Below are positions 1 through 64,000 of a stretch of 64,000 bases of DNA, one piece after another. Origin of the DNA: Vitreimonas sp. (lineage in GTDB: Bacteria; Pseudomonadota; Alphaproteobacteria; Caulobacterales; Aquidulcibacteraceae); NCBI RefSeq assembly GCF_036392335.1, contig NZ_DASVYD010000045.1:5254-69253 (forward strand), written 5' to 3'. Positions within the stretch are counted from its first letter, which is position 1. The number at the start of each line of letters is the position of its first letter. The position numbers were made by a program, and so were the translations under genes. Below the pieces are notes generated by a model. It was not told where the DNA came from. It saw nothing but the letters and a program-made list of their open reading frames with translations, and did no database searches.

Positions 1-670
1 CGCGGCGGCCAATGTGGGTTTCGCGATCGACGAGATTGAAGTGTCGACGATCGAAGGCGCATCGGCAATTTCGCCGGCGCGTGCGGCTGAGGTGCGCGCG
101 CTGATCGTGCCGGAGGGGCGTCAATCGATCCTCGCGCTCAACCCCGCTGACGTGAAGACGCGGGTGGAGAGCCTGGATTGGGTGCAGGGCGTGCGCGTGC
201 GCCGCCTGTGGCCGAACGACATGCTGATCGAAGTCGAGCGCCGTCAGGAATATGCGCGCTGGCAGGAAGATGGCGAGATTTCCGTGATCGATGCGAACGG
301 CGAGCGTTTGCTCACCGAGCGCGCGGCGGACCATGCGCATTTGCCGCTCGTGGTGGGTCAAGGCGCCGGCCCCGCGTCGCCGCCGATGCTGGCGGCGCTC
401 GAGAGCCTGCCGCAGGTTCGCGCGCACTTGCGTGCGCTGGTGCGCGTGGGCGATCGCCGCTGGAATGTTGAACTGACGAGCGGGACGACGGTGGCGCTGC
501 CGGAGGAGCATCCGGAAGCGGCGCTGGCGCAACTCGAACAATTGCAGACGGAACACGCGCTGCTCGACCGCCCGCTGGCGCAGATCGATATGCGCGTGCC
601 GAACCGTGTCGCCATTCGCGTGCATCCGGTGCTGGCCGGCGGCTTGCGGCCTCTTCTGGGAGGCGCGTGA
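1..670 (+). CDS. ftsQ: cell division protein FtsQ, C-terminal part (5' end lies outside the window)
   Basis: Frame is open to the window edge. POTRA/FtsQ-like sequence (VQGVRVRRLWPNDMLIEVERRQEYARW). Stop TGA overlaps the ftsA start (TGATG). Confidence 0.8.
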   Translation, partial: AAANVGFAIDEIEVSTIEGASAISPARAAEVRALIVPEGRQSILALNPADVKTRVESLDWVQGVRVRRLWPNDMLIEVERRQEYARWQEDGEISVIDANGERLLTERAADHAHLPLVVGQGAGPASPPMLAALESLPQVRAHLRALVRVGDRRWNVELTSGTTVALPEEHPEAALAQLEQLQTEHALLDRPLAQIDMRVPNRVAIRVHPVLAGGLRPLLGGA

Positions 671-2007
671 TGGCTCTGGCTTACGACCCCGTCCGCGAAA
701 CGCGCGCGCCGCGCGAGGATGCGCCGCGTGAAGCCTTGGCGCCTCTGGTGGCGACACTGGATGTGGGTGTGGCGAAAACCGTGTGCTTGGCCGCGCGCCG
801 CGACCCAGTGCTGGAAATGCACCCGGACCGGCCAATGCGCGTGTTGGGTATTGGCGTGCAAACCGCGCCGGCGATCGCCAGCGGCAAGCCGGCGGATTTC
901 GATGCGTGTGCGCGCGCTATTCAAGTTTCGATCGAAGAGGCGGCGGCGATGGCTGGCGCGCCGATCCGTCGTGTCGTGGCGTCGTATTCGGGGCCGGGTG
1001 TGGCGTCGCGCATTTCGCGCGGCGCGGTGCGTTTGAAGAGCGGCGCGGTGACCGGCCGTGACATCGACGCGGCGATCAACGCGGCGATGCAAGCGAGCCC
1101 GACGCCGAACCTGGCGGTGCTGCACATCGAACCGCTGCGCTACATGGTCGACGATGGCGAGCCGATCGACGATCCCTATGGCTTGAGCGGCAAGACGCTG
1201 GCGGTTGAAGCCTGCATCGTGACCGCGCCGGATGCAGCTGTGAGCGCGCTGAAATCGTGCGTACGCGCGGCGGGCGCCGAAATCGAAGAGATCGTCGCGG
1301 CGCCGCAAGCGGCGGCGCTTGCGGTGATGACGGCCGAAGAACGCGAGATGGGCGCGCTTGTTGTCGATCTGGGCGCGGGCTCGATCGGCTTGGCGGCGTA
1401 TGCGGCTGAAGGCTTGGTTTACGCTGAGACTGTCGCGTGTGGCGGTGGCGTGCGTATGACGCGCGATCTGGCGGCGAAGCTGCAAACGACGTTCGCCGCG
1501 GCCGAGCGCGTGAAATTGCATTTCGGCGCTGTCGGCAATGCGTGCGATCCGCGTGAAGCAGTGTCGGCGCCCAAGCTTGGTTTGGACGGGCGCTTGGAAG
1601 CGGCGACGACGTTGCGCGGCGTGATCGTCGATACGCTGACGCCGCGTTTGACGGAAATGCTGTTGCTGGCGCGTCAGCAATTGTCGCGCGCGGGCTTCTC
1701 GGGCGCGGCTGGTCCGCAACGCGCGATCCTTGTGGGCGGCGGCGCGCAAATGCCGGGCGTACGTGAATTAGCGGCGGAAGTGCTGGGCATGCCGGTGCGG
1801 CTGGGCCGTCCGCATGATCTGTGCGGCTTCGATCAATACGAAGCGGGGCCGGGCTATGCGGCGAGCGCTGGCTTGTTGCGTCATCGCTTCGACAACCCAC
1901 AGCTCGCCGACGTCGAAGATCATTTCGCGCCGAGCTTGGCGCATGTGGCGTCGATGATGCGCGACACCATGGGCAAAGCTTGGAATTGGTTGCGCGATAA
2001 TTTCTAG
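670..2007 (+). CDS. ftsA: cell division protein FtsA (actin-like ATPase)
   Basis: About 445 aa with an FtsA-like sequence (VVDLGAGSIGLAAY, ILVGGGAQMPGVRELA). GGGAGG lies 6 nt upstream of the ATG at 670; an in-frame GTG at 667 is also possible. Directly follows ftsQ. Confidence 0.9.
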   Translation: MALAYDPVRETRAPREDAPREALAPLVATLDVGVAKTVCLAARRDPVLEMHPDRPMRVLGIGVQTAPAIASGKPADFDACARAIQVSIEEAAAMAGAPIRRVVASYSGPGVASRISRGAVRLKSGAVTGRDIDAAINAAMQASPTPNLAVLHIEPLRYMVDDGEPIDDPYGLSGKTLAVEACIVTAPDAAVSALKSCVRAAGAEIEEIVAAPQAAALAVMTAEEREMGALVVDLGAGSIGLAAYAAEGLVYAETVACGGGVRMTRDLAAKLQTTFAAAERVKLHFGAVGNACDPREAVSAPKLGLDGRLEAATTLRGVIVDTLTPRLTEMLLLARQQLSRAGFSGAAGPQRAILVGGGAQMPGVRELAAEVLGMPVRLGRPHDLCGFDQYEAGPGYAASAGLLRHRFDNPQLADVEDHFAPSLAHVASMMRDTMGKAWNWLRDNF

Positions 2008-2681
2008 CGGCGGCCGCCGCGCCCGTAATTGGCGGGGTCGGCGTTCGGGCCGCTGTCATTATCGGTGACGCCGGTGTAGCCGCGCGAGCCACCGCGGCCA
2101 TAGCCGGCACGGTCGGCGTACGCGCCGCTGTCGTTGTCGGTGTAGCCGCTGCCGCCGCCATAGCCGCGCCCGCCACGTCCGTAGCCGGCGCGATCCGCAT
2201 ATGGACCGGAATCGTTGTCTGTGTAGCCGGTTTGGCCGCCCGAGCCGCGACCGCGTCCGGCGGGATCGGCATAGGGGCCAGAATCGTTATCGGTCATGCC
2301 GGTGCGACCGCCGCGGCCACGACCGGCGGGGTCGGCGTACGGGCCTGAATCGTTATCGGTGACGCCGCTCGAACCGCGTCCGCGTCCGGCAGGGTCGGCG
2401 TAAGCGCCCGTGTCTTGATCGGTGACGCCCGCATAGCCGCCACGCCCGTAGCCGGCGCGGTCGCTCGGGTCGTTGTCGGTGACGCCGCTGCGTCCATAGC
2501 CGGCGCGATCCGCGTAAGCGCCGGAATCGGCGTCGGTGCGGCCTGTGTAGTAGCCACCGCCATAAGCGCCGCCGGTGGCGGTCGCGCAACCCGTCACGGT
2601 TGCAGCTGCGCCGCCGATGATCAGCGTGCCGCCGACGCGGCTCATGAATGAACGCCGATTGAGCGGCTTCTTGTCTGACAT
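2004..2681 (-). CDS. Tat-signal/lipobox protein built of Gly/Asp/Tyr-rich tandem repeats (family not recognised)
   Basis: N-terminus NRRSFMSR...TVTGC fits a twin-arginine motif plus lipobox. Eight units follow, each starting TD[ANQ]D. GGAGAAGG lies upstream of the ATG. The stop interlocks with the ftsA stop (CTAG). Confidence 0.75.
   Translation of the reverse strand: MSDKKPLNRRSFMSRVGGTLIIGGAAATVTGCATATGGAYGGGYYTGRTDADSGAYADRAGYGRSGVTDNDPSDRAGYGRGGYAGVTDQDTGAYADPAGRGRGSSGVTDNDSGPYADPAGRGRGGRTGMTDNDSGPYADPAGRGRGSGGQTGYTDNDSGPYADRAGYGRGGRGYGGGSGYTDNDSGAYADRAGYGRGGSRGYTGVTDNDSGPNADPANYGRGGRR
2007..2543 (-). repeat. coding tandem repeat, 8 units of 19-27 aa (TDNDSG[PA]YAD[PR]AG[RY]GRGG...)
   Basis: Units counted directly in the translated ORF 2004..2681. 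Confidence 0.8.
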
Positions 2682-2781
2682 CGCGCCTTCTCCCCATCGA
2701 GGATGCTAGGCGCCCGTGATGCTGATGCAAGCGGAGATCCGGAACTGCGAGTCGTTCGCGGATTTTGCCCGGGCGTTTGCG

Positions 2782-3327
2782 CTAGACGGTCGCGCGCTTC
2801 TTAGGTGCGCTGGCGATGATGGCGACGAGCCCGGCGCCGCCGCGTGTCGTCATCTTGGTGGTGACGTTCTCAAACAGCTCGTCAGCGTTCTTGGCCGCGG
2901 CGCGGGCGATGCCGCGGCGTTGGTTGGCGTTGGGCGGTTCGTACACTTGCACGAACACGCCGCGCTTGGTGACGATGCGGCGGATGTCAGTTTTGGGATC
3001 GTACGCGTCGGTCCAGAACAGGTTTACGTTCACGGCGAAGACGCGATCGAACAGAGCGGGTTCGCGATCGAACACGTTGAGCGGCGCTTCGATGAAGATG
3101 GAGCGGCCGGCCTTCGTGTAGGCGGCGTTGCGCGCTAGCGCGGCTTTGATGGCGGCGGGCGATTTGTCGAGCCCCATATAGGAGCCGCGCCCGAGCAAGG
3201 GGCAGATGCGCTGGGCGGCAATGCCGCTGCCGCAGCCGATTTCGAAAATGTTGTGCTTCGGCTCGATCTCCATGAGCTCAATCGCCCACTTGATGCGCGC
3301 CGGCGCCATCGCTTGGATTTTACGCAC
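2782..3327 (-). CDS. class I SAM-dependent methyltransferase
   Basis: SAM-binding motif FEIGCGSGIAAQ. The 5' end overlaps the ecm stop by 8 nt if the GTG at 3327 is used; an ATG at 3309 is the alternative start. Confidence 0.75.
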   Translation of the reverse strand: MRKIQAMAPARIKWAIELMEIEPKHNIFEIGCGSGIAAQRICPLLGRGSYMGLDKSPAAIKAALARNAAYTKAGRSIFIEAPLNVFDREPALFDRVFAVNVNLFWTDAYDPKTDIRRIVTKRGVFVQVYEPPNANQRRGIARAAAKNADELFENVTTKMTTRGGAGLVAIIASAPKKRATV

Positions 3328-5293
3328 TCGTTTTCGCAGCCACCAGCTTCACGACGTCGCCCATGATCTGGGTGATGCGGAAATCCTTGGGCGTGTACAC
3401 GCCGGCGACGCCCATTTGGCGCAGAGCGAGCGCATCAGCCGGCGGGATGATGCCGCCGACGATGAGGGGAACATTGTCCAAGCCTTCGGCGCGCATCAGA
3501 CGCACGACTTCCTGCACGAGATCGAGATGCGAGCCGGAGAGGATGGAGAGGCCGACGGCGTGCGCCTGCTTTTCCTTAGCGGCTTTGACGATCTCGGCGG
3601 GCGTGAGGCGGATGCCTTCGTAGATCGCGTCCATGCCGACGGCGCGGGCGCGGGCGGCGATCTGCTCGGCGCCGTTGGAATGGCCGTCGAGGCCCGGTTT
3701 GCCGACGAGGAAGGTGAGCGTGCGGCCGAGCTTTTCGCTGAGGGCGGCGACATCTTGCTTCACCGCGTCGATGTCTTCGCCGCTGGACTCGATGACGACG
3801 GCGACGCCGGTGGGGCCGCGATATTCGCCATAGACTTTGCGGAGCGTCGCCGCCCATTCGCCGGTGGTGACGCCCGCTTTCGCGGCGGCGATGGACGCTG
3901 GCATGATGTTCTTTTCTTCTTGTGCTGCCGCGCGCAACGACGCTAGCGCGGCTTCGACGGCTTTGCCGTCGCGCGCGGAGCGCCAAGCCTTGAGGCGGGC
4001 GATCTGTTCGCCTTCGACGGCGAGATCCACTGTTTGAATGCTCTTCTCGCCGGCTTCGAGCGGCGAGGGCTCGCCGCCGGTAAAGGCGTTGACGCCGACG
4101 ACCTTCTGCTTGCCGGCCTCGATCTGCTCGATACGGCGGCGATTGGACTCGACCAGCGCGCCTTTCATGTAATCAACATTGGCGACCGCGCCGCCACTGG
4201 CTTCGATCTTCGCGAGTTCGGTGCGCGCGCCTTCGATCAATTGCGCGACCTTGGCCTCTATGACTTTTGAGCCGTCAAAGATGTCTTCGAACTCGAGCAA
4301 ATCGGTTTCGTAGGCGAGCACTTGCTGCATGCGCAGCGACCATTGCTGATCCCACGGGCGCGGCAGGCCGAGCGCTTCGTTCCAAGCGGGCAATTGCACG
4401 GCGCGGGCGCGGGCGTTTTTGGAGAGTGTGACGGCGAGTGTTTCGAGCAGGATGCGATAGACGTTGTTTTCCGCTTGCTGCTCGGTGAGACCGAGCGAAT
4501 TGACCTGCACGCCATAGCGGAAGCGCAGCGCCTTCTCGTCGGTGACGCCATAGCGTTCGCGGCCGATTTCTTCCCAGAGCGCGGTGAACGCGCGCATTTT
4601 GCAGAGCTCGGTGACGAAGCGCATGCCGGCGTTCACGAAGAACGAGATGCGGCTAAACACATCGGCGAAGCGCTCGGGCGCGACTTCGCCGCGGGCTTTG
4701 ACGCCGTCGAGAATGGCGATGGCGTCCGCGAGCGCGAAGGCGAGCTCTTGTTCGGGCGTCGCGCCGGCTTCCTGCAGATGGTACGAGCAGACGTTCATCG
4801 GATTCCATTTTGGAATCGTGTCGAGGCTCCAGGCGATCGTGTCGGCGGTGAGTTTGAGGCTCGGCGCTGGCGGGAAGATGTAGGTGCCGCGCGAGAGATA
4901 TTCCTTGAGAATGTCGTTCTGCGTCGTGCCGGTGAGCTTGCGCGGATCGGCGCCTTGTTCCTCGGCGAGCGATACATAGAGCGCAAGCAGCCAAGCGGCC
5001 GGCGCGTTGATCGTCATCGACGTGTTCATCTGTTCGAGCGGGATCTGATCGAACAGCGCACGCATGTCGCCGAGATGCCCGATCGGTACGCCGACTTTGC
5101 CGACTTCGCCGCGCGCGAGGATGTGGTCGCTGTCGTAGCCTGTCTGCGTCGGCAGATCGAAAGCGACGGAAAGCCCAGTTTGACCCTTCGCCAAATTGGC
5201 GCGGTAGAGCTTGTTGGATTCAGCCGGCGTCGAATGGCCCGCATAGGTGCGGAAAATCCAAGGGCTGTCGGGGGCGTGCTGGAACGCGGTCAT
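3320..5293 (-). CDS. ecm: ethylmalonyl-CoA mutase (MeaA/Ecm-type fused B12-dependent acyl-CoA mutase)
   Basis: Single-chain mutase: a catalytic barrel (FRTYAGHSTP, TTQNDILKEY) plus a C-terminal B12-binding domain (GLDGHSNGAEQIA). ccr lies nearby. Start taken at MTAFQH (5293). Confidence 0.8.
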   Translation of the reverse strand: MTAFQHAPDSPWIFRTYAGHSTPAESNKLYRANLAKGQTGLSVAFDLPTQTGYDSDHILARGEVGKVGVPIGHLGDMRALFDQIPLEQMNTSMTINAPAAWLLALYVSLAEEQGADPRKLTGTTQNDILKEYLSRGTYIFPPAPSLKLTADTIAWSLDTIPKWNPMNVCSYHLQEAGATPEQELAFALADAIAILDGVKARGEVAPERFADVFSRISFFVNAGMRFVTELCKMRAFTALWEEIGRERYGVTDEKALRFRYGVQVNSLGLTEQQAENNVYRILLETLAVTLSKNARARAVQLPAWNEALGLPRPWDQQWSLRMQQVLAYETDLLEFEDIFDGSKVIEAKVAQLIEGARTELAKIEASGGAVANVDYMKGALVESNRRRIEQIEAGKQKVVGVNAFTGGEPSPLEAGEKSIQTVDLAVEGEQIARLKAWRSARDGKAVEAALASLRAAAQEEKNIMPASIAAAKAGVTTGEWAATLRKVYGEYRGPTGVAVVIESSGEDIDAVKQDVAALSEKLGRTLTFLVGKPGLDGHSNGAEQIAARARAVGMDAIYEGIRLTPAEIVKAAKEKQAHAVGLSILSGSHLDLVQEVVRLMRAEGLDNVPLIVGGIIPPADALALRQMGVAGVYTPKDFRITQIMGDVVKLVAAKTSA

Positions 5294-5334
5294 GGCGCGC
5301 GCAAGGAAGCATGCGCCGCGCCATGGCGGCAAGC

Positions 5335-6006
5335 TTAATGTTGCAGTGCAGCAGGCGCTGAAGCGTCGCGGTGACGCTGCCAGAGGTCGAGAACGATGCT
5401 CTGCAAATCCTCAAACCTCAGCCGCGAGCCATGCACGCCGAGCGTATAGCCGGGCCCGGCGGTCGGCAGAATGCGTGCGGTGTCAGTGTCGAAGGCGAGG
5501 AAAAGTTGGCCCGCGATCGCACCGCTGCTGACGCCGCTTATATCGCGCCAGGCGAGTGACCATGCGCCGACGCCGAAGGTGCGCACGCCGTCCTGGTCGA
5601 TGCGGGCGAGCGGTTTATCTGTGAACACGCGCCACAAAATGAAGACGCCGCCGAGGCCGAAGAAGACAGCGCCGGCATAACCGACGAGCGAGATGACCTG
5701 CCTGTTCTCGGAGGCGGCGATCGGCGCGAAGATGCCGCAGCCGACCGCCATGCCGATCGCGGCGATGGCCATGCCCGCGAGTTGGATGCGATCGGGTTGG
5801 ATGGTGAGCCCGCCTTGCGCATCAAGCGCGGCGCGCTGGTGCGGCAGGAGCTGCAATCCGCCGACAAGCGCGCAGGCGCCGAAAAAGAGCGTCACCCCGA
5901 GCGCCATGAGGCGATCTTCGGGATCGCCTTTGATCAGCAGGAATATGCCGATGGCAACGAAGGCGAGGCTGCCGAGGGTGAGCAGAATGTCTTTGCCGCG
6001 ATTCAT
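5335..6006 (-). CDS. membrane protein, about 4 TM helices plus a soluble C-terminal (bacterial PH-like?) domain
   Basis: Hydrophobic N-terminal two thirds. Coding-like composition. No family recognised with confidence. Confidence 0.65.
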   Translation of the reverse strand: MNRGKDILLTLGSLAFVAIGIFLLIKGDPEDRLMALGVTLFFGACALVGGLQLLPHQRAALDAQGGLTIQPDRIQLAGMAIAAIGMAVGCGIFAPIAASENRQVISLVGYAGAVFFGLGGVFILWRVFTDKPLARIDQDGVRTFGVGAWSLAWRDISGVSSGAIAGQLFLAFDTDTARILPTAGPGYTLGVHGSRLRFEDLQSIVLDLWQRHRDASAPAALQH

Positions 6007-6107
6007 GAGTCTGGGTGGTGTTGTGCGAACTGTCGTACCCAGGGACTATCGACGTATCGGCGCCTGTCAACGCCACTCGCTTGGAACAGGCGTGGATAGC
6101 GCCGTTC

Positions 6108-6371
6108 CTATCTCGCGCGTCGCACCAATCCTATGAGGATCAGCAGCACGACCGCGCCGATGACGGCATAGAGGATTGATGTGACGAGCGGTCCGCCCAC
6201 GCTGAAGCCTAAGCCCAGCTGCGGCAAGAGCCAGCCGGCGAGGACTGCGCCCAGAATGCCAATCACAATGTTGCCGATTAATCCGAAGCCATAGCCTTTG
6301 ACGATCAGGCCGGCGAGGAAGCCAGCGACCGCACCAACGATCAACCAAACGATCAGCGTTTCAAGGGTCAT
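6108..6371 (-). CDS. GlsB/YeaQ/YmgE family stress-response membrane protein
   Basis: LIVWLIVGAVAGFLAGLIVKGYGFGLIGNIVIGILGAVLAGWL is typical of the family. GGAGG lies 5 nt upstream of the ATG at 6371. Confidence 0.85.
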   Translation of the reverse strand: MTLETLIVWLIVGAVAGFLAGLIVKGYGFGLIGNIVIGILGAVLAGWLLPQLGLGFSVGGPLVTSILYAVIGAVVLLILIGLVRRAR

Positions 6372-6495
6372 AAGCGCCTCCGTTGGTCCGCGCGCCAATA
6401 TCGTGCGGACTCAACAATGGTAGCACACTTTAGGGCAAATGCCGCGTCATACCGCGCTCATCCAAAGTGGCGCTCTTGTGCAGTGCGATATGTCC

Positions 6496-7869
6496 TCAAC
6501 ACTCCACCACATTCACGGCCAAACCGCCTTGGCTGGTTTCCTTGTATTTCGACGACATGTCGAGGCCGGTTTGGCGCATGGTCTCGATGACTTGATCGAG
6601 TGACACTTTGGTGGCGCCGGTGGTGTGGAGTGCGAGACGCGCGGCGTTGACCGCTTTGACCGCGCCGATGGCGTTGCGCTCGATGCAGGGGATTTGCACA
6701 AGCCCGCCGACGGGATCGCAGGTGAGCCCAAGATTGTGCTCCATGCCGATCTCGGCGGCGTTGGCGACTTGTTGCGGCGTCGCGCTCCATATGGCGGCGA
6801 GCCCGGCGGCGGCCATCGAACAGGCGACGCCGACTTCGCCTTGACACCCCATCTCGGCCCCGGAGATCGAGGCGCGCTGTTTGTAGAGCAGGCCAACCCC
6901 GCCAGCGGTAAGAAGGAACGTGCGCGTCTTCGCCTGCACGTCGCCTTCGCTGCAATAATGGCGCAGCACCGCGGGGATGATGCCGGCGGCGCCATTGGTG
7001 GGCGCGGTGACGACTTGGCCGCCGGCGGCGTTCTCTTCGTTCACGGCCATCGCATAGACGTTGAGCCAATCGAAGAGCCGTTCAGGCTCGTTGGCTGCGC
7101 CAGCGCTGCTCATCTTGCGCCAGAGCTCTGGCGCGCGGCGCTGGACTTTGAGGCCGCCGGGGAGTTCGCCGGTGCGCTGCAGGCCGCGCTCGATGCAAGC
7201 GCGCATGACCTCGCCAATGCGATCGAGTTTGGCTTCGGTCTCGCTGCGTGGACGCATCGCGTCTTCGTTGGCGAGGATGATGTCGGCGACACTCGCGTTA
7301 GTGCGGTCGCAGGCCTCGAGCAATTCAGCGGCGGAGCCGAAGGGATGCGGCACGCTGATGCGTGAGGGGATGAGGTCGCCGTCGACGGGTGTTTCGAGCT
7401 GGCGGCGCGTGGCGATGAAGCCGCCGCCGGTCGAGTAATAGTCTTCGCTCGCCAGCACGGCGCCGTTGGCGTCATAGGCGGTGAGCTTCATGCCATTGGG
7501 GTGCAGCTTGGGCATGACATCGTAGGCGAAGACGATGTCTTGCTCTGGATCGAACGCGATGACGCCGCCGTGGGGCAAATCGATCTGCTTCTGTGCATGC
7601 ACATGCGCGACGATGCGATCGGCTTCGGCGGGGTCGAGAGTCTCAGGCTCAAGACCGGCAAGGCCCAGGATGACAGCCTTTGGCGTGGCGTGACCGGCGC
7701 CCGTGAGTGCCAGCGAGCCTTGCAGTTCGACGACGATGCGCTGTGTGGCGGCGCGCGTGCGCGCGCGCTCGAGACTATCGACGAAACGCTTGGCGATACG
7801 GATGGGGCCGACCGTGTGGGAACTCGAGGGCCCAATGCCGACGCGAAAAAGGTCTAGAACTGAAAGCAT
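6496..7869 (-). CDS. sdaA: L-serine ammonia-lyase (iron-sulfur, single-chain form)
   Basis: 457 aa. [23 protein letters not shown]-terminus and [19 protein letters not shown] motif. Confidence 0.9.
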
Positions 7870-8054
7870 GGGCGGCAGCTATTTCCCGAACGCGCGGTCG
7901 GCGCTTGCGCTGCTTACACGTGCGCGTTGGCAACCGCTACGCTGCTTGACGTTGGGAAAACGACGCGGCGGCGCCGCTTGCAGCGCCAGGGCATTGACGA
8001 CTTGCCTAAAAGATGTCCCATTGTGCGCTGCAGCATAAATCGCGAGAGCGCTCC

Positions 8055-9326
8055 ATGGCCCAGCCGAACCTGAAAGCCGTCAAGGACCTGTACGATATCG
8101 GGGAGATTCCGCCCCAATTCCATGTGCCCAAAACCATGTGGGCGTGGGCTATCCGCAAGGAGCGGCATGGCCGCCCCGCGACGGCGATGCAGCTGGAAGA
8201 AGTGCCAGTGCCCACGATCGGCGAGGACGAAGTGCTCGTGCTCGTGATGGCGGCCGGCGTGAATTATAATGGCGTATGGGCCGCGCTCGGCCAGCCACTC
8301 AGCCCGCTCGATGGCCACAAGCAACCTTATCACATTGCCGGCTCCGACGCCTCCGGCATCGTGTGGGCTGTTGGCTCAAAGGTGAAGCGTTGGAAGCCCG
8401 GCGACGAAGTCGTCATCCACTGCAATCAAGACGATGGCGACGACGAAGAATGCAATGGCGGCGATCCGATGTTCTCGCCCAGCCAACGCATTTGGGGTTA
8501 CGAGACGACGGACGGCTCTTTCGCGCAATTCTGCAAGGTGCAAGCGCGCCAGCTGATGCCGCGGCCGAAGCATCTCACCTGGGAAGAGGCCGCGTGTTAC
8601 ACGCTCACCCTGGCGACTGCGTATCGCATGCTGTTCGGCTGGCGTCCGAACGTGCTCCGGCCCGGCCAGAACGTGCTGGTGTGGGGCGCCTCGGGCGGCC
8701 TCGGCGTGTTCGCGACGCAACTCTGCGCGGTCAGCGGCGCCCACGCGATCGGCGTCGTCTCCGATGAGAGCAAGAAAGATTACGTGCTCTCGATGGGCGC
8801 GAAGGCGGTGCTCAACCGGAAAGACTTCGATTGCTGGGGCCAGCTGCCAAAGGTGAATGGCGAGGGCTTTCCCGAATATATGAAAGAGGTGGCGAAGTTC
8901 GGCAAAGCCGTGCGCGCCATCACCGGCGGCAAGGACCCCGACATCGTGTTCGAGCACCCGGGCGAGCAGACCTTCCCGGTTTCCGTGCGCATCGTGAAGC
9001 GCGGCGGCATGGTTGTGATCTGCGCCGGCACCACGGGCTACAATCTGACCATGGACGCGCGTTATCTCTGGATGCACCAGAAGCGCGTGCAAGGTTCGCA
9101 CTTCGCCCACCTCTATCACGCCAGCCAGGCCAACCAGCTCGTGATCGACCGCCGGATCGATCCGGCGATGTCGGAAGTGTTCGCCTGGGACAAGATCCCG
9201 GACGCGCACGAGAAGATGCTCGATAACAAGCACGCGCCAGGCAACATGGCCGTGCTGGTGAACGCGCAGCGTTCGGGTATGCGCACCTGGGAAGAAGTGC
9301 TGGAAGCCAGCGACGCGCGGGGCTGA
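8055..9326 (+). CDS. ccr: crotonyl-CoA carboxylase/reductase
   Basis: MDR-family enzyme with a Ccr-typical N-terminus (KDLYDIGEIPPQFHVPKTMWAWAIR) and IWGYETTDGSFAQF. Start taken at MAQPNLKAV. Confidence 0.85.
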   Translation: MAQPNLKAVKDLYDIGEIPPQFHVPKTMWAWAIRKERHGRPATAMQLEEVPVPTIGEDEVLVLVMAAGVNYNGVWAALGQPLSPLDGHKQPYHIAGSDASGIVWAVGSKVKRWKPGDEVVIHCNQDDGDDEECNGGDPMFSPSQRIWGYETTDGSFAQFCKVQARQLMPRPKHLTWEEAACYTLTLATAYRMLFGWRPNVLRPGQNVLVWGASGGLGVFATQLCAVSGAHAIGVVSDESKKDYVLSMGAKAVLNRKDFDCWGQLPKVNGEGFPEYMKEVAKFGKAVRAITGGKDPDIVFEHPGEQTFPVSVRIVKRGGMVVICAGTTGYNLTMDARYLWMHQKRVQGSHFAHLYHASQANQLVIDRRIDPAMSEVFAWDKIPDAHEKMLDNKHAPGNMAVLVNAQRSGMRTWEEVLEASDARG

Positions 9327-9385
9327 TTGCGCCAGCTCAATGCGGCATGCGGCAAGGGAGCGCTCCTTAACCAAAGGAGGCTCCC

Positions 9386-9841
9386 ATGCTTAACCCAGCC
9401 CAGCGCGACTTTGTCGTGTCGATCCTGGATGAAGCGGCCGATCTGACGGTCGCCACGCTGCGCGCCGACGGCTGGCCGCAGGCGACCACGGTCAGCTTCG
9501 CCAATGACGGGCTCGCGGTGTATTTCGGAACGAACGCGGAGAGCCAGAAGGCGCAGAACATCGCCCGGGACAATCGCGTTTCGGTCACGGTCAATTGCCC
9601 CTACGATGGCGATTGGTCTGCGATCCGCGGCGTTTCCATCGGCGGGCGGGCGCAGCGCGTGACGGCGAGCGATGAGGCGGCGCGGGTCGGCGCGCTCATG
9701 GCGAAGAAATTTCCGCAAATATCGCAATTCGTGGATGTCGGCGCCGGCTTTGAGATGGCGCTCTTCCGGATCGACGCGGAGATCATTTCCGTGCTCGATT
9801 ATTCAAAGGGCTTCGGCCACGTCGACCTCCTGACGGTTTAA
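9386..9841 (+). CDS. pyridoxamine 5'-phosphate oxidase family protein
   Basis: About 150-aa split-barrel-like sequence. Strong SD AAAGGAGG upstream of the ATG. Confidence 0.8.
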   Translation: MLNPAQRDFVVSILDEAADLTVATLRADGWPQATTVSFANDGLAVYFGTNAESQKAQNIARDNRVSVTVNCPYDGDWSAIRGVSIGGRAQRVTASDEAARVGALMAKKFPQISQFVDVGAGFEMALFRIDAEIISVLDYSKGFGHVDLLTV

Positions 9842-9981
9842 CCAGACCTGGCGCGGCGCCGGTTTGGTTATCGGCCCTAAACGATACAAGCAGGTCTCGG
9901 GACATACGCGCGGCAGGGGTTTTGCGTGCCGGATTGATCGAATCCCGCGGCGCCGCACATGCACAGCGGCCTCCGAAGCTT

Positions 9982-10950
9982 ATGAAAGCTGGGAGAATAC
10001 AAGTGGGTTTCGCGAAACAAGTTCTGGCGACCGCCGCTGTGATCAGCGTCGTCGCCTTCGCGCCGGCGGCGTCCGCCGGCGGCACCAATCATGGCGGCGG
10101 CAATCAGTGCCACTACAATTGCAGCGGATCGCCGTCGGCCAACGCCAACGCGAACGCCAATGCCTGGGCGCAGGGCGGCAACGCCACCAACAACAACAGC
10201 ATTCGTAACGACAACTCGAACAGCAACGAGAATCGTAACGAAAATTGGAACCAGAACCAGAACCAAAACTGGAACGAGAACCGGAACGAAAACTGGAACC
10301 AGAACACCAATCAAAACTGGAACCAGAACACGAACAACAACACGAACAACAACGCCAACACCAACAACAACTCGGCTAACGCCTCGAACTCGAACACGAA
10401 CAACGCGTCGAACTCGAACACGGTGACGGCGAACGGCGGTTCGGCGACAGCGTCGAACAGCAACACCAACAGCGCTGACAATTCGAACTCGAACAATTCG
10501 AGCCAGACGGTCAACGTCAACAACAACACGCCGCGCGATCCGGTGAACACGGCGTACGCCGCCGGCCTCACCGCGGGCGAAGACACCTGCATGGGCTCAA
10601 GCTCGGTCGGTGCGCAAGGCATCAGCTTTGGTCTGTCGATCGGCACGACCTGGCGTGATCGCAACTGCCAACGCCTGAAGAACTCGCGTCAGCTGGTTGC
10701 GCTTGGCTATCACAACGCCGCCACCGCGCTGATGTGCGTGGACCCCGATGTCCGCGAAGCGATGGAAGAAGCCGGCACGCCTTGCCCGAGCCGCGCCTCG
10801 GCTCAACCGGCGGCCTTCGTGGCGCCGGCGCCGGAACCGACCCCGGTTGCGGAAGCGCCTGTGGTTGCCCCGGTCGTTGTCGCTGAAGAGCCAGCGCCCG
10901 CGCCGGCCCCGCGCCGCCACCGCCGCTTCTACGGCGAAAAGTCCAACTAA
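9982..10950 (+). CDS. secreted Asn-rich repeat protein (signal peptide, N-x array, 4-Cys domain, Pro/Ala tail); family not recognised
   Basis: Signal peptide ...VVAFAPAASA|GG. Start is either the ATG at 9982 or the GTG at 10003, which has GGGAGA 6 nt upstream. A rho-independent terminator lies directly downstream. Confidence 0.75.
   Translation: MKAGRIQVGFAKQVLATAAVISVVAFAPAASAGGTNHGGGNQCHYNCSGSPSANANANANAWAQGGNATNNNSIRNDNSNSNENRNENWNQNQNQNWNENRNENWNQNTNQNWNQNTNNNTNNNANTNNNSANASNSNTNNASNSNTVTANGGSATASNSNTNSADNSNSNNSSQTVNVNNNTPRDPVNTAYAAGLTAGEDTCMGSSSVGAQGISFGLSIGTTWRDRNCQRLKNSRQLVALGYHNAATALMCVDPDVREAMEEAGTPCPSRASAQPAAFVAPAPEPTPVAEAPVVAPVVVAEEPAPAPAPRRHRRFYGEKSN
10207..10371 (+). repeat. coding N-x dipeptide array with an 8-residue N-W-N-x-N-x-N-x periodicity
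   Basis: Read codon by codon: Asn occupies 28 consecutive alternate positions. Trp occurs 4 times at an exact 8-residue spacing. Confidence 0.9.
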
Positions 10951-10978
10951 GCCGATCCCATACCAGATCGTCTCAACG

Positions 10979-11011
10979 AAGCGGCCCCGGCAACGGGGCC
11001 GCTTTTCGTTT
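10979..11011 (+). terminator. rho-independent terminator
   Basis: AAGCGGCCCCG-GCAA-CGGGGCCGCTT followed by TTCGTTT. Confidence 0.8.
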
Positions 11012-11037
11012 GCGCGCGCCGCGGGCATAAGCGCGGC

Positions 11038-11658
11038 ATGCTGCGTATTCTGGGCCGTGTCACCTCGATCAATGTCCGCAAAGTTCTGTGGACGGCCGAC
11101 GAGCTTGGGCTGACCTACGCGCACGAGGATTGGGGTTTGCCGCTGCGCGATCCGGACGTTCCAGAATTTCGCACGCTTAATCCGAACGCGCAGGTCCCCG
11201 TCCTGATCGACGGCGATTTCGTGCTTTGGGAAAGCCACGCGATCATGCGCTATCTCGCGGAGCGTGAAGCCTCACACCTTTTGCCCGCGGATGTGCGCCA
11301 GCGTGCGATCGTCGAGCAATGGCTTGGTTGGCAGGCAAGCGACCTCAACATGTCTTGGCGCTACGCGGTGGCGGCGCGGGTGCGCCACCTGGCCGGCTAT
11401 GACGATGAAGCGCGCATCGCGGAATCGTTGAAGGAATGGACCTCGAAGATGCGCGTGCTCGATGCGCGACTGGGGGAGACAGGCGCGTACGTCGCGGGCG
11501 CCGAATTCTCGCTCGCGGACCTCGCCTTGGGGCTCTCTGCACATCGCTGGTTCGGCGGCGCGTTCGAGCGGCCGGACTTGACGCATGTCAGCGCGTATTA
11601 CGAGCGCGTGCGGGCGCGGCCCGCGGCGCTGGCCCATTTTTCCGCGGCGACACCCTGA
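11038..11658 (+). CDS. glutathione S-transferase family protein
   Basis: N-terminal thioredoxin-like GST fold (NPNAQVPVLIDGDFVLWESHAIMRYL). Confidence 0.85.
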   Translation: MLRILGRVTSINVRKVLWTADELGLTYAHEDWGLPLRDPDVPEFRTLNPNAQVPVLIDGDFVLWESHAIMRYLAEREASHLLPADVRQRAIVEQWLGWQASDLNMSWRYAVAARVRHLAGYDDEARIAESLKEWTSKMRVLDARLGETGAYVAGAEFSLADLALGLSAHRWFGGAFERPDLTHVSAYYERVRARPAALAHFSAATP

Positions 11659-11730
11659 GCGGCGCCGTCCGGCGTTGACGGGGGCGCCGGGCAGGGCGCT
11701 AATGCCCGCAGATTGCGGGGGAGCGCTTTC

Positions 11731-13209
11731 ATGGTTCGATTGATTGTGGCGGGCTTGGCCGTCGTGTTGTTGGCGGTCGCCGGGTTTGTCGGCTACCGCA
11801 CCATGTCGTTCACCGCGCCCCCGCCGCCGGCCGAGACGGCGATCCCCGCGACAGGCGCGTATGAAATCGACGTGAGCGCGGCCGCGCAGCATGTCGCTCA
11901 AGCTATTCAATTTCCGACCGTCTCGTTGGTGAGTGTCGAGGAAGACCGCACGCCTTTCCTCAATCTGCATGCGTGGCTGCAACAGACGTATCCTGCGCTC
12001 CATGCCGTGGCGCGGCGCGAACTGATCAACGAGCTCTCGCTGCTCTACACGTGGGAGGGCTCCGATCCGGCGCAGCCGCCCATCGTGCTCTTGGCGCACC
12101 AAGACGTGGTGCCCGTGCCCGACGATACGCGCGCGGCGTGGCGCGTCGATCCGTTTGGCGGCGTCATCCAAGAGGACGCCGTGTGGGGGCGCGGCGCCAT
12201 CGACGATAAGGGCTCGCTGGTCACGCTGATGGAGGCGGCCGAGTTTCTGGCGCGGCAAGGGCGTCAGCCGCGACGCACGATCATCTTTGCATTCGGTCAC
12301 GACGAGGAGATCGGCGGCGACGACGGCGCGATTGCGATGGCCGAAGCGCTGAAGGCGCGCGGCGTGCGCGCCTGGTTCGTGCTTGATGAGGGCATGGCCG
12401 CGATCGACAATCATCCGCTCACAGGCGGTCCCGCATCGATGATCGGCATCGCCGAGCGCGGCTTCGGCACGTTGCGTGTGCACGCCACGGGACAGCCGGG
12501 GCATTCCTCGATGCCGCCGCCGGAGACGGCGGTGTCTTCGGTCGCGGAAGCGGTGGTGCGTATTCACGACATGCCGATCGAGCAGCGGCTCGAAGGCGGC
12601 CCGGCCTTGGAGATGATGCGGGCGCTCGCGCCGGAGCTTTCACTCACCAATCGCATGGCGGTGTCGAACGAATGGCTGTTCGGGCCGATGCTGCGTGCGC
12701 GCATGTCGGAGAATCCCACGGCGCGGGCGTTGCTCGGGACAACGCAGGCGCCGACCATGATCAACGGCGGCGTACGGCCGAACGTGCTGCCGGCGGAAGC
12801 GACCGCCATGATCAATTTCCGCTTTCACCCGCGCGATCCCGCCGCCGATATCTTGCAGCGCGCCCGCGCCGAAGTGGCTGATATCGAAGGCGTCGATGTC
12901 GATTGGGCGGAGCCGCCGCGCGAGGCGACGGCGATGTCGAGCACGACGAGCAGCTCCTATGCGCTGCTGGCGGCGCTGTCGCGCGATATCCTGCCGGATG
13001 CGCCGGTGGCGCCGGGCCTAGTACTCGCCGGTACGGATTCACGGCACTATTCGGAAGTGGCGGAGAATGTTTATCGCTTCCAGCCGATGCTGTTCTCGAC
13101 GGAAGACCTTGAAGGTATTCACGGCACGAATGAACGCCTGACGCTGGCCAATCTTGAGCGTACGGTGCGGTTCTATATTGGCTTGATGGAAGCAGGAGCG
13201 ATGCAATGA
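11731..13209 (+). CDS. M20/M25/M40 family metallopeptidase with an N-terminal membrane anchor
   Basis: Motifs HQDVVP, GRGAIDDKG and GHDEE. GGGGGAG lies upstream of the ATG at 11731. Confidence 0.85.
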   Translation: MVRLIVAGLAVVLLAVAGFVGYRTMSFTAPPPPAETAIPATGAYEIDVSAAAQHVAQAIQFPTVSLVSVEEDRTPFLNLHAWLQQTYPALHAVARRELINELSLLYTWEGSDPAQPPIVLLAHQDVVPVPDDTRAAWRVDPFGGVIQEDAVWGRGAIDDKGSLVTLMEAAEFLARQGRQPRRTIIFAFGHDEEIGGDDGAIAMAEALKARGVRAWFVLDEGMAAIDNHPLTGGPASMIGIAERGFGTLRVHATGQPGHSSMPPPETAVSSVAEAVVRIHDMPIEQRLEGGPALEMMRALAPELSLTNRMAVSNEWLFGPMLRARMSENPTARALLGTTQAPTMINGGVRPNVLPAEATAMINFRFHPRDPAADILQRARAEVADIEGVDVDWAEPPREATAMSSTTSSSYALLAALSRDILPDAPVAPGLVLAGTDSRHYSEVAENVYRFQPMLFSTEDLEGIHGTNERLTLANLERTVRFYIGLMEAGAMQ

Positions 13210-13655
13210 TCCGCGTTTTGCTGATGGCGGCGGCTTTGGCTGCGTGCACGCCGGCGCAGGAAGCCAAAGAGGAGGCGGCGCCCGTGACCAATCAAGCCGT
13301 GCCCGCGCCGACGCCGGAGGATGTCACGGTGCGCATCACGGCTGCGCAGGCGGGGCAGACGATCGAGGTGGGCGTGAACCAGCGCTTCGCTGTGGAGCTC
13401 GTGGGCGTGCCGACGGCTGGCTATGTGTGGACGCCCGCGCAGCTGCCAGCGTTCGTGACGCGAGCGGGCGAGGCGTCGGGCAATACGACGCAAGCGCAGA
13501 GCCAACCGGGTTTCGTCGGCGGCAATCATTGGGAAGTGCTGATGTTCGTCGCCACCGCGTCGGGAACGGGCGAGTTGGTGCTGGAACAGCGGCGGCCCTG
13601 GGAAAGCAATGAGCCCGCGGCCGACGTGTTCCGCGTTACGATCGTCGCGCGCTGA
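13206..13655 (+). CDS. chagasin-family (I42) peptidase inhibitor lipoprotein
   Basis: Lipobox LAAC; VGVPTAGYVWTP and GELVLEQRRPWE resemble I42. ATGA overlap with the upstream M20 gene. Confidence 0.75.
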   Translation: MIRVLLMAAALAACTPAQEAKEEAAPVTNQAVPAPTPEDVTVRITAAQAGQTIEVGVNQRFAVELVGVPTAGYVWTPAQLPAFVTRAGEASGNTTQAQSQPGFVGGNHWEVLMFVATASGTGELVLEQRRPWESNEPAADVFRVTIVAR

Positions 13656-14091
13656 GCTGGGATTTGACGCCAGTCCCGAGCGCGCCGCTGGCGAGTATCG
13701 GGATGAGGAAGGTGACGAGAAAGCCGGTGTTCGAAACCGCATTCAACGGCCAACCTGACGCCACCGAGATGACTGAATCGATGAGGTACCAAGTCACGAT
13801 TGCGATCGTGAGGCCGCGCCAGGCCGGTGCGCCAATCTGATCGGCTGCGGCCACGAGGGCGAACACAGTCATGGCCCAGCCCATCATCACCGCGCCGAGC
13901 AGTGCGGCGGTGAAGCGCACCTCTTCGCCATAAGGGCTTACACCATCAATCGGCCAAGCGACGGCATCGTAGAACAGCCGCACGCCGCCGTCCGCATCAG
14001 GGATCGCCCCCAGGGCGAAGATGGCGCCGACGCCGAGGACCGCCCAGCACCAAACCTGCATCCAGTGTTTCCATATGCCTTGCATGGCCAA
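13636..14091 (-). CDS. membrane protein, 4 TM helices, function unknown
   Basis: Hydrophobic and Trp-rich with good coding composition. The 3' end overlaps the I42 gene by 20 nt (convergent). Confidence 0.6.
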   Translation of the reverse strand: MAMQGIWKHWMQVWCWAVLGVGAIFALGAIPDADGGVRLFYDAVAWPIDGVSPYGEEVRFTAALLGAVMMGWAMTVFALVAAADQIGAPAWRGLTIAIVTWYLIDSVISVASGWPLNAVSNTGFLVTFLIPILASGALGTGVKSQLSARRS

Positions 14092-14198
14092 ATTCCGTGT
14101 TTGATGGCCTGAGACTCAATGCGGTGGCGGCGCGGGCCAATTCCCTTCCAGGTAATGGAGCACTGGGCCAACATCTGGCCGCGTGCTAGGCCCTGGGC

Positions 14199-14423
14199 AT
14201 GTTGTTGCTCCAATTGCTGCTCTATCTGGCGGCCGTCGCGGGCGTCGTGGTCGGGTCGCTGGGCGCGATCTTTTTCGCCGGTGGGGCGCTGAATCGAGCG
14301 CGGGCGCGTGAATACAGGGTAAGGCGGGCTATTTACGCCGCGCTTTGCGTGTGCGGGATCGTCGCATCGGCGGCGCTGGGCTTTGTCGGCATCGCCGCGA
14401 TCGTGTATTTCGCTCAACAATGA
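14199..14423 (+). CDS. small 2-TM membrane protein
   Basis: 74 aa with two hydrophobic segments. Stop overlaps the Rieske gene start (ATGA). Confidence 0.5.
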   Translation: MLLLQLLLYLAAVAGVVVGSLGAIFFAGGALNRARAREYRVRRAIYAALCVCGIVASAALGFVGIAAIVYFAQQ

Positions 14424-15478
14424 GCGACCTTCTCCGAGACCTTTGGTATTTCGCCGCGACCTCGAAAGAGCTGAAGCGCGGCAAGATGTTTCGCCGCGAA
14501 ATCCTGGGCGAGCCGATCGTGCTGGGGCGCGACGAGGAGGGGCGTGCGTTTGCGTTGCGCGATATTTGCCCGCACCGCGCCGTGCCGCTCTCTTCCGGCA
14601 AGATCGAAGCGACCAATGGCGTGCAGACGGTGGAATGCCCTTATCACGGCTGGCGCTTCGGCACGCAGGATGGCGTGTGCAAGCAGATCCCGTCGCTCGT
14701 GGAAGGCCAGCCTTACGAGGCCAGCCGCATTCGCGTGCGCAATTTCCCGACGCATGAGGCCAACGGCATCGTGCTCGTGTTCGTTGCCGCCGATCCGCGT
14801 TTCGCGGGCGAGCCGCCGCCGGCGCCGGACTTTGGCTTGGGCGATTTGGTCGAGCCGAAATTCGTCATCCATCGCGTCTTCGCGGCGAGCATGGACAATG
14901 CGGTGGTGGGGCTGATGGACCCCGCGCACGTGCCGTACGTGCATAATCAATGGTGGTGGCGCCCGCCGAGCGCGGGCAAGAAGCTCAAGCAAAAGCGCTT
15001 CGTGCCGCGCGAGCGCGGCTGGGCGATCGAACGCCATGCGCCGAGTGGTAATTCGCTTGCGTATCGCGCGCTGTTTGGCGGCGAGGTGACCACCGAGATT
15101 TGCTTCATGCTGCCGGGCTTCCGCTGGGAAGTGGTGGACAATCCAACCTCGCGCCTGTTCACGCTGACCTGTCTCACGCCGGAGAATGAAAACTCCACGC
15201 GCATCACGCAAGTGACGTATTGGAAGAACGCGCCGTTGCTTGATGTGATGAAGCCGATCCTCATTCCGGCGGGGCGTGAGTTCTTGGATCAGGACGGCCG
15301 CATGGTCGATCTGCAGAATACTGGGCTTGCCTATTCGCCGGCGATGCTTTGGATCGACGATATCGACGTGCAGGCCAAATGGTATCTGAAGCTCAAGCGC
15401 GAGTGGACGAAGAGCCGCGAAGAGAAGCGCGATTTCGTCAATCCGATTGAGCCGACCACGCTGCAGTGGATGAGTTAA
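14420..15478 (+). CDS. Rieske [2Fe-2S] non-haem iron oxygenase (PaO/Tic55-like alpha subunit)
   Basis: Rieske motif CPHRAVPL...CPYHGWRF. Start taken at MSDLLRDLWYF. Confidence 0.85.
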   Translation: MSDLLRDLWYFAATSKELKRGKMFRREILGEPIVLGRDEEGRAFALRDICPHRAVPLSSGKIEATNGVQTVECPYHGWRFGTQDGVCKQIPSLVEGQPYEASRIRVRNFPTHEANGIVLVFVAADPRFAGEPPPAPDFGLGDLVEPKFVIHRVFAASMDNAVVGLMDPAHVPYVHNQWWWRPPSAGKKLKQKRFVPRERGWAIERHAPSGNSLAYRALFGGEVTTEICFMLPGFRWEVVDNPTSRLFTLTCLTPENENSTRITQVTYWKNAPLLDVMKPILIPAGREFLDQDGRMVDLQNTGLAYSPAMLWIDDIDVQAKWYLKLKREWTKSREEKRDFVNPIEPTTLQWMS

Positions 15479-15910
15479 TCAGCGCGGCGCCAGCACCACC
15501 GGAATCGTGATCTCGCGCGGGGTTGCGCCTTCGCCGGGCATGTCTTCCTGCAGGACGAGTGTTACGGGCGTGTCTTGTGTGACGCGGAACGTTAGTTCGC
15601 CACGGAACGGCACCGGCGCCTCCGTCATCCAATCGCTCTGGGCGCGCGCGGGCGCTTCCGCAAGCAGCGTGCCGTCGGCGGTGCGCAACTGAAGCGGAAA
15701 CTGTGCTTCGAAGTACCAATCACCGGGCGCTGTGCCTTCAACGATGAGCGGGTTTGTGACGCGCGCGTCTGCGCGCGGGGCCGTGACGTTGATGGCAGGC
15801 GCTTCGACGATCGCAGCGGACGGCGCAGGTTCGGGCGAGGGCGGCGGCGCGGGTTGTGAGCAGGCGGCGAGCGCGAGAGCCAGGAACAACGAAGTGCGAC
15901 GCATACGCAT
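15479..15910 (-). CDS. lipoprotein with a Gmad2-like immunoglobulin-like domain
   Basis: Signal/lipobox LALALAAC. NPLIVEGTAPGDWYFEAQFPLQL...DWMTEAPVPFRGELTF pattern. Confidence 0.65.
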   Translation of the reverse strand: MRMRRTSLFLALALAACSQPAPPPSPEPAPSAAIVEAPAINVTAPRADARVTNPLIVEGTAPGDWYFEAQFPLQLRTADGTLLAEAPARAQSDWMTEAPVPFRGELTFRVTQDTPVTLVLQEDMPGEGATPREITIPVVLAPR

Positions 15911-15974
15911 TCTCCAAGATTCCTGTTTATCGAAGCGGGGGATGGCGGCAACAAGGCGGCGATAGGAGCCTCGC

Positions 15975-16673
15975 ATGCCGCCGATTCTGCATACGGAACG
16001 TCATTTGCTCGACCGCGTGGGTTGGTTGCGCGCCGCGGTGCTGGGCGCAAATGACGGCATCGTTTCAACGGCGAGCTTGATTGTGGGTGTGGCGGCGGCG
16101 TCCGCAACGCGCGAGCCGATCCTGATCGCGGGCGTCGCTGGCCTGGTGGCGGGCGCGATGTCGATGGCGGCAGGCGAGTTTGTTTCCGTTAGTTCGCAAG
16201 CCGACACCGAGAAGGCCGATCTCGCGCGTGAGCGGCGCGAACTTGCGACAGATCCCGAATTCGAGCTTGAAGAGCTGACGCAGATTTACGTGAGCCGTGG
16301 CGTGGAGCCGGCGCTGGCGCGGCAAGTGGCGCAGCAGATGACGGCGAAGGATGCGCTGGGGGCGCATGCGCGCGATGAATTGGGCATCTCGTTGGCGACG
16401 CAAGCGCGGCCGGTGCAAGCGGCCGCTGCATCAGCGGCGTCCTTTGGCATTGGCGCGGCGATGCCGCTCGCGATCGCCTGGCTGGCGCCGCTCGCGCAGC
16501 TCGGCTGGATCGTCTCGATCGCGTCGCTTGTGTTCTTGGCGGCGCTCGGTGTGTGGAGCGCGCGAGCCGGCGGCGCGCATGTGGGCCGGGCGGTGTCGCG
16601 CGTTGTGTTTTGGGGCGCGTTCGCGATGGCGGCGACGGCGTTGATCGGTTCGCTGTTCGGCACGAGCGTGTAA
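15975..16673 (+). CDS. VIT1/CCC1 family iron/manganese transporter
   Basis: GANDGIVSTASLIVGVA and SMAAGEFVSVSSQ motifs. AGGAG SD. Confidence 0.85.
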   Translation: MPPILHTERHLLDRVGWLRAAVLGANDGIVSTASLIVGVAAASATREPILIAGVAGLVAGAMSMAAGEFVSVSSQADTEKADLARERRELATDPEFELEELTQIYVSRGVEPALARQVAQQMTAKDALGAHARDELGISLATQARPVQAAAASAASFGIGAAMPLAIAWLAPLAQLGWIVSIASLVFLAALGVWSARAGGAHVGRAVSRVVFWGAFAMAATALIGSLFGTSV

Positions 16674-16680
16674 AGCAAAA

Positions 16681-16704
16681 CGGGCGCGCCTTGCGACGCG
16701 CCCG
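16681..16704 (-). terminator. hairpin terminator between convergent genes; U-tract on the MCP strand
   Basis: CGGGCGCG-8 nt-CGCGCCCG. On the minus strand it is followed by TTTTGCTTTA. Confidence 0.6.
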
Positions 16705-16728
16705 CTGAATTGCTTGTCGCGTTGAGGT

Positions 16729-18555
16729 TTACGCTGCGTGGCGCTTGCCGTGCGCCGGGGCCCCGGTGTTGACCTTGAACTGACCGACCAAGCGGCCAAG
16801 GTCGTTGGCGTCGTCGGCGAGCGAGCGGCTGGCTGCGGTGGTTTCTTCCACCATCGCCGCGTTTTGCTGGGTGACCTGGTCCATCTGGTTGATGGCGGTG
16901 TTCACTTCGCCGAGGCCCAGCGATTGCTCACGGGCCGAGGCGGCGATTTCCGACACGAGGCCGTTGATCTCGGTGACCTTGGCGACGATCGAGGAGATGG
17001 CTTCACCCGCATTGTTGATGCGTTCGACGCCAGTCTCGACCTGTTCGCTGCTGGTGGAGATGAGGCCCTTGATCTCCTTGGCGGCGTCGGCGGAGCGTTG
17101 CGCCAGCGCACGCACTTCCGAGGCGACGACCGCGAAACCGCGGCCGGCTTCGCCCGCGCGCGCGGCTTCGACGCCGGCGTTGAGGGCGAGAAGGTTGGTT
17201 TGGAAGGCGATCTCGTCGATCACGCCGATGATCTGGCTGATCTGGCGTGAGCTTTGCTCGATCTCGGTCATCGCCCGGACGGCGTCGCCGACGATCTCAC
17301 CGGTGCGTTCTGCTTCGTTGCGCGCCTCTTCCACGGTGGCGTTGGCGTGCGATGCGCCGGCGGCGGTCTTGGACACGGCGGCGGTGATTTGATCCAGCGC
17401 GGCGGCGGTTTCCTCAAGCGACGCGGCTTGTGTTTCGGTGCGGCGCGACAGGTCGTCGGCGGCGCGGCTGATCTCATTGGTGCCGCTCGTGATGGAGAGC
17501 GTCGAATTCGCCACCAGCGCCATGGCTTCGTGCAATTGGCGGATGGCGGCGTTGAAATCGTCGCGCAGCTTCAAATAGCGACCGGCGAAGTCATTGGTGA
17601 CTTGGCAGGTGAGATCGCCGCGGGCGACGCGCTCCAGCGCGCCGGCAAGGGCGTCGACGACTTCCGTCTGCTCTTTTTCGGCGGCGGCGCGGATCGCGTC
17701 GTTGCGGGCGCGTTCCTCGGCGGCGAGCGCTTCCATGCGCACTTTCTCGGCGGCTGCCTTGTCGAGCGCGATGGCGGCGTCTTTGAAGACCTGCACCGCT
17801 TCGGCCATTTCGCCGACTTCGTCCTTTTGGCCAACGGCCGGCACGACGATGGTCTTATCGCCATCCGCGAGGCGGCGCATCGCATCCGTCATTTGATTGA
17901 CGGGGCGGGCGATCATGCGCGTCAGCAGCATGCCGATCGCGGCGGACAGCAGCGCGGAGAAGAGCAAACCGCCCACCAGAACCATCGCGACCATGTTGGC
18001 GGCGGACGCCGACTCGACGTTGAGCCGATCCAGCTGCGCTTGCTCAGCCGCAAGCAGGGCGTCGATGCCTTCCTCGGCCGGTGCAATCAGTTGATCGGCT
18101 GTGCCGTTGTTGCCGACGAGCGAACTGGCTTGGCTATAGGTGGCGGGATCGCGGACCAATTGCGTGACCTGCGGGACGATGCCGTCGTACCAAAGATCGG
18201 CGGCGCGCTCGACTTCGTCGACCAGGGCGAGCTGCTCCGGCTCGCCCGCGGCGAGTTCGCGAATATTATTGAGCGCGTCCTTGAACTTGCCGCGATGGCT
18301 CTCGACACGTTCCAGGTAGTATTCGTCTTGGCTGATGATCCAGCCGCGGATCGAGTTCTCTTGGCGGGCAAGGCGGAATTGCGCGTCGAACACGGCCTGC
18401 ATTGTGGCGTTGGCCCGCGTGCTTTCGTCGCGCGCTTCGTTCATGGTGTTGATGTTGAGTAGCGAGACGCCGCCCGTAGCGGCAATTACGGCAACCACCG
18501 CGGAAAACCCGAGTAACAGCTTCCGCGAAATCTTGAGGTTGTTCAAATTCAACAT
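16729..18555 (-). CDS. methyl-accepting chemotaxis protein
   Basis: Conserved signalling hairpin [39 protein letters not shown] region and 2 TM helices. Start taken at [12 protein letters not shown]. Confidence 0.9.
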
Positions 18556-18574
18556 CGCGTCGGTCCCCATAGTG

Positions 18575-18590
18575 GTGTGACTCTTCACAC
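18575..18590. promoter_or_regulatory. palindrome GTGTGA-CTCT-TCACAC in the MCP/porin divergent region
   Basis: 6-bp perfect arms seen directly. Function unknown. Confidence 0.25.
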
Positions 18591-18800
18591 AAGGACTTGC
18601 CGCAGAGGCATTAAGCATGTCTGACCATGGCTGCGATTGTCGGAAAGCTGCCGAACGATTCTTCGCGCCGTAACGGGGCGGCTGTGGCGGGGCCTGCGCA
18701 AACTTCGCTTTCATGCACTTTCGGCAATGTCTGGTTAACCAGCTTAGCGCAGCCATTTCCGCACGAGGATTTACCAAGAATCCCTTGGAGGGCTGGGCAT

Positions 18801-20033
18801 ATGCGTAAAGTTATAGTGCGCGCCGCGGGCGTGGTGGCGGGCGCGGCGTCGCTTGCGGGCGTGGCGAACGCCGAGGATGCGGGCAGCATCAGCGAAGCGA
18901 TCCAGAATGGCGAACTGATCGCCGAGGCGCGCGCGCGCTACGAAACGTTCGAGCAGGTTGGTCAGAATGACGCCGACGCACTGACGCTGCGCTCCCGTCT
19001 GGGCTGGCAGACCGGCACATGGAACGGCTTGTCGGCGCTGGTTGAGTTCGAGGACGTGCGCGACCTCGGCGGCGATTACAACGACGGCATCCCGCCAGCC
19101 GAGCCCTACGCGACGATCGGCGACCCGCCCGGCACGGAACTCAATCGCCTGCAATTGCGCTGGCAGATCAACCAACACCTGAACGCGACAATCGGCAGGC
19201 AATATATCAGCTTTGACGACAATCGCTTCCTGGACGTGTCCAACTCGCGTCAAGACGCGCGCACGCTGGATGCGCTGCGGGCGGATTTCACGCTGAACGG
19301 CCTGAAAGCGACCTACGCTTATGTCGATCACGTCAACAACACGACGGCCGAATACAATGATTGGGAAAGCGCCAGTCATCTGTTGAACGTCTCGCAGACG
19401 TTTTCGGACGCCTTCAAGCTCACGGGCTTCGGTTATTTCTTCGATTTCGACGAGCCGGCGAGCGCCATCAATCAGTCCTCGCAATTCCTCGGCGTGCGCG
19501 CCACCGGCAAGGATATCGAGGCGCTTGGCCTGACTTGGAGCTATGCGGCGAGCTATGCGCAGCAACAGGATTACGGCAGCTCCACGGTGTCGTTTGACCT
19601 CGACTATTGGCAGGCGTCTGTGACGGCTGAATACGGCGAATGGTCGGTGCAGCTTTGGCAGGAAACGCTCGAAGGCGATGGCGCGCGCGGCTTCTTTACG
19701 CCGCTTGGGTCGTCCAACAGCTTCCACGGCTGGGCCGGCGCGTTCATATCCAAGCCGGCGGATGGTCTGGTCGACCGCAACGTCATGCTCTCGTATTCGC
19801 CCGAATGGGCGCCGGACTTCCTTGAAGATCTGACGTTCATGGTCCGCTACTACGATTTCGAAGCCGAGCGCACCGACGCTGATTTCGGCGAGGAATGGGA
19901 TTTCGCGGTTGGCGCGGACATCACCGATAATCTCGATTTCTCGATTGACTACGGCGACTACGAATCGGGCGACGGCCCCGGATCGCCGATGAGCCGCACC
20001 CGCACGCGCTTCGTGCTGCAATACAGGCTGTAA
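18801..20033 (+). CDS. outer-membrane beta-barrel porin (alginate-export-like?)
   Basis: Signal peptide ...AGVANA|EDAG. Alternating beta-strand pattern, rich in Tyr, Asp and Phe. Confidence 0.65.
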
Positions 20034-20042
20034 AACCGGGCG

Positions 20043-21782
20043 TCAGGGCGCCTGATAAAGCGCCTTGGCGATCTCGGCTTCGCGACGCTCGTCGATGATG
20101 CGCCGCGCGGCCTCGTCTGGAACGCCAATCCCATTGAGCAGCGCTTCACCCAACTGAAGCGCTGCTTCGATTGTGTCGGGGCTGGCGAGTGCCGCCCCGA
20201 GCTCGTGCAGGCGGCGGGCATGTGCGCCGTCGCGGGCGCGGGCATAGACCGGCACGTGCGGCCAAGCTTGCTTGGCTTGCGCCACGATCAAATCCACGGA
20301 TTCCGGATTGTTGATGGTGACGATGATGGCGGCGGCATTGGCGGCGCCGAGCGCGGCGAGAACGTCGCGGCGGCTGGAATCGCCGAAGTGCACACTATTG
20401 CCCTGACCGCGCAGCATCGCGACGAGCGCAGCATCGGCGTCGACTGCGACATAGGGAATCTCCTGTTTGCCGAGGATGTCGGCGAGCGTTTGCCCGACGC
20501 GGCCGAAGCCGGCGATGACGACGTGGCCTCCTTCCTGTGCGAGATCAGGTTCGATCGTCGCCGGCGTCGGGGCAAAGCTTTTGGCGAAGCGTCCGCCCAG
20601 CGTGGCGACGAACGGCGTCACGAAGATCGAAAGCGCCGTCACCAGCAGCATGTAGTGGGCCGTGGCTTCGGGCAGCGCGCCGTTGGCGCTGGCGGCGGCG
20701 ATCACGACGAAGGCGAACTCGCCCGCCTGTCCAAGCATGAACGCCACAGCCAGCGCGCGCGGCCAAGGAATGCCGAACAGGCGCGCGAGCGGCGTGATGA
20801 TGGCGATCTTTACGGCGAAGAGGCCGGCGACGCCGAGCAGGATCATCAGCGGATTCGCCAGCAGCAGCGGGATGTCGATTTGCATGCCCACCGTCACGAA
20901 GAAGAGGCCGAGCAACAGGTCCTTGAACGGCTCCAAATCGCTTTCGATCTGGTGGCGGAATTCGGTCTCCGCGAGCAGGAGGCCGGCCAGGAAGGCGCCC
21001 AATCCCATCGACAGGCCGGCAGATTGCGCGGCCGTCGCCATGCCAATCGCGGCGAGGATCGCGGCGGCGATGAACACTTCGCGGCTGTCGATCGAGGCGA
21101 CCCAGCGAAACATCGGGCGCAGCAGAACGCGGCCCAGGGTGAAGATGACCAGCAATGACACGAGCGCGGTGAGCAGCGCGATGAAGATGTTCTGGCCGCT
21201 GAATGCGCTGGCGCTATCGGCGCCGAGCGCGGCGACAACAAACAGGATGGGCACGACCATCAGATCCTGCATCAGCAGCACCGAGAAACTGATGCGTCCG
21301 ACCGGAGTCGCGATCTGACGGCCCTCGCGCAGCAATTGCAGCACGAGCGCTGTGGAGGACAGCGCGAACGCCAGGCCGAGCACGGAGGAGGCGGCGAACG
21401 AATTGCCGAACGCGAGCGCGATGCCGGCGATCACGACGGTGCTCACCGTGACCTGCGCGAGGCCCAAGCCGAACACGTAGCGCTTGAGCGCCCAGAGACG
21501 CTCGAATGAGACTTCCAGCCCGATCACGAACAGCAGGAACACGACGCCCAATTCGGCAAGGGCGATGGTGGGGCGGTCTTCCCGGAGTTCGAACGCCGCC
21601 AGCGAGGGCCACATGTCCGCCAATTGGCCGAGCACGTGCGGCCCCATGCCGACGCCAATGAGGAGAAATCCCATCACGGCGCTGAGCTTGGCGCGACGTA
21701 AAGCGGGAACGACCAGGCAGGTCGCCCCGAGGAAGACCAGGGCTTGGGTGAGGACCGCGCCACCGGTTGCTCCGTGCTCCAT
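20043..21782 (-). CDS. CPA2 cation:proton antiporter with a C-terminal TrkA-N (KTN) domain, KefB/KefC-like
   Basis: About 12-TM Na_H exchanger region plus VVIAGFGRVGQTLADIL Rossmann motif. Confidence 0.85.
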   Translation of the reverse strand: MEHGATGGAVLTQALVFLGATCLVVPALRRAKLSAVMGFLLIGVGMGPHVLGQLADMWPSLAAFELREDRPTIALAELGVVFLLFVIGLEVSFERLWALKRYVFGLGLAQVTVSTVVIAGIALAFGNSFAASSVLGLAFALSSTALVLQLLREGRQIATPVGRISFSVLLMQDLMVVPILFVVAALGADSASAFSGQNIFIALLTALVSLLVIFTLGRVLLRPMFRWVASIDSREVFIAAAILAAIGMATAAQSAGLSMGLGAFLAGLLLAETEFRHQIESDLEPFKDLLLGLFFVTVGMQIDIPLLLANPLMILLGVAGLFAVKIAIITPLARLFGIPWPRALAVAFMLGQAGEFAFVVIAAASANGALPEATAHYMLLVTALSIFVTPFVATLGGRFAKSFAPTPATIEPDLAQEGGHVVIAGFGRVGQTLADILGKQEIPYVAVDADAALVAMLRGQGNSVHFGDSSRRDVLAALGAANAAAIIVTINNPESVDLIVAQAKQAWPHVPVYARARDGAHARRLHELGAALASPDTIEAALQLGEALLNGIGVPDEAARRIIDERREAEIAKALYQAP

Positions 21783-21826
21783 TTCGCTCTCCTGTGGCGC
21801 GGCGTCGCGCTCGGCGCCTCAGCCTG

Positions 21827-21850
21827 GGTCTTTCGCAACTGCGAAAGACC
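21827..21850. promoter_or_regulatory. perfect palindrome GGTCTTTCGCA-AC-TGCGAAAGACC (operator candidate)
   Basis: 11-bp perfect arms. Ends 32 nt upstream of the acyl-CoA dehydrogenase ATG. Confidence 0.5.
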
Positions 21851-21882
21851 GGCTTTAGTGCCCTGACTCGGGAGGAGATAGC

Positions 21883-23502
21883 ATGTCCGCTGAAGTGCTG
21901 GCGCAACTGGATCAGGCGGCCAACAACGCCGCCAAATACGCTGAAGCCGCGCGGGACGCGGTGAAGCCGCTGGTGAGCAAAGGCGGCAAGATCGACCGCA
22001 TAGCGCTCGACCGCGAGCAGCACGTTGTGCACGGCCTGGCCTGGGTCGCCACCTACGCCGAAACATTGCGCGAGGTCCGCGATTGGGCGCGAGCGCTGCA
22101 TGAAAAGGGCGCGCTGGGCGAGACTGAACGCCTGCTGGCGAAGCTGCTGGCGGCCGAATACAGCGCCCAACTCGCCGGCGGCGTGCCGATGACGCAAGTC
22201 GAGATCATCCGCCCCGACCATTTTGGCGTCGCAGCGCCGGCGGTGGCGCTCACCATCACCAAAACGGAGAAGGCCCGGCTGGCCGCGTTGCTGCGCGACG
22301 CCCAAGGCCGTGCGACGGTGGAGAACACGAATCTCGATGCGGATTTCGAGATGATCCGCGATCAATTCCGCAAATTCGCCGACGACAAGATCATGCCGTA
22401 CGCGCATGCGTGGCACTGCAATGACGAGCTGATCCCGCTCGAGATCTTGAACGAGATGGGCGCGCTGGGCGTGTTCGGTCTTACCATCCCGGAAGAGTAC
22501 GGCGGCTCCGGACTCGGCAAGACGGCGATGTGCGTCGTCTCCGAAGAGCTCTCGCGCGCGTGGATCGGTACGGGTTCGCTCGGTACGCGCAGCGAAATCG
22601 CGGCGGAACTCATCCTCATCGGCGGCACGCCGGAGCAGAAGGCCGAATGGCTGCCGAAAATCGCCAATGCGGAAATTCTGCCCACGGCGGTGTTCACCGA
22701 ACCGAATACGGGCTCCGACCTCGGTTCGTTGCGGACGCGCGCGGTGAAAGAGGGCGAGCATTACGTTGTCACGGGCAACAAAACTTGGATCACGCACGCG
22801 GCGCGCGCCGATGTGATGACGCTGCTGGTGCGCACCGATCCGAACACGAATGGCTTCAACGGCCTTTCCATGCTGCTCGCGCCCAAGCAGCGCGGTGATG
22901 ACGCAAACCCGTTTCCGACGCCCGGCATGAGCGGCGGCGAGATCGAGGTGATCGGTTATCGCGGCATGAAGGAATACGAGATCGGTTTCGACGGCTTCAA
23001 AGTGCCGACGGGCAATCTTTTGGGCGGCGTCGAAGGTCAAGGCTTCAAGCAGTTGATGGCGACGTTTGAAAGCGCGCGCATCCAGACGGCGGCGCGCGCT
23101 GTGGGCGTGACGCAAAGCGCTTTGGAACTGGGGCTCAAATACGCGATCGACCGCAAGCAATTCGGCCAAGAGATTTTCGAGTTTCCGCGCGTCTCCAATA
23201 AGCTCGTGATGATCGCGGCGGAATTGATGGCCGTGCGTCAGCTCACCTATTTCTCAGCGCGCCGGAAGGACAGCGGCAAGCGTTGCGATCTGGAAGCGGG
23301 GATGGCGAAGCTTTTGGCGGCGCGTGTGGCGTGGGCGGCGGCGGACAATGCGCTGCAAATCCACGGCGGCAATGGTTTCGCAGTGGAATACCCGATCAGC
23401 CGCGTTCTGGCGGATGCGCGCATTCTCAACATCTTCGAAGGCGCGGGCGAGATTCAAGCCATGGTGATCGCGCGCCGACTCTTGGAAGAGGGCGCCAATT
23501 AG
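21883..23502 (+). CDS. acyl-CoA dehydrogenase family protein with about 150-aa N-terminal extension
   Basis: ACAD middle and C-terminal domains (TEPNTGSDLGSL, IFEGAGEIQ). GGGAGGAG SD. Confidence 0.85.
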   Translation: MSAEVLAQLDQAANNAAKYAEAARDAVKPLVSKGGKIDRIALDREQHVVHGLAWVATYAETLREVRDWARALHEKGALGETERLLAKLLAAEYSAQLAGGVPMTQVEIIRPDHFGVAAPAVALTITKTEKARLAALLRDAQGRATVENTNLDADFEMIRDQFRKFADDKIMPYAHAWHCNDELIPLEILNEMGALGVFGLTIPEEYGGSGLGKTAMCVVSEELSRAWIGTGSLGTRSEIAAELILIGGTPEQKAEWLPKIANAEILPTAVFTEPNTGSDLGSLRTRAVKEGEHYVVTGNKTWITHAARADVMTLLVRTDPNTNGFNGLSMLLAPKQRGDDANPFPTPGMSGGEIEVIGYRGMKEYEIGFDGFKVPTGNLLGGVEGQGFKQLMATFESARIQTAARAVGVTQSALELGLKYAIDRKQFGQEIFEFPRVSNKLVMIAAELMAVRQLTYFSARRKDSGKRCDLEAGMAKLLAARVAWAAADNALQIHGGNGFAVEYPISRVLADARILNIFEGAGEIQAMVIARRLLEEGAN

Positions 23503-23528
23503 GGCATCAGAGCGCCAAGGAGTTTTCC

Positions 23529-23852
23529 ATGCGCTCTCTTTTGGCTTTCGCGATTCTGGCGCTCGCTGCATGCGGGCCACAGGCCGAGCCCGCTTACACG
23601 CCGGAATATTCGTTCGGCTTCACGCAAAGCTGCACCGCGCAGAGCGGCTCGCGCGAGCTATGCACCTGCATCTGGGGCAAGATCGAAGCTAATGTGCCGC
23701 GTGCGGATTTCGACGCGTTGGAGCGTATGCCCGCCGCCGAACGCTCCGCGCACCCGTTGAGCCGGCAGATCGAAGGCTATGCCGTGGAGTGCGCCGCAAA
23801 CTTGCCGCAACCGGCCGTCAACCCTGCAGTGGAACCGGAGGCCGCGCCATGA
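23529..23852 (+). CDS. small 4-Cys lipoprotein (paralogue of 24376..24648)
   Basis: Lipobox LALAAC. SC...CTCIWGKI motif shared with the downstream paralogue. Confidence 0.65.
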   Translation: MRSLLAFAILALAACGPQAEPAYTPEYSFGFTQSCTAQSGSRELCTCIWGKIEANVPRADFDALERMPAAERSAHPLSRQIEGYAVECAANLPQPAVNPAVEPEAAP

Positions 23853-24283
23853 CGTTGACCGGCGCTATGCGCTTTGTGCTCAATCGCACCAATCTGACCG
23901 GCTTGGCCCTTGCCAGTGCGCTGGTGGCGGCTGCGTGTGCGTCGACGGCGCCGGAGCCGCCGCTCTCGGGCACGCGCTGGGTGGCGCAAAGCATTGAAGG
24001 GGCGCCGGTCGCCTATCGCACGCCGACGATCGAGTTCGCGGCCGACCGCATCAGCGGCACGGGCGGCTGCAATCGCTTCTTTGGCGGCTACACAATTAGC
24101 GGGGACCGTATCAGTTTCGGCGGCGTCGGCGCGACCGAGATGGCGTGCGAGCCGGTGGTGATGGCGCAGGAAGCCGCATTTCATACCGCGCTCAGCAGCG
24201 CGCAAACGTATCGACGCGAAGGCGAAACGCTGATTTTGTCCTCTTCCGCAGGCGAAGCACTGGTTTTTCGGGCCGCCCAGTAG
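23849..24283 (+). CDS. META domain-containing (HslJ-like) lipoprotein
   Basis: GTGGCNRFFGGYTISGDRISFGGVGATEMAC is META-like. ATGA overlap with the upstream gene. Confidence 0.75.
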   Translation: MTLTGAMRFVLNRTNLTGLALASALVAAACASTAPEPPLSGTRWVAQSIEGAPVAYRTPTIEFAADRISGTGGCNRFFGGYTISGDRISFGGVGATEMACEPVVMAQEAAFHTALSSAQTYRREGETLILSSSAGEALVFRAAQ

Positions 24284-24340
24284 CGCTTAACCGCGTTTAG
24301 GCGCCGCTCTCTTAACCGTCCGAGCGCATACTTCATGGCC

Positions 24341-24360
24341 ATTGCGCGGCAATTATTGCC
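24341..24360. promoter_or_regulatory. overlapping palindromes ATTGC-GCG-GCAAT-T-ATTGC(C)
   Basis: Three alternating ATTGC/GCAAT half-sites, 16-35 nt upstream of the ATG at 24376. Confidence 0.3.
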
Positions 24361-24375
24361 GCCCTGGAGGTCACG

Positions 24376-24648
24376 ATGCGCACGCGCATCCTGAGTTTTA
24401 TCGCGGTGCTGGCGCTGTCGGCGTGCGGCGGCGGCGCGCCGAATGAGTATCCGGCGGAAGCCCGCTCGCATTTTGAAGCGTCATGCCCGCCTGAGAGCGC
24501 GGTGTGTGCGTGCACATGGGACAAGCTCACGCGCACGCTCACCTACGAAGAATACGAGGCTGCGCTGACGCGCTTTCGTGAAGAAGGGCTGATGGACCCT
24601 CGCGTCACGCGTGCGCGCACCCAATGCCTCGAGCGGCACCGCGAGTAG
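24376..24648 (+). CDS. small 4-Cys lipoprotein (paralogue of 23529..23852)
   Basis: Lipobox LALSAC. SC...CACTWDKL motif. GGAGG SD. Confidence 0.65.
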   Translation: MRTRILSFIAVLALSACGGGAPNEYPAEARSHFEASCPPESAVCACTWDKLTRTLTYEEYEAALTRFREEGLMDPRVTRARTQCLERHRE

Positions 24649-24651
24649 GGC

Positions 24652-25050
24652 TTAGCCCTTCTTGGTGATCATATTGTCCACGCTCAACGAGCCGCCGCCA
24701 GCGGCGGCGATGTAGAGGAACGTGAAGCAGAACATGATGGCGAGTTCGCCCTGGTTCTGAATCGGCCAAAACGCCTGGGGCGCATGCGCCATCCAATAGG
24801 CGACGGCCATCATCCCCGAGAGCACGAACGCGACCGGTCGCGTGAAGAGGCCGATCGCCAGCAGCGCGCCGCCAACCAATTCGAGCACGCCAGCAATCCA
24901 GATCAACGTCATCGGCTCGGGCGGTTGCGCGAACATCTCGGTCGCGGGGAAGCCGAGCAGCTTCGCCGTGCCGTGCGCCATGAACAGCAGCGCGCTGATG
25001 ATGCGTAGAATACTGAGCAGCGGCCCGGAATAAGTGCTGAGAAAACCCAT
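24652..25050 (-). CDS. DoxX family membrane protein
   Basis: LLRIISALLFMAHGTAKLLGFP is DoxX-like. Start taken at MGFLSTY. Confidence 0.8.
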   Translation of the reverse strand: MGFLSTYSGPLLSILRIISALLFMAHGTAKLLGFPATEMFAQPPEPMTLIWIAGVLELVGGALLAIGLFTRPVAFVLSGMMAVAYWMAHAPQAFWPIQNQGELAIMFCFTFLYIAAAGGGSLSVDNMITKKG

Positions 25051-25108
25051 GTTCGATCCCTCCGTGGAGGGAGCTAAGGGGGTGTCGCGGAGTTTGGCGA
25101 GAAGATTC

Positions 25109-25723
25109 TTATGACGGGCGACGGCTTTGCAGTGCAGCAAAGAGTGTCCCGTCGTCCAAGAGATCAAGTTCGCCGCCGACGGGCACGCCGTGCGAGAGGC
25201 GGCTTACGGTGATGCCAATGGGCTGCAGGCGCTCGGCAAGATAATGGCCGGTGGTTTGGCCGTCGACCGTCGCGGAGAGCGCGAGGATGACTTCGCGTAC
25301 GCCCGGCGCGCTGGCGCGTTCGACCAGTTTGGAGATGCGGAGGTCTTCGGGGCGCACGCCGTCGAGCGCCGAGAGCAAGCCGCCGAGCACATGGTAGCGG
25401 CCTTTGAAGGCGCCGGCGCGCTCGAGCGCCCAGACGTCGCCGACTTCGGCGACGACGCAGATGAGGCCGTCGTCACGCTCGGGCTTGCTGCACAGCGCGC
25501 ACGGATCTTGCGTATCAAGCGCGCCGCAATTGGAGCAGGGGCGCACTTTCTCGGCCGCGTCCGATAGCGCGGAGGCGAGCGGGACCATCAGCGCGTCTTT
25601 TTTCTTCAACAGCTGCAACGCCGCCCGCCGCGCCGAGCGTGGGCCTAAGCCTGGCACTTTCGCGAGCAGCGCGATCAGCGCCTCGATCTCGGGGGCGGCA
25701 GTGGTGGATTTGCTGGAGCGCAC
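25109..25723 (-). CDS. recR: recombination protein RecR
   Basis: HhH ([12 protein letters not shown]), C4 zinc finger ([16 protein letters not shown]) and Toprim region. Confidence 0.9.
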
Positions 25724-25728
25724 GGGTG

Positions 25729-26052
25729 TTAGAACGGCATCTTAAAGCCGGGCAGAATTCCTAGGCCGCCGCTTAGGCCCTTCATTTCGTCGTTCTGCGC
25801 CGTCTCAAGCTTGCGGCGGGCGTCGTCGTGGGCGGCTTTGATCAGGTCTTCGAGGATTTCGCGTTCGTCGGCGACCATGAGCGAAGGATCGATACTGATG
25901 CCGAGCAGGGCGTTCTTGCCGGAAATGCGCAGCTTCACCATGCCGCCGCCGGCGGTGCCTTCGACTTCCATGGCTTCGAGCTTCTTCTGCGCCTCGTTGA
26001 TCTTGGCCTGCATCTGCTGGGCTTGGCGCATGATCTGCGAGATGTCTTTCAT
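25729..26052 (-). CDS. ybaB: YbaB/EbfC family nucleoid-associated protein
   Basis: 107 aa; [18 protein letters not shown]...; conserved dnaX-ybaB-recR order. Confidence 0.9.
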
Positions 26053-27797
26053 CGGTCGGCTTCCTTCTTGCGCGCCGGGGAGGGCGCGGTCTTGTTCTGA
26101 GACGGCATCTGCACAACGTCGCCGCTGCTTGCCTCTTCCTGCGGCTGGCGCACGGCGGTGATTTCAGCGCCGGGGAAATGCTTCAATGCCTCGGCGATGA
26201 AGGGTTGGCGCTTCAATTCTTCCATCGCGCGTTGGCGTTCGCGCAGGCGCCGTTCGGCGAGGCTTTCGACCGAGGCGTTGGTGCTTTCGACGCCGCGGAC
26301 GCGCCATTCGATCTCGGTGATCTCTTCAAGGAAATCCTTGATCTGACGGATGAGGTCGCGCGGCTGATCGGGCGCGGAGACGAACACGAGATCGCCAGCG
26401 GGCGAATACTGAACCACTTTCAAGCGGTCGAGCAGGATTTCGAGTTCGATCATGCGCGCGTCAGAAACGGCGCGGAGGAAATCCTCGAAGGTTTGTAGGC
26501 GATGCGTGGGCGCGGGCGGCGCCTTGTTGACGGTGGGCGTGTCGCGCGGCGGCTCGCGCGATGGCGGCGCCGAGGGCCGGCTGGAAGCCGGCGGTCCATC
26601 TCTGAGTAGGCGCGCGGCTTCTTCGGGCGGCGGCAGTGATTGCGCCGCGCAGATGCGGACCATCGCCATTTCGACGGCGGCGATTGGGTCTGGCGCCTTG
26701 CTGGCTTCTTCGAGCGCCTTCAGCAGCATCTGCCAGATGCGCGAAAGCTGCGCCGGCGAGAGCTTGTCGGCGAGCCCGCGCACGCGGCCGACCCAATCGG
26801 CCCCGCCGATGATCTTGGCCTCGGCGCCGAGCGCTTGCGCGCGTGCGGCCTCGTGGCCGATGTCGAGCAGGTCGCGCAGGATGAGTGTTGGATCGGCGCC
26901 ACTGTCATATTGGCTGCGGGCTTCGGTGATGGCGGTTTTCGCGTCGCCTTTGGAAATGGCGTCAAACAGATCGAGCACGCGCGCCCGATCGGCTAAGCCC
27001 AGCATGTCGCGCACGTCCGCCGCGGTGACGGTTTCGCCGGGCTTCTGCACCAAGGCCTGATCGAGCAGCGAAAGGCCGTCGCGAGCGGAGCCTTCGGCGG
27101 CGCGGGCGATCAGCGCGATGCCGTCAGCGTCGACCTTCACGCCTTCCTTGGCGCAGATATTGCTAAGATGCGTGGCGAGCCGTTCGCTATCGATGCGCTT
27201 CAGATCGAAGCGTTGGCAGCGCGAGAGCACCGTGACCGGCACTTTGCGGATTTCCGTCGTCGCGAACATGAATTTCACGTGCGGCGGCGGCTCTTCCAAT
27301 GTCTTCAACAGGCCGTTGAAGGCGGCCGTCGAGAGCATGTGCACTTCGTCGATGATGTAGATCTTGTAGCGCGCCATCACCGGCGCGTAGCGGACCGAGT
27401 CCAGAATTTCGCGAATGTCATTGATGCCGGTGCGGGAGGCGGCGTCCATCTCGAACACGTCGGGATGGCGGCTTTCCATGATCGCCTGGCAATGTTCCCC
27501 GGGCGGATCGAGTTCGACGCTTGGGTGATCAATGTCGCCGCGCTTGTAATTCAGCGCGCGCGCCAGCAGACGGGCGGTGGTGGTTTTGCCGACGCCGCGC
27601 ACGCCGGTCAGCATGGTGGCGTGCGGAATGCGGCCGAGCGCGAACGAATTGGCGATGGTGCGCACCATCGCCTCCTGACCGATCAGGTCTTCGAAGGTCT
27701 TTGGCCGATATTTCCGGGCCAGAACGACATAGGCGGGGCCAGTCGTATCGTCGCCGAAAAGGCCCAAAGAGCCTGGAGGGGAATTGGATTCGCTCAC
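26049..27797 (-). CDS. dnaX: DNA polymerase III subunit gamma/tau
   Basis: Walker A GVRGVGKTTTARLLA, IIDEVHMLS and sensor motifs. GTG start at 27797. Confidence 0.9.
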   Translation of the reverse strand: MSESNSPPGSLGLFGDDTTGPAYVVLARKYRPKTFEDLIGQEAMVRTIANSFALGRIPHATMLTGVRGVGKTTTARLLARALNYKRGDIDHPSVELDPPGEHCQAIMESRHPDVFEMDAASRTGINDIREILDSVRYAPVMARYKIYIIDEVHMLSTAAFNGLLKTLEEPPPHVKFMFATTEIRKVPVTVLSRCQRFDLKRIDSERLATHLSNICAKEGVKVDADGIALIARAAEGSARDGLSLLDQALVQKPGETVTAADVRDMLGLADRARVLDLFDAISKGDAKTAITEARSQYDSGADPTLILRDLLDIGHEAARAQALGAEAKIIGGADWVGRVRGLADKLSPAQLSRIWQMLLKALEEASKAPDPIAAVEMAMVRICAAQSLPPPEEAARLLRDGPPASSRPSAPPSREPPRDTPTVNKAPPAPTHRLQTFEDFLRAVSDARMIELEILLDRLKVVQYSPAGDLVFVSAPDQPRDLIRQIKDFLEEITEIEWRVRGVESTNASVESLAERRLRERQRAMEELKRQPFIAEALKHFPGAEITAVRQPQEEASSGDVVQMPSQNKTAPSPARKKEADR

Positions 27798-27938
27798 GCT
27801 CGAAACCTAGGGGGTTTCGCCAGAAATGCGACCCCCGGCGCCCGCACCGGCCAGGGCCCATTTGCGGTAAATCTACACCTTTTGTTTAGCGAACCGGGTT
27901 CGGCTTGCCGCAAGGGCGATAAGATCCGGAGGAAACCC

Positions 27939-29348
27939 ATGGGCGCGACGAGCGAACATCGCCGCATCTGGGTCATGACCATCCGCCGCTTCGTGGAGCT
28001 GGCGTGGGCCGGCCATGGCCTTACCCGATACGCTTCCGTCACCGTTGTGCCGTTGCTCGTCGGCATGATCGTCCCGGGCCCCTGGTGGATTCCGTGCGCT
28101 ATCGGCGGGATCGCCGGCCTGATCGCCGATCACTTCGCGCAGCGGGCGTTCACGCGGCTTTCGGCGCGTCTGGATGCGCTGGACGACAAGGCGCTGCGGG
28201 GCGTGTTCGCCGGACACACGCTGGTGCTGGCCGTGGTCACGTTTTCCTATGTTGCGCCGTATGCGCTGTTGGCGCTGGCGCCGCAGCCCGGACCGCTGAT
28301 CGGGCTCATGTTCTCAGCCGGCGCGCTGATGATCTGCACCTCACTGCACATCATGACGCCGCGCATGATCTTCTTCACCTCTCCGCCCATCATCGTGTCG
28401 CTGATCGCCAACGGCTATGTGCTCGGCGGCGAGAGCGCGCTGTTGGGCGCGGCGCTGGCGGGCATCTTGGGCGGCAACGCCATCGTCATGGCGCGGGCGA
28501 ACGCCGGGAGCTTCCGGGATTTGATGAAAGCGCAGCTCAAGGCGGAGCAGGCAGCCGAAGAATTGGAGCGGCGGGTTGACGAGCGCACCGCGCAACTGGC
28601 GATCGCGACGCGGCGGGCGCAAACGGCCAACCGCGCGAAGTCGATGTTCTTGGCGAATATGAGCCATGAATTGCGGACGCCGCTCAACGCCGTGATCGGC
28701 TACGCGGAAATCGTGCAGGAAGACATCAAGAGCGGCGATACCGAGCAGTGCGCCGCTGATCTAGGCCGCATTCGCAACGCCGCAAGCCATTTGCTGGCGA
28801 TGATCACCGAGGTGCTGGACTTCTCCCGGATTGAAGCCGGCAAGGTTGAGCTTGCACCGACGACGTTCGATCTGGCGGCGTTGCTGCGCGCCGCCGCCGA
28901 TGACGTGCGTTTGGTCGCGGAAAAGAACAACACCCAGCTCAAGGTGACGGTCGCGCCCGCTGTCGCCAGCATCTTTGCGGATCAAACGCGCGTCCGCCAA
29001 TGTGTGCTCAATCTCATGTCCAACGCAGCAAAGTTCACACAGGACGGCGCGATTGAGGTGGAGGCCGGCCCCTGCCGCATCGACGGCGCGCCGGGCGTGG
29101 CGATTGTCGTGCGCGATACCGGGCAAGGCATCGCCCCGGAAGATTTGAAACGATTGTTTCAGCCGTTCGTGCAGGTCGACAACACCAACACGCGTGTCCA
29201 CGACGGCGCGGGGCTTGGGCTCGTCATCACGCGGCGGTTGGCGCGGGCGATGGGCGGCAATGTCGTGGCCGAAAGTGCGCCGGGCAAAGGCTCGACCTTT
29301 ACGCTCTATCTGCGCTCAACGCCGCGGGTGGTGGAGCAGGCGGCCTAA
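27939..29348 (+). CDS. membrane sensor histidine kinase (no adjacent response regulator)
   Basis: HisKA SHELRTPLNAVIGY; HATPase GAGLGLVITRRLARAMGG. GGAGGA lies 6 nt upstream of the ATG at 27939. The upstream part of the 726-aa ORF is antisense to dnaX. Confidence 0.8.
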   Translation: MGATSEHRRIWVMTIRRFVELAWAGHGLTRYASVTVVPLLVGMIVPGPWWIPCAIGGIAGLIADHFAQRAFTRLSARLDALDDKALRGVFAGHTLVLAVVTFSYVAPYALLALAPQPGPLIGLMFSAGALMICTSLHIMTPRMIFFTSPPIIVSLIANGYVLGGESALLGAALAGILGGNAIVMARANAGSFRDLMKAQLKAEQAAEELERRVDERTAQLAIATRRAQTANRAKSMFLANMSHELRTPLNAVIGYAEIVQEDIKSGDTEQCAADLGRIRNAASHLLAMITEVLDFSRIEAGKVELAPTTFDLAALLRAAADDVRLVAEKNNTQLKVTVAPAVASIFADQTRVRQCVLNLMSNAAKFTQDGAIEVEAGPCRIDGAPGVAIVVRDTGQGIAPEDLKRLFQPFVQVDNTNTRVHDGAGLGLVITRRLARAMGGNVVAESAPGKGSTFTLYLRSTPRVVEQAA

Positions 29349-29971
29349 CCGCCGAACACAAGCTTCACATAGGCGCGATATTGCATGATCTGTCGCGAGA
29401 GCACGGCGGGCTCGGCAAGCGATTTGCCCAGAATAATGCCGCCGTCCGCCACCGCTGAAAGCATGTCCGCCATGTCGTTGAGATCGACTTCGATCTTCGG
29501 CGGATAGCGTGCGGCGATGCGGTCCAGCCGTTCGCGGAAGCGCACGCGCCAGATGCGATGGCCTTCGGTCGTCATGCGGCGGACTTCCTGGCTGAACAGA
29601 TAGTCCTGATAGACATAAGACGCGACCAAGCAGCCGGGATGACCGTTGGGAATGTCGCTCATCAGGTCTGCGAACAGTTTCAGGAAGATCAGGAAGCTGT
29701 GCAGCGGGTCGTCGCTGAGCTCTTCAGCTTGACTAAAGAGGTCCTCAAAGACGCGCCATTCGTTGTCGAGATAACGCTGGAGCAGCGCCTTGGCGAGGTC
29801 GTTCTTATCGCGGAAGTGATAGAAGAAACCGCTCTTGGTGATGCCGGCTTCGCAGATGATCTCATCGAGCGATGTGCCGGCGAAGCCTTTGTGCAGCACC
29901 GCGTCCTGCGCGATGTCGAGCAGACGTTCGCGGGTTTGTTCGCCTTTGCTCAGTGCTTGAACTTGAACCAT
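29345..29971 (-). CDS. TetR/AcrR family transcriptional regulator (downstream paralogue)
   Basis: HTH GFAGTSLDEIICEAGITKSGFFYHFRDKNDL. Its start lies 1 nt after the stop of the upstream TetR. Confidence 0.85.
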   Translation of the reverse strand: MVQVQALSKGEQTRERLLDIAQDAVLHKGFAGTSLDEIICEAGITKSGFFYHFRDKNDLAKALLQRYLDNEWRVFEDLFSQAEELSDDPLHSFLIFLKLFADLMSDIPNGHPGCLVASYVYQDYLFSQEVRRMTTEGHRIWRVRFRERLDRIAARYPPKIEVDLNDMADMLSAVADGGIILGKSLAEPAVLSRQIMQYRAYVKLVFGG

Positions 29972-29972
29972 C

Positions 29973-30605
29973 TCATGCCTCCCGCGTCTCAAACGCGAGT
30001 CTCACGTAATTGCGATACGCCATGACTTGGCGTGCGAGCATTTCCTTCTCGTCGAGCGTGCGGCTCAGAATGATGCCGCCTTCCACGATCGCCGTGCACA
30101 TATCGGCAAGCGCCTCGATATCCACGCCGGGGCGCGGCGGATAGCGCTTGGCGATCTCTTGCAGGCGAACCTGAATGCGGGCGCGCCACGCGCGGACGCC
30201 TTCAGCATTCAAATCGCGAATATCACGGCTGAATTGCTGATCCTGGTAGCAGAACGAGGCGACGATGCAGCCTGGATGCGTGTTGGGCAGATCGGCCAGC
30301 AGGTCGGCGAAGAATTTGAGGCCGATCAGGAAGCCGTGCAAGGGATCGTCGGTGAGTTCGGACGACCGCACGAACATGTCGTCGATGATGTCGTTGTGCC
30401 GGTCGATGTACCGACGCAGCAAAGCTTGGGCGAGATCGTTCTTGTCGCGGAAATGATAAAAGAACCCGCTCTTGGTGAGGCCGGCGGCGGCGATCAATTC
30501 CTCGATCGTGGTCGCGCCAAAGCCCTTCTGCAGGACGGCTTTCTCGGCCAAATCCAGCAGGCGCTCACGCGTTGCCTCGCCTTTGCTCAGAACCTTCACG
30601 CTCAT
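29973..30605 (-). CDS. TetR/AcrR family transcriptional regulator (upstream paralogue)
   Basis: HTH GFGATTIEELIAAAGLTKSGFFYHFRDKNDL. Start taken at MSVKVLSKGE. Confidence 0.85.
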   Translation of the reverse strand: MSVKVLSKGEATRERLLDLAEKAVLQKGFGATTIEELIAAAGLTKSGFFYHFRDKNDLAQALLRRYIDRHNDIIDDMFVRSSELTDDPLHGFLIGLKFFADLLADLPNTHPGCIVASFCYQDQQFSRDIRDLNAEGVRAWRARIQVRLQEIAKRYPPRPGVDIEALADMCTAIVEGGIILSRTLDEKEMLARQVMAYRNYVRLAFETREA

Positions 30606-30814
30606 CGTCAAAACCGTACCACAAGTACTGTACCAACAGTGCACTTCTCACGCGTTCGTCATTAGCGAAATCGCCGCTGCAACACCTGTGACGCGCGTAA
30701 CGTCGTTATTTTGAAGCGCTTTTTAGAAAACGCAGGCGCCGCACCACGAGTTTTCTATCGAGCGGGACGGCGCGCCGATACACCTCGCGACATCCCGAAC
30801 GCAAGTGTTTGGGC

Positions 30815-30940
30815 ATGAAACGAAGGAAAGGGACAATGTCACGCGGCCTCACGCTCTTGGTTTCGATCGTGGTCTTTTGGCACGGCGCATTCGCACTGCT
30901 TGGCCATGACCTGACCAGCCTCATGCTTTCCTTCGCTTGA
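30815..30940 (+). CDS. possible small membrane peptide (41 aa, or 34 aa from the ATG at 30836)
   Basis: MKRRKGTMSRGLTLLVSIVVFWHGAFALLGHDLTSLMLSFA: a basic N-terminus plus one TM segment. AGGAAAGGGA precedes the second ATG. Too short for the ORF track. Confidence 0.25.
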   Translation: MKRRKGTMSRGLTLLVSIVVFWHGAFALLGHDLTSLMLSFA

Positions 30941-30995
30941 CCTGAACCACACAGCCGAAGCCTCTCGGCGCGGCGCCCCGAATTGGAGAAATCCC

Positions 30996-32333
30996 ATGTT
31001 GAAAGACCGTTACGGCAATCCCGCTTCGACCAAGTCAGAAGCCGCTATGGCCAAGTACAACGAAGCGCTGGACCTCATCCGTCTCTACCGCGGCGACCCG
31101 ATCGCGGCGCTCGATGACGCGATCGCCGCCGATCCTGATTTTGGCGGCGCCTGGGCCGCCCGAGCCGGCTTGCTGGTGCAGCAGACCGACAAGGCTTACG
31201 CGGACGAGGCGGCCAAGAGCATCCGCGCCGGCGCCGAGGCGAATTTGAACGATCGCGAGCGGCTGCATCTCAGGGCGGCCCAGGATTGGGCTGAGGGGCG
31301 CTATAGCGACGGCACAATGCGGCTGGCGCGCATAGCCCAGGAACATCCGCGCGATGTGCTGGCGCTGCAATATGCGCATGTCGGCTGCTTCTTCCTCGGT
31401 ATGCAGAGCGAATTGCGCGACTGGCCCTTGCAGGCGCTGCGCGCATTCAAAAGCGGGGAAGACGGGTACAGCTACATTCAAGGCATGGCCGCATTCGGTC
31501 TGGAGGAATGCGGCGATTATGCGCGCGCGGACATCTATGGCCGTCAGGCCGTCGCGACCAACCCGCGCGACGGTTGGGCCGTGCATGCGGTGGCGCACGT
31601 CAACGAAATGCGCGGCGATCTTGAGGCCGGCATTCCCTGGCTTGCGGACAACGCTCAGCACTGGGCGCCGGAGAGCGGTTTCGCCTATCACAATTGGTGG
31701 CACCTCGGATTGCTCTATCTCGACCAGGGCGACACCGCGAAAGTGCTGAAGCTGTTCGACGAGAAAGTGCGCCCCGATCCGAACGCGCAGGTCGTGCTCG
31801 AGTGGATCGACGCCTCGGCGATGCTGTGGCGCCTGCACCTCGAAGGTGTCGATGTTGGCCCACGCTTCGAACAATTGGCGACGTGCTGGCAGCGCGCGGG
31901 CGAGGACGCGTTCTACGCGTTCAACGATCTGCATGCGATCATGGCTTTCCTAGGCGCCGGCCGCGCCACCGACGCAGAGCGCACATTGAAGGCGATGCGT
32001 CGCGCGGCCGCCGATGGCGGCGACAACGCGTACATGACGCGCAAGGTCGGACTGCCGCTGGCGGAGGCTTTCATCGCGTTCGAAGCCGGCCGCTATGACG
32101 AGTGCGTGGAGAAGATCATGTCCACGCGCGGCATCGCACAACGCTTCGGCGGCAGTCATGCGCAGCGCGATATCCTGACGCTCACGGCGCTGCACGCGGC
32201 GCTGCGCGGCGGCTTGGCGTCAACCGCGGAAGCGATCGCGGCGGAGCGTTTGGCGCACAAGCCGCAAAGTCCTTGGGCGGGGCGCCTTGCGCGCCAAGCT
32301 CGCGAGCTGAGCGCCAAACAGCGCGCAGCTTGA
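30996..32333 (+). CDS. tetratricopeptide repeat protein (TTC38-like)
   Basis: 445-aa all-helical TPR-like sequence. GGAGAA SD. Confidence 0.75.
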   Translation: MLKDRYGNPASTKSEAAMAKYNEALDLIRLYRGDPIAALDDAIAADPDFGGAWAARAGLLVQQTDKAYADEAAKSIRAGAEANLNDRERLHLRAAQDWAEGRYSDGTMRLARIAQEHPRDVLALQYAHVGCFFLGMQSELRDWPLQALRAFKSGEDGYSYIQGMAAFGLEECGDYARADIYGRQAVATNPRDGWAVHAVAHVNEMRGDLEAGIPWLADNAQHWAPESGFAYHNWWHLGLLYLDQGDTAKVLKLFDEKVRPDPNAQVVLEWIDASAMLWRLHLEGVDVGPRFEQLATCWQRAGEDAFYAFNDLHAIMAFLGAGRATDAERTLKAMRRAAADGGDNAYMTRKVGLPLAEAFIAFEAGRYDECVEKIMSTRGIAQRFGGSHAQRDILTLTALHAALRGGLASTAEAIAAERLAHKPQSPWAGRLARQARELSAKQRAA

Positions 32334-32391
32334 TCCGAACCGGCGGCGGGCCCTTACGCCTGCCCCAAGCCCGCCGCCGGTTCTTGCTTTT

Positions 32392-33243
32392 TTGAGAATG
32401 GAGATTGGTCCGATGATTTCGGATTGCGCCTTCGTGCGCCTGAACAATGGTTTGCGTCTGGCTTATGTGGAGCAAGGATCCCGCGATGGCGTCGCCGTGC
32501 TCCTGCTGCACGGGTATTCCGACACGCACCGCTCGTACGACTTGGTGCGGCCGCTCCTACCGCGCGCGTGGCGCGTCATCGCCGTGACGCAGCGCGGGCA
32601 CGGTCATTCGGACAAGCCGCAGAGCGATTACGCAATGGACGATTTCGCCGGCGACGTGCCGGCGCTGCTTGATGCGCTGGGCATTGAACGCGCCGTATTG
32701 GTTGGCCATTCGATGGGCGCGGCTGTGGCGTTGCGCGTGGCGGCCGAACATGCCGACCGCGTGGCGGGACTGGCGCTGGTGAACGGCTTCGCCGATTTTC
32801 GCGGCAATGCGGGCGCGAAAGAGCTCTTTGATCTCGTCGAGAGCTTTGGCGAACAGCTCGATCCGGTGTTCGTGCGCAGTTTTCAGGCGAGCACGATCGC
32901 CACGCCGATGTCGCAGGGCTTCATTGAATTCGTCAGCAACGAGAGCATGCGGTGCCCGCCGCGCGCTTGGAAGGGCGCGGCCCAGGCGATGCTGTCATGC
33001 GATCCGCTCGCGGACGCGGCGCGCGTCAAGGCGCCAAGCATGCTGATCTGGGGCGACAAGGACGAGTTCGTGCCGCGCGCGGATCAGCACGCGTTGCGCC
33101 GGGCGCTGCCGGGGGCGCGATTGGTGACGCTGAGCGGCGCCGGCCATGCGCCGCACTGGGAGCGGACGGCGGACACGGCGGCGAGTTTGCGCGCTTTCAT
33201 CGCCGATATCGATGAGCCGGCCCGCTACGCATATGTGGGGTAG
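32392..33243 (+). CDS. alpha/beta hydrolase
   Basis: HGYSD oxyanion region and nucleophile elbow GHSMGAAVAL. Start uncertain (32392, 32398 or 32413). Confidence 0.85.
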   Translation: MRMEIGPMISDCAFVRLNNGLRLAYVEQGSRDGVAVLLLHGYSDTHRSYDLVRPLLPRAWRVIAVTQRGHGHSDKPQSDYAMDDFAGDVPALLDALGIERAVLVGHSMGAAVALRVAAEHADRVAGLALVNGFADFRGNAGAKELFDLVESFGEQLDPVFVRSFQASTIATPMSQGFIEFVSNESMRCPPRAWKGAAQAMLSCDPLADAARVKAPSMLIWGDKDEFVPRADQHALRRALPGARLVTLSGAGHAPHWERTADTAASLRAFIADIDEPARYAYVG

Positions 33244-33457
33244 GAAGTGCAGACAGGACGACGACCCGTACGCAACCCGTTACGGCTGCTTCCTTCCGGA
33301 CCTGACCGGGTTGGCGGGGCGGCCGTCCGCCGCCTGCCTGCGAGGGTCATATCGCCGCTCGCATGAACCGGCGCAAGGCCGGAACTGACCCCGACATGCG
33401 GCGTTTTCTCTCCGTCAGCCACATCGGAGAGGCCGCGCACGGCGCGCGGAAACGCAA

Positions 33458-33784
33458 ATGTTGCGAACCCTGGTTTTTACCCTGGCATTGACCCTGCCTA
33501 GTCTGGCGGGGGCGCAGCAAATGCGCGAGCAATTCCCGGATTCGCCGCTTGGCCTTGAAGTGCGCGGCCATGACGGCGCGGTGCTCGGCCGGGTGACCCA
33601 TGTGGAGCGCGACCGCCACGGCAATATCGTTGCTGTGGAAATTCCTGGCTTGGAGCCAGGCGACGCGCCGGCGGCGTCGGATGATCTGGTGGCTGAGAAC
33701 GATCGCCGTCTGATCGCCCCGGATCGTCAGCGTTTGGCGCGCCAGCGCGTGCTTGCGGGTAATGTTGTCACCCGCACGCAGTAA
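33458..33784 (+). CDS. secreted PRC-barrel-like protein
   Basis: Signal peptide ...PSLAGA|QQ. LEVRGHDGAVLGRVTHVERDRHGNIVAVEI resembles a PRC barrel. Confidence 0.5.
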   Translation: MLRTLVFTLALTLPSLAGAQQMREQFPDSPLGLEVRGHDGAVLGRVTHVERDRHGNIVAVEIPGLEPGDAPAASDDLVAENDRRLIAPDRQRLARQRVLAGNVVTRTQ

Positions 33785-33843
33785 GCAGCTGCATCAGCTG
33801 AACGATTGGACCACAATGCAGGCAAAGCATTGGAGGCTGGTCG

Positions 33844-34239
33844 ATGGCAGGAGCGCATGTGCGCGCGAAATTGAGCGCGCCCAACTACAAGGTCGAAATC
33901 AACGCCAACGCGCATGCGCTCATCGCAGATGAGCCCGCCGAATTAGGCGGCGGCGACGCTGGCCCGTCGCCCTTTGCGCTTGTGCTGTCGGGCTTGAGCG
34001 GCTGCACCTTGATCACGCTTAAGATGTACGCCGATCGCAAAGCCATGCCGCTCGAAGGGCTGGATGTGGATCTGCGCCTGCATGCGGGTGAGCCGAAGCG
34101 GCGGATCGAGCGCGTCGTCACCGTGCGCGGGCCGTTGAGCGACGAGCAGATAGGGCGATTGCGCGAGATCGTCGAACGCACGCCGGTGACACTGGCGCTG
34201 CTCAATGGATTTGAGATCAATACCCAGCTCGGTGCTTAG
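33844..34239 (+). CDS. OsmC family protein
   Basis: GPSPFALVLSGLSGCTLITLKMYA motif. GGAGG SD. Confidence 0.85.
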   Translation: MAGAHVRAKLSAPNYKVEINANAHALIADEPAELGGGDAGPSPFALVLSGLSGCTLITLKMYADRKAMPLEGLDVDLRLHAGEPKRRIERVVTVRGPLSDEQIGRLREIVERTPVTLALLNGFEINTQLGA

Positions 34240-34739
34240 CGCCGCAGCAACGGCAGCCCCGCGAACACGAACCCCGCGCCAAACAGAATGCCGGCGACCA
34301 TGAAGGCATAGTCGGGCAAGGGCGCGGGCAGCATGCCGAGAACGCCTGCGGCCAGGGCCGCGCCAAACCAGCAGAGCGGCGGCGCTAGCGGTTTTTCCTT
34401 TGCCCGCAGCCAGGCGATACTCAGGCCGATCAACGCGATCATAAGCGTGGCGGCCCCTTGCTCGTAGGTGCTGAAGCCGAACGGATCAGCATCCGGTCCG
34501 CCGATAAAGGACAGCGCGGCCATGGCGATGGCGAAGCTCATGAGTCCGAGGAAGCCCAATTTATCCGAGCGCGAAACGTAAATGCCGATCAGTCCGAGCG
34601 TCAGCAGAATATCGATGATGACCCAAAGCCATTGCTGTTGGATCGGGTCGGCGCTGAGCGGCAAGGCCGAGACGATGCGGAGCGCGCCGCCAGCGATGGC
34701 GGATGCGCCGGAAAGGCGAAAGAGTTGCACGGCATTCAT
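34236..34739 (-). CDS. membrane protein, about 5 TM helices, function unknown
   Basis: Hydrophobic throughout. Start taken at MNAVQLFRL. The stop interlocks with the OsmC stop. Confidence 0.6.
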   Translation of the reverse strand: MNAVQLFRLSGASAIAGGALRIVSALPLSADPIQQQWLWVIIDILLTLGLIGIYVSRSDKLGFLGLMSFAIAMAALSFIGGPDADPFGFSTYEQGAATLMIALIGLSIAWLRAKEKPLAPPLCWFGAALAAGVLGMLPAPLPDYAFMVAGILFGAGFVFAGLPLLRR

Positions 34740-34848
34740 GCGCGGGAACCTGACGCGCGACGCGCGGCTGTTCAACCGTTTGCAGAATGCGGAAAAGAAC
34801 GGGCTCGGTGCGCCGAGCCCGTTGCGACGTGAAGCTGGACGTGGGTGC

Positions 34849-35595
34849 TTACGAGCCGCTTTCCGGCGTGGTTGTCGGCGTCTCCGTGGGCGCGGTTGTG
34901 TTGGCCGTCGGCGTCGTCGCGGCGGCGACCCCGACGAAGCTCATGCGCACATCGAGGCGACCAGTGTTGGAGGCTTCGGCGTCGGCGTTCGCTTCCTGAG
35001 CGATGACAATCCGGTCTTCCGGCACTCCTTGCGCAATCAGCGTCGTCCGTACGGCGCTGGCGCGGCGGGTGGAGGTGGCGCCGCTGGCGCTGTCCACGAT
35101 CTGCACTTGCTGGAGGTTGCAGACCGAGGCGGCGTCCACGGCATGCTCAAGGGCGTTGCGGTTTTGCTGACTGAGCGCACTGCCGCGTGCGCCGAAATGC
35201 ACCGATGTGACCCGTGGTTGGCATACGGCGCTGGCGCTGGCAGGGATGGGGGCAGGTGGCGTCCGCGCGGAGGCGCTCGCGGCCGTTCCGCCGGCTATTG
35301 CCGCGTTAGGTTCGGCCGGAGAGGCCGCCATCGCCGCGGCCGATTGGGCGGCTTCCGCGGGCGTTTCGGCGCTGGCCTGGGCTTCCGCCTCCGCTTGGGT
35401 CTCGGCGCGGACCGAGCCTTCGGGCGTTTGCACATTGGCTTCCGCCGCCCCCGTCAGGGCTGCATCGGGATCAAGGGGCGTTTCGGCTGTAATCGGCGGC
35501 GTGGCCGGGACGGCGTTGGGCAGGTCTTGAGCGGTCGCGGGGCCAGCTAAGGCCAATCCGGCCGCGGCCACGGTCACCAGAAGCATGTTGCGCAT
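34849..35595 (-). CDS. secreted Ala/Glu/Thr/Pro-rich protein with a degenerate OmpA-like C-terminal domain
   Basis: Signal peptide ...LAGPATA|[24 protein letters not shown]...[20 protein letters not shown] resembles an OmpA_C-like fold. Confidence 0.6.
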
Positions 35596-35741
35596 GGGGA
35601 GGGCTCCTGAAGGAAACAAAAAGGGCGCCGACTGCCGCCGTGCGCCCCCAACCGAAGCCAACGCGGGCTGAGGCTGCCAGTTCCTGTTCCCACACGGCGC
35701 GTTTGCTTGACGCGGCGCTCGGCTCTTCATACCTGCAGGGC

Positions 35742-36254
35742 ATGGCCATTCGCCCCATTCTCGTCGCGCCCGATCCGCGCCTGAAGCAAAAATCCCTTCC
35801 GGTTGAAGGGCCCGTCACGGATGCGCATCGCCGCCTCATGGATGACATGCTGGAAACGATGTATGACGCGCCAGGCATTGGCTTGGCCGCGATCCAGATC
35901 GGCGAGCCGTTGCGCATTATCGTGATGGACTTGGCGCGCGAAGATGAGCCCAAGGCGCCGCGCTATTTCGTGAACCCGGAAATTCTCTGGGCGTCCGAGG
36001 ACGTCGTCCCCTACGAGGAAGGCTGCCTTTCCGTGCCGGATTATTACGATGACGTGGAACGCCCGCGTCACGTGAAGATTCGTTACATGGATTATCACGG
36101 CAAGCTGATCGAGGAGGACGCCGAAGGCCTCTATGCGGTGTGTATCCAGCATGAGATGGATCACCTCGAAGGCGTGCTCTTTATCGATCACCTTTCGCGC
36201 CTGAAGCGTGAGAAGGCGCTCAACAAATTGAAGAAGCAGCGCCGCGCGCTTTAA
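35742..36254 (+). CDS. def: peptide deformylase
   Basis: [17 protein letters not shown] and QHEMDHLEG motifs. Confidence 0.9.
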
Positions 36255-36284
36255 TCCCGTCCCGCCGTCGTGCATGAGGAACGC

Positions 36285-37205
36285 ATGACGCTTCGCCTTG
36301 CCTTTATGGGGTCGCCCGCTTTTGCGTTGCCAGCCTTGGCGGCGTTGCTTGAGGCTGGCCATGACATCGCGTGCGTCTATTCGCAGCCGCCGCGTCCAGC
36401 TGGGCGCGGCAAGCAGGAGCGGCCGACGCCGGTGCATGCGTTCGCGGCGGAGCGCGGGCTTGAGGTGCGTACGCCGAAAAGCTTGAAGCGCGCTGAGGAG
36501 CAGGAGGCGTTCGCCGCGCTCAAGCTCGATGCGGCGATCGTGGTGGCGTATGGGCTCATTCTGCCGAAGGCGATCCTCGATGCGCCGCGCCTCGGCGCGT
36601 TCAATCTGCATGGCTCGTTGCTGCCGCGTTGGCGGGGGGCGGCGCCTATTCAACGCGCCATCATGGCCGGCGATCGGGTGACGGGCGTGCAGGTGATGCG
36701 CATGGAAGAAGGGCTCGACACGGGGCCGGTGCTCGCCACGGCTGAAACGCCGATTGATGTCGATGACACCACGTCTTCGCTTCACGATCGTTTGGCGGCC
36801 TTGGGCGCGCCGCTTCTGGTGGAGGCGCTCGCGAAGGTCGAACGCGGCGAAGCGGTCGCTGTGCCGCAAAGCGAGGAAGGCGTCACATACGCGCACAAGA
36901 TCACCCCCGCCGAAACGCGCATCGATTGGACCTGCCCCGCGCGCGAGATCGATTGCATGATCCGCGGCCTCTCGCCCGCGCCCGGCGCATGGTTTGAGCT
37001 GAACGGCGCGCGCATGAAGGTGCTGCATTCGCGGCTGGGCATGGGGAAGGGCGCGCCAGGCGAAGTTTTGGACGACAATCTGCTGATCGCGTGCGGAGAT
37101 GGCGCGGTGCGCTTGCTCAAGGTGCAGCGCGAAGGCCGGGCGCCGCTTGAAGCGCAGACTTTTTTGCGGGGCCAACCCGTTCCTGCCGGTTCCAAGCTGT
37201 CCTAA
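36285..37205 (+). CDS. fmt: methionyl-tRNA formyltransferase
   Basis: [18 protein letters not shown] motif. Follows def. The ATG at 36270 is an alternative start. Confidence 0.9.
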
Positions 37206-37263
37206 AGCTACATTGAAGCAATGCTGGCTGGCGGCTAGGTTTCCGCGCAGCGGAGGGTAATTC

Positions 37264-37836
37264 ATGCGTGTTCGCATCGCTCTTGTGGCTTTGGCGCTGG
37301 CGCTTGCTGGCTGTAATCCGCCGTCGTCGCCAGGCGAGGCGGACGGCTCCGAGGCGCCATCGCTCGATGCGCCGGCCCCGGAGAGCGAACCCTCGCGGGT
37401 GTTCGCCGCCGTCAATGACGCCGCACGCGGCGCCACGGGCGAACTCAACGTATCGCTCGCCCTGCGCATGCCGGACGCCGCGCAAGAGAACGCAGAGGCG
37501 CGCGAAATTCTAACGTTGCGCGGCTCCAACGATTTGGTTGTTGAAGCCGAGATCAACGGGGCGGTGTCGCCGGCGACGCAAGTTGGCGGGCAGACGCTGC
37601 GCGCGTTGCTGAGCATTCCAGTCGAGGAGCCGCAAGTGCTCGTCTATCGCGTGATGCAAGAAACCAAGCCGTCGAACGGCCAAGGGCTGTGCGGCGCCGA
37701 TGCGCCGTCCTTCATTGTCGTTTGGGAGCCGTCGGGGCCGGGCGACGGCGGCATGAAAGTGCTCGGCCTCACCGGCGGGGCGCCTGGCGCGGAAGGCGCG
37801 CGGGCGTGTCCGATGCTGGAGTATAATCGCTCGTAG
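37264..37836 (+). CDS. lipoprotein, function unknown
   Basis: Lipobox LALAGC. GGAGGG SD. Confidence 0.65.
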   Translation: MRVRIALVALALALAGCNPPSSPGEADGSEAPSLDAPAPESEPSRVFAAVNDAARGATGELNVSLALRMPDAAQENAEAREILTLRGSNDLVVEAEINGAVSPATQVGGQTLRALLSIPVEEPQVLVYRVMQETKPSNGQGLCGADAPSFIVVWEPSGPGDGGMKVLGLTGGAPGAEGARACPMLEYNRS

Positions 37837-37844
37837 GGGAAATA

Positions 37845-37902
37845 GGGCAATACGGCAGTGGGGATTGGGAATCCTATTGCCTAATGCCCACTGCCCATTG
37901 CC
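37845..37902. repeat. A/T-richer compound hairpin GGGCAAT-ac-GGCAGTGGG ... CCCACTGCC-c-ATTGCC
   Basis: 6+9 bp arms with an inner GGATT/AATCC hairpin. Fills the lipoprotein-truA spacer. Confidence 0.5.
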
Positions 37903-37908
37903 TCAAAC

Positions 37909-38643
37909 ATGCGCTTCAAGCTCACCATCGAATATGACGGCGGCCCGTTTCAGGGCTGGCAGCGTTTGGCTGACGGGCCGAGCGTGCAGGGCGCGCTTGA
38001 GGATGCGGTTGAGAGCCTGACGGGGACGCGCGCCGATGTGATCGGCGCGGGACGCACCGACGCTGGCGTGCATGCGTACGCGCAAGTGGCGCATGTCGAT
38101 ATCGAAAAGCCGTTTGAAGCAGGGCGCTTGGCGGATGCGCTGAATGCGCATCTTCGCCCGCATCCGATCGCGGTGCTTGAGGCGGAAGAAGCCGCGCCGG
38201 ATTTTCACGCGCGCTTCGATGCGAAGTTGCGCGCCTATCGCTATCGGGTGACGAACCGGCGCGCGCCGCTAACGTTTGAGTTGGGTCAAGCTTGGCGCGT
38301 GCCGAGGGCCCTCGACGTCGAAGCGATGCAGGCGGCGGCGGAGCGGCTGATCGGACGGCACGATTTCACCACCTTCCGCGACAGCCAATGCCAGGCGAAG
38401 TCGCCGCTGAAAACGCTCGACATCGCCGAGGTGACCCGCGACGGCGAAGAGGTCGATTTCTGGTTCGAAGCGCAGAGTTTCCTGCACCGGCAGGTGCGTT
38501 CGATGGTGGGGACGCTGGTCGAGGTCGGCGTTGGCAAGATGAGCGCCGACGATGTGGCGCGCGTCCTGGCCGCGGCCGACCGCGCGCTGTGCGGGCCGGT
38601 GGCGCCGCCGGACGGCTTGTATCTGGCGCGCGTCGATTACTGA
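37909..38643 (+). CDS. truA: tRNA pseudouridine(38-40) synthase
   Basis: [11 protein letters not shown] catalytic motif; 244 aa. Confidence 0.9.
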
Positions 38644-39026
38644 CGCTCGATCATGTCCCAACGATTGCCGTAGAGGTCTTCGAAGACAACGACCTTGCCA
38701 AATGCTTCCTGGCGTGGGGTTTCGATGAAGCGCACGCCGGCGCTGCGGTAGCGCGTGTAGGTCGCGTCGAAGTCCGAGACGTAGAGGAAAAGAAAAACAC
38801 GGCCGCCGGTTTGGTTGCCGATATAGGCCTGCTGGGTGTCGCTGCCGGCTTTGGCGAGTAGAAGGCGCGCGCCGCTCTCGGTCGATGGCGCCACAACGAC
38901 CCAGCGTTTGGTCGGGTTGAGCGCGGTGTCTTCGATCAGCGTAAAGCCCAGCGTCTGGGTGTAATACGCGATCGCCTCGTCGTAGTCGCGGACGAGCAGG
39001 CTGAGCATGCCAAGCGATGCGCTCAT
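38637..39026 (-). CDS. VOC (glyoxalase/bleomycin-resistance) family protein
   Basis: 129-aa VOC-like sequence. ATGA overlap with the dapE stop. Confidence 0.8.
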
Positions 39027-40168
39027 GCGAAGTACCGGCGCAGCACCGCCTCATAGCAGCGCGCCAGCGTGCGTACGTCTTCGACCGCGCAATGCTCGTC
39101 GACCATGTGCGCCGTGGCGTTGCGCAGGCCGAGTTCGGCGACCTGCGCGTAATTGCGGATGTAGCGCGCGTCCGAGGTGCCGCCGGTGGTGGTGAGCGCG
39201 GGCGTAATGCCGAAGCTTTCGCGCACCGATTCAACCAACATCGACGTGAATGGGCCCGGATCGGTATAAAAGGGAACGCTTTGCGAGGCGATGGCGCACG
39301 CGGCGTTCGCGCCGAGGCGCGCGGCGGCGGCTTCCGCCGTCTGCTTAATCCAAGCAAACAAGGCATCGCCGGTATGATTGGTGTTGAAACGGATATTGAG
39401 CTTCGCGCTGGCGCGCTGCGGGATCACGTTGTGCGCGGCATTCCCCACATCGATGCTGGTGACTTCGAGGTTTGATGGATCAAACCCCGGCGCGCCTTCG
39501 TCCAGGCGACGCGCTTTGATCGCCGCCAAGGCTTCGACAAGCGCCGTCACCGGGTTCACCGCGCGTTGCGGGTAGGCGACGTGGCCTTGCTTGCCTTCCA
39601 TCGTGATCACAACATTGAGGCTGCCGCGCCGGCCGTTCTTGATCACATCGCCGACGCGCTCTTCGCTGGTGGGTTCGCCGACGAGGCAATGGTCGATTTT
39701 CTCGCCTTCCATGGCGAGCGCTTCGAGTACAGCCTTGGTGCCATCGACGGCGGGGCCTTCTTCATCACATGTGAGCAGGAATGAGATCGAACCTTTCGGC
39801 GCGCCGTTCTTGTTCAGATAATTCTCGGTGGCGGCGATCATGGCGGCGATCGCGGTTTTCATATCTGTGGCGCCGCGGCCATAGAGATTGCCGCCGCGAA
39901 TTTCCGCCGCGAACGGGTCGCTGGTCCAACCTTCGCCCGGCGGCACGACGTCGAGGTGGCCCGCGAAGCAGAAGTTCGGCTGCGTGTCGCCCAGGCGTGC
40001 ATAGAGGTTGTCGACCGCGCCAAATTTCATGCGGCGCGTGCGAAAGCCAAGCTTCGCCAGCGCCTGTTCGGCCACATCCATCGCGCCCGCCTCGATCGGC
40101 GTCACGGAGGCGCAGCGCATTAGTGCTTGGGCGAGCGGGATCGGGTCGGTAAGAGTGTGGGCGTCCAT
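39023..40168 (-). CDS. dapE: succinyl-diaminopimelate desuccinylase
   Basis: M20 DapE-like (FAGHLDVVPPG, GRGATDMK, CDEEG). Start taken at MDAHTLTDPI. Confidence 0.9.
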   Translation of the reverse strand: MDAHTLTDPIPLAQALMRCASVTPIEAGAMDVAEQALAKLGFRTRRMKFGAVDNLYARLGDTQPNFCFAGHLDVVPPGEGWTSDPFAAEIRGGNLYGRGATDMKTAIAAMIAATENYLNKNGAPKGSISFLLTCDEEGPAVDGTKAVLEALAMEGEKIDHCLVGEPTSEERVGDVIKNGRRGSLNVVITMEGKQGHVAYPQRAVNPVTALVEALAAIKARRLDEGAPGFDPSNLEVTSIDVGNAAHNVIPQRASAKLNIRFNTNHTGDALFAWIKQTAEAAAARLGANAACAIASQSVPFYTDPGPFTSMLVESVRESFGITPALTTTGGTSDARYIRNYAQVAELGLRNATAHMVDEHCAVEDVRTLARCYEAVLRRYFA

Positions 40169-40226
40169 GGTGTCTCGATCTAGCCGCGCGCGGGGCGGGG
40201 CAAAAGAGGCAAAAGCGGGGAAGAGC

Positions 40227-41441
40227 ATGAGCGATATCGCGCCCGTCCAAGAGCAGAGCCGCATCAAGAGCCTTGATGTCATGCGCGGCTTCGCCGTGCT
40301 GGGCATCCTGATCGTCAACGCCGCCTATTTCGCGGCGCCCTGGCAGACCGGGCTCAATCCATCGCTGCCGCCGCTGGCGGTGACGGAGGAGACCCTCTGG
40401 TCCTGGTTCGTCATGCACGTGTTCTTCGAGTTCAAGTGCATTACGCTGTTCTCGCTTCTGTTCGGGGTGAGCATCTATCTGGTTGGCGGCGAGCGTGAAG
40501 ATAAGGCGCGCGGCGCGCTGTTGCGCTCACGTTTGTTCTGGTTGCTGATCTTTGGCCTCGTCCACGCGACGCTGATCTGGAACGGCGACATTCTGTTCAC
40601 CTACGCGCTCACGGGGTTCCTGGTCATGCTCGCCCGGTCCTGGACGCCGCGGACGCTCCTCATTGTGGGCGTTCTCTTGCTGCTGATCTCGATCGGACTG
40701 CAGAGCATGTTCGCGCTGTTCATCGATTTCATTCCGCCGCCCAAGCTCGCCGAGATCGAGGCGCAGATCTACACGCCGTCGCCGGAAAGCGTGCAGGCGA
40801 CCATCGCGGCGTATCAGGGCGGTCTGATCAGCGCGACGCTTGAGAATGTCTCGACATGGGTGGAATTTCTGGCGAATTCGCTCGTCGTGCTGATCATTCG
40901 CACGGCGGGCGTGATGATGATCGGCTTGGCGCTCTACAAGTTGGGCTTTCTTTCGGGCAACGCACCCGCCTGGGCGTACGGGCTGTTCGTCGCGCTCGGC
41001 GCGGCCGCGCTGGGCGTGATTGGCTACCAAGCATGGCTGAATGCGCAGGGCGGGTTTGCGTTCCGTCATATGATGGCCGGCGGCGGCTTCGCCAACGCCG
41101 CGCTCTCCATCCTGGCATCCTTGGGGTACGCGAGCGTGCTCATCCTGTTGGTAAGGGCGGGGGCGCGGGTCCTGACGGAGCCGCTGGCCGCTGTCGGGCG
41201 GATGGCTTTCACGAATTATCTGACGCAATCGCTGATCATGACGACGATCTTCTGGGGCGGGCGCGGCTTCGGGCTCTATGGCGAAGTGGATCGGCCGACC
41301 TTGATGGCTATTGTCGTCGCGGTGTGGGTGCTGCAATTGATCTGGTCGCCGCTGTGGCTGGCGCGGTTTCAGATGGGGCCGCTTGAATGGGTTTGGCGCA
41401 GGCTTTCCTATGGGCGGCCCGTGGCCATGGCGAAAGCATAA
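40227..41441 (+). CDS. DUF418/YeiB-like membrane protein
   Basis: RIKSLDVMRGFAVLGILIVN N-terminus and GPLEWVWRRLSYG C-terminus. Confidence 0.75.
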   Translation: MSDIAPVQEQSRIKSLDVMRGFAVLGILIVNAAYFAAPWQTGLNPSLPPLAVTEETLWSWFVMHVFFEFKCITLFSLLFGVSIYLVGGEREDKARGALLRSRLFWLLIFGLVHATLIWNGDILFTYALTGFLVMLARSWTPRTLLIVGVLLLLISIGLQSMFALFIDFIPPPKLAEIEAQIYTPSPESVQATIAAYQGGLISATLENVSTWVEFLANSLVVLIIRTAGVMMIGLALYKLGFLSGNAPAWAYGLFVALGAAALGVIGYQAWLNAQGGFAFRHMMAGGGFANAALSILASLGYASVLILLVRAGARVLTEPLAAVGRMAFTNYLTQSLIMTTIFWGGRGFGLYGEVDRPTLMAIVVAVWVLQLIWSPLWLARFQMGPLEWVWRRLSYGRPVAMAKA

Positions 41442-41457
41442 CAGGGAAGGAAATTGG

Positions 41458-41829
41458 ATGAAGAAATTTGCAGCGATGGTTGCGTTCGGGGTGGCGCTCT
41501 CAACGGGCGCCGCGTTCGCGGACACGATGGCGAACGCCTATGAGAATACAATTGTCGTGACCTACGCGAACGGCGTCCAATCGCGGTATCATTTCAATGC
41601 GGACAACACCTTCGGCGTTCACACGCCGGACGGCGCTCATGTGCACGGCACTTACGAATTGGCCGATGGCCAATTGTGCCTGACGCCGGCGGGCGGTGAG
41701 CGTGGCTGCACGCCTTATGTCGGCGACAAGAATGTCGGCGACACCTGGACGCAGACCGCGACGGACGGTTCGACCATCAACGTCACATTGGAGGCCGGCC
41801 GCGGCGGCGGGCACAGCCACGGCCACTAA
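41458..41829 (+). CDS. small secreted protein with a His-rich C-terminus
   Basis: Signal peptide ...GAAFA|DT; ends GGGHSHGH. GGAAGGAAA SD. Confidence 0.6.
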   Translation: MKKFAAMVAFGVALSTGAAFADTMANAYENTIVVTYANGVQSRYHFNADNTFGVHTPDGAHVHGTYELADGQLCLTPAGGERGCTPYVGDKNVGDTWTQTATDGSTINVTLEAGRGGGHSHGH

Positions 41830-41866
41830 GCCGCAGGCGAGCTTGATCTGGATCATGGATTGAGGG

Positions 41867-41905
41867 CGCTCCTTTGGGCCTGCTTGGGCCTGAAGGAGCG
41901 TTTTT
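41867..41905 (+). terminator. hairpin plus T5 whose 3' arm is the SD of the next gene
   Basis: CGCTCCTT-18 nt-AAGGAGCG-TTTTT. The ATG of the CMD gene is at 41907. Confidence 0.45.
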
Positions 41906-41906
41906 C

Positions 41907-42263
41907 ATGCACAAGAACTGGCCGGAAATGGCCGACACGCTGAACCCCTTGGTGTCGGCCCTCCGGCAAAGCCATCCGGACGTGATGCGTGCGTTCTCAC
42001 AGATGGCGCAGTCGGCGACCAAGACTGGCGCCTTGGACGCCAAGACCAAGGAGTTGATCGCGTTCGCCGTGTCGGTGGCGGCGCGTTGCGATGCTTGCAT
42101 CGCCTTTCACGCCAAGGCCGCGCAAAAATATGGCGCAACGCGCGAAGAGGTCGCCGAGGCGCTCGGCATGGCGGTTTATATGGGCGCGGGGCCGAGCGTG
42201 ATGTACGCGGCGCAAGCGCTGGAGGCGTTCGACCAATACGTGGCGCGAGCCGCCGAAAGCTAG
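41907..42263 (+). CDS. carboxymuconolactone decarboxylase (AhpD-like) family protein
   Basis: [26 protein letters not shown] (CxxC) motif. Confidence 0.8.
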
Positions 42264-43105
42264 TCGCGCAGCAATTCGTTCACGCCGGTCTTCGCGCGGG
42301 TTTGCGCATCGACGCGCTTCACGATGACAACGCAGGCGAGCGAGGGACCGCCCTTCGGGTCGGGCAGCGAGCCTGGCACGACAACGGCGTAAGGCGGGAC
42401 TTCACCGCGCGTGATTTCGCCGGTCGCGCGGTCGACGATCTTGGTGCTCTGGCTGATGAACGTGCCCATGGCCAACACCGCGCCTTCGCGCACGATCACG
42501 CCTTCGGCCACTTCCGAGCGCGCCCCAATGAAGCAGCCGTCTTCGATGATGGTGGGGTTGGCTTGCAGCGGCTCGAGCACGCCGCCAATGCCGGCGCCGC
42601 CGGAAAGATGCACGTTCTTGCCGATTTGCGCGCAGGAGCCGACCGTGGCCCACGTATCGACCATCGTGCCTTCATCGACATAGGCGCCGATATTCACGAA
42701 GCTTGGCATCAGCACGACGTTCTTGCCAATGAAGCTGCCCCGACGCGCCACCGCGCCAGGCACCGCGCGGAAGCCGGCCTTCTCGAATGAAGTGGCGCCC
42801 CAGCCGAGGAATTTGGAATGCACCTTGTCCCAGTAGGGGCCGGGCGACGGATCGCCATTGCCGCCAACGGCGCCAATCAATTGGTTGGCGGTTGTGCGGA
42901 AGGAGAGCAGCACGGCCTTCTTGAGCCATTGGTGCGTCGTCCATACGCCATCGGCGCCACGCTCGGCGACGCGTGCCTGGCCGGAATCCAAAAGGTCGAG
43001 CGCGGCCTCTATCGCTTCGACGTCAGCGCCTTTGCTGGCCGGCGTGAGTTCGGTGCGCCGCTCCCAGGCGGTTTCGATGGCGGTAGATAGATCGGAATTG
43101 CTCAT
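42260..43105 (-). CDS. dapD: 2,3,4,5-tetrahydropyridine-2,6-dicarboxylate N-succinyltransferase
   Basis: Hexapeptide-repeat LbH domain. 281 aa with a DapD-like N-terminus. Confidence 0.9.
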
Positions 43106-43193
43106 GGGGCCGAGTTAGCCGCCGCCTGACGTTGTGGCAAGGATCGACAGAGCCGCGCGCCGGTTCGATAGTGCCGCCACAGGGAGCCAAACA

Positions 43194-43979
43194 ATGAGTG
43201 CATTCAAGGACGGCCTGCTGAACGGCAAAGTGGCGTTCGTCGCGGGCGGCACCAGCGGCATTAATCTGGGCATCGCCACACGCATGGCCGAGCTTGGCGC
43301 GAAAGTCGCGGTGGCGGGGCGCGATCCGGAGAAGGCGCAGCGTGCGGCCGCAGGAATCGGGCGTGGCGCGGTCGGCTACTCGACTGACGTGCGTGATTAC
43401 GCGGCGACGCGCGCGGTGATGGAGCAGATCGTCAACGCTTGGGGGCCGATGGATATCGTCGTCTCGGGCGCTGCAGGGAATTTCCTATCGCCTGCCGCCG
43501 GCTTGTCGGCGAACGGGTTCAAGACGGTGGTCGACATCGACCTTCTCGGAACCTTCAACGTGTTTCGCGGCTGCTACGATCTCATCCAGAAGCCGGGCGC
43601 ATCGCTGATCGCGATCACGGCGGGCCAAGCGGTCAATCCGATGATGATGCAGATACATGCCTGTGCGGCGAAGGCGGGCATCAATCAGGTCATTCGCGTC
43701 ATGGCGATGGAATGGGGGCCGGAGGGCGTGCGCGTGAACGGCATTTCGCCGGGGCCGATCGCTGGCACCGAGGGCATGGCCCGCTTGGCGCCAAATCCGG
43801 AAGTCACGAAGGCGTTGACCGGGCGCATTCCGCTGCGCCGCTTCGGCGAGATCAGCGAGATCGCGGAGAGCGCGGTGTTCCTGTGCTCGGAATCCGCCGC
43901 CTACATCACCGGTACGATTTTGGATTGCGAAGGCGGCTCGCAATTGGGCGACGCGCGCAGCCCGTTCGAGCGGAGTTAA
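43194..43979 (+). CDS. SDR family oxidoreductase (2,4-dienoyl-CoA reductase-like)
   Basis: GGTSGINLG cofactor motif. Start taken at MSAFKDGLL. Confidence 0.85.
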   Translation: MSAFKDGLLNGKVAFVAGGTSGINLGIATRMAELGAKVAVAGRDPEKAQRAAAGIGRGAVGYSTDVRDYAATRAVMEQIVNAWGPMDIVVSGAAGNFLSPAAGLSANGFKTVVDIDLLGTFNVFRGCYDLIQKPGASLIAITAGQAVNPMMMQIHACAAKAGINQVIRVMAMEWGPEGVRVNGISPGPIAGTEGMARLAPNPEVTKALTGRIPLRRFGEISEIAESAVFLCSESAAYITGTILDCEGGSQLGDARSPFERS

Positions 43980-44623
43980 ACGCCGAGCCAGCCACGCAGC
44001 AGCGTGTGCACGTCGTGCGCATAGTGCTGCACGTATGTGGGGCGCGGGTCGGGATGCACGGGGCCGACGAGGGCGGTGGCGAAGCCCAAGTCGTGCGCGG
44101 GTTCGAGATTGCGCAAGGTGTCTTCCACCAAGATCGCGCGCGCGGGATCGATATCGTAGGCGTGGCAGAGGCGCGTGTAGGATTCGCGCTGCGGTTTGGG
44201 GGCGTAGCCGGCGTCGCCCAGATCGAACACGCAGTCGAAATGCGCGTCGAGACCGAGCGCCTTCAGCGTGCGCTCCGCGTGGCCGCCGCCGCCATTGGTG
44301 AAGATGATTCTGCGGCCGGGCAGTCTGCCGATCAGCGCCGCGAGATCGTGATCTTCGCCGAGCACGGAATAGTCCACGTCGTGCACGTCGAGCATGAAAT
44401 CATCGGGATCGATGCCGTGGTGGCGGCTGAGGCCGACGACGGTTGCGCCATATTCATGGAAATAATGCTCGCGCAGTTCGAGCGCGCGGACATCATCGAC
44501 CTGCGCGTGTCGCGCGATGTAAGCGGTCATGCGTTCGCCGATCGCGTCGTAAAGCGTTGGCGCTGGGTAGAGTGTGTTATCGAGATCGAACACCCAGTCG
44601 CGAATACCCGCGAGCGGCATCAA
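43976..44623 (-). CDS. HAD-family pyrimidine 5'-nucleotidase
   Basis: DLDNTLY motif I; 215 aa. Confidence 0.8.
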   Translation of the reverse strand: MMPLAGIRDWVFDLDNTLYPAPTLYDAIGERMTAYIARHAQVDDVRALELREHYFHEYGATVVGLSRHHGIDPDDFMLDVHDVDYSVLGEDHDLAALIGRLPGRRIIFTNGGGGHAERTLKALGLDAHFDCVFDLGDAGYAPKPQRESYTRLCHAYDIDPARAILVEDTLRNLEPAHDLGFATALVGPVHPDPRPTYVQHYAHDVHTLLRGWLGV

Positions 44624-45804
44624 TCACCCGATCCGCGATCTTGCGTGGGCGCGCCGGCGGCCGAGGGCGGCGCCAGGCCGCGGCGCGGCGCTTCGCGCAC
44701 AGGCGCTTCGGCGCCATCTGGCGCGACGGCGGCCATGCGGGGACGCACGCCGGCTTCCAGGAAGTCGCGCTCCTCGAACTCGACGACGAGGCCTTCACGG
44801 CCGCGGGCGTTGATCGCGGAGAAGGGCTCGGTGGCGTAATAACGGGCTTCGCAATCGCCGCGGCCAAGAATGGCGAAGCGCGAAGGGCTGGTGCAGAACG
44901 GCTCGCCGGCGGCGAGGTAGCGCGGGCCTTCGGGCGTATCCATCGCGGCGTACACGAAATAGCGTTCTTGGATCAGCACCTCGTCGATCACCCGCACGCA
45001 GGTGTCGGCGTTCAGCGGCCACCAGCCGCGGCTTTCCCAACCTTCGCCGCGCCGACGGCCCACCGCCGTCCACACGCGCGCGTTCGTACGATTGCAGAGC
45101 GTCAGACCAACTTGGCCGGCGCGGCGGCGCGCCGCGGTTTCAAGCGCGTCGATCAACTGATCTTCGCTGGCGTTCGGCGAAAGCCGCGCGACCGAGCGGA
45201 ATTGCGCGATGGCTTGGGCGATGGCGCGCGGATCGACGCCGCGACGGCCTTCCGGCACGTTGTAGCCCGCGTCATCCAACAGCCGCTGCAGGCCGCGCTG
45301 GCGAGCGCGGGCGAGCGTGTATTGCTGCGCCTCGGAGAAGGACGTGCGCCAAGTGTCGCGCTTGTTGATCTGCACGCGGCGGAAGCGCCGCTCCTCCAGG
45401 CCTTGCGGCGCGCACGAGGGTGGATTCTCGATCGAAAATGAGCTGCCGGGATCGACGCAGAGGATGCCGTCGCCGGCCCATTGGCGTCGCCCGCCTCGGT
45501 GTGCGGAGGAGGTGCGGGCGTAGAGATAATGGGTGCCGCGCGCCAGCGGCGCTGCGATCGCGGTGCGGCACTCGCCCGGGCGAAGGCGCGTCCAGCCTTG
45601 CACGATGATGGAGCGGTTGTCGGGGCGGCCCGTGGCGGCTTCGAGCACGAAGCTGGTCTCGTTGCAGATTTGCCAGCCATTGGCGCGTTCGCGCTGTTGC
45701 GCGTCGGCGCGATGCGCGAACACAATAATCGCCGCAAGCGCGGCGCAAACAGACGCGGCGAATCCGCCGAGCCTAATCAGCCTTGATGAGCGTGCCTGCG
45801 CCAT
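44620..45804 (-). CDS. secreted protein with two DUF1036-like halves and a central peptidoglycan-binding-like segment
   Basis: The [IL]CN.T...GW...C pattern occurs twice (WQICNETSF..., LTLCNRTNA...). The central [12 protein letters not shown] resembles PG_binding_1. Confidence 0.7.
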
Positions 45805-46708
45805 AATCGGTGAACAATTCCATGAGCAGGACGTGCGGGGTGCGCCCGTCGAGGATGACAGCTGCTTCGACGCCGTGATCGACGGCGGCGATGCAGGTTT
45901 CGAGTTTCGGAATCATGCCGCCGGTGGCGACGCCATCCTTGATGGCGTTGCGCGCGTCGGCGGCGGACATGTCGCGGATCAGTTCGCCGTCCTTGTTCAG
46001 CACGCCGGCGACATCGGACAGCAACAGGAAGCGCTTGGCGCTCAGCGCCTTGGCGATGGCGCCGGCGGCGGTGTCGGCATTGATGTTGTAAGTGCGGCCG
46101 TCCTCGGCCACGCCGATAGGCGCGATCACCGGGATATAATCTTCTGGCGCATTAATGAGCGCTTGGATGAGGGTGGGATCGACTTCCGTCGGCTCACCGA
46201 CGAATCCCAGATCGATCGCTTGCTCGATCATGCTGTCTGGGTCCTTGCGCGTGCGCACGACCTTTTCGCAGGTGATGATCCGCGCGTCTTTGCCGGAGAG
46301 ACCGACGCCGCGCACGTCCGCTTCGCGCCCCTCGGAGGTGATGAGGTGCGCGAGTTCCTTGTTGACGCTGCCGGACAGCACCATCTCCGCCACTTCCATC
46401 GTGTCGGAATCGGTTACGCGCAAACCATCCACGAACTCGGATTTCACTCCCGCCTTTTGCAGCATGCGGCTGATCTGCGGACCGCCGCCGTGCACCACGA
46501 CCGGGTGCATGCCCACGAGCTTCAAAAGAACGATGTCTGCGGCGAATTTGCGGGCGGTTTCGGTATCGCCCATGGCGTGGCCGCCATATTTCACAACAAT
46601 CGTCTCGCGATCGTAGATCTGAATATACGGCAAGGCCTCAGCGAGCGTCTTCGCTGAGGCGAGGCTTTCGGCGAGCCGGGCGGCGTGGTCGGCGGCGGTC
46701 TTATTCAC
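45773..46708 (-). CDS. argB: acetylglutamate kinase
   Basis: [10 protein letters not shown] and [10 protein letters not shown] motifs. GTG start at 46708 with AGGAA upstream. Confidence 0.9.
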
Positions 46709-46736
46709 GAATGCGGTTCCTAAGGGGTTCGCAGGA

Positions 46737-47384
46737 TCACGCCAAGGCCGCGATTTCAGCGCGGAGAATATCGATGCCTTGGCCCGTCTCGGAAGAGGTT
46801 GCGATAATTTCAGGATGCGCCGCTGGGCGCTTGATGATGGCGGCGCGCACGCTCTCAAGCGTCTCGGCCAGTTCGGTCGGTTTGATCTTGTCGGCCTTGG
46901 TCAGCACGATTTGATAAATCACGGCGGCGGTATCGAGCGCATCCATGACTTCTTTGTCATGTGGCTTGAGTCCGTGCCGCGCGTCGATCAGCAGGATCAC
47001 GCGATGGAGGGTCGGGCGTCCGCGCAAATAATCGCGGATCAGCGCGGTCCAGCGGTCGATCTCGGACTTGCCCGCCTTGGCGTAGCCGTAGCCGGGCATA
47101 TCGACGAGCCGCAGGCGATCGCCCACGCGGAAGAAATTGAGCTCGCGCGTGCGCCCAGGTTCAGTCGAGGCGCGCGCGAGTTTGTTGCGGCCGGTGATGG
47201 CGTTGATCAGCGACGATTTGCCGACGTTCGAGCGTCCAGCGAACGCCACCTCCGGCAGCGTCGCGTCGGGCAGGTGCTGCATGCTCGGCACGCCGCGCTC
47301 AAAATCGACCGGGCCGGCGAAAAGGAGGCGGCCCCTCTCGATCCATTCAGCGTGCTCCTCGGCGTCCATCTTCTCTCCCGTCAT
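46737..47384 (-). CDS. yihA: ribosome biogenesis GTP-binding protein YihA/EngB
   Basis: G1 motif GRSNVGKSS and G4 motif TKADK. Confidence 0.9.
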
Positions 47385-47423
47385 CCCGGCCGACCGGAGA
47401 GAGAGCCGGGACCCAGAGCTAAG

Positions 47424-49283
47424 TTATTCGGCAGCTTTCGCTGTCTTGCCAAATCGTTTGGCCAGGAACGTATCGAGCTGCGTCTCCACGCCTTGACGGC
47501 GCATGATGACGTATTGCTGCAGGATCGAGAGCGTGTTCGACCAGGTCCAATAGATCACGAGGCCGGCCGGGAAGGCGGCGAACATGACCGTGAACAGGAG
47601 CGGCAGGAAGCGGAAGATCTGCGCCTGCACCGGATCGGTCGGGGGCGGCGACAGCGCCTGTAGCGCCCACATCGACACGCCGTAAAGGATCGGCCACGCG
47701 CCGATCAACAGGAAGGCCGGCACGTCGAACGGCAGCAAGCCGAACAGATTGAAGATCGAGGTTGGGTCGCGCGCCGAAAGATCGTGGATCCAGCCCACAA
47801 ACGGCGCGTGGCGCATTTCAATGGTGACGCTCAGCGTCTTGTACAGCGCGAAGAACACAGGGATTTGCAGCAGGATCGGCACGCAGCCGGCGACCGGATT
47901 GATCTTCTCGGTCTGATAGAGCTTCAGGATTTCCTGTTGCTGGCGCTGCTTATCCGCAGCGTAGCGTTCCTGCACTTCCTTCATCTTCGGCGCGAGCGCG
48001 CGCATCTTCGCCATCGATTTGAAGGATTGATAGACGAGCGGGAAGAGCAGCAGCTTGATCACGATCGTCGAGGCCAGGATCGCCAGGCCAAAATTGAACA
48101 CGACGCCCCAATCCGCGAAGATTTGCGCGAGTGGGTGCAGCAGCCATTGGAAGAACGGGCGGGTCAGGAACCAGAAATTGCCCCAATCGATGGCGTCGTC
48201 GAAGCGCGGGATCGACATGGTGTTCTGGTAATCGCGCAGCACTTCGTAGCGCTTTGCGCCAGCGAACAGATGCTGCGTGTAGGTCACCTCGCCGCCTGCG
48301 GCGATTTCGCGCCAATCGCCGCGATAAGCGGCGCGATAATCGTTGACCGCGCCTTCGCTTCGGGCGTCGAAATAGGTCGAGACGCGTTCGCTTTGCGCCG
48401 GGACGATCGCGGCCAGCCAATAATGGTCGGTGATGCCGAACCAGCCGCCTTGGCCCTGCATTTCCTCGATGCGTTCTTCGGCGCCGACTCGGCCACGGGC
48501 GCGGTCGCGGATGTGCTTGTTGGCGTTTTCGTAGGTGACCTGGCGCAGATTGTTGTTTTCGCCAAAGGCGCCGATCAGTCCCTGATGGACGATCTGATTG
48601 CGAACGTAATCCTGCGGCAGGCCCATGCGGCGCACCGTGCCGAAGGGGCGGGCGCTGATCGGCGCGCCGGAGCTGTTGCGCACGACGTCGGTGATCGTGA
48701 ACATGTAATTCTGATCGATCGAAATTGTTCGCTCGATCGTGAGGCCCTCGCCGGCGGCCAGGGTGAGCGTCACCGGCGTCTCGGGCGTAAGGCGTGCGCC
48801 CTCGGTCGCGCTCCAGCCGCTGAAAGCGTCCGCAAGCGTAGCCGTGTTCTCGCCATTGCGCATTTCCCAGCCGAAGAATGCGTCGTGCGCGAACTCGGCG
48901 GCGCGCGGCGCGAGCACGGTGACCTCGCCGCTGCCTGGATCAATGGTGCGGCGATAGTCGCGCAAATTCAGGTCGTCGATACGCGCGCCTTCCAGTGCGA
49001 TCGAGCCGTCGACCTCCGGCGTGTCGATCACGATGCGGGCGCCGGCGGATTGCGCGAGCACCTGTTCGCGCGCGACCGGGCCGCTTGGCGGCGGCGCTTC
49101 GGCGCTGCCGCTCTCCTGAGCGGGTTGCGTCGCTTCAATGCGCGCTTGCTCTTCAGCTTGGAGCCGCGCGCGCTGGGGTGCGTTGTAGAAGAATTCGAAG
49201 CCGAACAGGATGGCGGCCGAAAGCGCGACCGCGATCAGTATGTTCCGGTTTTCGCTGGGGCCTCGGCCGCTGCGGTTGTCCAT
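47424..49283 (-). CDS. yidC: membrane protein insertase YidC
   Basis: 619 aa. C-terminal 60KD_IMP region (GCVPILLQIPVFFALYK). Confidence 0.9.
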   Translation of the reverse strand: MDNRSGRGPSENRNILIAVALSAAILFGFEFFYNAPQRARLQAEEQARIEATQPAQESGSAEAPPPSGPVAREQVLAQSAGARIVIDTPEVDGSIALEGARIDDLNLRDYRRTIDPGSGEVTVLAPRAAEFAHDAFFGWEMRNGENTATLADAFSGWSATEGARLTPETPVTLTLAAGEGLTIERTISIDQNYMFTITDVVRNSSGAPISARPFGTVRRMGLPQDYVRNQIVHQGLIGAFGENNNLRQVTYENANKHIRDRARGRVGAEERIEEMQGQGGWFGITDHYWLAAIVPAQSERVSTYFDARSEGAVNDYRAAYRGDWREIAAGGEVTYTQHLFAGAKRYEVLRDYQNTMSIPRFDDAIDWGNFWFLTRPFFQWLLHPLAQIFADWGVVFNFGLAILASTIVIKLLLFPLVYQSFKSMAKMRALAPKMKEVQERYAADKQRQQQEILKLYQTEKINPVAGCVPILLQIPVFFALYKTLSVTIEMRHAPFVGWIHDLSARDPTSIFNLFGLLPFDVPAFLLIGAWPILYGVSMWALQALSPPPTDPVQAQIFRFLPLLFTVMFAAFPAGLVIYWTWSNTLSILQQYVIMRRQGVETQLDTFLAKRFGKTAKAAE

Positions 49284-49290
49284 GGTTTGC

Positions 49291-49704
49291 TTAGTCGCTT
49301 TCGGTCGGGGAATTGGGCGTCGGGCCCTTGCGTTTCTCAGGCGCGGCGCGCCCTTTCTGCAGGTCGGCGCGGAGCCTTATCAGCGCGTTTCCGACATCGT
49401 CAAGCAAGGCGTCCCAGGGGGCGTCCGGGGTGGTTTGACGCGCCACCAGCACGTAATCCACTCCTGGGAGGCCGTGCCGGGGCAGCAATTGGCGGGCGGC
49501 TTCGCGCAGGCGGCGCTTGGCGCGGTTGCGGGCGACCGCGTTGCCAACCTTCTTGCTGGCGGTAAATCCGGCCCGGATAGGGCCGTCCTCAGCCTTGCGG
49601 CGGGCTTCGATCAGCACGCAACCGCGTCCAGCCCGCGCGCCTTGGCGCACGAACAGGAACTCCGCCCGTTTGCGCAGGCGTTCGAGGGCTGGTTTTGGGG
49701 TCAT
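49291..49704 (-). CDS. rnpA: ribonuclease P protein component
   Basis: Basic protein (KKVGNAVARNRAKRRLREA). Sits between rpmH and yidC. Start taken at MTPKPA. Confidence 0.85.
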   Translation of the reverse strand: MTPKPALERLRKRAEFLFVRQGARAGRGCVLIEARRKAEDGPIRAGFTASKKVGNAVARNRAKRRLREAARQLLPRHGLPGVDYVLVARQTTPDAPWDALLDDVGNALIRLRADLQKGRAAPEKRKGPTPNSPTESD

Positions 49705-49761
49705 TGGACCGGCTCGTTCGGCCGGGATGCCGGGATAAGCCCGGCGGCGCAAGGCCGCTGC

Positions 49762-49902
49762 TTAGGCGGAAAGGCGCTTACGGCCCTTGGCGCGACGACG
49801 GGACAGCACCTTTTGGCCGCCTTTGGTGGCCATACGGGCGCGGAAACCATGGCGGCGCTTACGGACAAGCCGGCTCGGTTGGTAGGTCCGCTTGGTGCTC
49901 AC
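49762..49902 (-). CDS. rpmH: 50S ribosomal protein L34
   Basis: Hand-translated: (GTG)[46 protein letters not shown]. Too short for the ORF track. Confidence 0.9.
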
Positions 49903-49927
49903 GACGCGTCTCGATCTCTAGGGGTGT

Positions 49928-49959
49928 AAAAACGAAGGGGCGGGCATTACCCCAGCCCC
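49928..49959 (-). terminator. rho-independent terminator-like hairpin on the minus strand
   Basis: Minus strand GGGGCTGGGG-taatg-CCCGCCCC followed by TTCGTTTTT. Confidence 0.55.
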
Positions 49960-49974
49960 AGCCCATGGTCAAGC

Positions 49975-50082
49975 TTACAGCGGCACGAAAGCCCGCACCG
50001 CGATAAAGAGGATGGCGATCGCCCACACCGTGCCAAATATCCACAATGCGCGCCGAAGGCGCGGCTTAGTCGGGGTGGTCAT
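49975..50082 (-). CDS. possible 35-aa single-TM peptide
   Basis: MTTPTKPRLRRALWIFGTVWAIAILFIAVRAFVPL. GGAG lies 7 nt upstream of the ATG. A terminator hairpin lies 16 nt downstream. Confidence 0.35.
   Translation of the reverse strand: MTTPTKPRLRRALWIFGTVWAIAILFIAVRAFVPL
50036..50046 (+). promoter_or_regulatory. DnaA-box-like 11-mer AATATCCACAA (copy 1)
   Basis: ATATCCACA matches the TTATCCACA consensus at 8 of 9 positions. An identical 11-mer recurs 127 bp downstream. Confidence 0.3.
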
Positions 50083-50162
50083 GAGAATGCTCCGTTCTGG
50101 GAAAGGCGGGAGCCGTGTGCGCTCTCAGTTGCCAGCAGCCTTGGGATTGTCCGTGGGCCGGC

Positions 50163-50173
50163 AATATCCACAA
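50163..50173 (+). promoter_or_regulatory. DnaA-box-like 11-mer AATATCCACAA (copy 2)
   Basis: Same 11-mer in the same orientation, about 110 bp upstream of the sensor kinase ATG. Confidence 0.3.
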
Positions 50174-50281
50174 GGTAAGCGCTTAAGCCGGCGGCGCCGA
50201 GTGAATTTTCGGTTGCATTGCAGGTTCCGGGAACTCGAGCCGGGACAGCCTTCCGTCTCTGCGATAAGGGCATAGCGGAAT

Positions 50282-51721
50282 ATGTCGCCACCTTCGCTCC
50301 CCGCTCGGCCCGCCGGTCCGATCCAGCGCGCGCGGGCGTTCATCGGCAGCTTAGCCGGGCGGCTGCTTGCGCTGACGGTGCTGGCGGTGGTGGCTGGCGA
50401 AGTGTTCGTGTTCGCGCCCGCGATCGCCGGGTTCCACGAAAGCTGGCTGCGTGAGCGCATTAGCTTGGCCCAGATCGCCGCGCTCGCGCTTGAGGTGACG
50501 CCCGAATACGAAATCGCGGAATCGCTTGAATATGAGCTGCTGACCAATGCCGGCGTGCAGCGCGTGGCGATGCAGCGCGACGGCGAGCGCGTATTGTTGC
50601 TCGAGCGCGCTGGGCCGCCGCCACAGCATCTCGTCGTTTATGATTATACGCGCGCGACGCCGTTTCAGCGCTTCCGCTGGTCGGTCGAGACTCTGTTCGC
50701 GCCGCAGGGGCGGGTATTGCGCGTATTGGCGCGACCGCGGTTCGAGAGCGGCGAGTTCATCGAAATCGTGCTGGACGAGGCGCCGCTGAAGCGCGCGATG
50801 GAACGCTTCGCGCAGAGTTTCGCGCGCATCTCAACGCTCATTCTCATGGCCGCCGGCGCTTTGATTTATGTGGCCCTGACCGCGGCGTTTGTACGGCCGA
50901 TGCTGGATTTGACGCTGGCTATCGAACGTTTCCGCGACAGACCCGAGGACGTTTCGATCGCCTTTCCCCGCAGCCAGCGCACCGACGAAATCGGTCGCGC
51001 CCAGCGCGCCGCCGCGGATATGGCTGAACAGGTGCGCAATGCGCTGCGCCAGAATGAGCGGCTCGCCGCTTTGGGCGCGGCTGTCGCGCGCATTGGACAT
51101 GATCTGCGCAACATGCTGTCGACGGCGCAGCTGGTGGCGGATCGCCTGGCGCAATCGGAGGACCCGGCCGTGCGCCAACTCGCGCCGCGTTTGGAACGCA
51201 CCATCGATCGCGCCGCAGGCTTGGCGGCAAGCACGCTCAAATATGGCCGCGCCGATGAAGACCCGCCGGTGCTGGAGCGGGTGATCGTCGCGGACGCAGC
51301 GGAGGAGGCGGCGGCGGATGCGCTAATCGGCTTCGGCGCCATCGAATACAAGCACGATATCGAGCCTGGCTTGGCGTGCGTGGCCGATCCCGATCACCTG
51401 CATCGCATTCTCGTTAACCTGATCCGCAACGCGGGACAGGCGATGAAGGAACATACACGCCGCGACAAAGTATTGCTGGTGCGCGGCCTGCGCATGGAAG
51501 GGCGTTGCGAGATCGAGGTGATCGATCACGGGCCGGGCGTGCGCGACACCCTGCGCGCGCGCTTGTTCGAGCCGTTCGTTTCCGCCGCGCCGGAAGCGGG
51601 CGGCACCGGGCTCGGGCTCGCCATCGCCCGCGAGCTGACGCGCGCCATGGGCGGCGAACTTGAACTGACCCGCACCGGCGCCGAAGGCTCGACTTTCAAG
51701 ATTACCTTGCCGGCGGCGTAG
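50282..51721 (+). CDS. membrane sensor histidine kinase (no adjacent response regulator)
   Basis: H-box ARIGHDLRNMLS. HATPase GGTGLGLAIARELTRAMGG. 2 TM helices. Confidence 0.8.
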   Translation: MSPPSLPARPAGPIQRARAFIGSLAGRLLALTVLAVVAGEVFVFAPAIAGFHESWLRERISLAQIAALALEVTPEYEIAESLEYELLTNAGVQRVAMQRDGERVLLLERAGPPPQHLVVYDYTRATPFQRFRWSVETLFAPQGRVLRVLARPRFESGEFIEIVLDEAPLKRAMERFAQSFARISTLILMAAGALIYVALTAAFVRPMLDLTLAIERFRDRPEDVSIAFPRSQRTDEIGRAQRAAADMAEQVRNALRQNERLAALGAAVARIGHDLRNMLSTAQLVADRLAQSEDPAVRQLAPRLERTIDRAAGLAASTLKYGRADEDPPVLERVIVADAAEEAAADALIGFGAIEYKHDIEPGLACVADPDHLHRILVNLIRNAGQAMKEHTRRDKVLLVRGLRMEGRCEIEVIDHGPGVRDTLRARLFEPFVSAAPEAGGTGLGLAIARELTRAMGGELELTRTGAEGSTFKITLPAA

Positions 51722-53483
51722 CCGCGGCCTGCGCCGTGGAGGGAATACGGCCGACCACGCCTTCGCGGCGGGGGTCAGCGCCGCCCTCAAGCCCGCGCGG
51801 CGTGACGCGGATCGCGTGAATGCCGCTTTCCTCCAATCCGGTCACATCGCGGAATTCCCAACCGCGGCGCGTCAGTTCCTCGCCCACGCCGGCGGGCAAT
51901 CGCGCCGGCTCAAGATTGGCGGGCGCGAAGCGGGCGGTGATGTTGCTGAGATTGATCGCGTCCTGCACCGGCAAATTCCAGTCGAGCACGCCGATCGTGG
52001 TGCGCGCGACATAACCGATGATGGAGGATCCGCCCGGCGAGCCGATGACCATTTCCAGGTCTCCGTCGCGATCGGTGATGATCACCGGCGACATCGACGA
52101 GCGCGGGCGCTTGTTGGGGGCGACGGCATTGGCGACCGGGCGGCCATTGAGCGTGGGTTCGAACGCGAAGTCCGTCAGCTGATTGTTGAGGAAGAAGCCC
52201 GAGGCCATGCGCTGCGAGCCAAAAGCGCTTTCCACGGTGGCCGTCATCGACACCGCATTACCCCAGGCGTCGACGATCGAGAGGTGCGTGGTGCCGTGAT
52301 CGTCGCCGTCATCGCGGCCCCAGCGCTCGTAAAGCTCGACGCCCGCTGGTTGGCCCGCGCTCACGTGGCTCGGCGCGCGGGAGAGATCGATCACGCTGGC
52401 GCGGCTATCGAGATAGGCCGGCGCGTAGAGTTCTTGTGTCGGCACCGGCGCGAATTGGTCGTCCGCCATGTAATGATCGCGGTCGGCGTAGGCGAGCCGG
52501 CTCGCCCACAGGAACGCCGCCCAATCATCGGCATTGGCTGCCCCGCCTGGCTGCGGCCGCGCGCGCTCATAAAGGCCGAGAATTGAAATGACGGCGTTAC
52601 CGGACGTCGGTGGGCCGAGCGTGCAGACACGATAAACGCGATAGGCGCCGCAGATTGGCTCGACGCGGCGCGGCTGTGCGGTTTGCAGGTCGGTGTGGGT
52701 GAGCGTGCCGCCGCGAGGATTGCGGCGCGCGGCAGCCACGATGGAATCGGCGATGGGGCCTTGGGTCATGGCGGCTGGGCCGTGCTGCGCGATGGCGCGC
52801 AGCGTCGTGGCGTAGGCGGCGTTGCGCAATAATGTGCCCGCAGGCAAAGGCGCGCCCTCGCGATCGAACAAATAGGCGCGCGCCTGAAAATCCGCGCGCA
52901 GTCGGCCACGTTCGCCGGCGCCGGCGATCATGCGCGCCATGCGGGGCGAGACCTCAAAGCCGTTCTCGGCGAGGCGGATCGCCGGCTCAAACAGCCGCGC
53001 CCACGGCAAGCGGCCGTGATCGTCGTGCGCCAGCTTCAGCATCGGGATCAGCAGCGGTACGCCGGTGGAGCGGCCGCTGGCTTGCGCGTCGAGGAAGGAC
53101 ATCGGTCGTCCGCGCGCGTCGAGGAACATGGTTGGCGTCGCCCCCGCCGGCGCCCATTCGCGGCCGTCATAGCCCGTCATGCGTTCGCTGCGGCCATCAT
53201 AGAAGAGGAGGAAGCCGCCGCCGCCGAGGCCCGAGCTCTGCGGTTCGACCAAGCCGAGCACGAGCTCCGCGGCGATAGCGGCGTCAACCGCCGAGCCGCC
53301 GGCGCGCAACATCTCCAGCGCGGCCTCGACCGCGTGCGGATTGGCGGCCGTGACCATCGCCTCGCCCGTGGGCGCGGGCTCGCGCCGGCTGGTTGGCGCT
53401 GCAGGTGTGGATGTGGCGGCGCAAGCAGCGAGCGCAAACGCGATGAGGAGTGCGCCAGAGCGCCTGGTCAGGTGGTTGAGCAT
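51702..53483 (-). CDS. ggt: gamma-glutamyltransferase
   Basis: Lipoprotein-type signal (LIAFALAAC). Catalytic TTHLSIVD and GSPGGSSII motifs. Real start is MLNHLTRR; the 1043-aa ORF extension is an artefact. Confidence 0.9.
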   Translation of the reverse strand: MLNHLTRRSGALLIAFALAACAATSTPAAPTSRREPAPTGEAMVTAANPHAVEAALEMLRAGGSAVDAAIAAELVLGLVEPQSSGLGGGGFLLFYDGRSERMTGYDGREWAPAGATPTMFLDARGRPMSFLDAQASGRSTGVPLLIPMLKLAHDDHGRLPWARLFEPAIRLAENGFEVSPRMARMIAGAGERGRLRADFQARAYLFDREGAPLPAGTLLRNAAYATTLRAIAQHGPAAMTQGPIADSIVAAARRNPRGGTLTHTDLQTAQPRRVEPICGAYRVYRVCTLGPPTSGNAVISILGLYERARPQPGGAANADDWAAFLWASRLAYADRDHYMADDQFAPVPTQELYAPAYLDSRASVIDLSRAPSHVSAGQPAGVELYERWGRDDGDDHGTTHLSIVDAWGNAVSMTATVESAFGSQRMASGFFLNNQLTDFAFEPTLNGRPVANAVAPNKRPRSSMSPVIITDRDGDLEMVIGSPGGSSIIGYVARTTIGVLDWNLPVQDAINLSNITARFAPANLEPARLPAGVGEELTRRGWEFRDVTGLEESGIHAIRVTPRGLEGGADPRREGVVGRIPSTAQAAATPPAR

Positions 53484-53567
53484 CACGTGTTTCGTACACG
53501 TCGGACTCGATCTGAGAAAACCCCTAAAGGGCTTGCGCTTTGCCGCAGGGCGGGGTTCCTGGCGGCC

Positions 53568-54578
53568 ATGTCTCATATTGGCGCCACCAATTCGCTCGTC
53601 GACGTCGCCGGCCTCAGTGTCGGCTGCGCCGAGGATCACAAGGCGCTGACGGGCGTCACGGTGATCGTGCCAGATCAGCGCGCGGTGTGTGCAGTCGATG
53701 TGCGCGGCGGCGGCCCGGGCACGCGCGAGACCGACGCGCTGGCGGCGGAGAATTTGGTCGATGCGGTGGATGCGCTCGTGTTGGCGGGTGGCTCCGTGTA
53801 TGGATTGGCCGCGGCTGATGGCGTGGCGGCGATGATGGGCGCGGAAGGGCGGGGCTTCGGGCTCGTTGACGCGCCCGGCGTGCCGAGATCTCCGGTCATT
53901 CCGGCGGCGATTCTTTACGATCTCGCCAATGGCGGCGACAAAACTTGGGGCGACGCGCCGCCCTACAATGATTTGGGCCGCGCGGCTTACGCGGCGCGCG
54001 CCCGCGCGGCGCCGCTCGGCAATGCGGGCGCCGGCCTTGGCGCCAAGGCCGGCGCGCTCAAGGGCGGACAAGGCAGCGCGAGCATCGTCACGGCGGATGG
54101 ATGCACTGTCGCCGCGCTCGCCTGCGTGAACGCCTTCGGTTCGACCACGATGCCAGGCAGTCGCGCTTTCTGGGCGCATGCGTTCGAGATCGATGGCGAG
54201 TTCGGCGGCGTGCGTCCGGATGCGGCGCACGCCTTCGATCTTGAGGATTGGGAGGGGGCCAAGGCCAATCCTGCGCCGCGCGCGAATACCACGATCGCCT
54301 GTGTCGCCGTGGATGCCGATCTCACACCCGCCGAATGCAAGCGCGTCGCGCAGATGGCGAGCGCGGGCTTGGCGCGCGCGATCCGACCGGTGTTTGCGCC
54401 CTTCGACGGCGATGTCGTGTTCGCGCTGGCGACGGCGGCGCGGCCCATTGCCGAACCCCGCGCCTTGTCGGTCGCGCGCCTCGGCGCGCTCGCCGCCGAT
54501 TGTCTCGCCCGCGCCGTGGCGCGCGGCGTCCACGCAGCGACGAGTGTGGGCGCGCTCAAAGCGTGGCGCGATCTCTGA
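53568..54578 (+). CDS. P1/S58 (DmpA-like) family aminopeptidase
   Basis: TGVTVIV...DVRGGGPGTRETD and NTTIACVAVDADLT motifs. Confidence 0.8.
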   Translation: MSHIGATNSLVDVAGLSVGCAEDHKALTGVTVIVPDQRAVCAVDVRGGGPGTRETDALAAENLVDAVDALVLAGGSVYGLAAADGVAAMMGAEGRGFGLVDAPGVPRSPVIPAAILYDLANGGDKTWGDAPPYNDLGRAAYAARARAAPLGNAGAGLGAKAGALKGGQGSASIVTADGCTVAALACVNAFGSTTMPGSRAFWAHAFEIDGEFGGVRPDAAHAFDLEDWEGAKANPAPRANTTIACVAVDADLTPAECKRVAQMASAGLARAIRPVFAPFDGDVVFALATAARPIAEPRALSVARLGALAADCLARAVARGVHAATSVGALKAWRDL

Positions 54579-54940
54579 GGTGTCGGCGCCGCCACGCTTA
54601 GCGCGGCGTGTAGTATTCAAGACCAGCTTGCGCTTGATCGTGACGATGTCGCGACAGTGCGTCGATGGTCCGATCCCAGGAACGGACGCCATTGCGTAGA
54701 TCGCTCGTCTGACGCGTTGTCGCGGAGGTCTGTGACGATGTGCGAGTAGTTCAGGTCCTCCGTTCAGCGGGGAGCATAAGGCGGCCAACGCCGCGGCGAC
54801 CGGCGAAGCCGTGGCGCGTCCGCCCTGGCGCAAGAGGCCCGCCGCGTATTTGGAGATTCGACATTGAAGCCGCCCGCCGGAGGTGCGCTCGATGCGTGCG
54901 GATATCGCGGCGTCGGGGGCGATCGTGTGACTTTACAGGG

Positions 54941-54977
54941 CGAGCGCCGGCCAATCCTGGGGATTGGCCGGCGCTCG
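54941..54977. repeat. perfect 17-bp inverted repeat CGAGCGCCGGCCAATCC-tgg-GGATTGGCCGGCGCTCG
   Basis: Read directly. No U-tract on either strand. Confidence 0.8.
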
Positions 54978-55355
54978 TGAGTGCGCTGTAGGTTGCGGGG
55001 GTTCAAGCCGCCGCGCTCTTGAACACGCCATTGATGACAGATGCTTGGGCGCCGCGCGCCGCTCGTGGGATGCTGCTCTGCAATGGCGCATGCAGGTTCT
55101 CTCTCGTGGTGCGCTTGGCGCTGTGCGGCCCGGTGATCCTTATCGAGCGGAGATGGGCTGCGGAATGCCTGCACAAGAATCGTCCTTGCGTCCGCCCGCA
55201 CCGGCAAAGGCCCGGGGTCATGGCTATTGGCCGTGCGAGGCCGAGCGATCCTTGGTTCGGGATGGCAATCTCTTGGTTACAATCGAAGTCGTCACGGGCT
55301 GCAGCAGAAAGCGCGACATCGTCGGCGGGCTAGGTGAACTAAGCAGCGCGCAATG

Positions 55356-56720
55356 TCATGGCGTGATCGCCCTAAACATACTGACGGCGCTGGCCGCCAG
55401 AGCAAACGTGGCGGCCACTCCCATCGCGAGATGTGGCGCCGCGCCCAGAGGAAAAGCCGTGAAGAGCTGCGCGACAAGCGCGGCGCCGCCAGCCTGTCCA
55501 AGCAGTCGCGCAGTGCCCTGCATGCCACCGGCAGCGCCGCTGCGCGTCAGCGGCGCTGCGAGAAACATGTTGCGGTTGTTGGCAACCTGGAAGAGGCCGA
55601 AGCCGATCCCGGACGCCACTAGGAATGGCACGAGCACGATGGGATTACGCAACGGCCAAGCCGCCACTGCGAACATGCCAAGAGCAAGTAGAGACGCACC
55701 GGACACGCAAAGCACGCTGCTGCTGGCCCACCGCGACAGGCGTCCTGCAACAAACGCTGTCGCTGCGATACTAAGCGGCCAAACCGTAAGGTAGAGGCCC
55801 ACCATCGAGGGCGACAGACCCAGGCCCACTTGAAGGTAAAACGGCAGGGCGATCAATCCGGCAGTCTGGCCAACGAAGCACAGCACCGACGCGAGAATGG
55901 AGTTGCGAAACGAGGCGCCGCGCAACAGGTCCAGCGGCAATAATGGCCGGCTGCGATTGGCTTCGCGAGCGATCAGCGTAGCGAATGCCAGGAGGCTCGC
56001 CAAAAGCATGCATCCAGCCGCCAACGGATGAGGCACCGCGACGTTGATGCCGAAAATCAGAAGCCCGAATGCCGCGAAGTTGAGGGCGATGCTGAGGAAG
56101 TCTGTGCGCTGGCTGGCGGGGGCGACCAGCGGCAAGGCGGGTGAGGCGAGAAGAACCAGAGTGCTCAGCGGCAGCTCGAACACGAAGAGCCAATTCCAAC
56201 TAAAGTGCGAGAGTATGATCGCCGCTATGGCGGGCCCAGCGGCGGCCGCAAGCGCGACTGTCATCGCGTTCCAGCCGATAGCGGCCGCGAGCAAGCGGTC
56301 CGAAACTGTCGCTCTGAGCAGCGCCACCCCCAGCGCCAGGATCGCGCTCGCGCCCAGCCCCTGAATGAAGCGCGCCAGCAGAAGCTGGGGCAACGACGCC
56401 GATGACGCTGCTATGAGTGCGGCGGCGGTGAATGTGATGACGCCAGCCGCGAACACGCGCCGCAATCCAAATCGCTCGCCCAACGCAGCGCTGGGCAACA
56501 AAGCCATGACGACCGCGAGCTGATACACCGTTACTACGAGAATGGCGGTCGATGGATCTATGTGCAGAGAGGCGGCAATGGACGGTAGGCTGAGATTGGC
56601 GCCGCCGGCGTCAATGACGACGAGCGCCATTGCAGCCAAGATTGCAGCAATCGGGACAGCACGCCTCGGATCAAGCGATTTTGTAGTGCTGTCGCCAGCG
56701 CCCTCGGTCTGAGTGGTCAT
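55356..56720 (-). CDS. MFS transporter
   Basis: About 14 hydrophobic segments. Start at MTTQTEG overlaps the cupin gene stop (ATGA). Confidence 0.85.
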   Translation of the reverse strand: MTTQTEGAGDSTTKSLDPRRAVPIAAILAAMALVVIDAGGANLSLPSIAASLHIDPSTAILVVTVYQLAVVMALLPSAALGERFGLRRVFAAGVITFTAAALIAASSASLPQLLLARFIQGLGASAILALGVALLRATVSDRLLAAAIGWNAMTVALAAAAGPAIAAIILSHFSWNWLFVFELPLSTLVLLASPALPLVAPASQRTDFLSIALNFAAFGLLIFGINVAVPHPLAAGCMLLASLLAFATLIAREANRSRPLLPLDLLRGASFRNSILASVLCFVGQTAGLIALPFYLQVGLGLSPSMVGLYLTVWPLSIAATAFVAGRLSRWASSSVLCVSGASLLALGMFAVAAWPLRNPIVLVPFLVASGIGFGLFQVANNRNMFLAAPLTRSGAAGGMQGTARLLGQAGGAALVAQLFTAFPLGAAPHLAMGVAATFALAASAVSMFRAITP

Positions 56721-57262
56721 GGCGCGGTGGGAACCCAAATGCCGTCACGCTGCACATATCGCGTCACTCGCTTATCGACGGCGTCTTCTTTCTTCAGGTC
56801 GCGTTCTGTGAAGCGAAAGAGCAGCGCCGGGCCCGAGACGCATAGCGTGTCGTGGATGTCGCCGGGCAAGTACACTTGCGCTTGGCCGGGCCCCACCAGA
56901 GTCGCGTTACGCTTCACGAGCCTGGTCTGGCCAGCTCCATCTTCGACGCGCGCATAGGAGCCCATTTCGCTCTCGCCCTGTTGCACGGCGTAGATCACCC
57001 AACTGCGGCCGTGGTCATGCGGCGGGCGGTAGAGCGCTGCTTGCTCGAAATGCGCGAGCAGCACAAAGCCACTCTCGACGTCGCGATAGAGTTCACGGCT
57101 TGCCGGTTGGTCCCGGTGGAGTTCGGCGAGCCACGGCTCCTCAGGGGAGGCTTGCGCCAAAGCTTCGATCTGATCTCGAGCGGCGGCGACGAGTTCTGAG
57201 GTCAGCGGCCCCCAGATGGCGCTCATGCGCGCCATGCTCGCTTCTAGAGTGCTTTGTCCCAT
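56717..57262 (-). CDS. cupin-fold protein
   Basis: RPPHDHGRSWVIYAV...GDIHD resembles cupin metal motifs. Upstream of, and translationally coupled to, the MFS gene. Confidence 0.65.
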   Translation of the reverse strand: MGQSTLEASMARMSAIWGPLTSELVAAARDQIEALAQASPEEPWLAELHRDQPASRELYRDVESGFVLLAHFEQAALYRPPHDHGRSWVIYAVQQGESEMGSYARVEDGAGQTRLVKRNATLVGPGQAQVYLPGDIHDTLCVSGPALLFRFTERDLKKEDAVDKRVTRYVQRDGIWVPTAP

Positions 57263-57375
57263 AACGCCGTCTCCTTGGTGTGGTGACGAATTTGGGTCGA
57301 TAAGTGATGGGGCGGAAGACGCACTGATTGCAGGTTATTCGTGCGTTGGACGCCATGTCATGGTACAAGGGACTA

Positions 57376-58269
57376 ATGTCGGCCCCTGATCTGAACTTGC
57401 TGGTCGCGCTGGACGTGCTTCTCGAAGAGGGCAGCGTGGCGGGCGCAGCAGAGCGTTTGCGGCTTAGTCCTTCGGCGATGAGCCGGACTCTGGCGCGGCT
57501 CAGGGAGGCCACGGGAGATCCGTTGCTGGTGCGTGCGGGGCGGGGCCTGGTCCCGACTCCGCGCGCGCTTGAGCTTCAGGAACGCGTGGGCGCGTTGGTG
57601 GACGAAGGTCAAGCGCTCCTTCGCCCATCGAAGGCGCTGAACCTGGCAACGGTGGAGCGCACCTTCACCATGCGAACCAGCGATGGGTTCGTTGAGAACT
57701 TCGGGGCGCGCTTACTCGCGCGTATTGCTGCGGACGCCCCTGGCATTCGCCTGAACTTCCTCCAAAAGCCCGACAAAGACAGCGCGCCCCTGCGCGAAGG
57801 ACGCATCGACCTCGAGACTGCCCTCGTTGAGCCAGTCATGGGACCGGAGCTTCGCGCCCAGGCGCTCTTTCGCGATCGCCTCATCGGCGTGATCAGGGCG
57901 GCGCATCCGCTCGCGGGAAAGAAGATTGGTCTGAAAAGCTACACCGAGGCCCGCCACGTCATCGTCTCTCGAACCGGTTTCGACGAAGACTCGATGGAAG
58001 GAAAATTGCTGCCGGAGAAATTTAAACGGAATGTCGCGAGTTCGGTGGGCGGATTTGCGACCGCGCTTGCGATTGCGAGATTGTCGGACTTGGTCGCGAC
58101 GGTGCCAGAGCTGCACACTGCATCGTTGCGCGAAGGTATGGTCAGCTTTGCGCTGCCGGTTCGTGCTTCCGACTTCGCCGTTTCGCTCGTTTGGCATCCG
58201 CGGCTAGATGCCGACCCAGTTCATCGGTGGCTTCGATCCTGCATCCGCGCTGTCTGCGCGGCCGGTTAG
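57376..58269 (+). CDS. LysR family transcriptional regulator
   Basis: HTH DLNLLVALDVLLEEGSVAGAAERLRLSPSAMSRTLARLRE. Divergent from the cupin-MFS operon. Confidence 0.85.
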   Translation: MSAPDLNLLVALDVLLEEGSVAGAAERLRLSPSAMSRTLARLREATGDPLLVRAGRGLVPTPRALELQERVGALVDEGQALLRPSKALNLATVERTFTMRTSDGFVENFGARLLARIAADAPGIRLNFLQKPDKDSAPLREGRIDLETALVEPVMGPELRAQALFRDRLIGVIRAAHPLAGKKIGLKSYTEARHVIVSRTGFDEDSMEGKLLPEKFKRNVASSVGGFATALAIARLSDLVATVPELHTASLREGMVSFALPVRASDFAVSLVWHPRLDADPVHRWLRSCIRAVCAAG

Positions 58270-58677
58270 GTTGAGTCCAACAACCGGCTTCACCCCCGTT
58301 CTGGGGAAGTATCGCGGATGGTTTGTTTTTGAGATCGTGCTGACTTTGGCCACCTAGTCTGGGTGCTTGCAAGCGCGCGCCAGCGATCGCCGCCCGCCAG
58401 GGTCGAGACGCGCAGCGGCTCGGTCGCATCGCGACAAGAGCGCGGGCGCGCGTCCGCGGGCGACGCCCAAACCCCGCCCCCAAACTCAACCCTCCCAAAC
58501 TATCGAAGAATATCTCTTCGTCGCCGGCACTCTCAAAACCGGTGCATCTCTCTCATCGCAAAACATGTCGGATCTCAGCCATTCCAGTTCAGCTTGGGGA
58601 TCGCCAGCCGTTGGGGCAAAAGCTGTTCTCTGGTGCGGCGATGGCGATAGTGGAGGCCTGATAAGGATCAGAATGAA

Positions 58678-59233
58678 ATGGAGCCAGACGCGCCTGAGGC
58701 TGGACCCACGTGCTTTGTGTATGGGCTTCAAGCGGCGAGCTGGACCAGCGGCGCCATCCTTGAGCCAGGCATGACAAAGATTGGCTTCACGGCGCGCACC
58801 GTCGCGGAGCGCCTTCGAAGTGCCGGTCAAAGACAACCGGGTCGAGCGGGCGGTTCACGCGCACCTGAAATCGCAGGGCCGCCATATTGCCGCCGGTTCG
58901 GCGGTCGAGTGGTTTGCGATAGAGCCTGCGGAGGCAAAGGACATCGTGACGTCCTTCGCTTCAGGGGCGATGGACATGGAATTGGCTCTGAGCGCGGCCG
59001 CGCAGAAGGCGTCTGCTGTGCGCAACCGATCGAGCATTCGTCACAAGGAAATCACGATGAGCCGCGCGCGCGCTGAGGCGCTGCGCGAGGTGCGGGCCGC
59101 AGCCGATCAGGGCCAATCGCGCAGCACGATTGCAGACGGCAGGTGGGGTGCGGCGGCAGTCGCGCTCGCGGTCGAGTTGGGGATCAGCAAGGACGCCGCC
59201 TTTGTGCTGATGCGGGAATGGTTTTCCGATTAG
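58678..59233 (+). pseudogene. T5orf172/MUG113 (GIY-YIG-like) domain gene interrupted by a frameshift near 58810-58820
   Basis: Frame 1 gives CFVYGL...GMTKIGFTARTVAERL. Frame 2 continues FEVPVKDNRVERAVHAHLKSQGRHIAAGSAVEWFAIEPAEA. Together they resemble one T5orf172 domain. Confidence 0.55.
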
Positions 59234-59402
59234 CGGCGTGCCGTGCGCGGAGCCTATGTGTCGTCGGCGCTCTCAAGCCTCAATTCTCTGGTCCCCGGTG
59301 CGGCTCGTCATATGGTGCGCCAGTAACTGCGTCATCACGCCTGGGCGCCTCGTCGCCGTCGGGCGCCGGCATGCTGTTTAGAGTGTTCTGCTGGCTGTTG
59401 CA

Positions 59403-59621
59403 CTATTGAAAGCCGGCCTCCCAGCCTTGCCGATAGAGAGCATCCTGGTCGTAGGCCTCAACGTCGCGTGTAAACTTGAAGAACAGGGTCATGCCGCCCG
59501 CGGCGTAACCCGTTTCACATCCGTCCTTATAGCCGGCCTGGAAGTTCGGCGGCCCATCAGGCACGGTGTCCAGCCCGCAAGCGGCCAGCAAGAACGCGGA
59601 CGGAAGTGCAACAAGTCTCAT
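59403..59621 (-). CDS. small lipoprotein, function unknown
   Basis: MRLVALPSAFLLAAC lipobox; 72 aa. Confidence 0.6.
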   Translation of the reverse strand: MRLVALPSAFLLAACGLDTVPDGPPNFQAGYKDGCETGYAAGGMTLFFKFTRDVEAYDQDALYRQGWEAGFQ

Positions 59622-59712
59622 GATCTCCCCTTGTGCAAGGCTAGTCCGCTGCTGGCGGATTGGTCAAAGCAGTTTTGTGGCGGTGCGGACCAGCGCAGAT
59701 ACCCGCAGCACG

Positions 59713-59794
59713 CTTGAATGCCTCGCGCGCCAATCTGGCCAGGTCCGTCGCTCGCGGGTGACCAGCCTGCGCGACAAACCATGCGAAATCCGCG
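59713..59794 (+). repeat. degenerate copy of the 3' end plus downstream flank of the SRPBCC gene (direct repeat, copy A)
   Basis: Translates to LNASRANLARSVARG*, compared with LHASLDNLARFVARA* in copy B. Followed by CCTGCGCGACAAACCATGCGAAATCCGC. Confidence 0.7.
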
Positions 59795-59925
59795 TCAACG
59801 ATCGAAGCCCGCAGGGCCGAGACGCCAGCGGACGCGGGCGACGCTCAATTGCATCACGCCTCCCGCACTCACTCCAAAACGCAAACCCCGGAACACCCCC
59901 CGCCACACCTGGGTTGGTATGGGGG

Positions 59926-60168
59926 GTCGATGTAGTCTTCGCCAAGATCGTGCCCGATCGCGTGATCGTCGAGATCGTGACCTTCAAGTCCGACGATCCT
60001 CTATTCGCAGCCGCCATGACCACGACCTGGACGCTGACCTCTAATAATGACGTCACTGAAGTCAGCATCATCGCCGAAGATACGCCTCCGGGCATCAAGG
60101 AGAGCGATCACCTGGAAGGCCTACATGCCTCGCTCGACAATCTTGCCAGGTTCGTTGCGCGCGCATGA
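59926..60168 (+). pseudogene. 5'-truncated SRPBCC (AHSA1-like) gene; only about the C-terminal 80 aa remain
   Basis: VDVVFAKIVPDRVIVEIVTFKSDDPLFAAAMTTTWTL...PPGIKESDHLEGLHASLDNLARFVARA fits the C-terminal half of about 145-aa AHSA1-type SRPBCC proteins. The upstream part of the ORF is not protein-like. Confidence 0.6.
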
Positions 60169-60200
60169 GCGACCTGCGCGACAAACCACGCGAGATTCGC
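60121..60200 (+). repeat. direct repeat, copy B (3' end of the SRPBCC fragment plus flank)
   Basis: Aligns with 59713-59794. The 29-nt core CCTGCGCGACAAACCAYGCGARATYCGC matches at 25 of 29 positions. Confidence 0.7.
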
Positions 60201-60235
60201 ACGCGAGCGGCGAGGCCATGTTCAATCCATCTCGA

Positions 60236-60688
60236 TCAGCCATGGCGTTCGCCTCGGCGCCCAGCTCTAGCGCGCGCGGCAATCGCGTTCAAAGCAAAGG
60301 CGATCAGCGAGGTTGCAAGAATGACGCCCATGATGTGCCACGACGTTGGCGAGCCGGTTGCCGCGGCGAGCTTCTCCGCAGCGCCCGCCGCCAGCGCGAG
60401 GGCGACTGCGCTGGTAAGCAATAGCGCAGCGCCTGCGCCGGGCGCGCCGCTGCGCAGAGGCATGGCGATGACGTAGAGGCTCAGCAAACCTAGCGCGATT
60501 GAGGCGCCGCCGATCAAGGTCATCAGCGCAAAATAGAGGGGGCGTACGGCAGCGCGGGCAGCTTCCGGCACGGCGGCCTCGTGAAACCACAGCATGTCGC
60601 CGACCGTTGCGTAGGTCACCCCGAACCAGATGAAGAATAGAGCCACCAGGCCGAAGAGGCCGCTGCTGATCCAGCGTAGCGTCTGCAT
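60236..60688 (-). CDS. membrane protein, 4 TM helices, function unknown
   Basis: 150 aa, hydrophobic, with coding-like composition. Confidence 0.65.
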   Translation of the reverse strand: MQTLRWISSGLFGLVALFFIWFGVTYATVGDMLWFHEAAVPEAARAAVRPLYFALMTLIGGASIALGLLSLYVIAMPLRSGAPGAGAALLLTSAVALALAAGAAEKLAAATGSPTSWHIMGVILATSLIAFALNAIAARARAGRRGERHG

Positions 60689-60776
60689 TACGATCTCCTC
60701 GGCGACGTTGTCGGGTCACAGGAGAGTTCGCGTCTAGCCGGCGCGACGTTGCCGCACGCGCCATACCGATTGTGCA

Positions 60777-61685
60777 TCACGCAGCTGAGAGAACTGCATC
60801 GTGGCTTTTGCTCGGCCAAACGAAGCTGCGCGCGGCCTTCACGAACGCGCCGACCGCTGGGGAGAAGGGGCGGCCGCGCACGGTAACGAGCGAGACGGTG
60901 CGTGTGAATTCGGGTGAAACGATGGGGCGCACGGCGACATCGCTGGGGAAGGCGAAGTTTTCGGGGAAGAAGCCCCAGCCCATGCCGGAGCGGATCATGC
61001 CGAGCACCCAATCATCGCGCTCGCTTTTGAACACGACTTTCACCTGCACGCCTTGGCGCGCGAACTGATCGCCGGCGAAATCGCCAAGGTCGCAATTGAT
61101 GCGATTGACATAGGGCTCGTTGTCGAGATCGGCGACGTGGATTTCTTTCTGGTTGGCGAGGCGATGCTGCATGGGTAGCACCGCCACATAACGCTCGCGA
61201 TAAAGCGGCAGGGCGTGGAAGCGATCGTCGATCTCCTCCGGATGGCCGAGTACCGCGATTTCGCGTTCGCCTGATGTGAGCTGTTGGAGAACGTCTTTCA
61301 CGGAGCCATCAGAAACATTGAGGTCGACGCCGGGATTGGCTTGGCGGAAGCCGACGATGAAGTCGGCCATCAGAGTCGGGCTGAGCGTGCACATGGCGCA
61401 GAGCTTCAGTTCCACGTTCTTCATTTTGCCGACGGATTTCGCGCGCACGCGCGCGGCGTCGGCCTGCGCTTGGATCGACTGGATGTAGGGCAGCATCATC
61501 CGGCCGAGCTCGGAGAGGTGGGTTTGATTGCGTTCGCGGTTGAAGAGGCGCCCGCCGAGTTCGGCTTCGAGTGCCTGGATGGCGCGGGTGAGCGCGGGCT
61601 GGGTGACGTTACAAGTCTCGGCGGCGCGGGTGAAATTGAGCTCGCGCGCCAGCGCCAGAAAGTACCGGATCTGCTGCATTTCCAT
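60777..61685 (-). CDS. LysR family transcriptional regulator
   Basis: HTH MEMQQIRYFLALARELNFTRAAETCNVTQPALTRAIQALE. Confidence 0.85.
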   Translation of the reverse strand: MEMQQIRYFLALARELNFTRAAETCNVTQPALTRAIQALEAELGGRLFNRERNQTHLSELGRMMLPYIQSIQAQADAARVRAKSVGKMKNVELKLCAMCTLSPTLMADFIVGFRQANPGVDLNVSDGSVKDVLQQLTSGEREIAVLGHPEEIDDRFHALPLYRERYVAVLPMQHRLANQKEIHVADLDNEPYVNRINCDLGDFAGDQFARQGVQVKVVFKSERDDWVLGMIRSGMGWGFFPENFAFPSDVAVRPIVSPEFTRTVSLVTVRGRPFSPAVGAFVKAARSFVWPSKSHDAVLSAA

Positions 61686-61771
61686 GGGCTACCCCTCCCA
61701 CGTTGGCGATTTGGCCAGACGGCGCCTGACACGGCGCTCTAGTGCTTGAGTTCGTTGCGTAAGGGCGCCGG

Positions 61772-62107
61772 TTACAGGTCGAGCGACATTTTCCGGCGCG
61801 CGAAGAAAACATTGGGAGATTCCTGCGCTGCCTCCGCGCCCAAGCGGTTGAGTTCGTCGGCGCTGCGCTCCTGCTGCCCGCACCCGAGCGCCAGCAGGTG
61901 AGCGCCCGCGCGCTCCTTCAGCGTCAGGCCTGAATCGAGGCTGCCGGGGAAGACGAGCAGGTCGGCGTTGGCGGCCGCTTCGGTGACGAGTGCTTCGTCT
62001 GCGGCGGGGCTATCTTCAGGATGGCGAAGGACATGGCAGACCTTGCGCCCATCCGCCTCAACGATCAGCGCCGCTGATCCGTGCCCGCCCCAGAATGTCA
62101 CGCGCAT
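61772..62107 (-). CDS. hypothetical 111-aa protein immediately downstream of ndh
   Basis: Start MRVTFWGGHGSAALIVE lies 2 nt after the ndh stop. No family recognised. Confidence 0.5.
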   Translation of the reverse strand: MRVTFWGGHGSAALIVEADGRKVCHVLRHPEDSPAADEALVTEAAANADLLVFPGSLDSGLTLKERAGAHLLALGCGQQERSADELNRLGAEAAQESPNVFFARRKMSLDL

Positions 62108-62109
62108 GG

Positions 62110-63450
62110 TTACGCCGCTTCTAAGTCGCGCGCTGCCGGCGCCGCTGTTGCGGTTACGTCGCCGGTGATGAGGCGCGCGCCGCGTTCGAAGGTGAGGTAG
62201 CTCCAAAACCAATCGATGGTGACTGCGAGGCGATTGCGGAAGCCGATCAGGAAATAGACGTGCGCGGCGCTCCAAACGAGCCAACCAATGAATCCGCGCA
62301 AATGAAAGCCGTTGAAGTTCGCAACGGCGGCCTTGCGGCCGACCGTGGCGAGGTTGCCGAAGTCGACATAGCGGAACGGTTTGGTGAAACGTTTGCGGCG
62401 GAGTGCCGCTTTGATCGTTTCAGCAGCATGAACGCCTTGCTGCTTCGCGACTGGCGCTACGCCGGGCAACGGTTTGCCTGACGCACCATCGACCGCGGCG
62501 CAGTCGCCGATGACATAGATGTTGTCGTGTCCCGGCGCGCGGAGGTCGGCGCCGATAGTGGCGCGCCCAGCGCGATCGGCGGGAATGTTCAACCAGCGCG
62601 CTGCGGGTGAGGATTGCACGCCGGCAGCCCAGATCACGCAGCGCGAGTCGATACGCTCGGCGCCAAGCTTGATGCCGTAGGCGTCGATGGATGTCACCGG
62701 CACGCCGGTGCGGACTTCGACGCCGAGACACTCAAGCGATCGTTGCGCGCTTGCGGATAGGTCTTCAGGGAAGGCGCCGAGAACGCACGGACCGGCTTCG
62801 ACCAGGATGATGCGCGCGCAATGCGGGTTGATGCGGCGATAGTCTTTGGCGAGCGCCTTCTTGGCGAGTTCGGCAATGGCGCCGGCGGTTTCGACGCCAG
62901 TCGGGCCGCCGCCGATGACGACGAAGGTTGTGAGTCTCGCGCGTTCGGCCGGATCGGACTCAAGTTCGGCGCGTTCGAAAGCGAGCAGGATGCGCTTGCG
63001 CTGCTCGGTCGCGTCTTCGAGCGTCTTGAGGCCCGGCGCAAAACGCTCCCACTCATCGCGGCCGAAGTAGGAGTGGCGCGCGCCGGTGGCGACGATGAGG
63101 TGGTCGTAGGCGACGCGCCGTTCGCCGAGCATGATTTGCTGCGCAGCGGTGTCGATGCCGTCGACATGACCGAGCACGACATCGGTGTTGCGCTGGTGGC
63201 GCAGGATGGCGCGGATCGGTGTGGCGATTTGCGTTGGCGCGAGGCCGGCTGTCGCCACTTGGTACAGCAGCGGCTGAAACAGGTGATGGTTGCGTCGGTC
63301 AATCAGGATGACGTGCGCCTTGGTGTGCGCGAGCGCCTTCGCGGCGGAGAGGCCGCCAAAACCCGCGCCAATGATGACGACGCGGGGGCGTCCCTCGAGC
63401 TCTTTGCGCCGTTCTGCTTCGATCGGACAGCCGTCGACAGTGCGCTTCAC
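62110..63450 (-). CDS. ndh: type II NADH:quinone oxidoreductase (NDH-2)
   Basis: Two dinucleotide folds (VVIIGAGFGGLSAA, VVIGGGPTGVETAG) and an amphipathic C-terminal tail. GTG start. Confidence 0.85.
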   Translation of the reverse strand: MKRTVDGCPIEAERRKELEGRPRVVIIGAGFGGLSAAKALAHTKAHVILIDRRNHHLFQPLLYQVATAGLAPTQIATPIRAILRHQRNTDVVLGHVDGIDTAAQQIMLGERRVAYDHLIVATGARHSYFGRDEWERFAPGLKTLEDATEQRKRILLAFERAELESDPAERARLTTFVVIGGGPTGVETAGAIAELAKKALAKDYRRINPHCARIILVEAGPCVLGAFPEDLSASAQRSLECLGVEVRTGVPVTSIDAYGIKLGAERIDSRCVIWAAGVQSSPAARWLNIPADRAGRATIGADLRAPGHDNIYVIGDCAAVDGASGKPLPGVAPVAKQQGVHAAETIKAALRRKRFTKPFRYVDFGNLATVGRKAAVANFNGFHLRGFIGWLVWSAAHVYFLIGFRNRLAVTIDWFWSYLTFERGARLITGDVTATAAPAARDLEAA

Positions 63451-63614
63451 GTGACCCTCACGCGTTGCGCGGCGATCCGGCGCGTGCGGCGGACGCGCTG
63501 AGCGGGCCGTTTCAGGATCGCTTCGACCGGGCGGGCGAGGGCGGCCATCTCGCGGCAGAGCTGAACCAGGCCAAGATCAGAGCTGGCGCTCATCCAATCG
63601 ATGTCGTCTTGCAT
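63447..63614 (-). CDS. possible 55-aa protein translationally coupled to ndh
   Basis: AAGGAGGAACCGCC-ATG. MQDDIDWMSASSDLGLVQLCREMAALARPVEAILKRPAQRVRRTRRIAAQRVRVT. Its TGA overlaps the ndh GTG (GTGA). Confidence 0.45.
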   Translation of the reverse strand: MQDDIDWMSASSDLGLVQLCREMAALARPVEAILKRPAQRVRRTRRIAAQRVRVT

Positions 63615-63701
63615 GGCGGTTCCTCCTTGTTGTGAGGAGATGATGGGAGGTAGCGGCGGCGAGTTAAAATGCCAGTTCGTTATCGCGCGTATGCGCGCCG
63701 C

Positions 63702-64000
63702 TTATGCGACGATGACGAGATCGACCGGCGCTGCGGCGCCTTCTACGTAGGCCTTCGGCGCGATGCGGCGGTAGGGGGGATCCAGACCCTGCGCGCGCGC
63801 TTGATCGAACGCCGCTCGGGTGGTGATGACGCGCGCGTGCTCGAGCTTCGCGTGCTTTTCAAGCTTGGCCGCGAGATTCACGGCATCGCCGATGACAGTG
63901 AACTCCAGCCTATCATCGTGGCCGATGACACCGTGGACCACGTCGCCGTGTGTGATGGCGACGGCAACACTCAAGGGTGGAGCGTTGCGGCGGGCGCGTT
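63702..64000 (-). CDS. class III adenylate/guanylate cyclase domain protein, C-terminal part (5' end outside the window)
   Basis: GDVVHGVIGHDDRLEFTVIGDAVNLAAKLE is the conserved cyclase core. Frame is open to the window edge. Confidence 0.75.
   Translation of the reverse strand, partial: RARRNAPPLSVAVAITHGDVVHGVIGHDDRLEFTVIGDAVNLAAKLEKHAKLEHARVITTRAAFDQARAQGLDPPYRRIAPKAYVEGAAAPVDLVIVA

Follow-up and report, generated by a model that had tools for sequence, protein, structure and literature searches.

The locus described here lies on the + strand of a 64,000-nucleotide stretch of Vitreimonas sp. DNA (the window, meaning the whole stretch that was analysed) and holds a real, stand-alone bacterial coding sequence. 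Its open reading frame, 9982-10950, translates to 322 aa. The features of the gene and its product are as follows.

9991 to 9996, + strand: Shine-Dalgarno-like GGGAGA, 6 nt 5' of the GTG at 10003; a purine-rich Shine-Dalgarno sequence occupies the same place in five of five aligned orthologues.
10003 to 10950, + strand: coding sequence with GTG start, 315 aa plus stop, from the ORF list and GTG conservation; the in-frame ATG at 9982 would add 7 codons.
10003 to 10077, + strand: predicted Sec-type signal peptide MGFAKQVLATAAVISVVAFAPAASA, with predicted cleavage ASA/GG, read from the sequence.
10078 to 10122, + strand: mature N-terminus GGTNHGGGNQCHYNC, a Gly/His-rich stretch with a C-x3-C (CxxNC) loop, from family comparison.
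10138 to 10179, + strand: ANANANANAWAQGG element, with the (A/S)WAQGG motif common to related alphaproteobacterial members.
10207 to 10371, + strand: strict N-x array of 28 alternate Asn with four NWNxNxNx units and Trp every 8 residues, from translation and a shuffle test.
10225 to 10335, + strand: tandem DNA repeat with 24-bp and 48-bp periods (Tandem Repeats Finder).
10372 to 10536, + strand: second half of the low-complexity region (SANASNSNTNNASNSNTVTANGGSATASNSNTNSADNSNSNNSSQTVNVNNNTPR), from the orthologue alignment and family sequences.
10537 to 10788, + strand: conserved four-Cys domain DPVNTAYAAGLTAGEDTCMGSSSVGAQGISFGLSIGTTWRDRNCQRLKNSRQLVALGYHNAATALMCVDPDVREAMEEAGTPCP, about 85 aa, the family-defining part and the site of the PHROG 20531 match.
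10591 to 10653, + strand: Gly-rich segment MGSSSVGAQGISFGLSIGTTW within the four-Cys domain, nearly invariant in the family.
10789 to 10947, + strand: Pro/Ala-rich tail with a basic/aromatic cluster at its end (RRHRRFYGEKSN), from the sequence.
10975 to 11011, + strand: intrinsic terminator, a G+C-rich hairpin with a U-tract, from RNA folding.

The GTG at 10003 is the likeliest start, in place of the ATG at 9982, because GTG and Shine-Dalgarno sequence are conserved across the aligned orthologues: the GTG is kept in all five aligned sequences (the window gene, L009, L012, L067 and L068), the ATG occurs in two of the five, and homologues begin MGF or MGL. A product of 315 aa is accordingly the most likely. 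A preliminary description of this DNA had credited the gene with its own SD-like GGGAGA; the motif is present, but it falls inside the reading frame proposed at that time and serves the GTG at 10003. The textbook terminator claimed in the same description was borne out by RNA folding, in which a 10-bp G+C stem (core 10980-11003) with a GCAA loop is followed by UUUUCGUUU, and the hairpin has a fold energy of -32.9 kcal/mol (z -3.46; equally stable in 1 of 200 shuffles). A simple terminator scan did not include this hairpin among its listed sites, and a sigma-70 promoter scan gave no match on the + strand. Upstream alignment revealed short conserved blocks common to five orthologues, from which no promoter can be assigned. 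The gene resides in a conserved metabolic neighbourhood that is syntenic across species and free of phage genes, next to ccr-like, PNPOx, GST, M20 peptidase and inhibitor I42 genes (with identical synteny in L067), which fits a vertically inherited host gene. Its own Shine-Dalgarno sequence, the terminator, the syntenic orthologues and the purifying selection described below all uphold the earlier view that this is a genuine gene and not junk.

The three-part design that had been proposed, with a segment containing four Cys, was recovered, and the four Cys are conserved in the family. First, the protein is probably exported by the Sec pathway, as its 25-aa leader has by eye the expected features (an n-region Lys, a 17-residue hydrophobic core and the AxA site ASA followed by GG), and an equivalent leader segment is found in most complete family members, in line with the Sec-type leader reported earlier. 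Six Cys are present, at aa 43, 47, 203, 229, 252 and 268. The first two form the N-terminal loop, a variable trait: among complete members 84 have no Cys before the domain and 46 have exactly two, arranged as CxxNC or CGVGQ[QT]TNGC 4-20 residues past the leader, phage members included. The (A/S)WAQGG motif is carried by L002, L012, L016, L026, L035, P0067, P0073 and P0220. Second, a polar low-complexity region of about 160 aa, 39.5% Asn, precedes the four-Cys domain; its second half is less regular than the array and well conserved among alphaproteobacterial relatives (...SADNSNSNN.SQ.VNVNTYN.R). Third, the four-Cys domain contains the motif C-M-G-S-S-S ... G-T-T-W-x-D-x-x-C ... C ... G-T-P-C with all four Cys and all motif residues present. 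In an alignment of 134 sequences no variation is seen in three of the four Cys columns, and conservation is at least 90% in the fourth and in the columns for MGSSS, G, Q, GTTW and D; two domain Cys columns are invariant in an alignment of 65 sequences. The Gly-rich segment MGSSSVGAQGISFGLSIGTTW shows GxxxGxxxG spacing, alternating hydrophobic and small residues and a Trp at its end, and may be a partner-, membrane- or oligomer-dependent element. The tail ends in ...GEKSN and gave weak matches of TonB-spacer-like composition. In relatives, the position of the tail is taken by an OmpA_C domain, by a ...LPPK or DPIVRxRLGLPPLK motif, or by a hydrophobic end (P0061, P0062).

The array itself is as regular as had been described. 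Between aa 76 and 130 every second residue is Asn, 28 times in succession, exactly the string quoted earlier, and the four Trp, reported to be spaced by exactly 8 residues, lie at aa 89, 97, 105 and 113; the intervening residues are Q6 E4 W4 T4 N3 S2 R2 D1 A1. When the 157-aa mature low-complexity stretch (39.5% Asn) was shuffled 20,000 times, the longest alternate-Asn run averaged 5 and never exceeded 15. The run of Asn codons was also confirmed as a compositional outlier, with a GC content of 0.447 at 10225-10374 compared to about 0.63-0.70 in the flanks. Tandem Repeats Finder identified repeats of 24 bp (4.4 copies matching at 81%) and of 48 bp (2.2 copies matching at 85%), which correspond to 8- and 16-residue periods in the protein, and the exact Trp phasing is explained by this tandem DNA duplication. 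Five orthologues preserve the NxNxNxNW unit together with its Trp phasing, and array-like units are found in L009, L012, P0067 and P0220.

A tandem DNA repeat beneath the array, in a family where both the length and the repeat type of the region vary widely and AlphaFold2 finds no fold for it, raises the question of whether the array is linker filler generated by slippage, with no function of its own. We consider this the least probable of the explanations. Among close orthologues, purifying selection acts on the array: in the three orthologues measured, dN/dS was 0.13-0.24 in the low-complexity region (where the alignment is ambiguous and, in the array, synonymous sites are saturated), as low as the 0.12-0.29 of the folded four-Cys domain, and Asn is kept through AAC/AAT changes, 11 of 47 aligned Asn-Asn codons differing in this way between the window gene and L009. 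Plain slippage would, moreover, favour homopolymer runs instead of the period-2 bias observed, and a polar low-complexity region was present in every family member examined.

Profile comparison assigns the window protein to a large uncharacterised family for which PHROG 20531 is the only catalogue entry (E 1.5e-30, aa 144-283 aligned to profile positions 144-288 of 314). The preliminary description had not recognised the family. Curated resources were indeed empty: no family match to the whole protein was found in Pfam, NCBIfam or PADLOC (the lone Pfam match, E 0.95, is spurious), none to the C-terminal half alone in Pfam and NCBIfam, and a profile search of PDB sequences returned only a spurious poly-Gln match (E 2.3); what had been missed was the catalogued family and its carriage by phages. 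Homologues of the protein reach E 1.8e-63, and a profile search found 3,808 cluster representatives (50% identity clusters) at E<=1e-3, 514 of them at E<=1e-30. When the parts were searched separately, as had been suggested, the C-terminal 149 aa gave 64 matches, and the array alone, queried against 5.8 billion proteins, gave 39 candidates and none at E<=0.01; at that sensitivity the array is therefore not recognisable elsewhere as a module. Exact-sequence lookup of three start variants yielded no identical entry in the collection, and a full-text literature search found no study on any family member. The family is represented in Caulobacterales-like Alphaproteobacteria, Burkholderiales and many phages; 52 loci are from Hyphomonadaceae, Caulobacterales, Micropepsaceae and Terricaulis-type genomes, and others are on chromids of Variovorax, Burkholderia and Novosphingobium. 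Members share a plan of signal peptide, optional Cys loop, variable polar low-complexity region, four-Cys domain of about 85 aa and variable tail, the layout of leader and polar region being the same in 137-178 complete members. A scan of 134 relatives against curated libraries identified OmpA in 5 members, Collagen in 1 and no other family. At family loci, gene callers have annotated truncated stubs and antisense ORFs. Apparent tandem paralogues at these loci were discarded as artefacts of crude ORF calling and low-complexity BLAST matches, and clustering of the neighbours of about 55 loci revealed no recurrent partner gene and none indicating a pathway.

Judged against these relatives, the window array is an extreme example of the hypervariable repeat region of the family. 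The polar region ranges from 43 to 242 aa and in relatives is replaced by very different repeats, including collagen-like GxN and GGNAT units; even loci with the same neighbours differ, L020 having GGNAT where L029 has NGxNG. Some relatives alternate Asn with hydrophobic residues (NINANLNANFN, also DIDIDN), some have strand-GG-turn-like units such as AVNFNANVAKGGDA, and about 9 of 136 members have a genuine (Gly-X-Y)n tract of up to about 100 triplets with a GRDGRDGR end (Pfam Collagen, E 1e-25). Relatives with uninterrupted tracts of this kind include P0007, P0026, L041 and L046-L055. Period-2 patterning is a statistically strong, family-wide trait: in 113 of 137 members the strongest autocorrelation falls at an even lag, and lag-2 z exceeds 3 in 126 of 178, compared to homopolymer (lag 1) enrichment in only 4. 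The GGNAT repeats had suggested an N-glycosylation scaffold, an idea we rejected since N-x-S/T sites are not enriched (512 observed, 543 expected; z -0.86 in the window protein).

Among the structures that the preliminary description suggested was an ordered Asn-ladder beta-solenoid, which is unsupported in that form, no strands being predicted in either AlphaFold2 run. With the family alignment the array had a pLDDT of 40-49 and no secondary structure, and the region alone had a mean pLDDT of 47.5 and only a low-confidence helix; a low pLDDT means that no prediction is given and is not proof of disorder, and oligomeric and amyloid states lie outside these runs. The region is for the same reason not a confidently predicted disordered linker, the outcome that was to have counted against the proposal. 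Within the four-Cys domain three helices were predicted at aa 227-263 (pLDDT 86-91), and pLDDT was below 50 at aa 206-221, within the near-invariant Gly-rich segment. Foldseek found nothing in the PDB below E 1.8, only small helical hairpins, and in BFVD only uncharacterised phage homologues. The exchange of repeat types among relatives also argues against one specific fold. Nevertheless, the family-wide period 2, the conservation of the array and the Asn/hydrophobic alternation in relatives keep a beta or self-associating reading alive.

Such a reading could take the form of an ordered fibre, in which the N-x array and its counterparts self-assemble as cross-beta Asn ladders with stacked Trp, as a trimeric beta-helix or as a collagen-like shaft, held by the Cys motifs at both ends, to make a fibrous appendage or a functional amyloid, with the C-terminal domain as its anchor. 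We regard this as unlikely. The strict period 2 with its 8/16-residue super-period, the conservation of the NxNxNxNW unit in five orthologues together with low dN/dS in the three measured, the avoidance of homopolymer runs across the family, the alternation of Asn with Ile, Leu, Phe or Ala and the strand-GG-turn-like units in relatives, and the paired Cys that flank the polar region all speak for it; the (Gly-X-Y)n tracts imply trimers, and Q+N content reaches 48 per 80 aa in the best window. Set against this, neither AlphaFold2 run shows beta structure, the hydrophobic content is extremely low, periods of 2, 3, 5 and 7 interchange between relatives, curlin-repeat matches and genes for a nucleator or secretion partner are missing, and four 8-residue units are short for a stable solenoid. 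A broader version, which we think unlikely, is that family members carry interchangeable fibrous shafts, an Asn-ladder or polar-zipper beta structure here and a Gly-X-Asn triple helix in relatives, with Cys-clamped ends and the four-Cys domain plus tail as anchor. If true, such fibres would form a class not recognised before, periplasmic or on the surface, that serves free-living proteobacteria as well as their phages, pelagiphages among them.

The explanation we favour, with somewhat less than even confidence, is an envelope-anchored exported protein with an extended, self-associating polar region; we infer its export, disulfides, anchoring, physical state and cellular role. In this lineage tandem duplication of 24/48-bp units that encode NxNxNxNW gave rise to the array, and selection has kept the Asn phase ever since. 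The four-Cys domain would be disulfide-stabilised in the periplasm and, together with the C-terminal tail, would serve as an anchoring or recognition module, so that the C-terminal half fixes the exported protein in the periplasm or at the wall, through the tail here and through an OmpA-type domain in relatives. The one argument for the tail as anchor is its replacement by other domains in relatives, the window protein having neither OmpA_C nor a C-terminal Lys motif. Covalent wall linkage of the Lpp type through a terminal Lys was rejected, as the window protein ends in Asn, though C-terminal Lys is enriched in the family (41 of 123 relatives). The 160-residue Asn/Ser/Thr/Gln-rich region, in which VLIFMW make up just 6% of residues and mean hydropathy is 0.30 compared to a disorder boundary of 0.42, would then project as an extended, highly hydrated chain. 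The strict period-2 polar pattern may allow chains to pair laterally, held by hydrogen bonds between their side chains (a "polar zipper"), and at high local density they would form a spacer, brush or gel-like envelope layer and not a globular fold. The purifying selection, the Trp phasing and the Asn/hydrophobic alternation in relatives would fit ordered beta structure at least as well as this flexible chain.

The Trp residues allow a different view of the array, as a ladder that binds a polysaccharide (peptidoglycan glycan, LPS, capsule or holdfast, for example) and makes the protein a wall or matrix adhesin. Trp, Asn and Gln are typical sugar-contacting residues, the Trp phasing is conserved in the closest orthologues, relatives carry the peptidoglycan-binding OmpA_C and the host lineage is Caulobacterales-like. 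We nonetheless judge it very unlikely, as Trp makes up 0.2% of polar-region residues elsewhere in the family, so that glycan binding would be at best the speciality of a sub-clade, and the Pfam/NCBIfam scan found no carbohydrate-binding family.

In the favoured explanation, phages would carry the same envelope-anchored module as a means of altering the infected cell's envelope. Alternatively, the primary role could lie in infection itself, such as a superinfection block or the tuning of lysis from the periplasm, tasks in which exported phage proteins commonly act, the chromosomal copy being domesticated and phage-protective or wall-stabilising. Members are found in the genomes of at least 20 phages, cultured or assembled and of very different types, with hosts including Pelagibacter, Roseobacter, Ralstonia, Achromobacter and Agrobacterium, and on metagenomic phage contigs; they tend to be early or accessory genes, and two lie within 2 kb of an endolysin (CRP-810 gp53 and lysozyme gp51; HTVC023P gp45 and peptidase M15 gp49). 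This alternative seems improbable to us, since the window locus is metabolic, phage-gene-free and syntenic across species, the window protein and four phage or relative proteins had no PADLOC match at E<=0.1, and position in phage genomes is inconsistent. Membership in a lysis cassette was rejected as inconsistent, the endolysin-adjacent location in two phages giving way to early or accessory regions elsewhere.

The window gene gives entry to a very large protein family without a curated description (about 3,800 clusters, 514 of them very strong matches), which ranges from soil and freshwater Alphaproteobacteria and Burkholderiales to phages that infect Pelagibacter, which ranks with the most abundant marine bacteria, or other marine and plant-associated bacteria. 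Gene callers fail on these genes, and the family is under-counted as a result. What sets the family apart is an exported polar region whose repeat type changes freely and whose two-residue rhythm is nearly always kept, and the window protein is the cleanest example of that rhythm. Should the region self-assemble, it would represent an envelope fibre or gel of a new kind; should it instead be a hydrated spacer, it would still illustrate the tuning of the periplasm or cell surface by bacteria and phages.

Several known systems resemble the window protein in part. The phage members of PHROG 20531 (Achromobacter phage JWAlpha JJJB_0025, Ralstonia phage RSP15 ORF122, phiRSL1 ORF070 and Pelagibacter phage HTVC023P gp45) are true homologues over the four-Cys domain (37-56% identity, tblastn) with the same overall plan. 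They differ in that their regions are rich in G/N/Q or S/T and lack both the long strict N-x run and the Trp phasing, and in that their tails end in DPIVRxRLGLPPLK or are Lys/Glu-rich; the match names the family and explains nothing. Q/N-rich prion-like domains, such as those of yeast Sup35 N and Clostridium botulinum Rho, are alike in composition: the best window exceeds the threshold of at least 30 Q+N per 80 residues, reportedly set by Michelitsch and Weissman (2000). However, those domains are cytoplasmic and of scrambled composition, while the window protein has a signal peptide, strict alternation and no switch or regulatory domain. The curli subunits CsgA and CsgB appear similar in being Sec-exported with Gln/Asn-rich, period-2-type repeats and proposed Asn/Gln ladder stacking, and the strand-GG-turn units of some relatives recall Q-x-G-x-G-N-x-A. 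Yet Curlin_rpt (PF07012) did not match the window protein even at E<=1, csgB and csgEFG-type genes are absent beside the gene, 50+ loci have no recurrent partner, and curlins do not share the folded Cys-containing C-terminal domain and Pro/Ala tail; AlphaFold2 does model curlin solenoids, whereas it gave none for the window protein. A minority of family members (5 of 134 representatives, plus several loci: P0004, P0011, L010, L027 and L033) end in a bona fide OmpA_C domain (OmpA/Pal, PF00691), which places the family in the periplasm beside the wall. The Pfam scan found no such domain in the window protein, and on the N-terminal side the family has the low-complexity region and four-Cys domain where OmpA has a barrel and Pal a lipid anchor. 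Lastly, the collagen-like proteins BclA of Bacillus and Scl of Streptococcus differ in their end domain, which is unrelated to the helical four-Cys domain here; a Pfam scan found no uninterrupted (Gly-X-Y)n tract in the window protein. Relatives from related genomes do have (Gly-X-Asn)n tracts matched by PF01391, and the family as a whole shares with BclA and Scl the combination of a variable repeat shaft and a small conserved globular domain.

The Asn array of the window protein is a striking but local elaboration, and the larger result is the family that carries it, which is big, shared with phages and, in our literature search, without a described function for any member. Residues are numbered here from the ATG at 9982 (322 aa); numbering from the GTG at 10003 is lower by 7. 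Translation of 9982-10950 reproduced the pattern reported in the preliminary description, with Asn at 28 consecutive alternate positions in aa 76-130 (nt 10207-10371) and Trp every 8 residues (aa 89, 97, 105 and 113); Cys lie at aa 43, 47, 203, 229, 252 and 268. In 20,000 shuffles of the 157-residue mature low-complexity stretch (39.5% Asn), the longest alternate-Asn run averaged 5 and never exceeded 15, so the pattern is far beyond chance. The exact Trp phasing is due to tandem DNA units of 24 bp (4.4 copies, 81% match) and 48 bp (2.2 copies, 85% match), both detected at 10225-10335 by Tandem Repeats Finder, and the array contains a 16-residue super-unit, NENRNENW followed by NQN(Q/T)NQNW. 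It is also the compositional outlier initially described, with a GC content of 0.447 compared to 0.63-0.70 in the flanks.

The SD-like GGGAGA assigned to an ORF at 9982-10950 exists (9991-9996) but lies inside that ORF and serves the GTG at 10003. Since the GTG and a purine-rich SD are kept in 5/5 aligned orthologues and the ATG is not, translation most probably yields 315 aa. The proposed terminator was recovered as a hairpin with a U-tract (-32.9 kcal/mol, z -3.5). Short blocks conserved in five orthologues 40-110 nt upstream of the start (TTCGCG, TTTGCGT/TTGTGT, CGGCGC and TGCA) may represent a candidate promoter or operator. Asn codons in 10003-10950 are 57 AAC to 9 AAT, while the neighbouring genes use the two roughly equally (10:4, 8:6 and 4:8 in 6496-7869, 8013-9326 and 11713-13209); repeat ancestry or translational selection could have caused this excess. 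Family genes are broken by gene callers: in a public MAG annotation (GCA_003242075.1, L002/L014 2003-2885) a homologue is called as a 138-aa stub, where the true ORF encodes 324 aa with a leader and two antisense ORFs are annotated across the low-complexity part. Mechanical opposite-strand ORFs likewise cover the array in the window (9877-10314 and 10311-10664, both minus strand).

Features of the window and related loci (L, loci or contigs with family members; P, homologous proteins)
Window 9842-10002: upstream conserved blocks, compared with the upstream regions of L009, L012, L067 and L068
Window 10078-10122: Gly/His-rich N-terminus, also found in P0019, P0026, P0063, P0009 and P0006
Window 6496-13655 and L067 1466-8635: conserved gene order, identical in L067
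L065 3324-5132: gp53-gp51 of Roseobacter phage CRP-810; the endolysin is lysozyme gp51
L064 3306-6361: family gene to endolysin in pelagiphage HTVC023P; the endolysin is peptidase M15 gp49

The nearest relatives are 74-76% identical: L009 (a Hyphomonadaceae MAG, CP096134; over aa 1-273), L012 (a Caulobacterales MAG, the same sequence being returned as P0209), P0067 (over about half) and P0220 (full length). The contig with P0220, L067, has the gene order of the window: serine dehydratase (minus strand), crotonyl-CoA-reductase-like dehydrogenase, PNPOx-family protein, window gene, GST, M20 peptidase and chagasin-type inhibitor I42. Part of this order is retained in L002 and L068. These neighbours have no obvious functional tie to the window gene, and no phage or mobile-element genes were found near it. 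For three sequences with DNA, dN/dS (Nei-Gojobori) was 0.12-0.29 in the four-Cys domain (10537-10788) and 0.13-0.24 in the low-complexity region, where repeat alignments are ambiguous and synonymous sites within the array saturated. Where Asn is aligned with Asn in the window and L009, AAC and AAT are exchanged at 11 of 47 codon pairs; together with the low dN/dS, this indicates that selection on the protein keeps the Asn positions. NxNxNxNW units occur in all five orthologues, with Trp spacings of 8/8/8 in the window protein and P0067, 8/8 in P0220, 10/8/8 in L009 and 8/6 in L012. Start site, terminator, synteny with L067 and dN/dS bear out the original claim of a genuine gene, which is evidently real and conserved.

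Scans of the window protein against Pfam, NCBIfam and PADLOC gave no match, and it matched PHROG 20531 (function not assigned) at E 1.5e-30. With its C-terminal 149 aa as query, 64 homologues were retrieved, annotated without exception as "hypothetical" or "OmpA-like". A profile run against 1.84 billion cluster representatives gave 3,808 matches at E<=1e-3, the weakest possibly including low-complexity noise; 2,437 of them reached E<=1e-10 and 514 reached E<=1e-30. Members share a signal-peptide-like leader; an optional Cys loop (CxxNC or CGVGQ[QT]TNGC) 4-20 residues later; a polar low-complexity region of 43-242 aa (pooled N 18%, G 17%, S 12%, A 10.5%, T 8%, Q 7%); a domain with the consensus TAYAAPL..EDTCMGSSSxGxQGxxFGxSxGTTWxDxxC...LGxxxAAxALxC...AMxxAGTPCP, in which the Cys, G, TTW and D columns show little or no variation; and a variable tail. 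Because pre-domain Cys number 0 (84 members) or exactly 2 (46), rarely one (6), they are likely paired. Gly/His-rich mature N-termini often adjoin the loop (GGTNHGGGNQCHYNC, TGGTHCHHNSC, GGHH..., GDHGG...), which hints at a putative metal site. The tail is Pro/Ala-rich in the window protein (terminal RRHRRFYGEKSN); relatives have a hydrophobic end, a full OmpA_C peptidoglycan-binding domain, or one of two motifs, ...MAPVxDxP...K.LPPK and ...DPIVRxRLGLPPLK. Lys is terminal at 41/123 complete C-termini (P0005-P0187), and this, with the recurrence of DPI[IV]RxRLGLPPLK and ...MAPVxDxP...K.LPPK (L061 3506-4420 ends DPIVRKRLGLPPLN), suggests a docking or cross-linking signal in relatives. The OmpA_C fusions, like the conserved Cys, favour a location in the periplasm close to the wall, and we infer that the C-terminal part would be an interchangeable anchor.

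The period-2 pattern extends across the family: self-identity was highest at a lag of 2, 4, 6 or 8 in 113/137 complete members, and lag-2 identity exceeded own-composition shuffles at z>3 in 126/178 (median z 4.2), compared to only 4/178 for lag 1 (homopolymer runs). As plain slippage would favour homopolymer runs, the alternation looks selected. Neutral filler, the least credible explanation, is disfavoured by this bias and by the low dN/dS with Asn kept across AAC/AAT changes. Depending on the member, N, Q, S, A or G takes the alternate positions. Runs are longest in the window protein (28), the next being 22, 22 and 18. Family-wide, Trp makes up 0.2% of the low-complexity region, so its phasing is a speciality of the window protein's sub-clade; that Trp and Asn form a glycan-binding ladder is very unlikely. 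A further reading, as an N-glycosylation scaffold, failed its test and was discarded.

Some relatives carry Asn/Asp-hydrophobic alternation (NINANLNANFN, DIDIDN; also IGVGVGIG) and strand-GG-turn-like units, both of them beta-strand signatures. Other builds are GGNAT, AYGGDAK and long collagen-like (Gly-X-Asn)n tracts ending GRDGRDGR. A collagen-like sub-clade (L041, L046, L047, L049, L052, L053 and L055, from Hyphomonadaceae and other alphaproteobacterial MAGs) has up to about 100 triplets, with GRDGRDGR right before the four-Cys domain, and P0092, P0241 and P0242 combine such tracts with OmpA_C. L020 and L029 share neighbours and differ in repeat type; such interchangeability argues against a single fold of the region.

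AlphaFold2 with a 65-sequence alignment gave a mean pLDDT of 55.7, with three predicted helices at aa 227-263 (86-91), a nearly invariant Gly-rich segment at aa 206-221 (<50) and the whole low-complexity region at 40-49 without secondary structure; aa 50-190 alone gave 47.5 and only a low-confidence helix. Foldseek found no informative match in the PDB and solely uncharacterised phage homologues in BFVD. Low VLIFMW content (6%), few charges (7%) and a mean hydropathy of 0.30, under the boundary of 0.42, point to an unfolded monomer. The suggested check of prion composition was positive (Q+N, 48 per 80 aa). The observation underlying the preliminary description therefore stands and its interpretation only in part: neither AlphaFold2 nor composition supports a monomeric beta-solenoid, and oligomeric, amyloid or trimeric states are beyond these predictions. 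The main competing reading is a truly ordered fibre with Cys motifs clamping both ends, formed as an Asn-ladder cross-beta or as a trimeric shaft, the latter a counterpart of the collagen-like tracts of relatives; it is unlikely.

Carriers include Hyphomonadaceae, Caulobacterales, Micropepsaceae, Terricaulis and Vitreimonas MAGs, at times with two copies per genome; replicons of Variovorax, Burkholderia and Novosphingobium; and phages, both from metagenomic contigs and infecting Pelagibacter (6 records), Roseobacter, Ralstonia (jumbo phages included), Achromobacter (N4-like) and Agrobacterium. In pelagiphages HTVC023P (gp45-gp46; L064 3306-5381) and HTVC202P (gp24-gp25; L066 3267-5267), the gene immediately downstream of the family member encodes a 430-460-aa protein. 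These downstream proteins are homologous (BLASTP E 7e-30), have an acidic low-complexity middle and no Pfam match, and may be phage-specific partners. In two phages the family gene and an endolysin are no more than about 2 kb apart; in other phages the gene sits among early or accessory genes. A phage-type envelope modifier, acting for example in superinfection exclusion or lysis tuning, is a decidedly unlikely role.

We tentatively favour, at somewhat under even confidence, an exported envelope protein anchored by its four-Cys domain and tail, with the selected Asn array as a hydrated spacer, brush or gel. The constant domain and tail would anchor or target the protein near the wall, and the array would be a lineage-specific, repeat-built, selectively maintained form of the family's polar region, an extended hydrated chain whose polar side chains could pair laterally. 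Among known systems, the window protein resembles curli in composition and export, but has no curlin repeat (PF07012) and no csgB/csgEFG-type genes nearby. It resembles Q/N prion domains in composition and differs by its predicted export. It belongs to PHROG 20531 by homology, a family that is only a label, and is linked to OmpA/Pal only through the OmpA_C fusions of relatives. Lacking Gly-X-Y tracts itself, it is similar in layout to bacterial collagen-like proteins, and its relatives carry such tracts.
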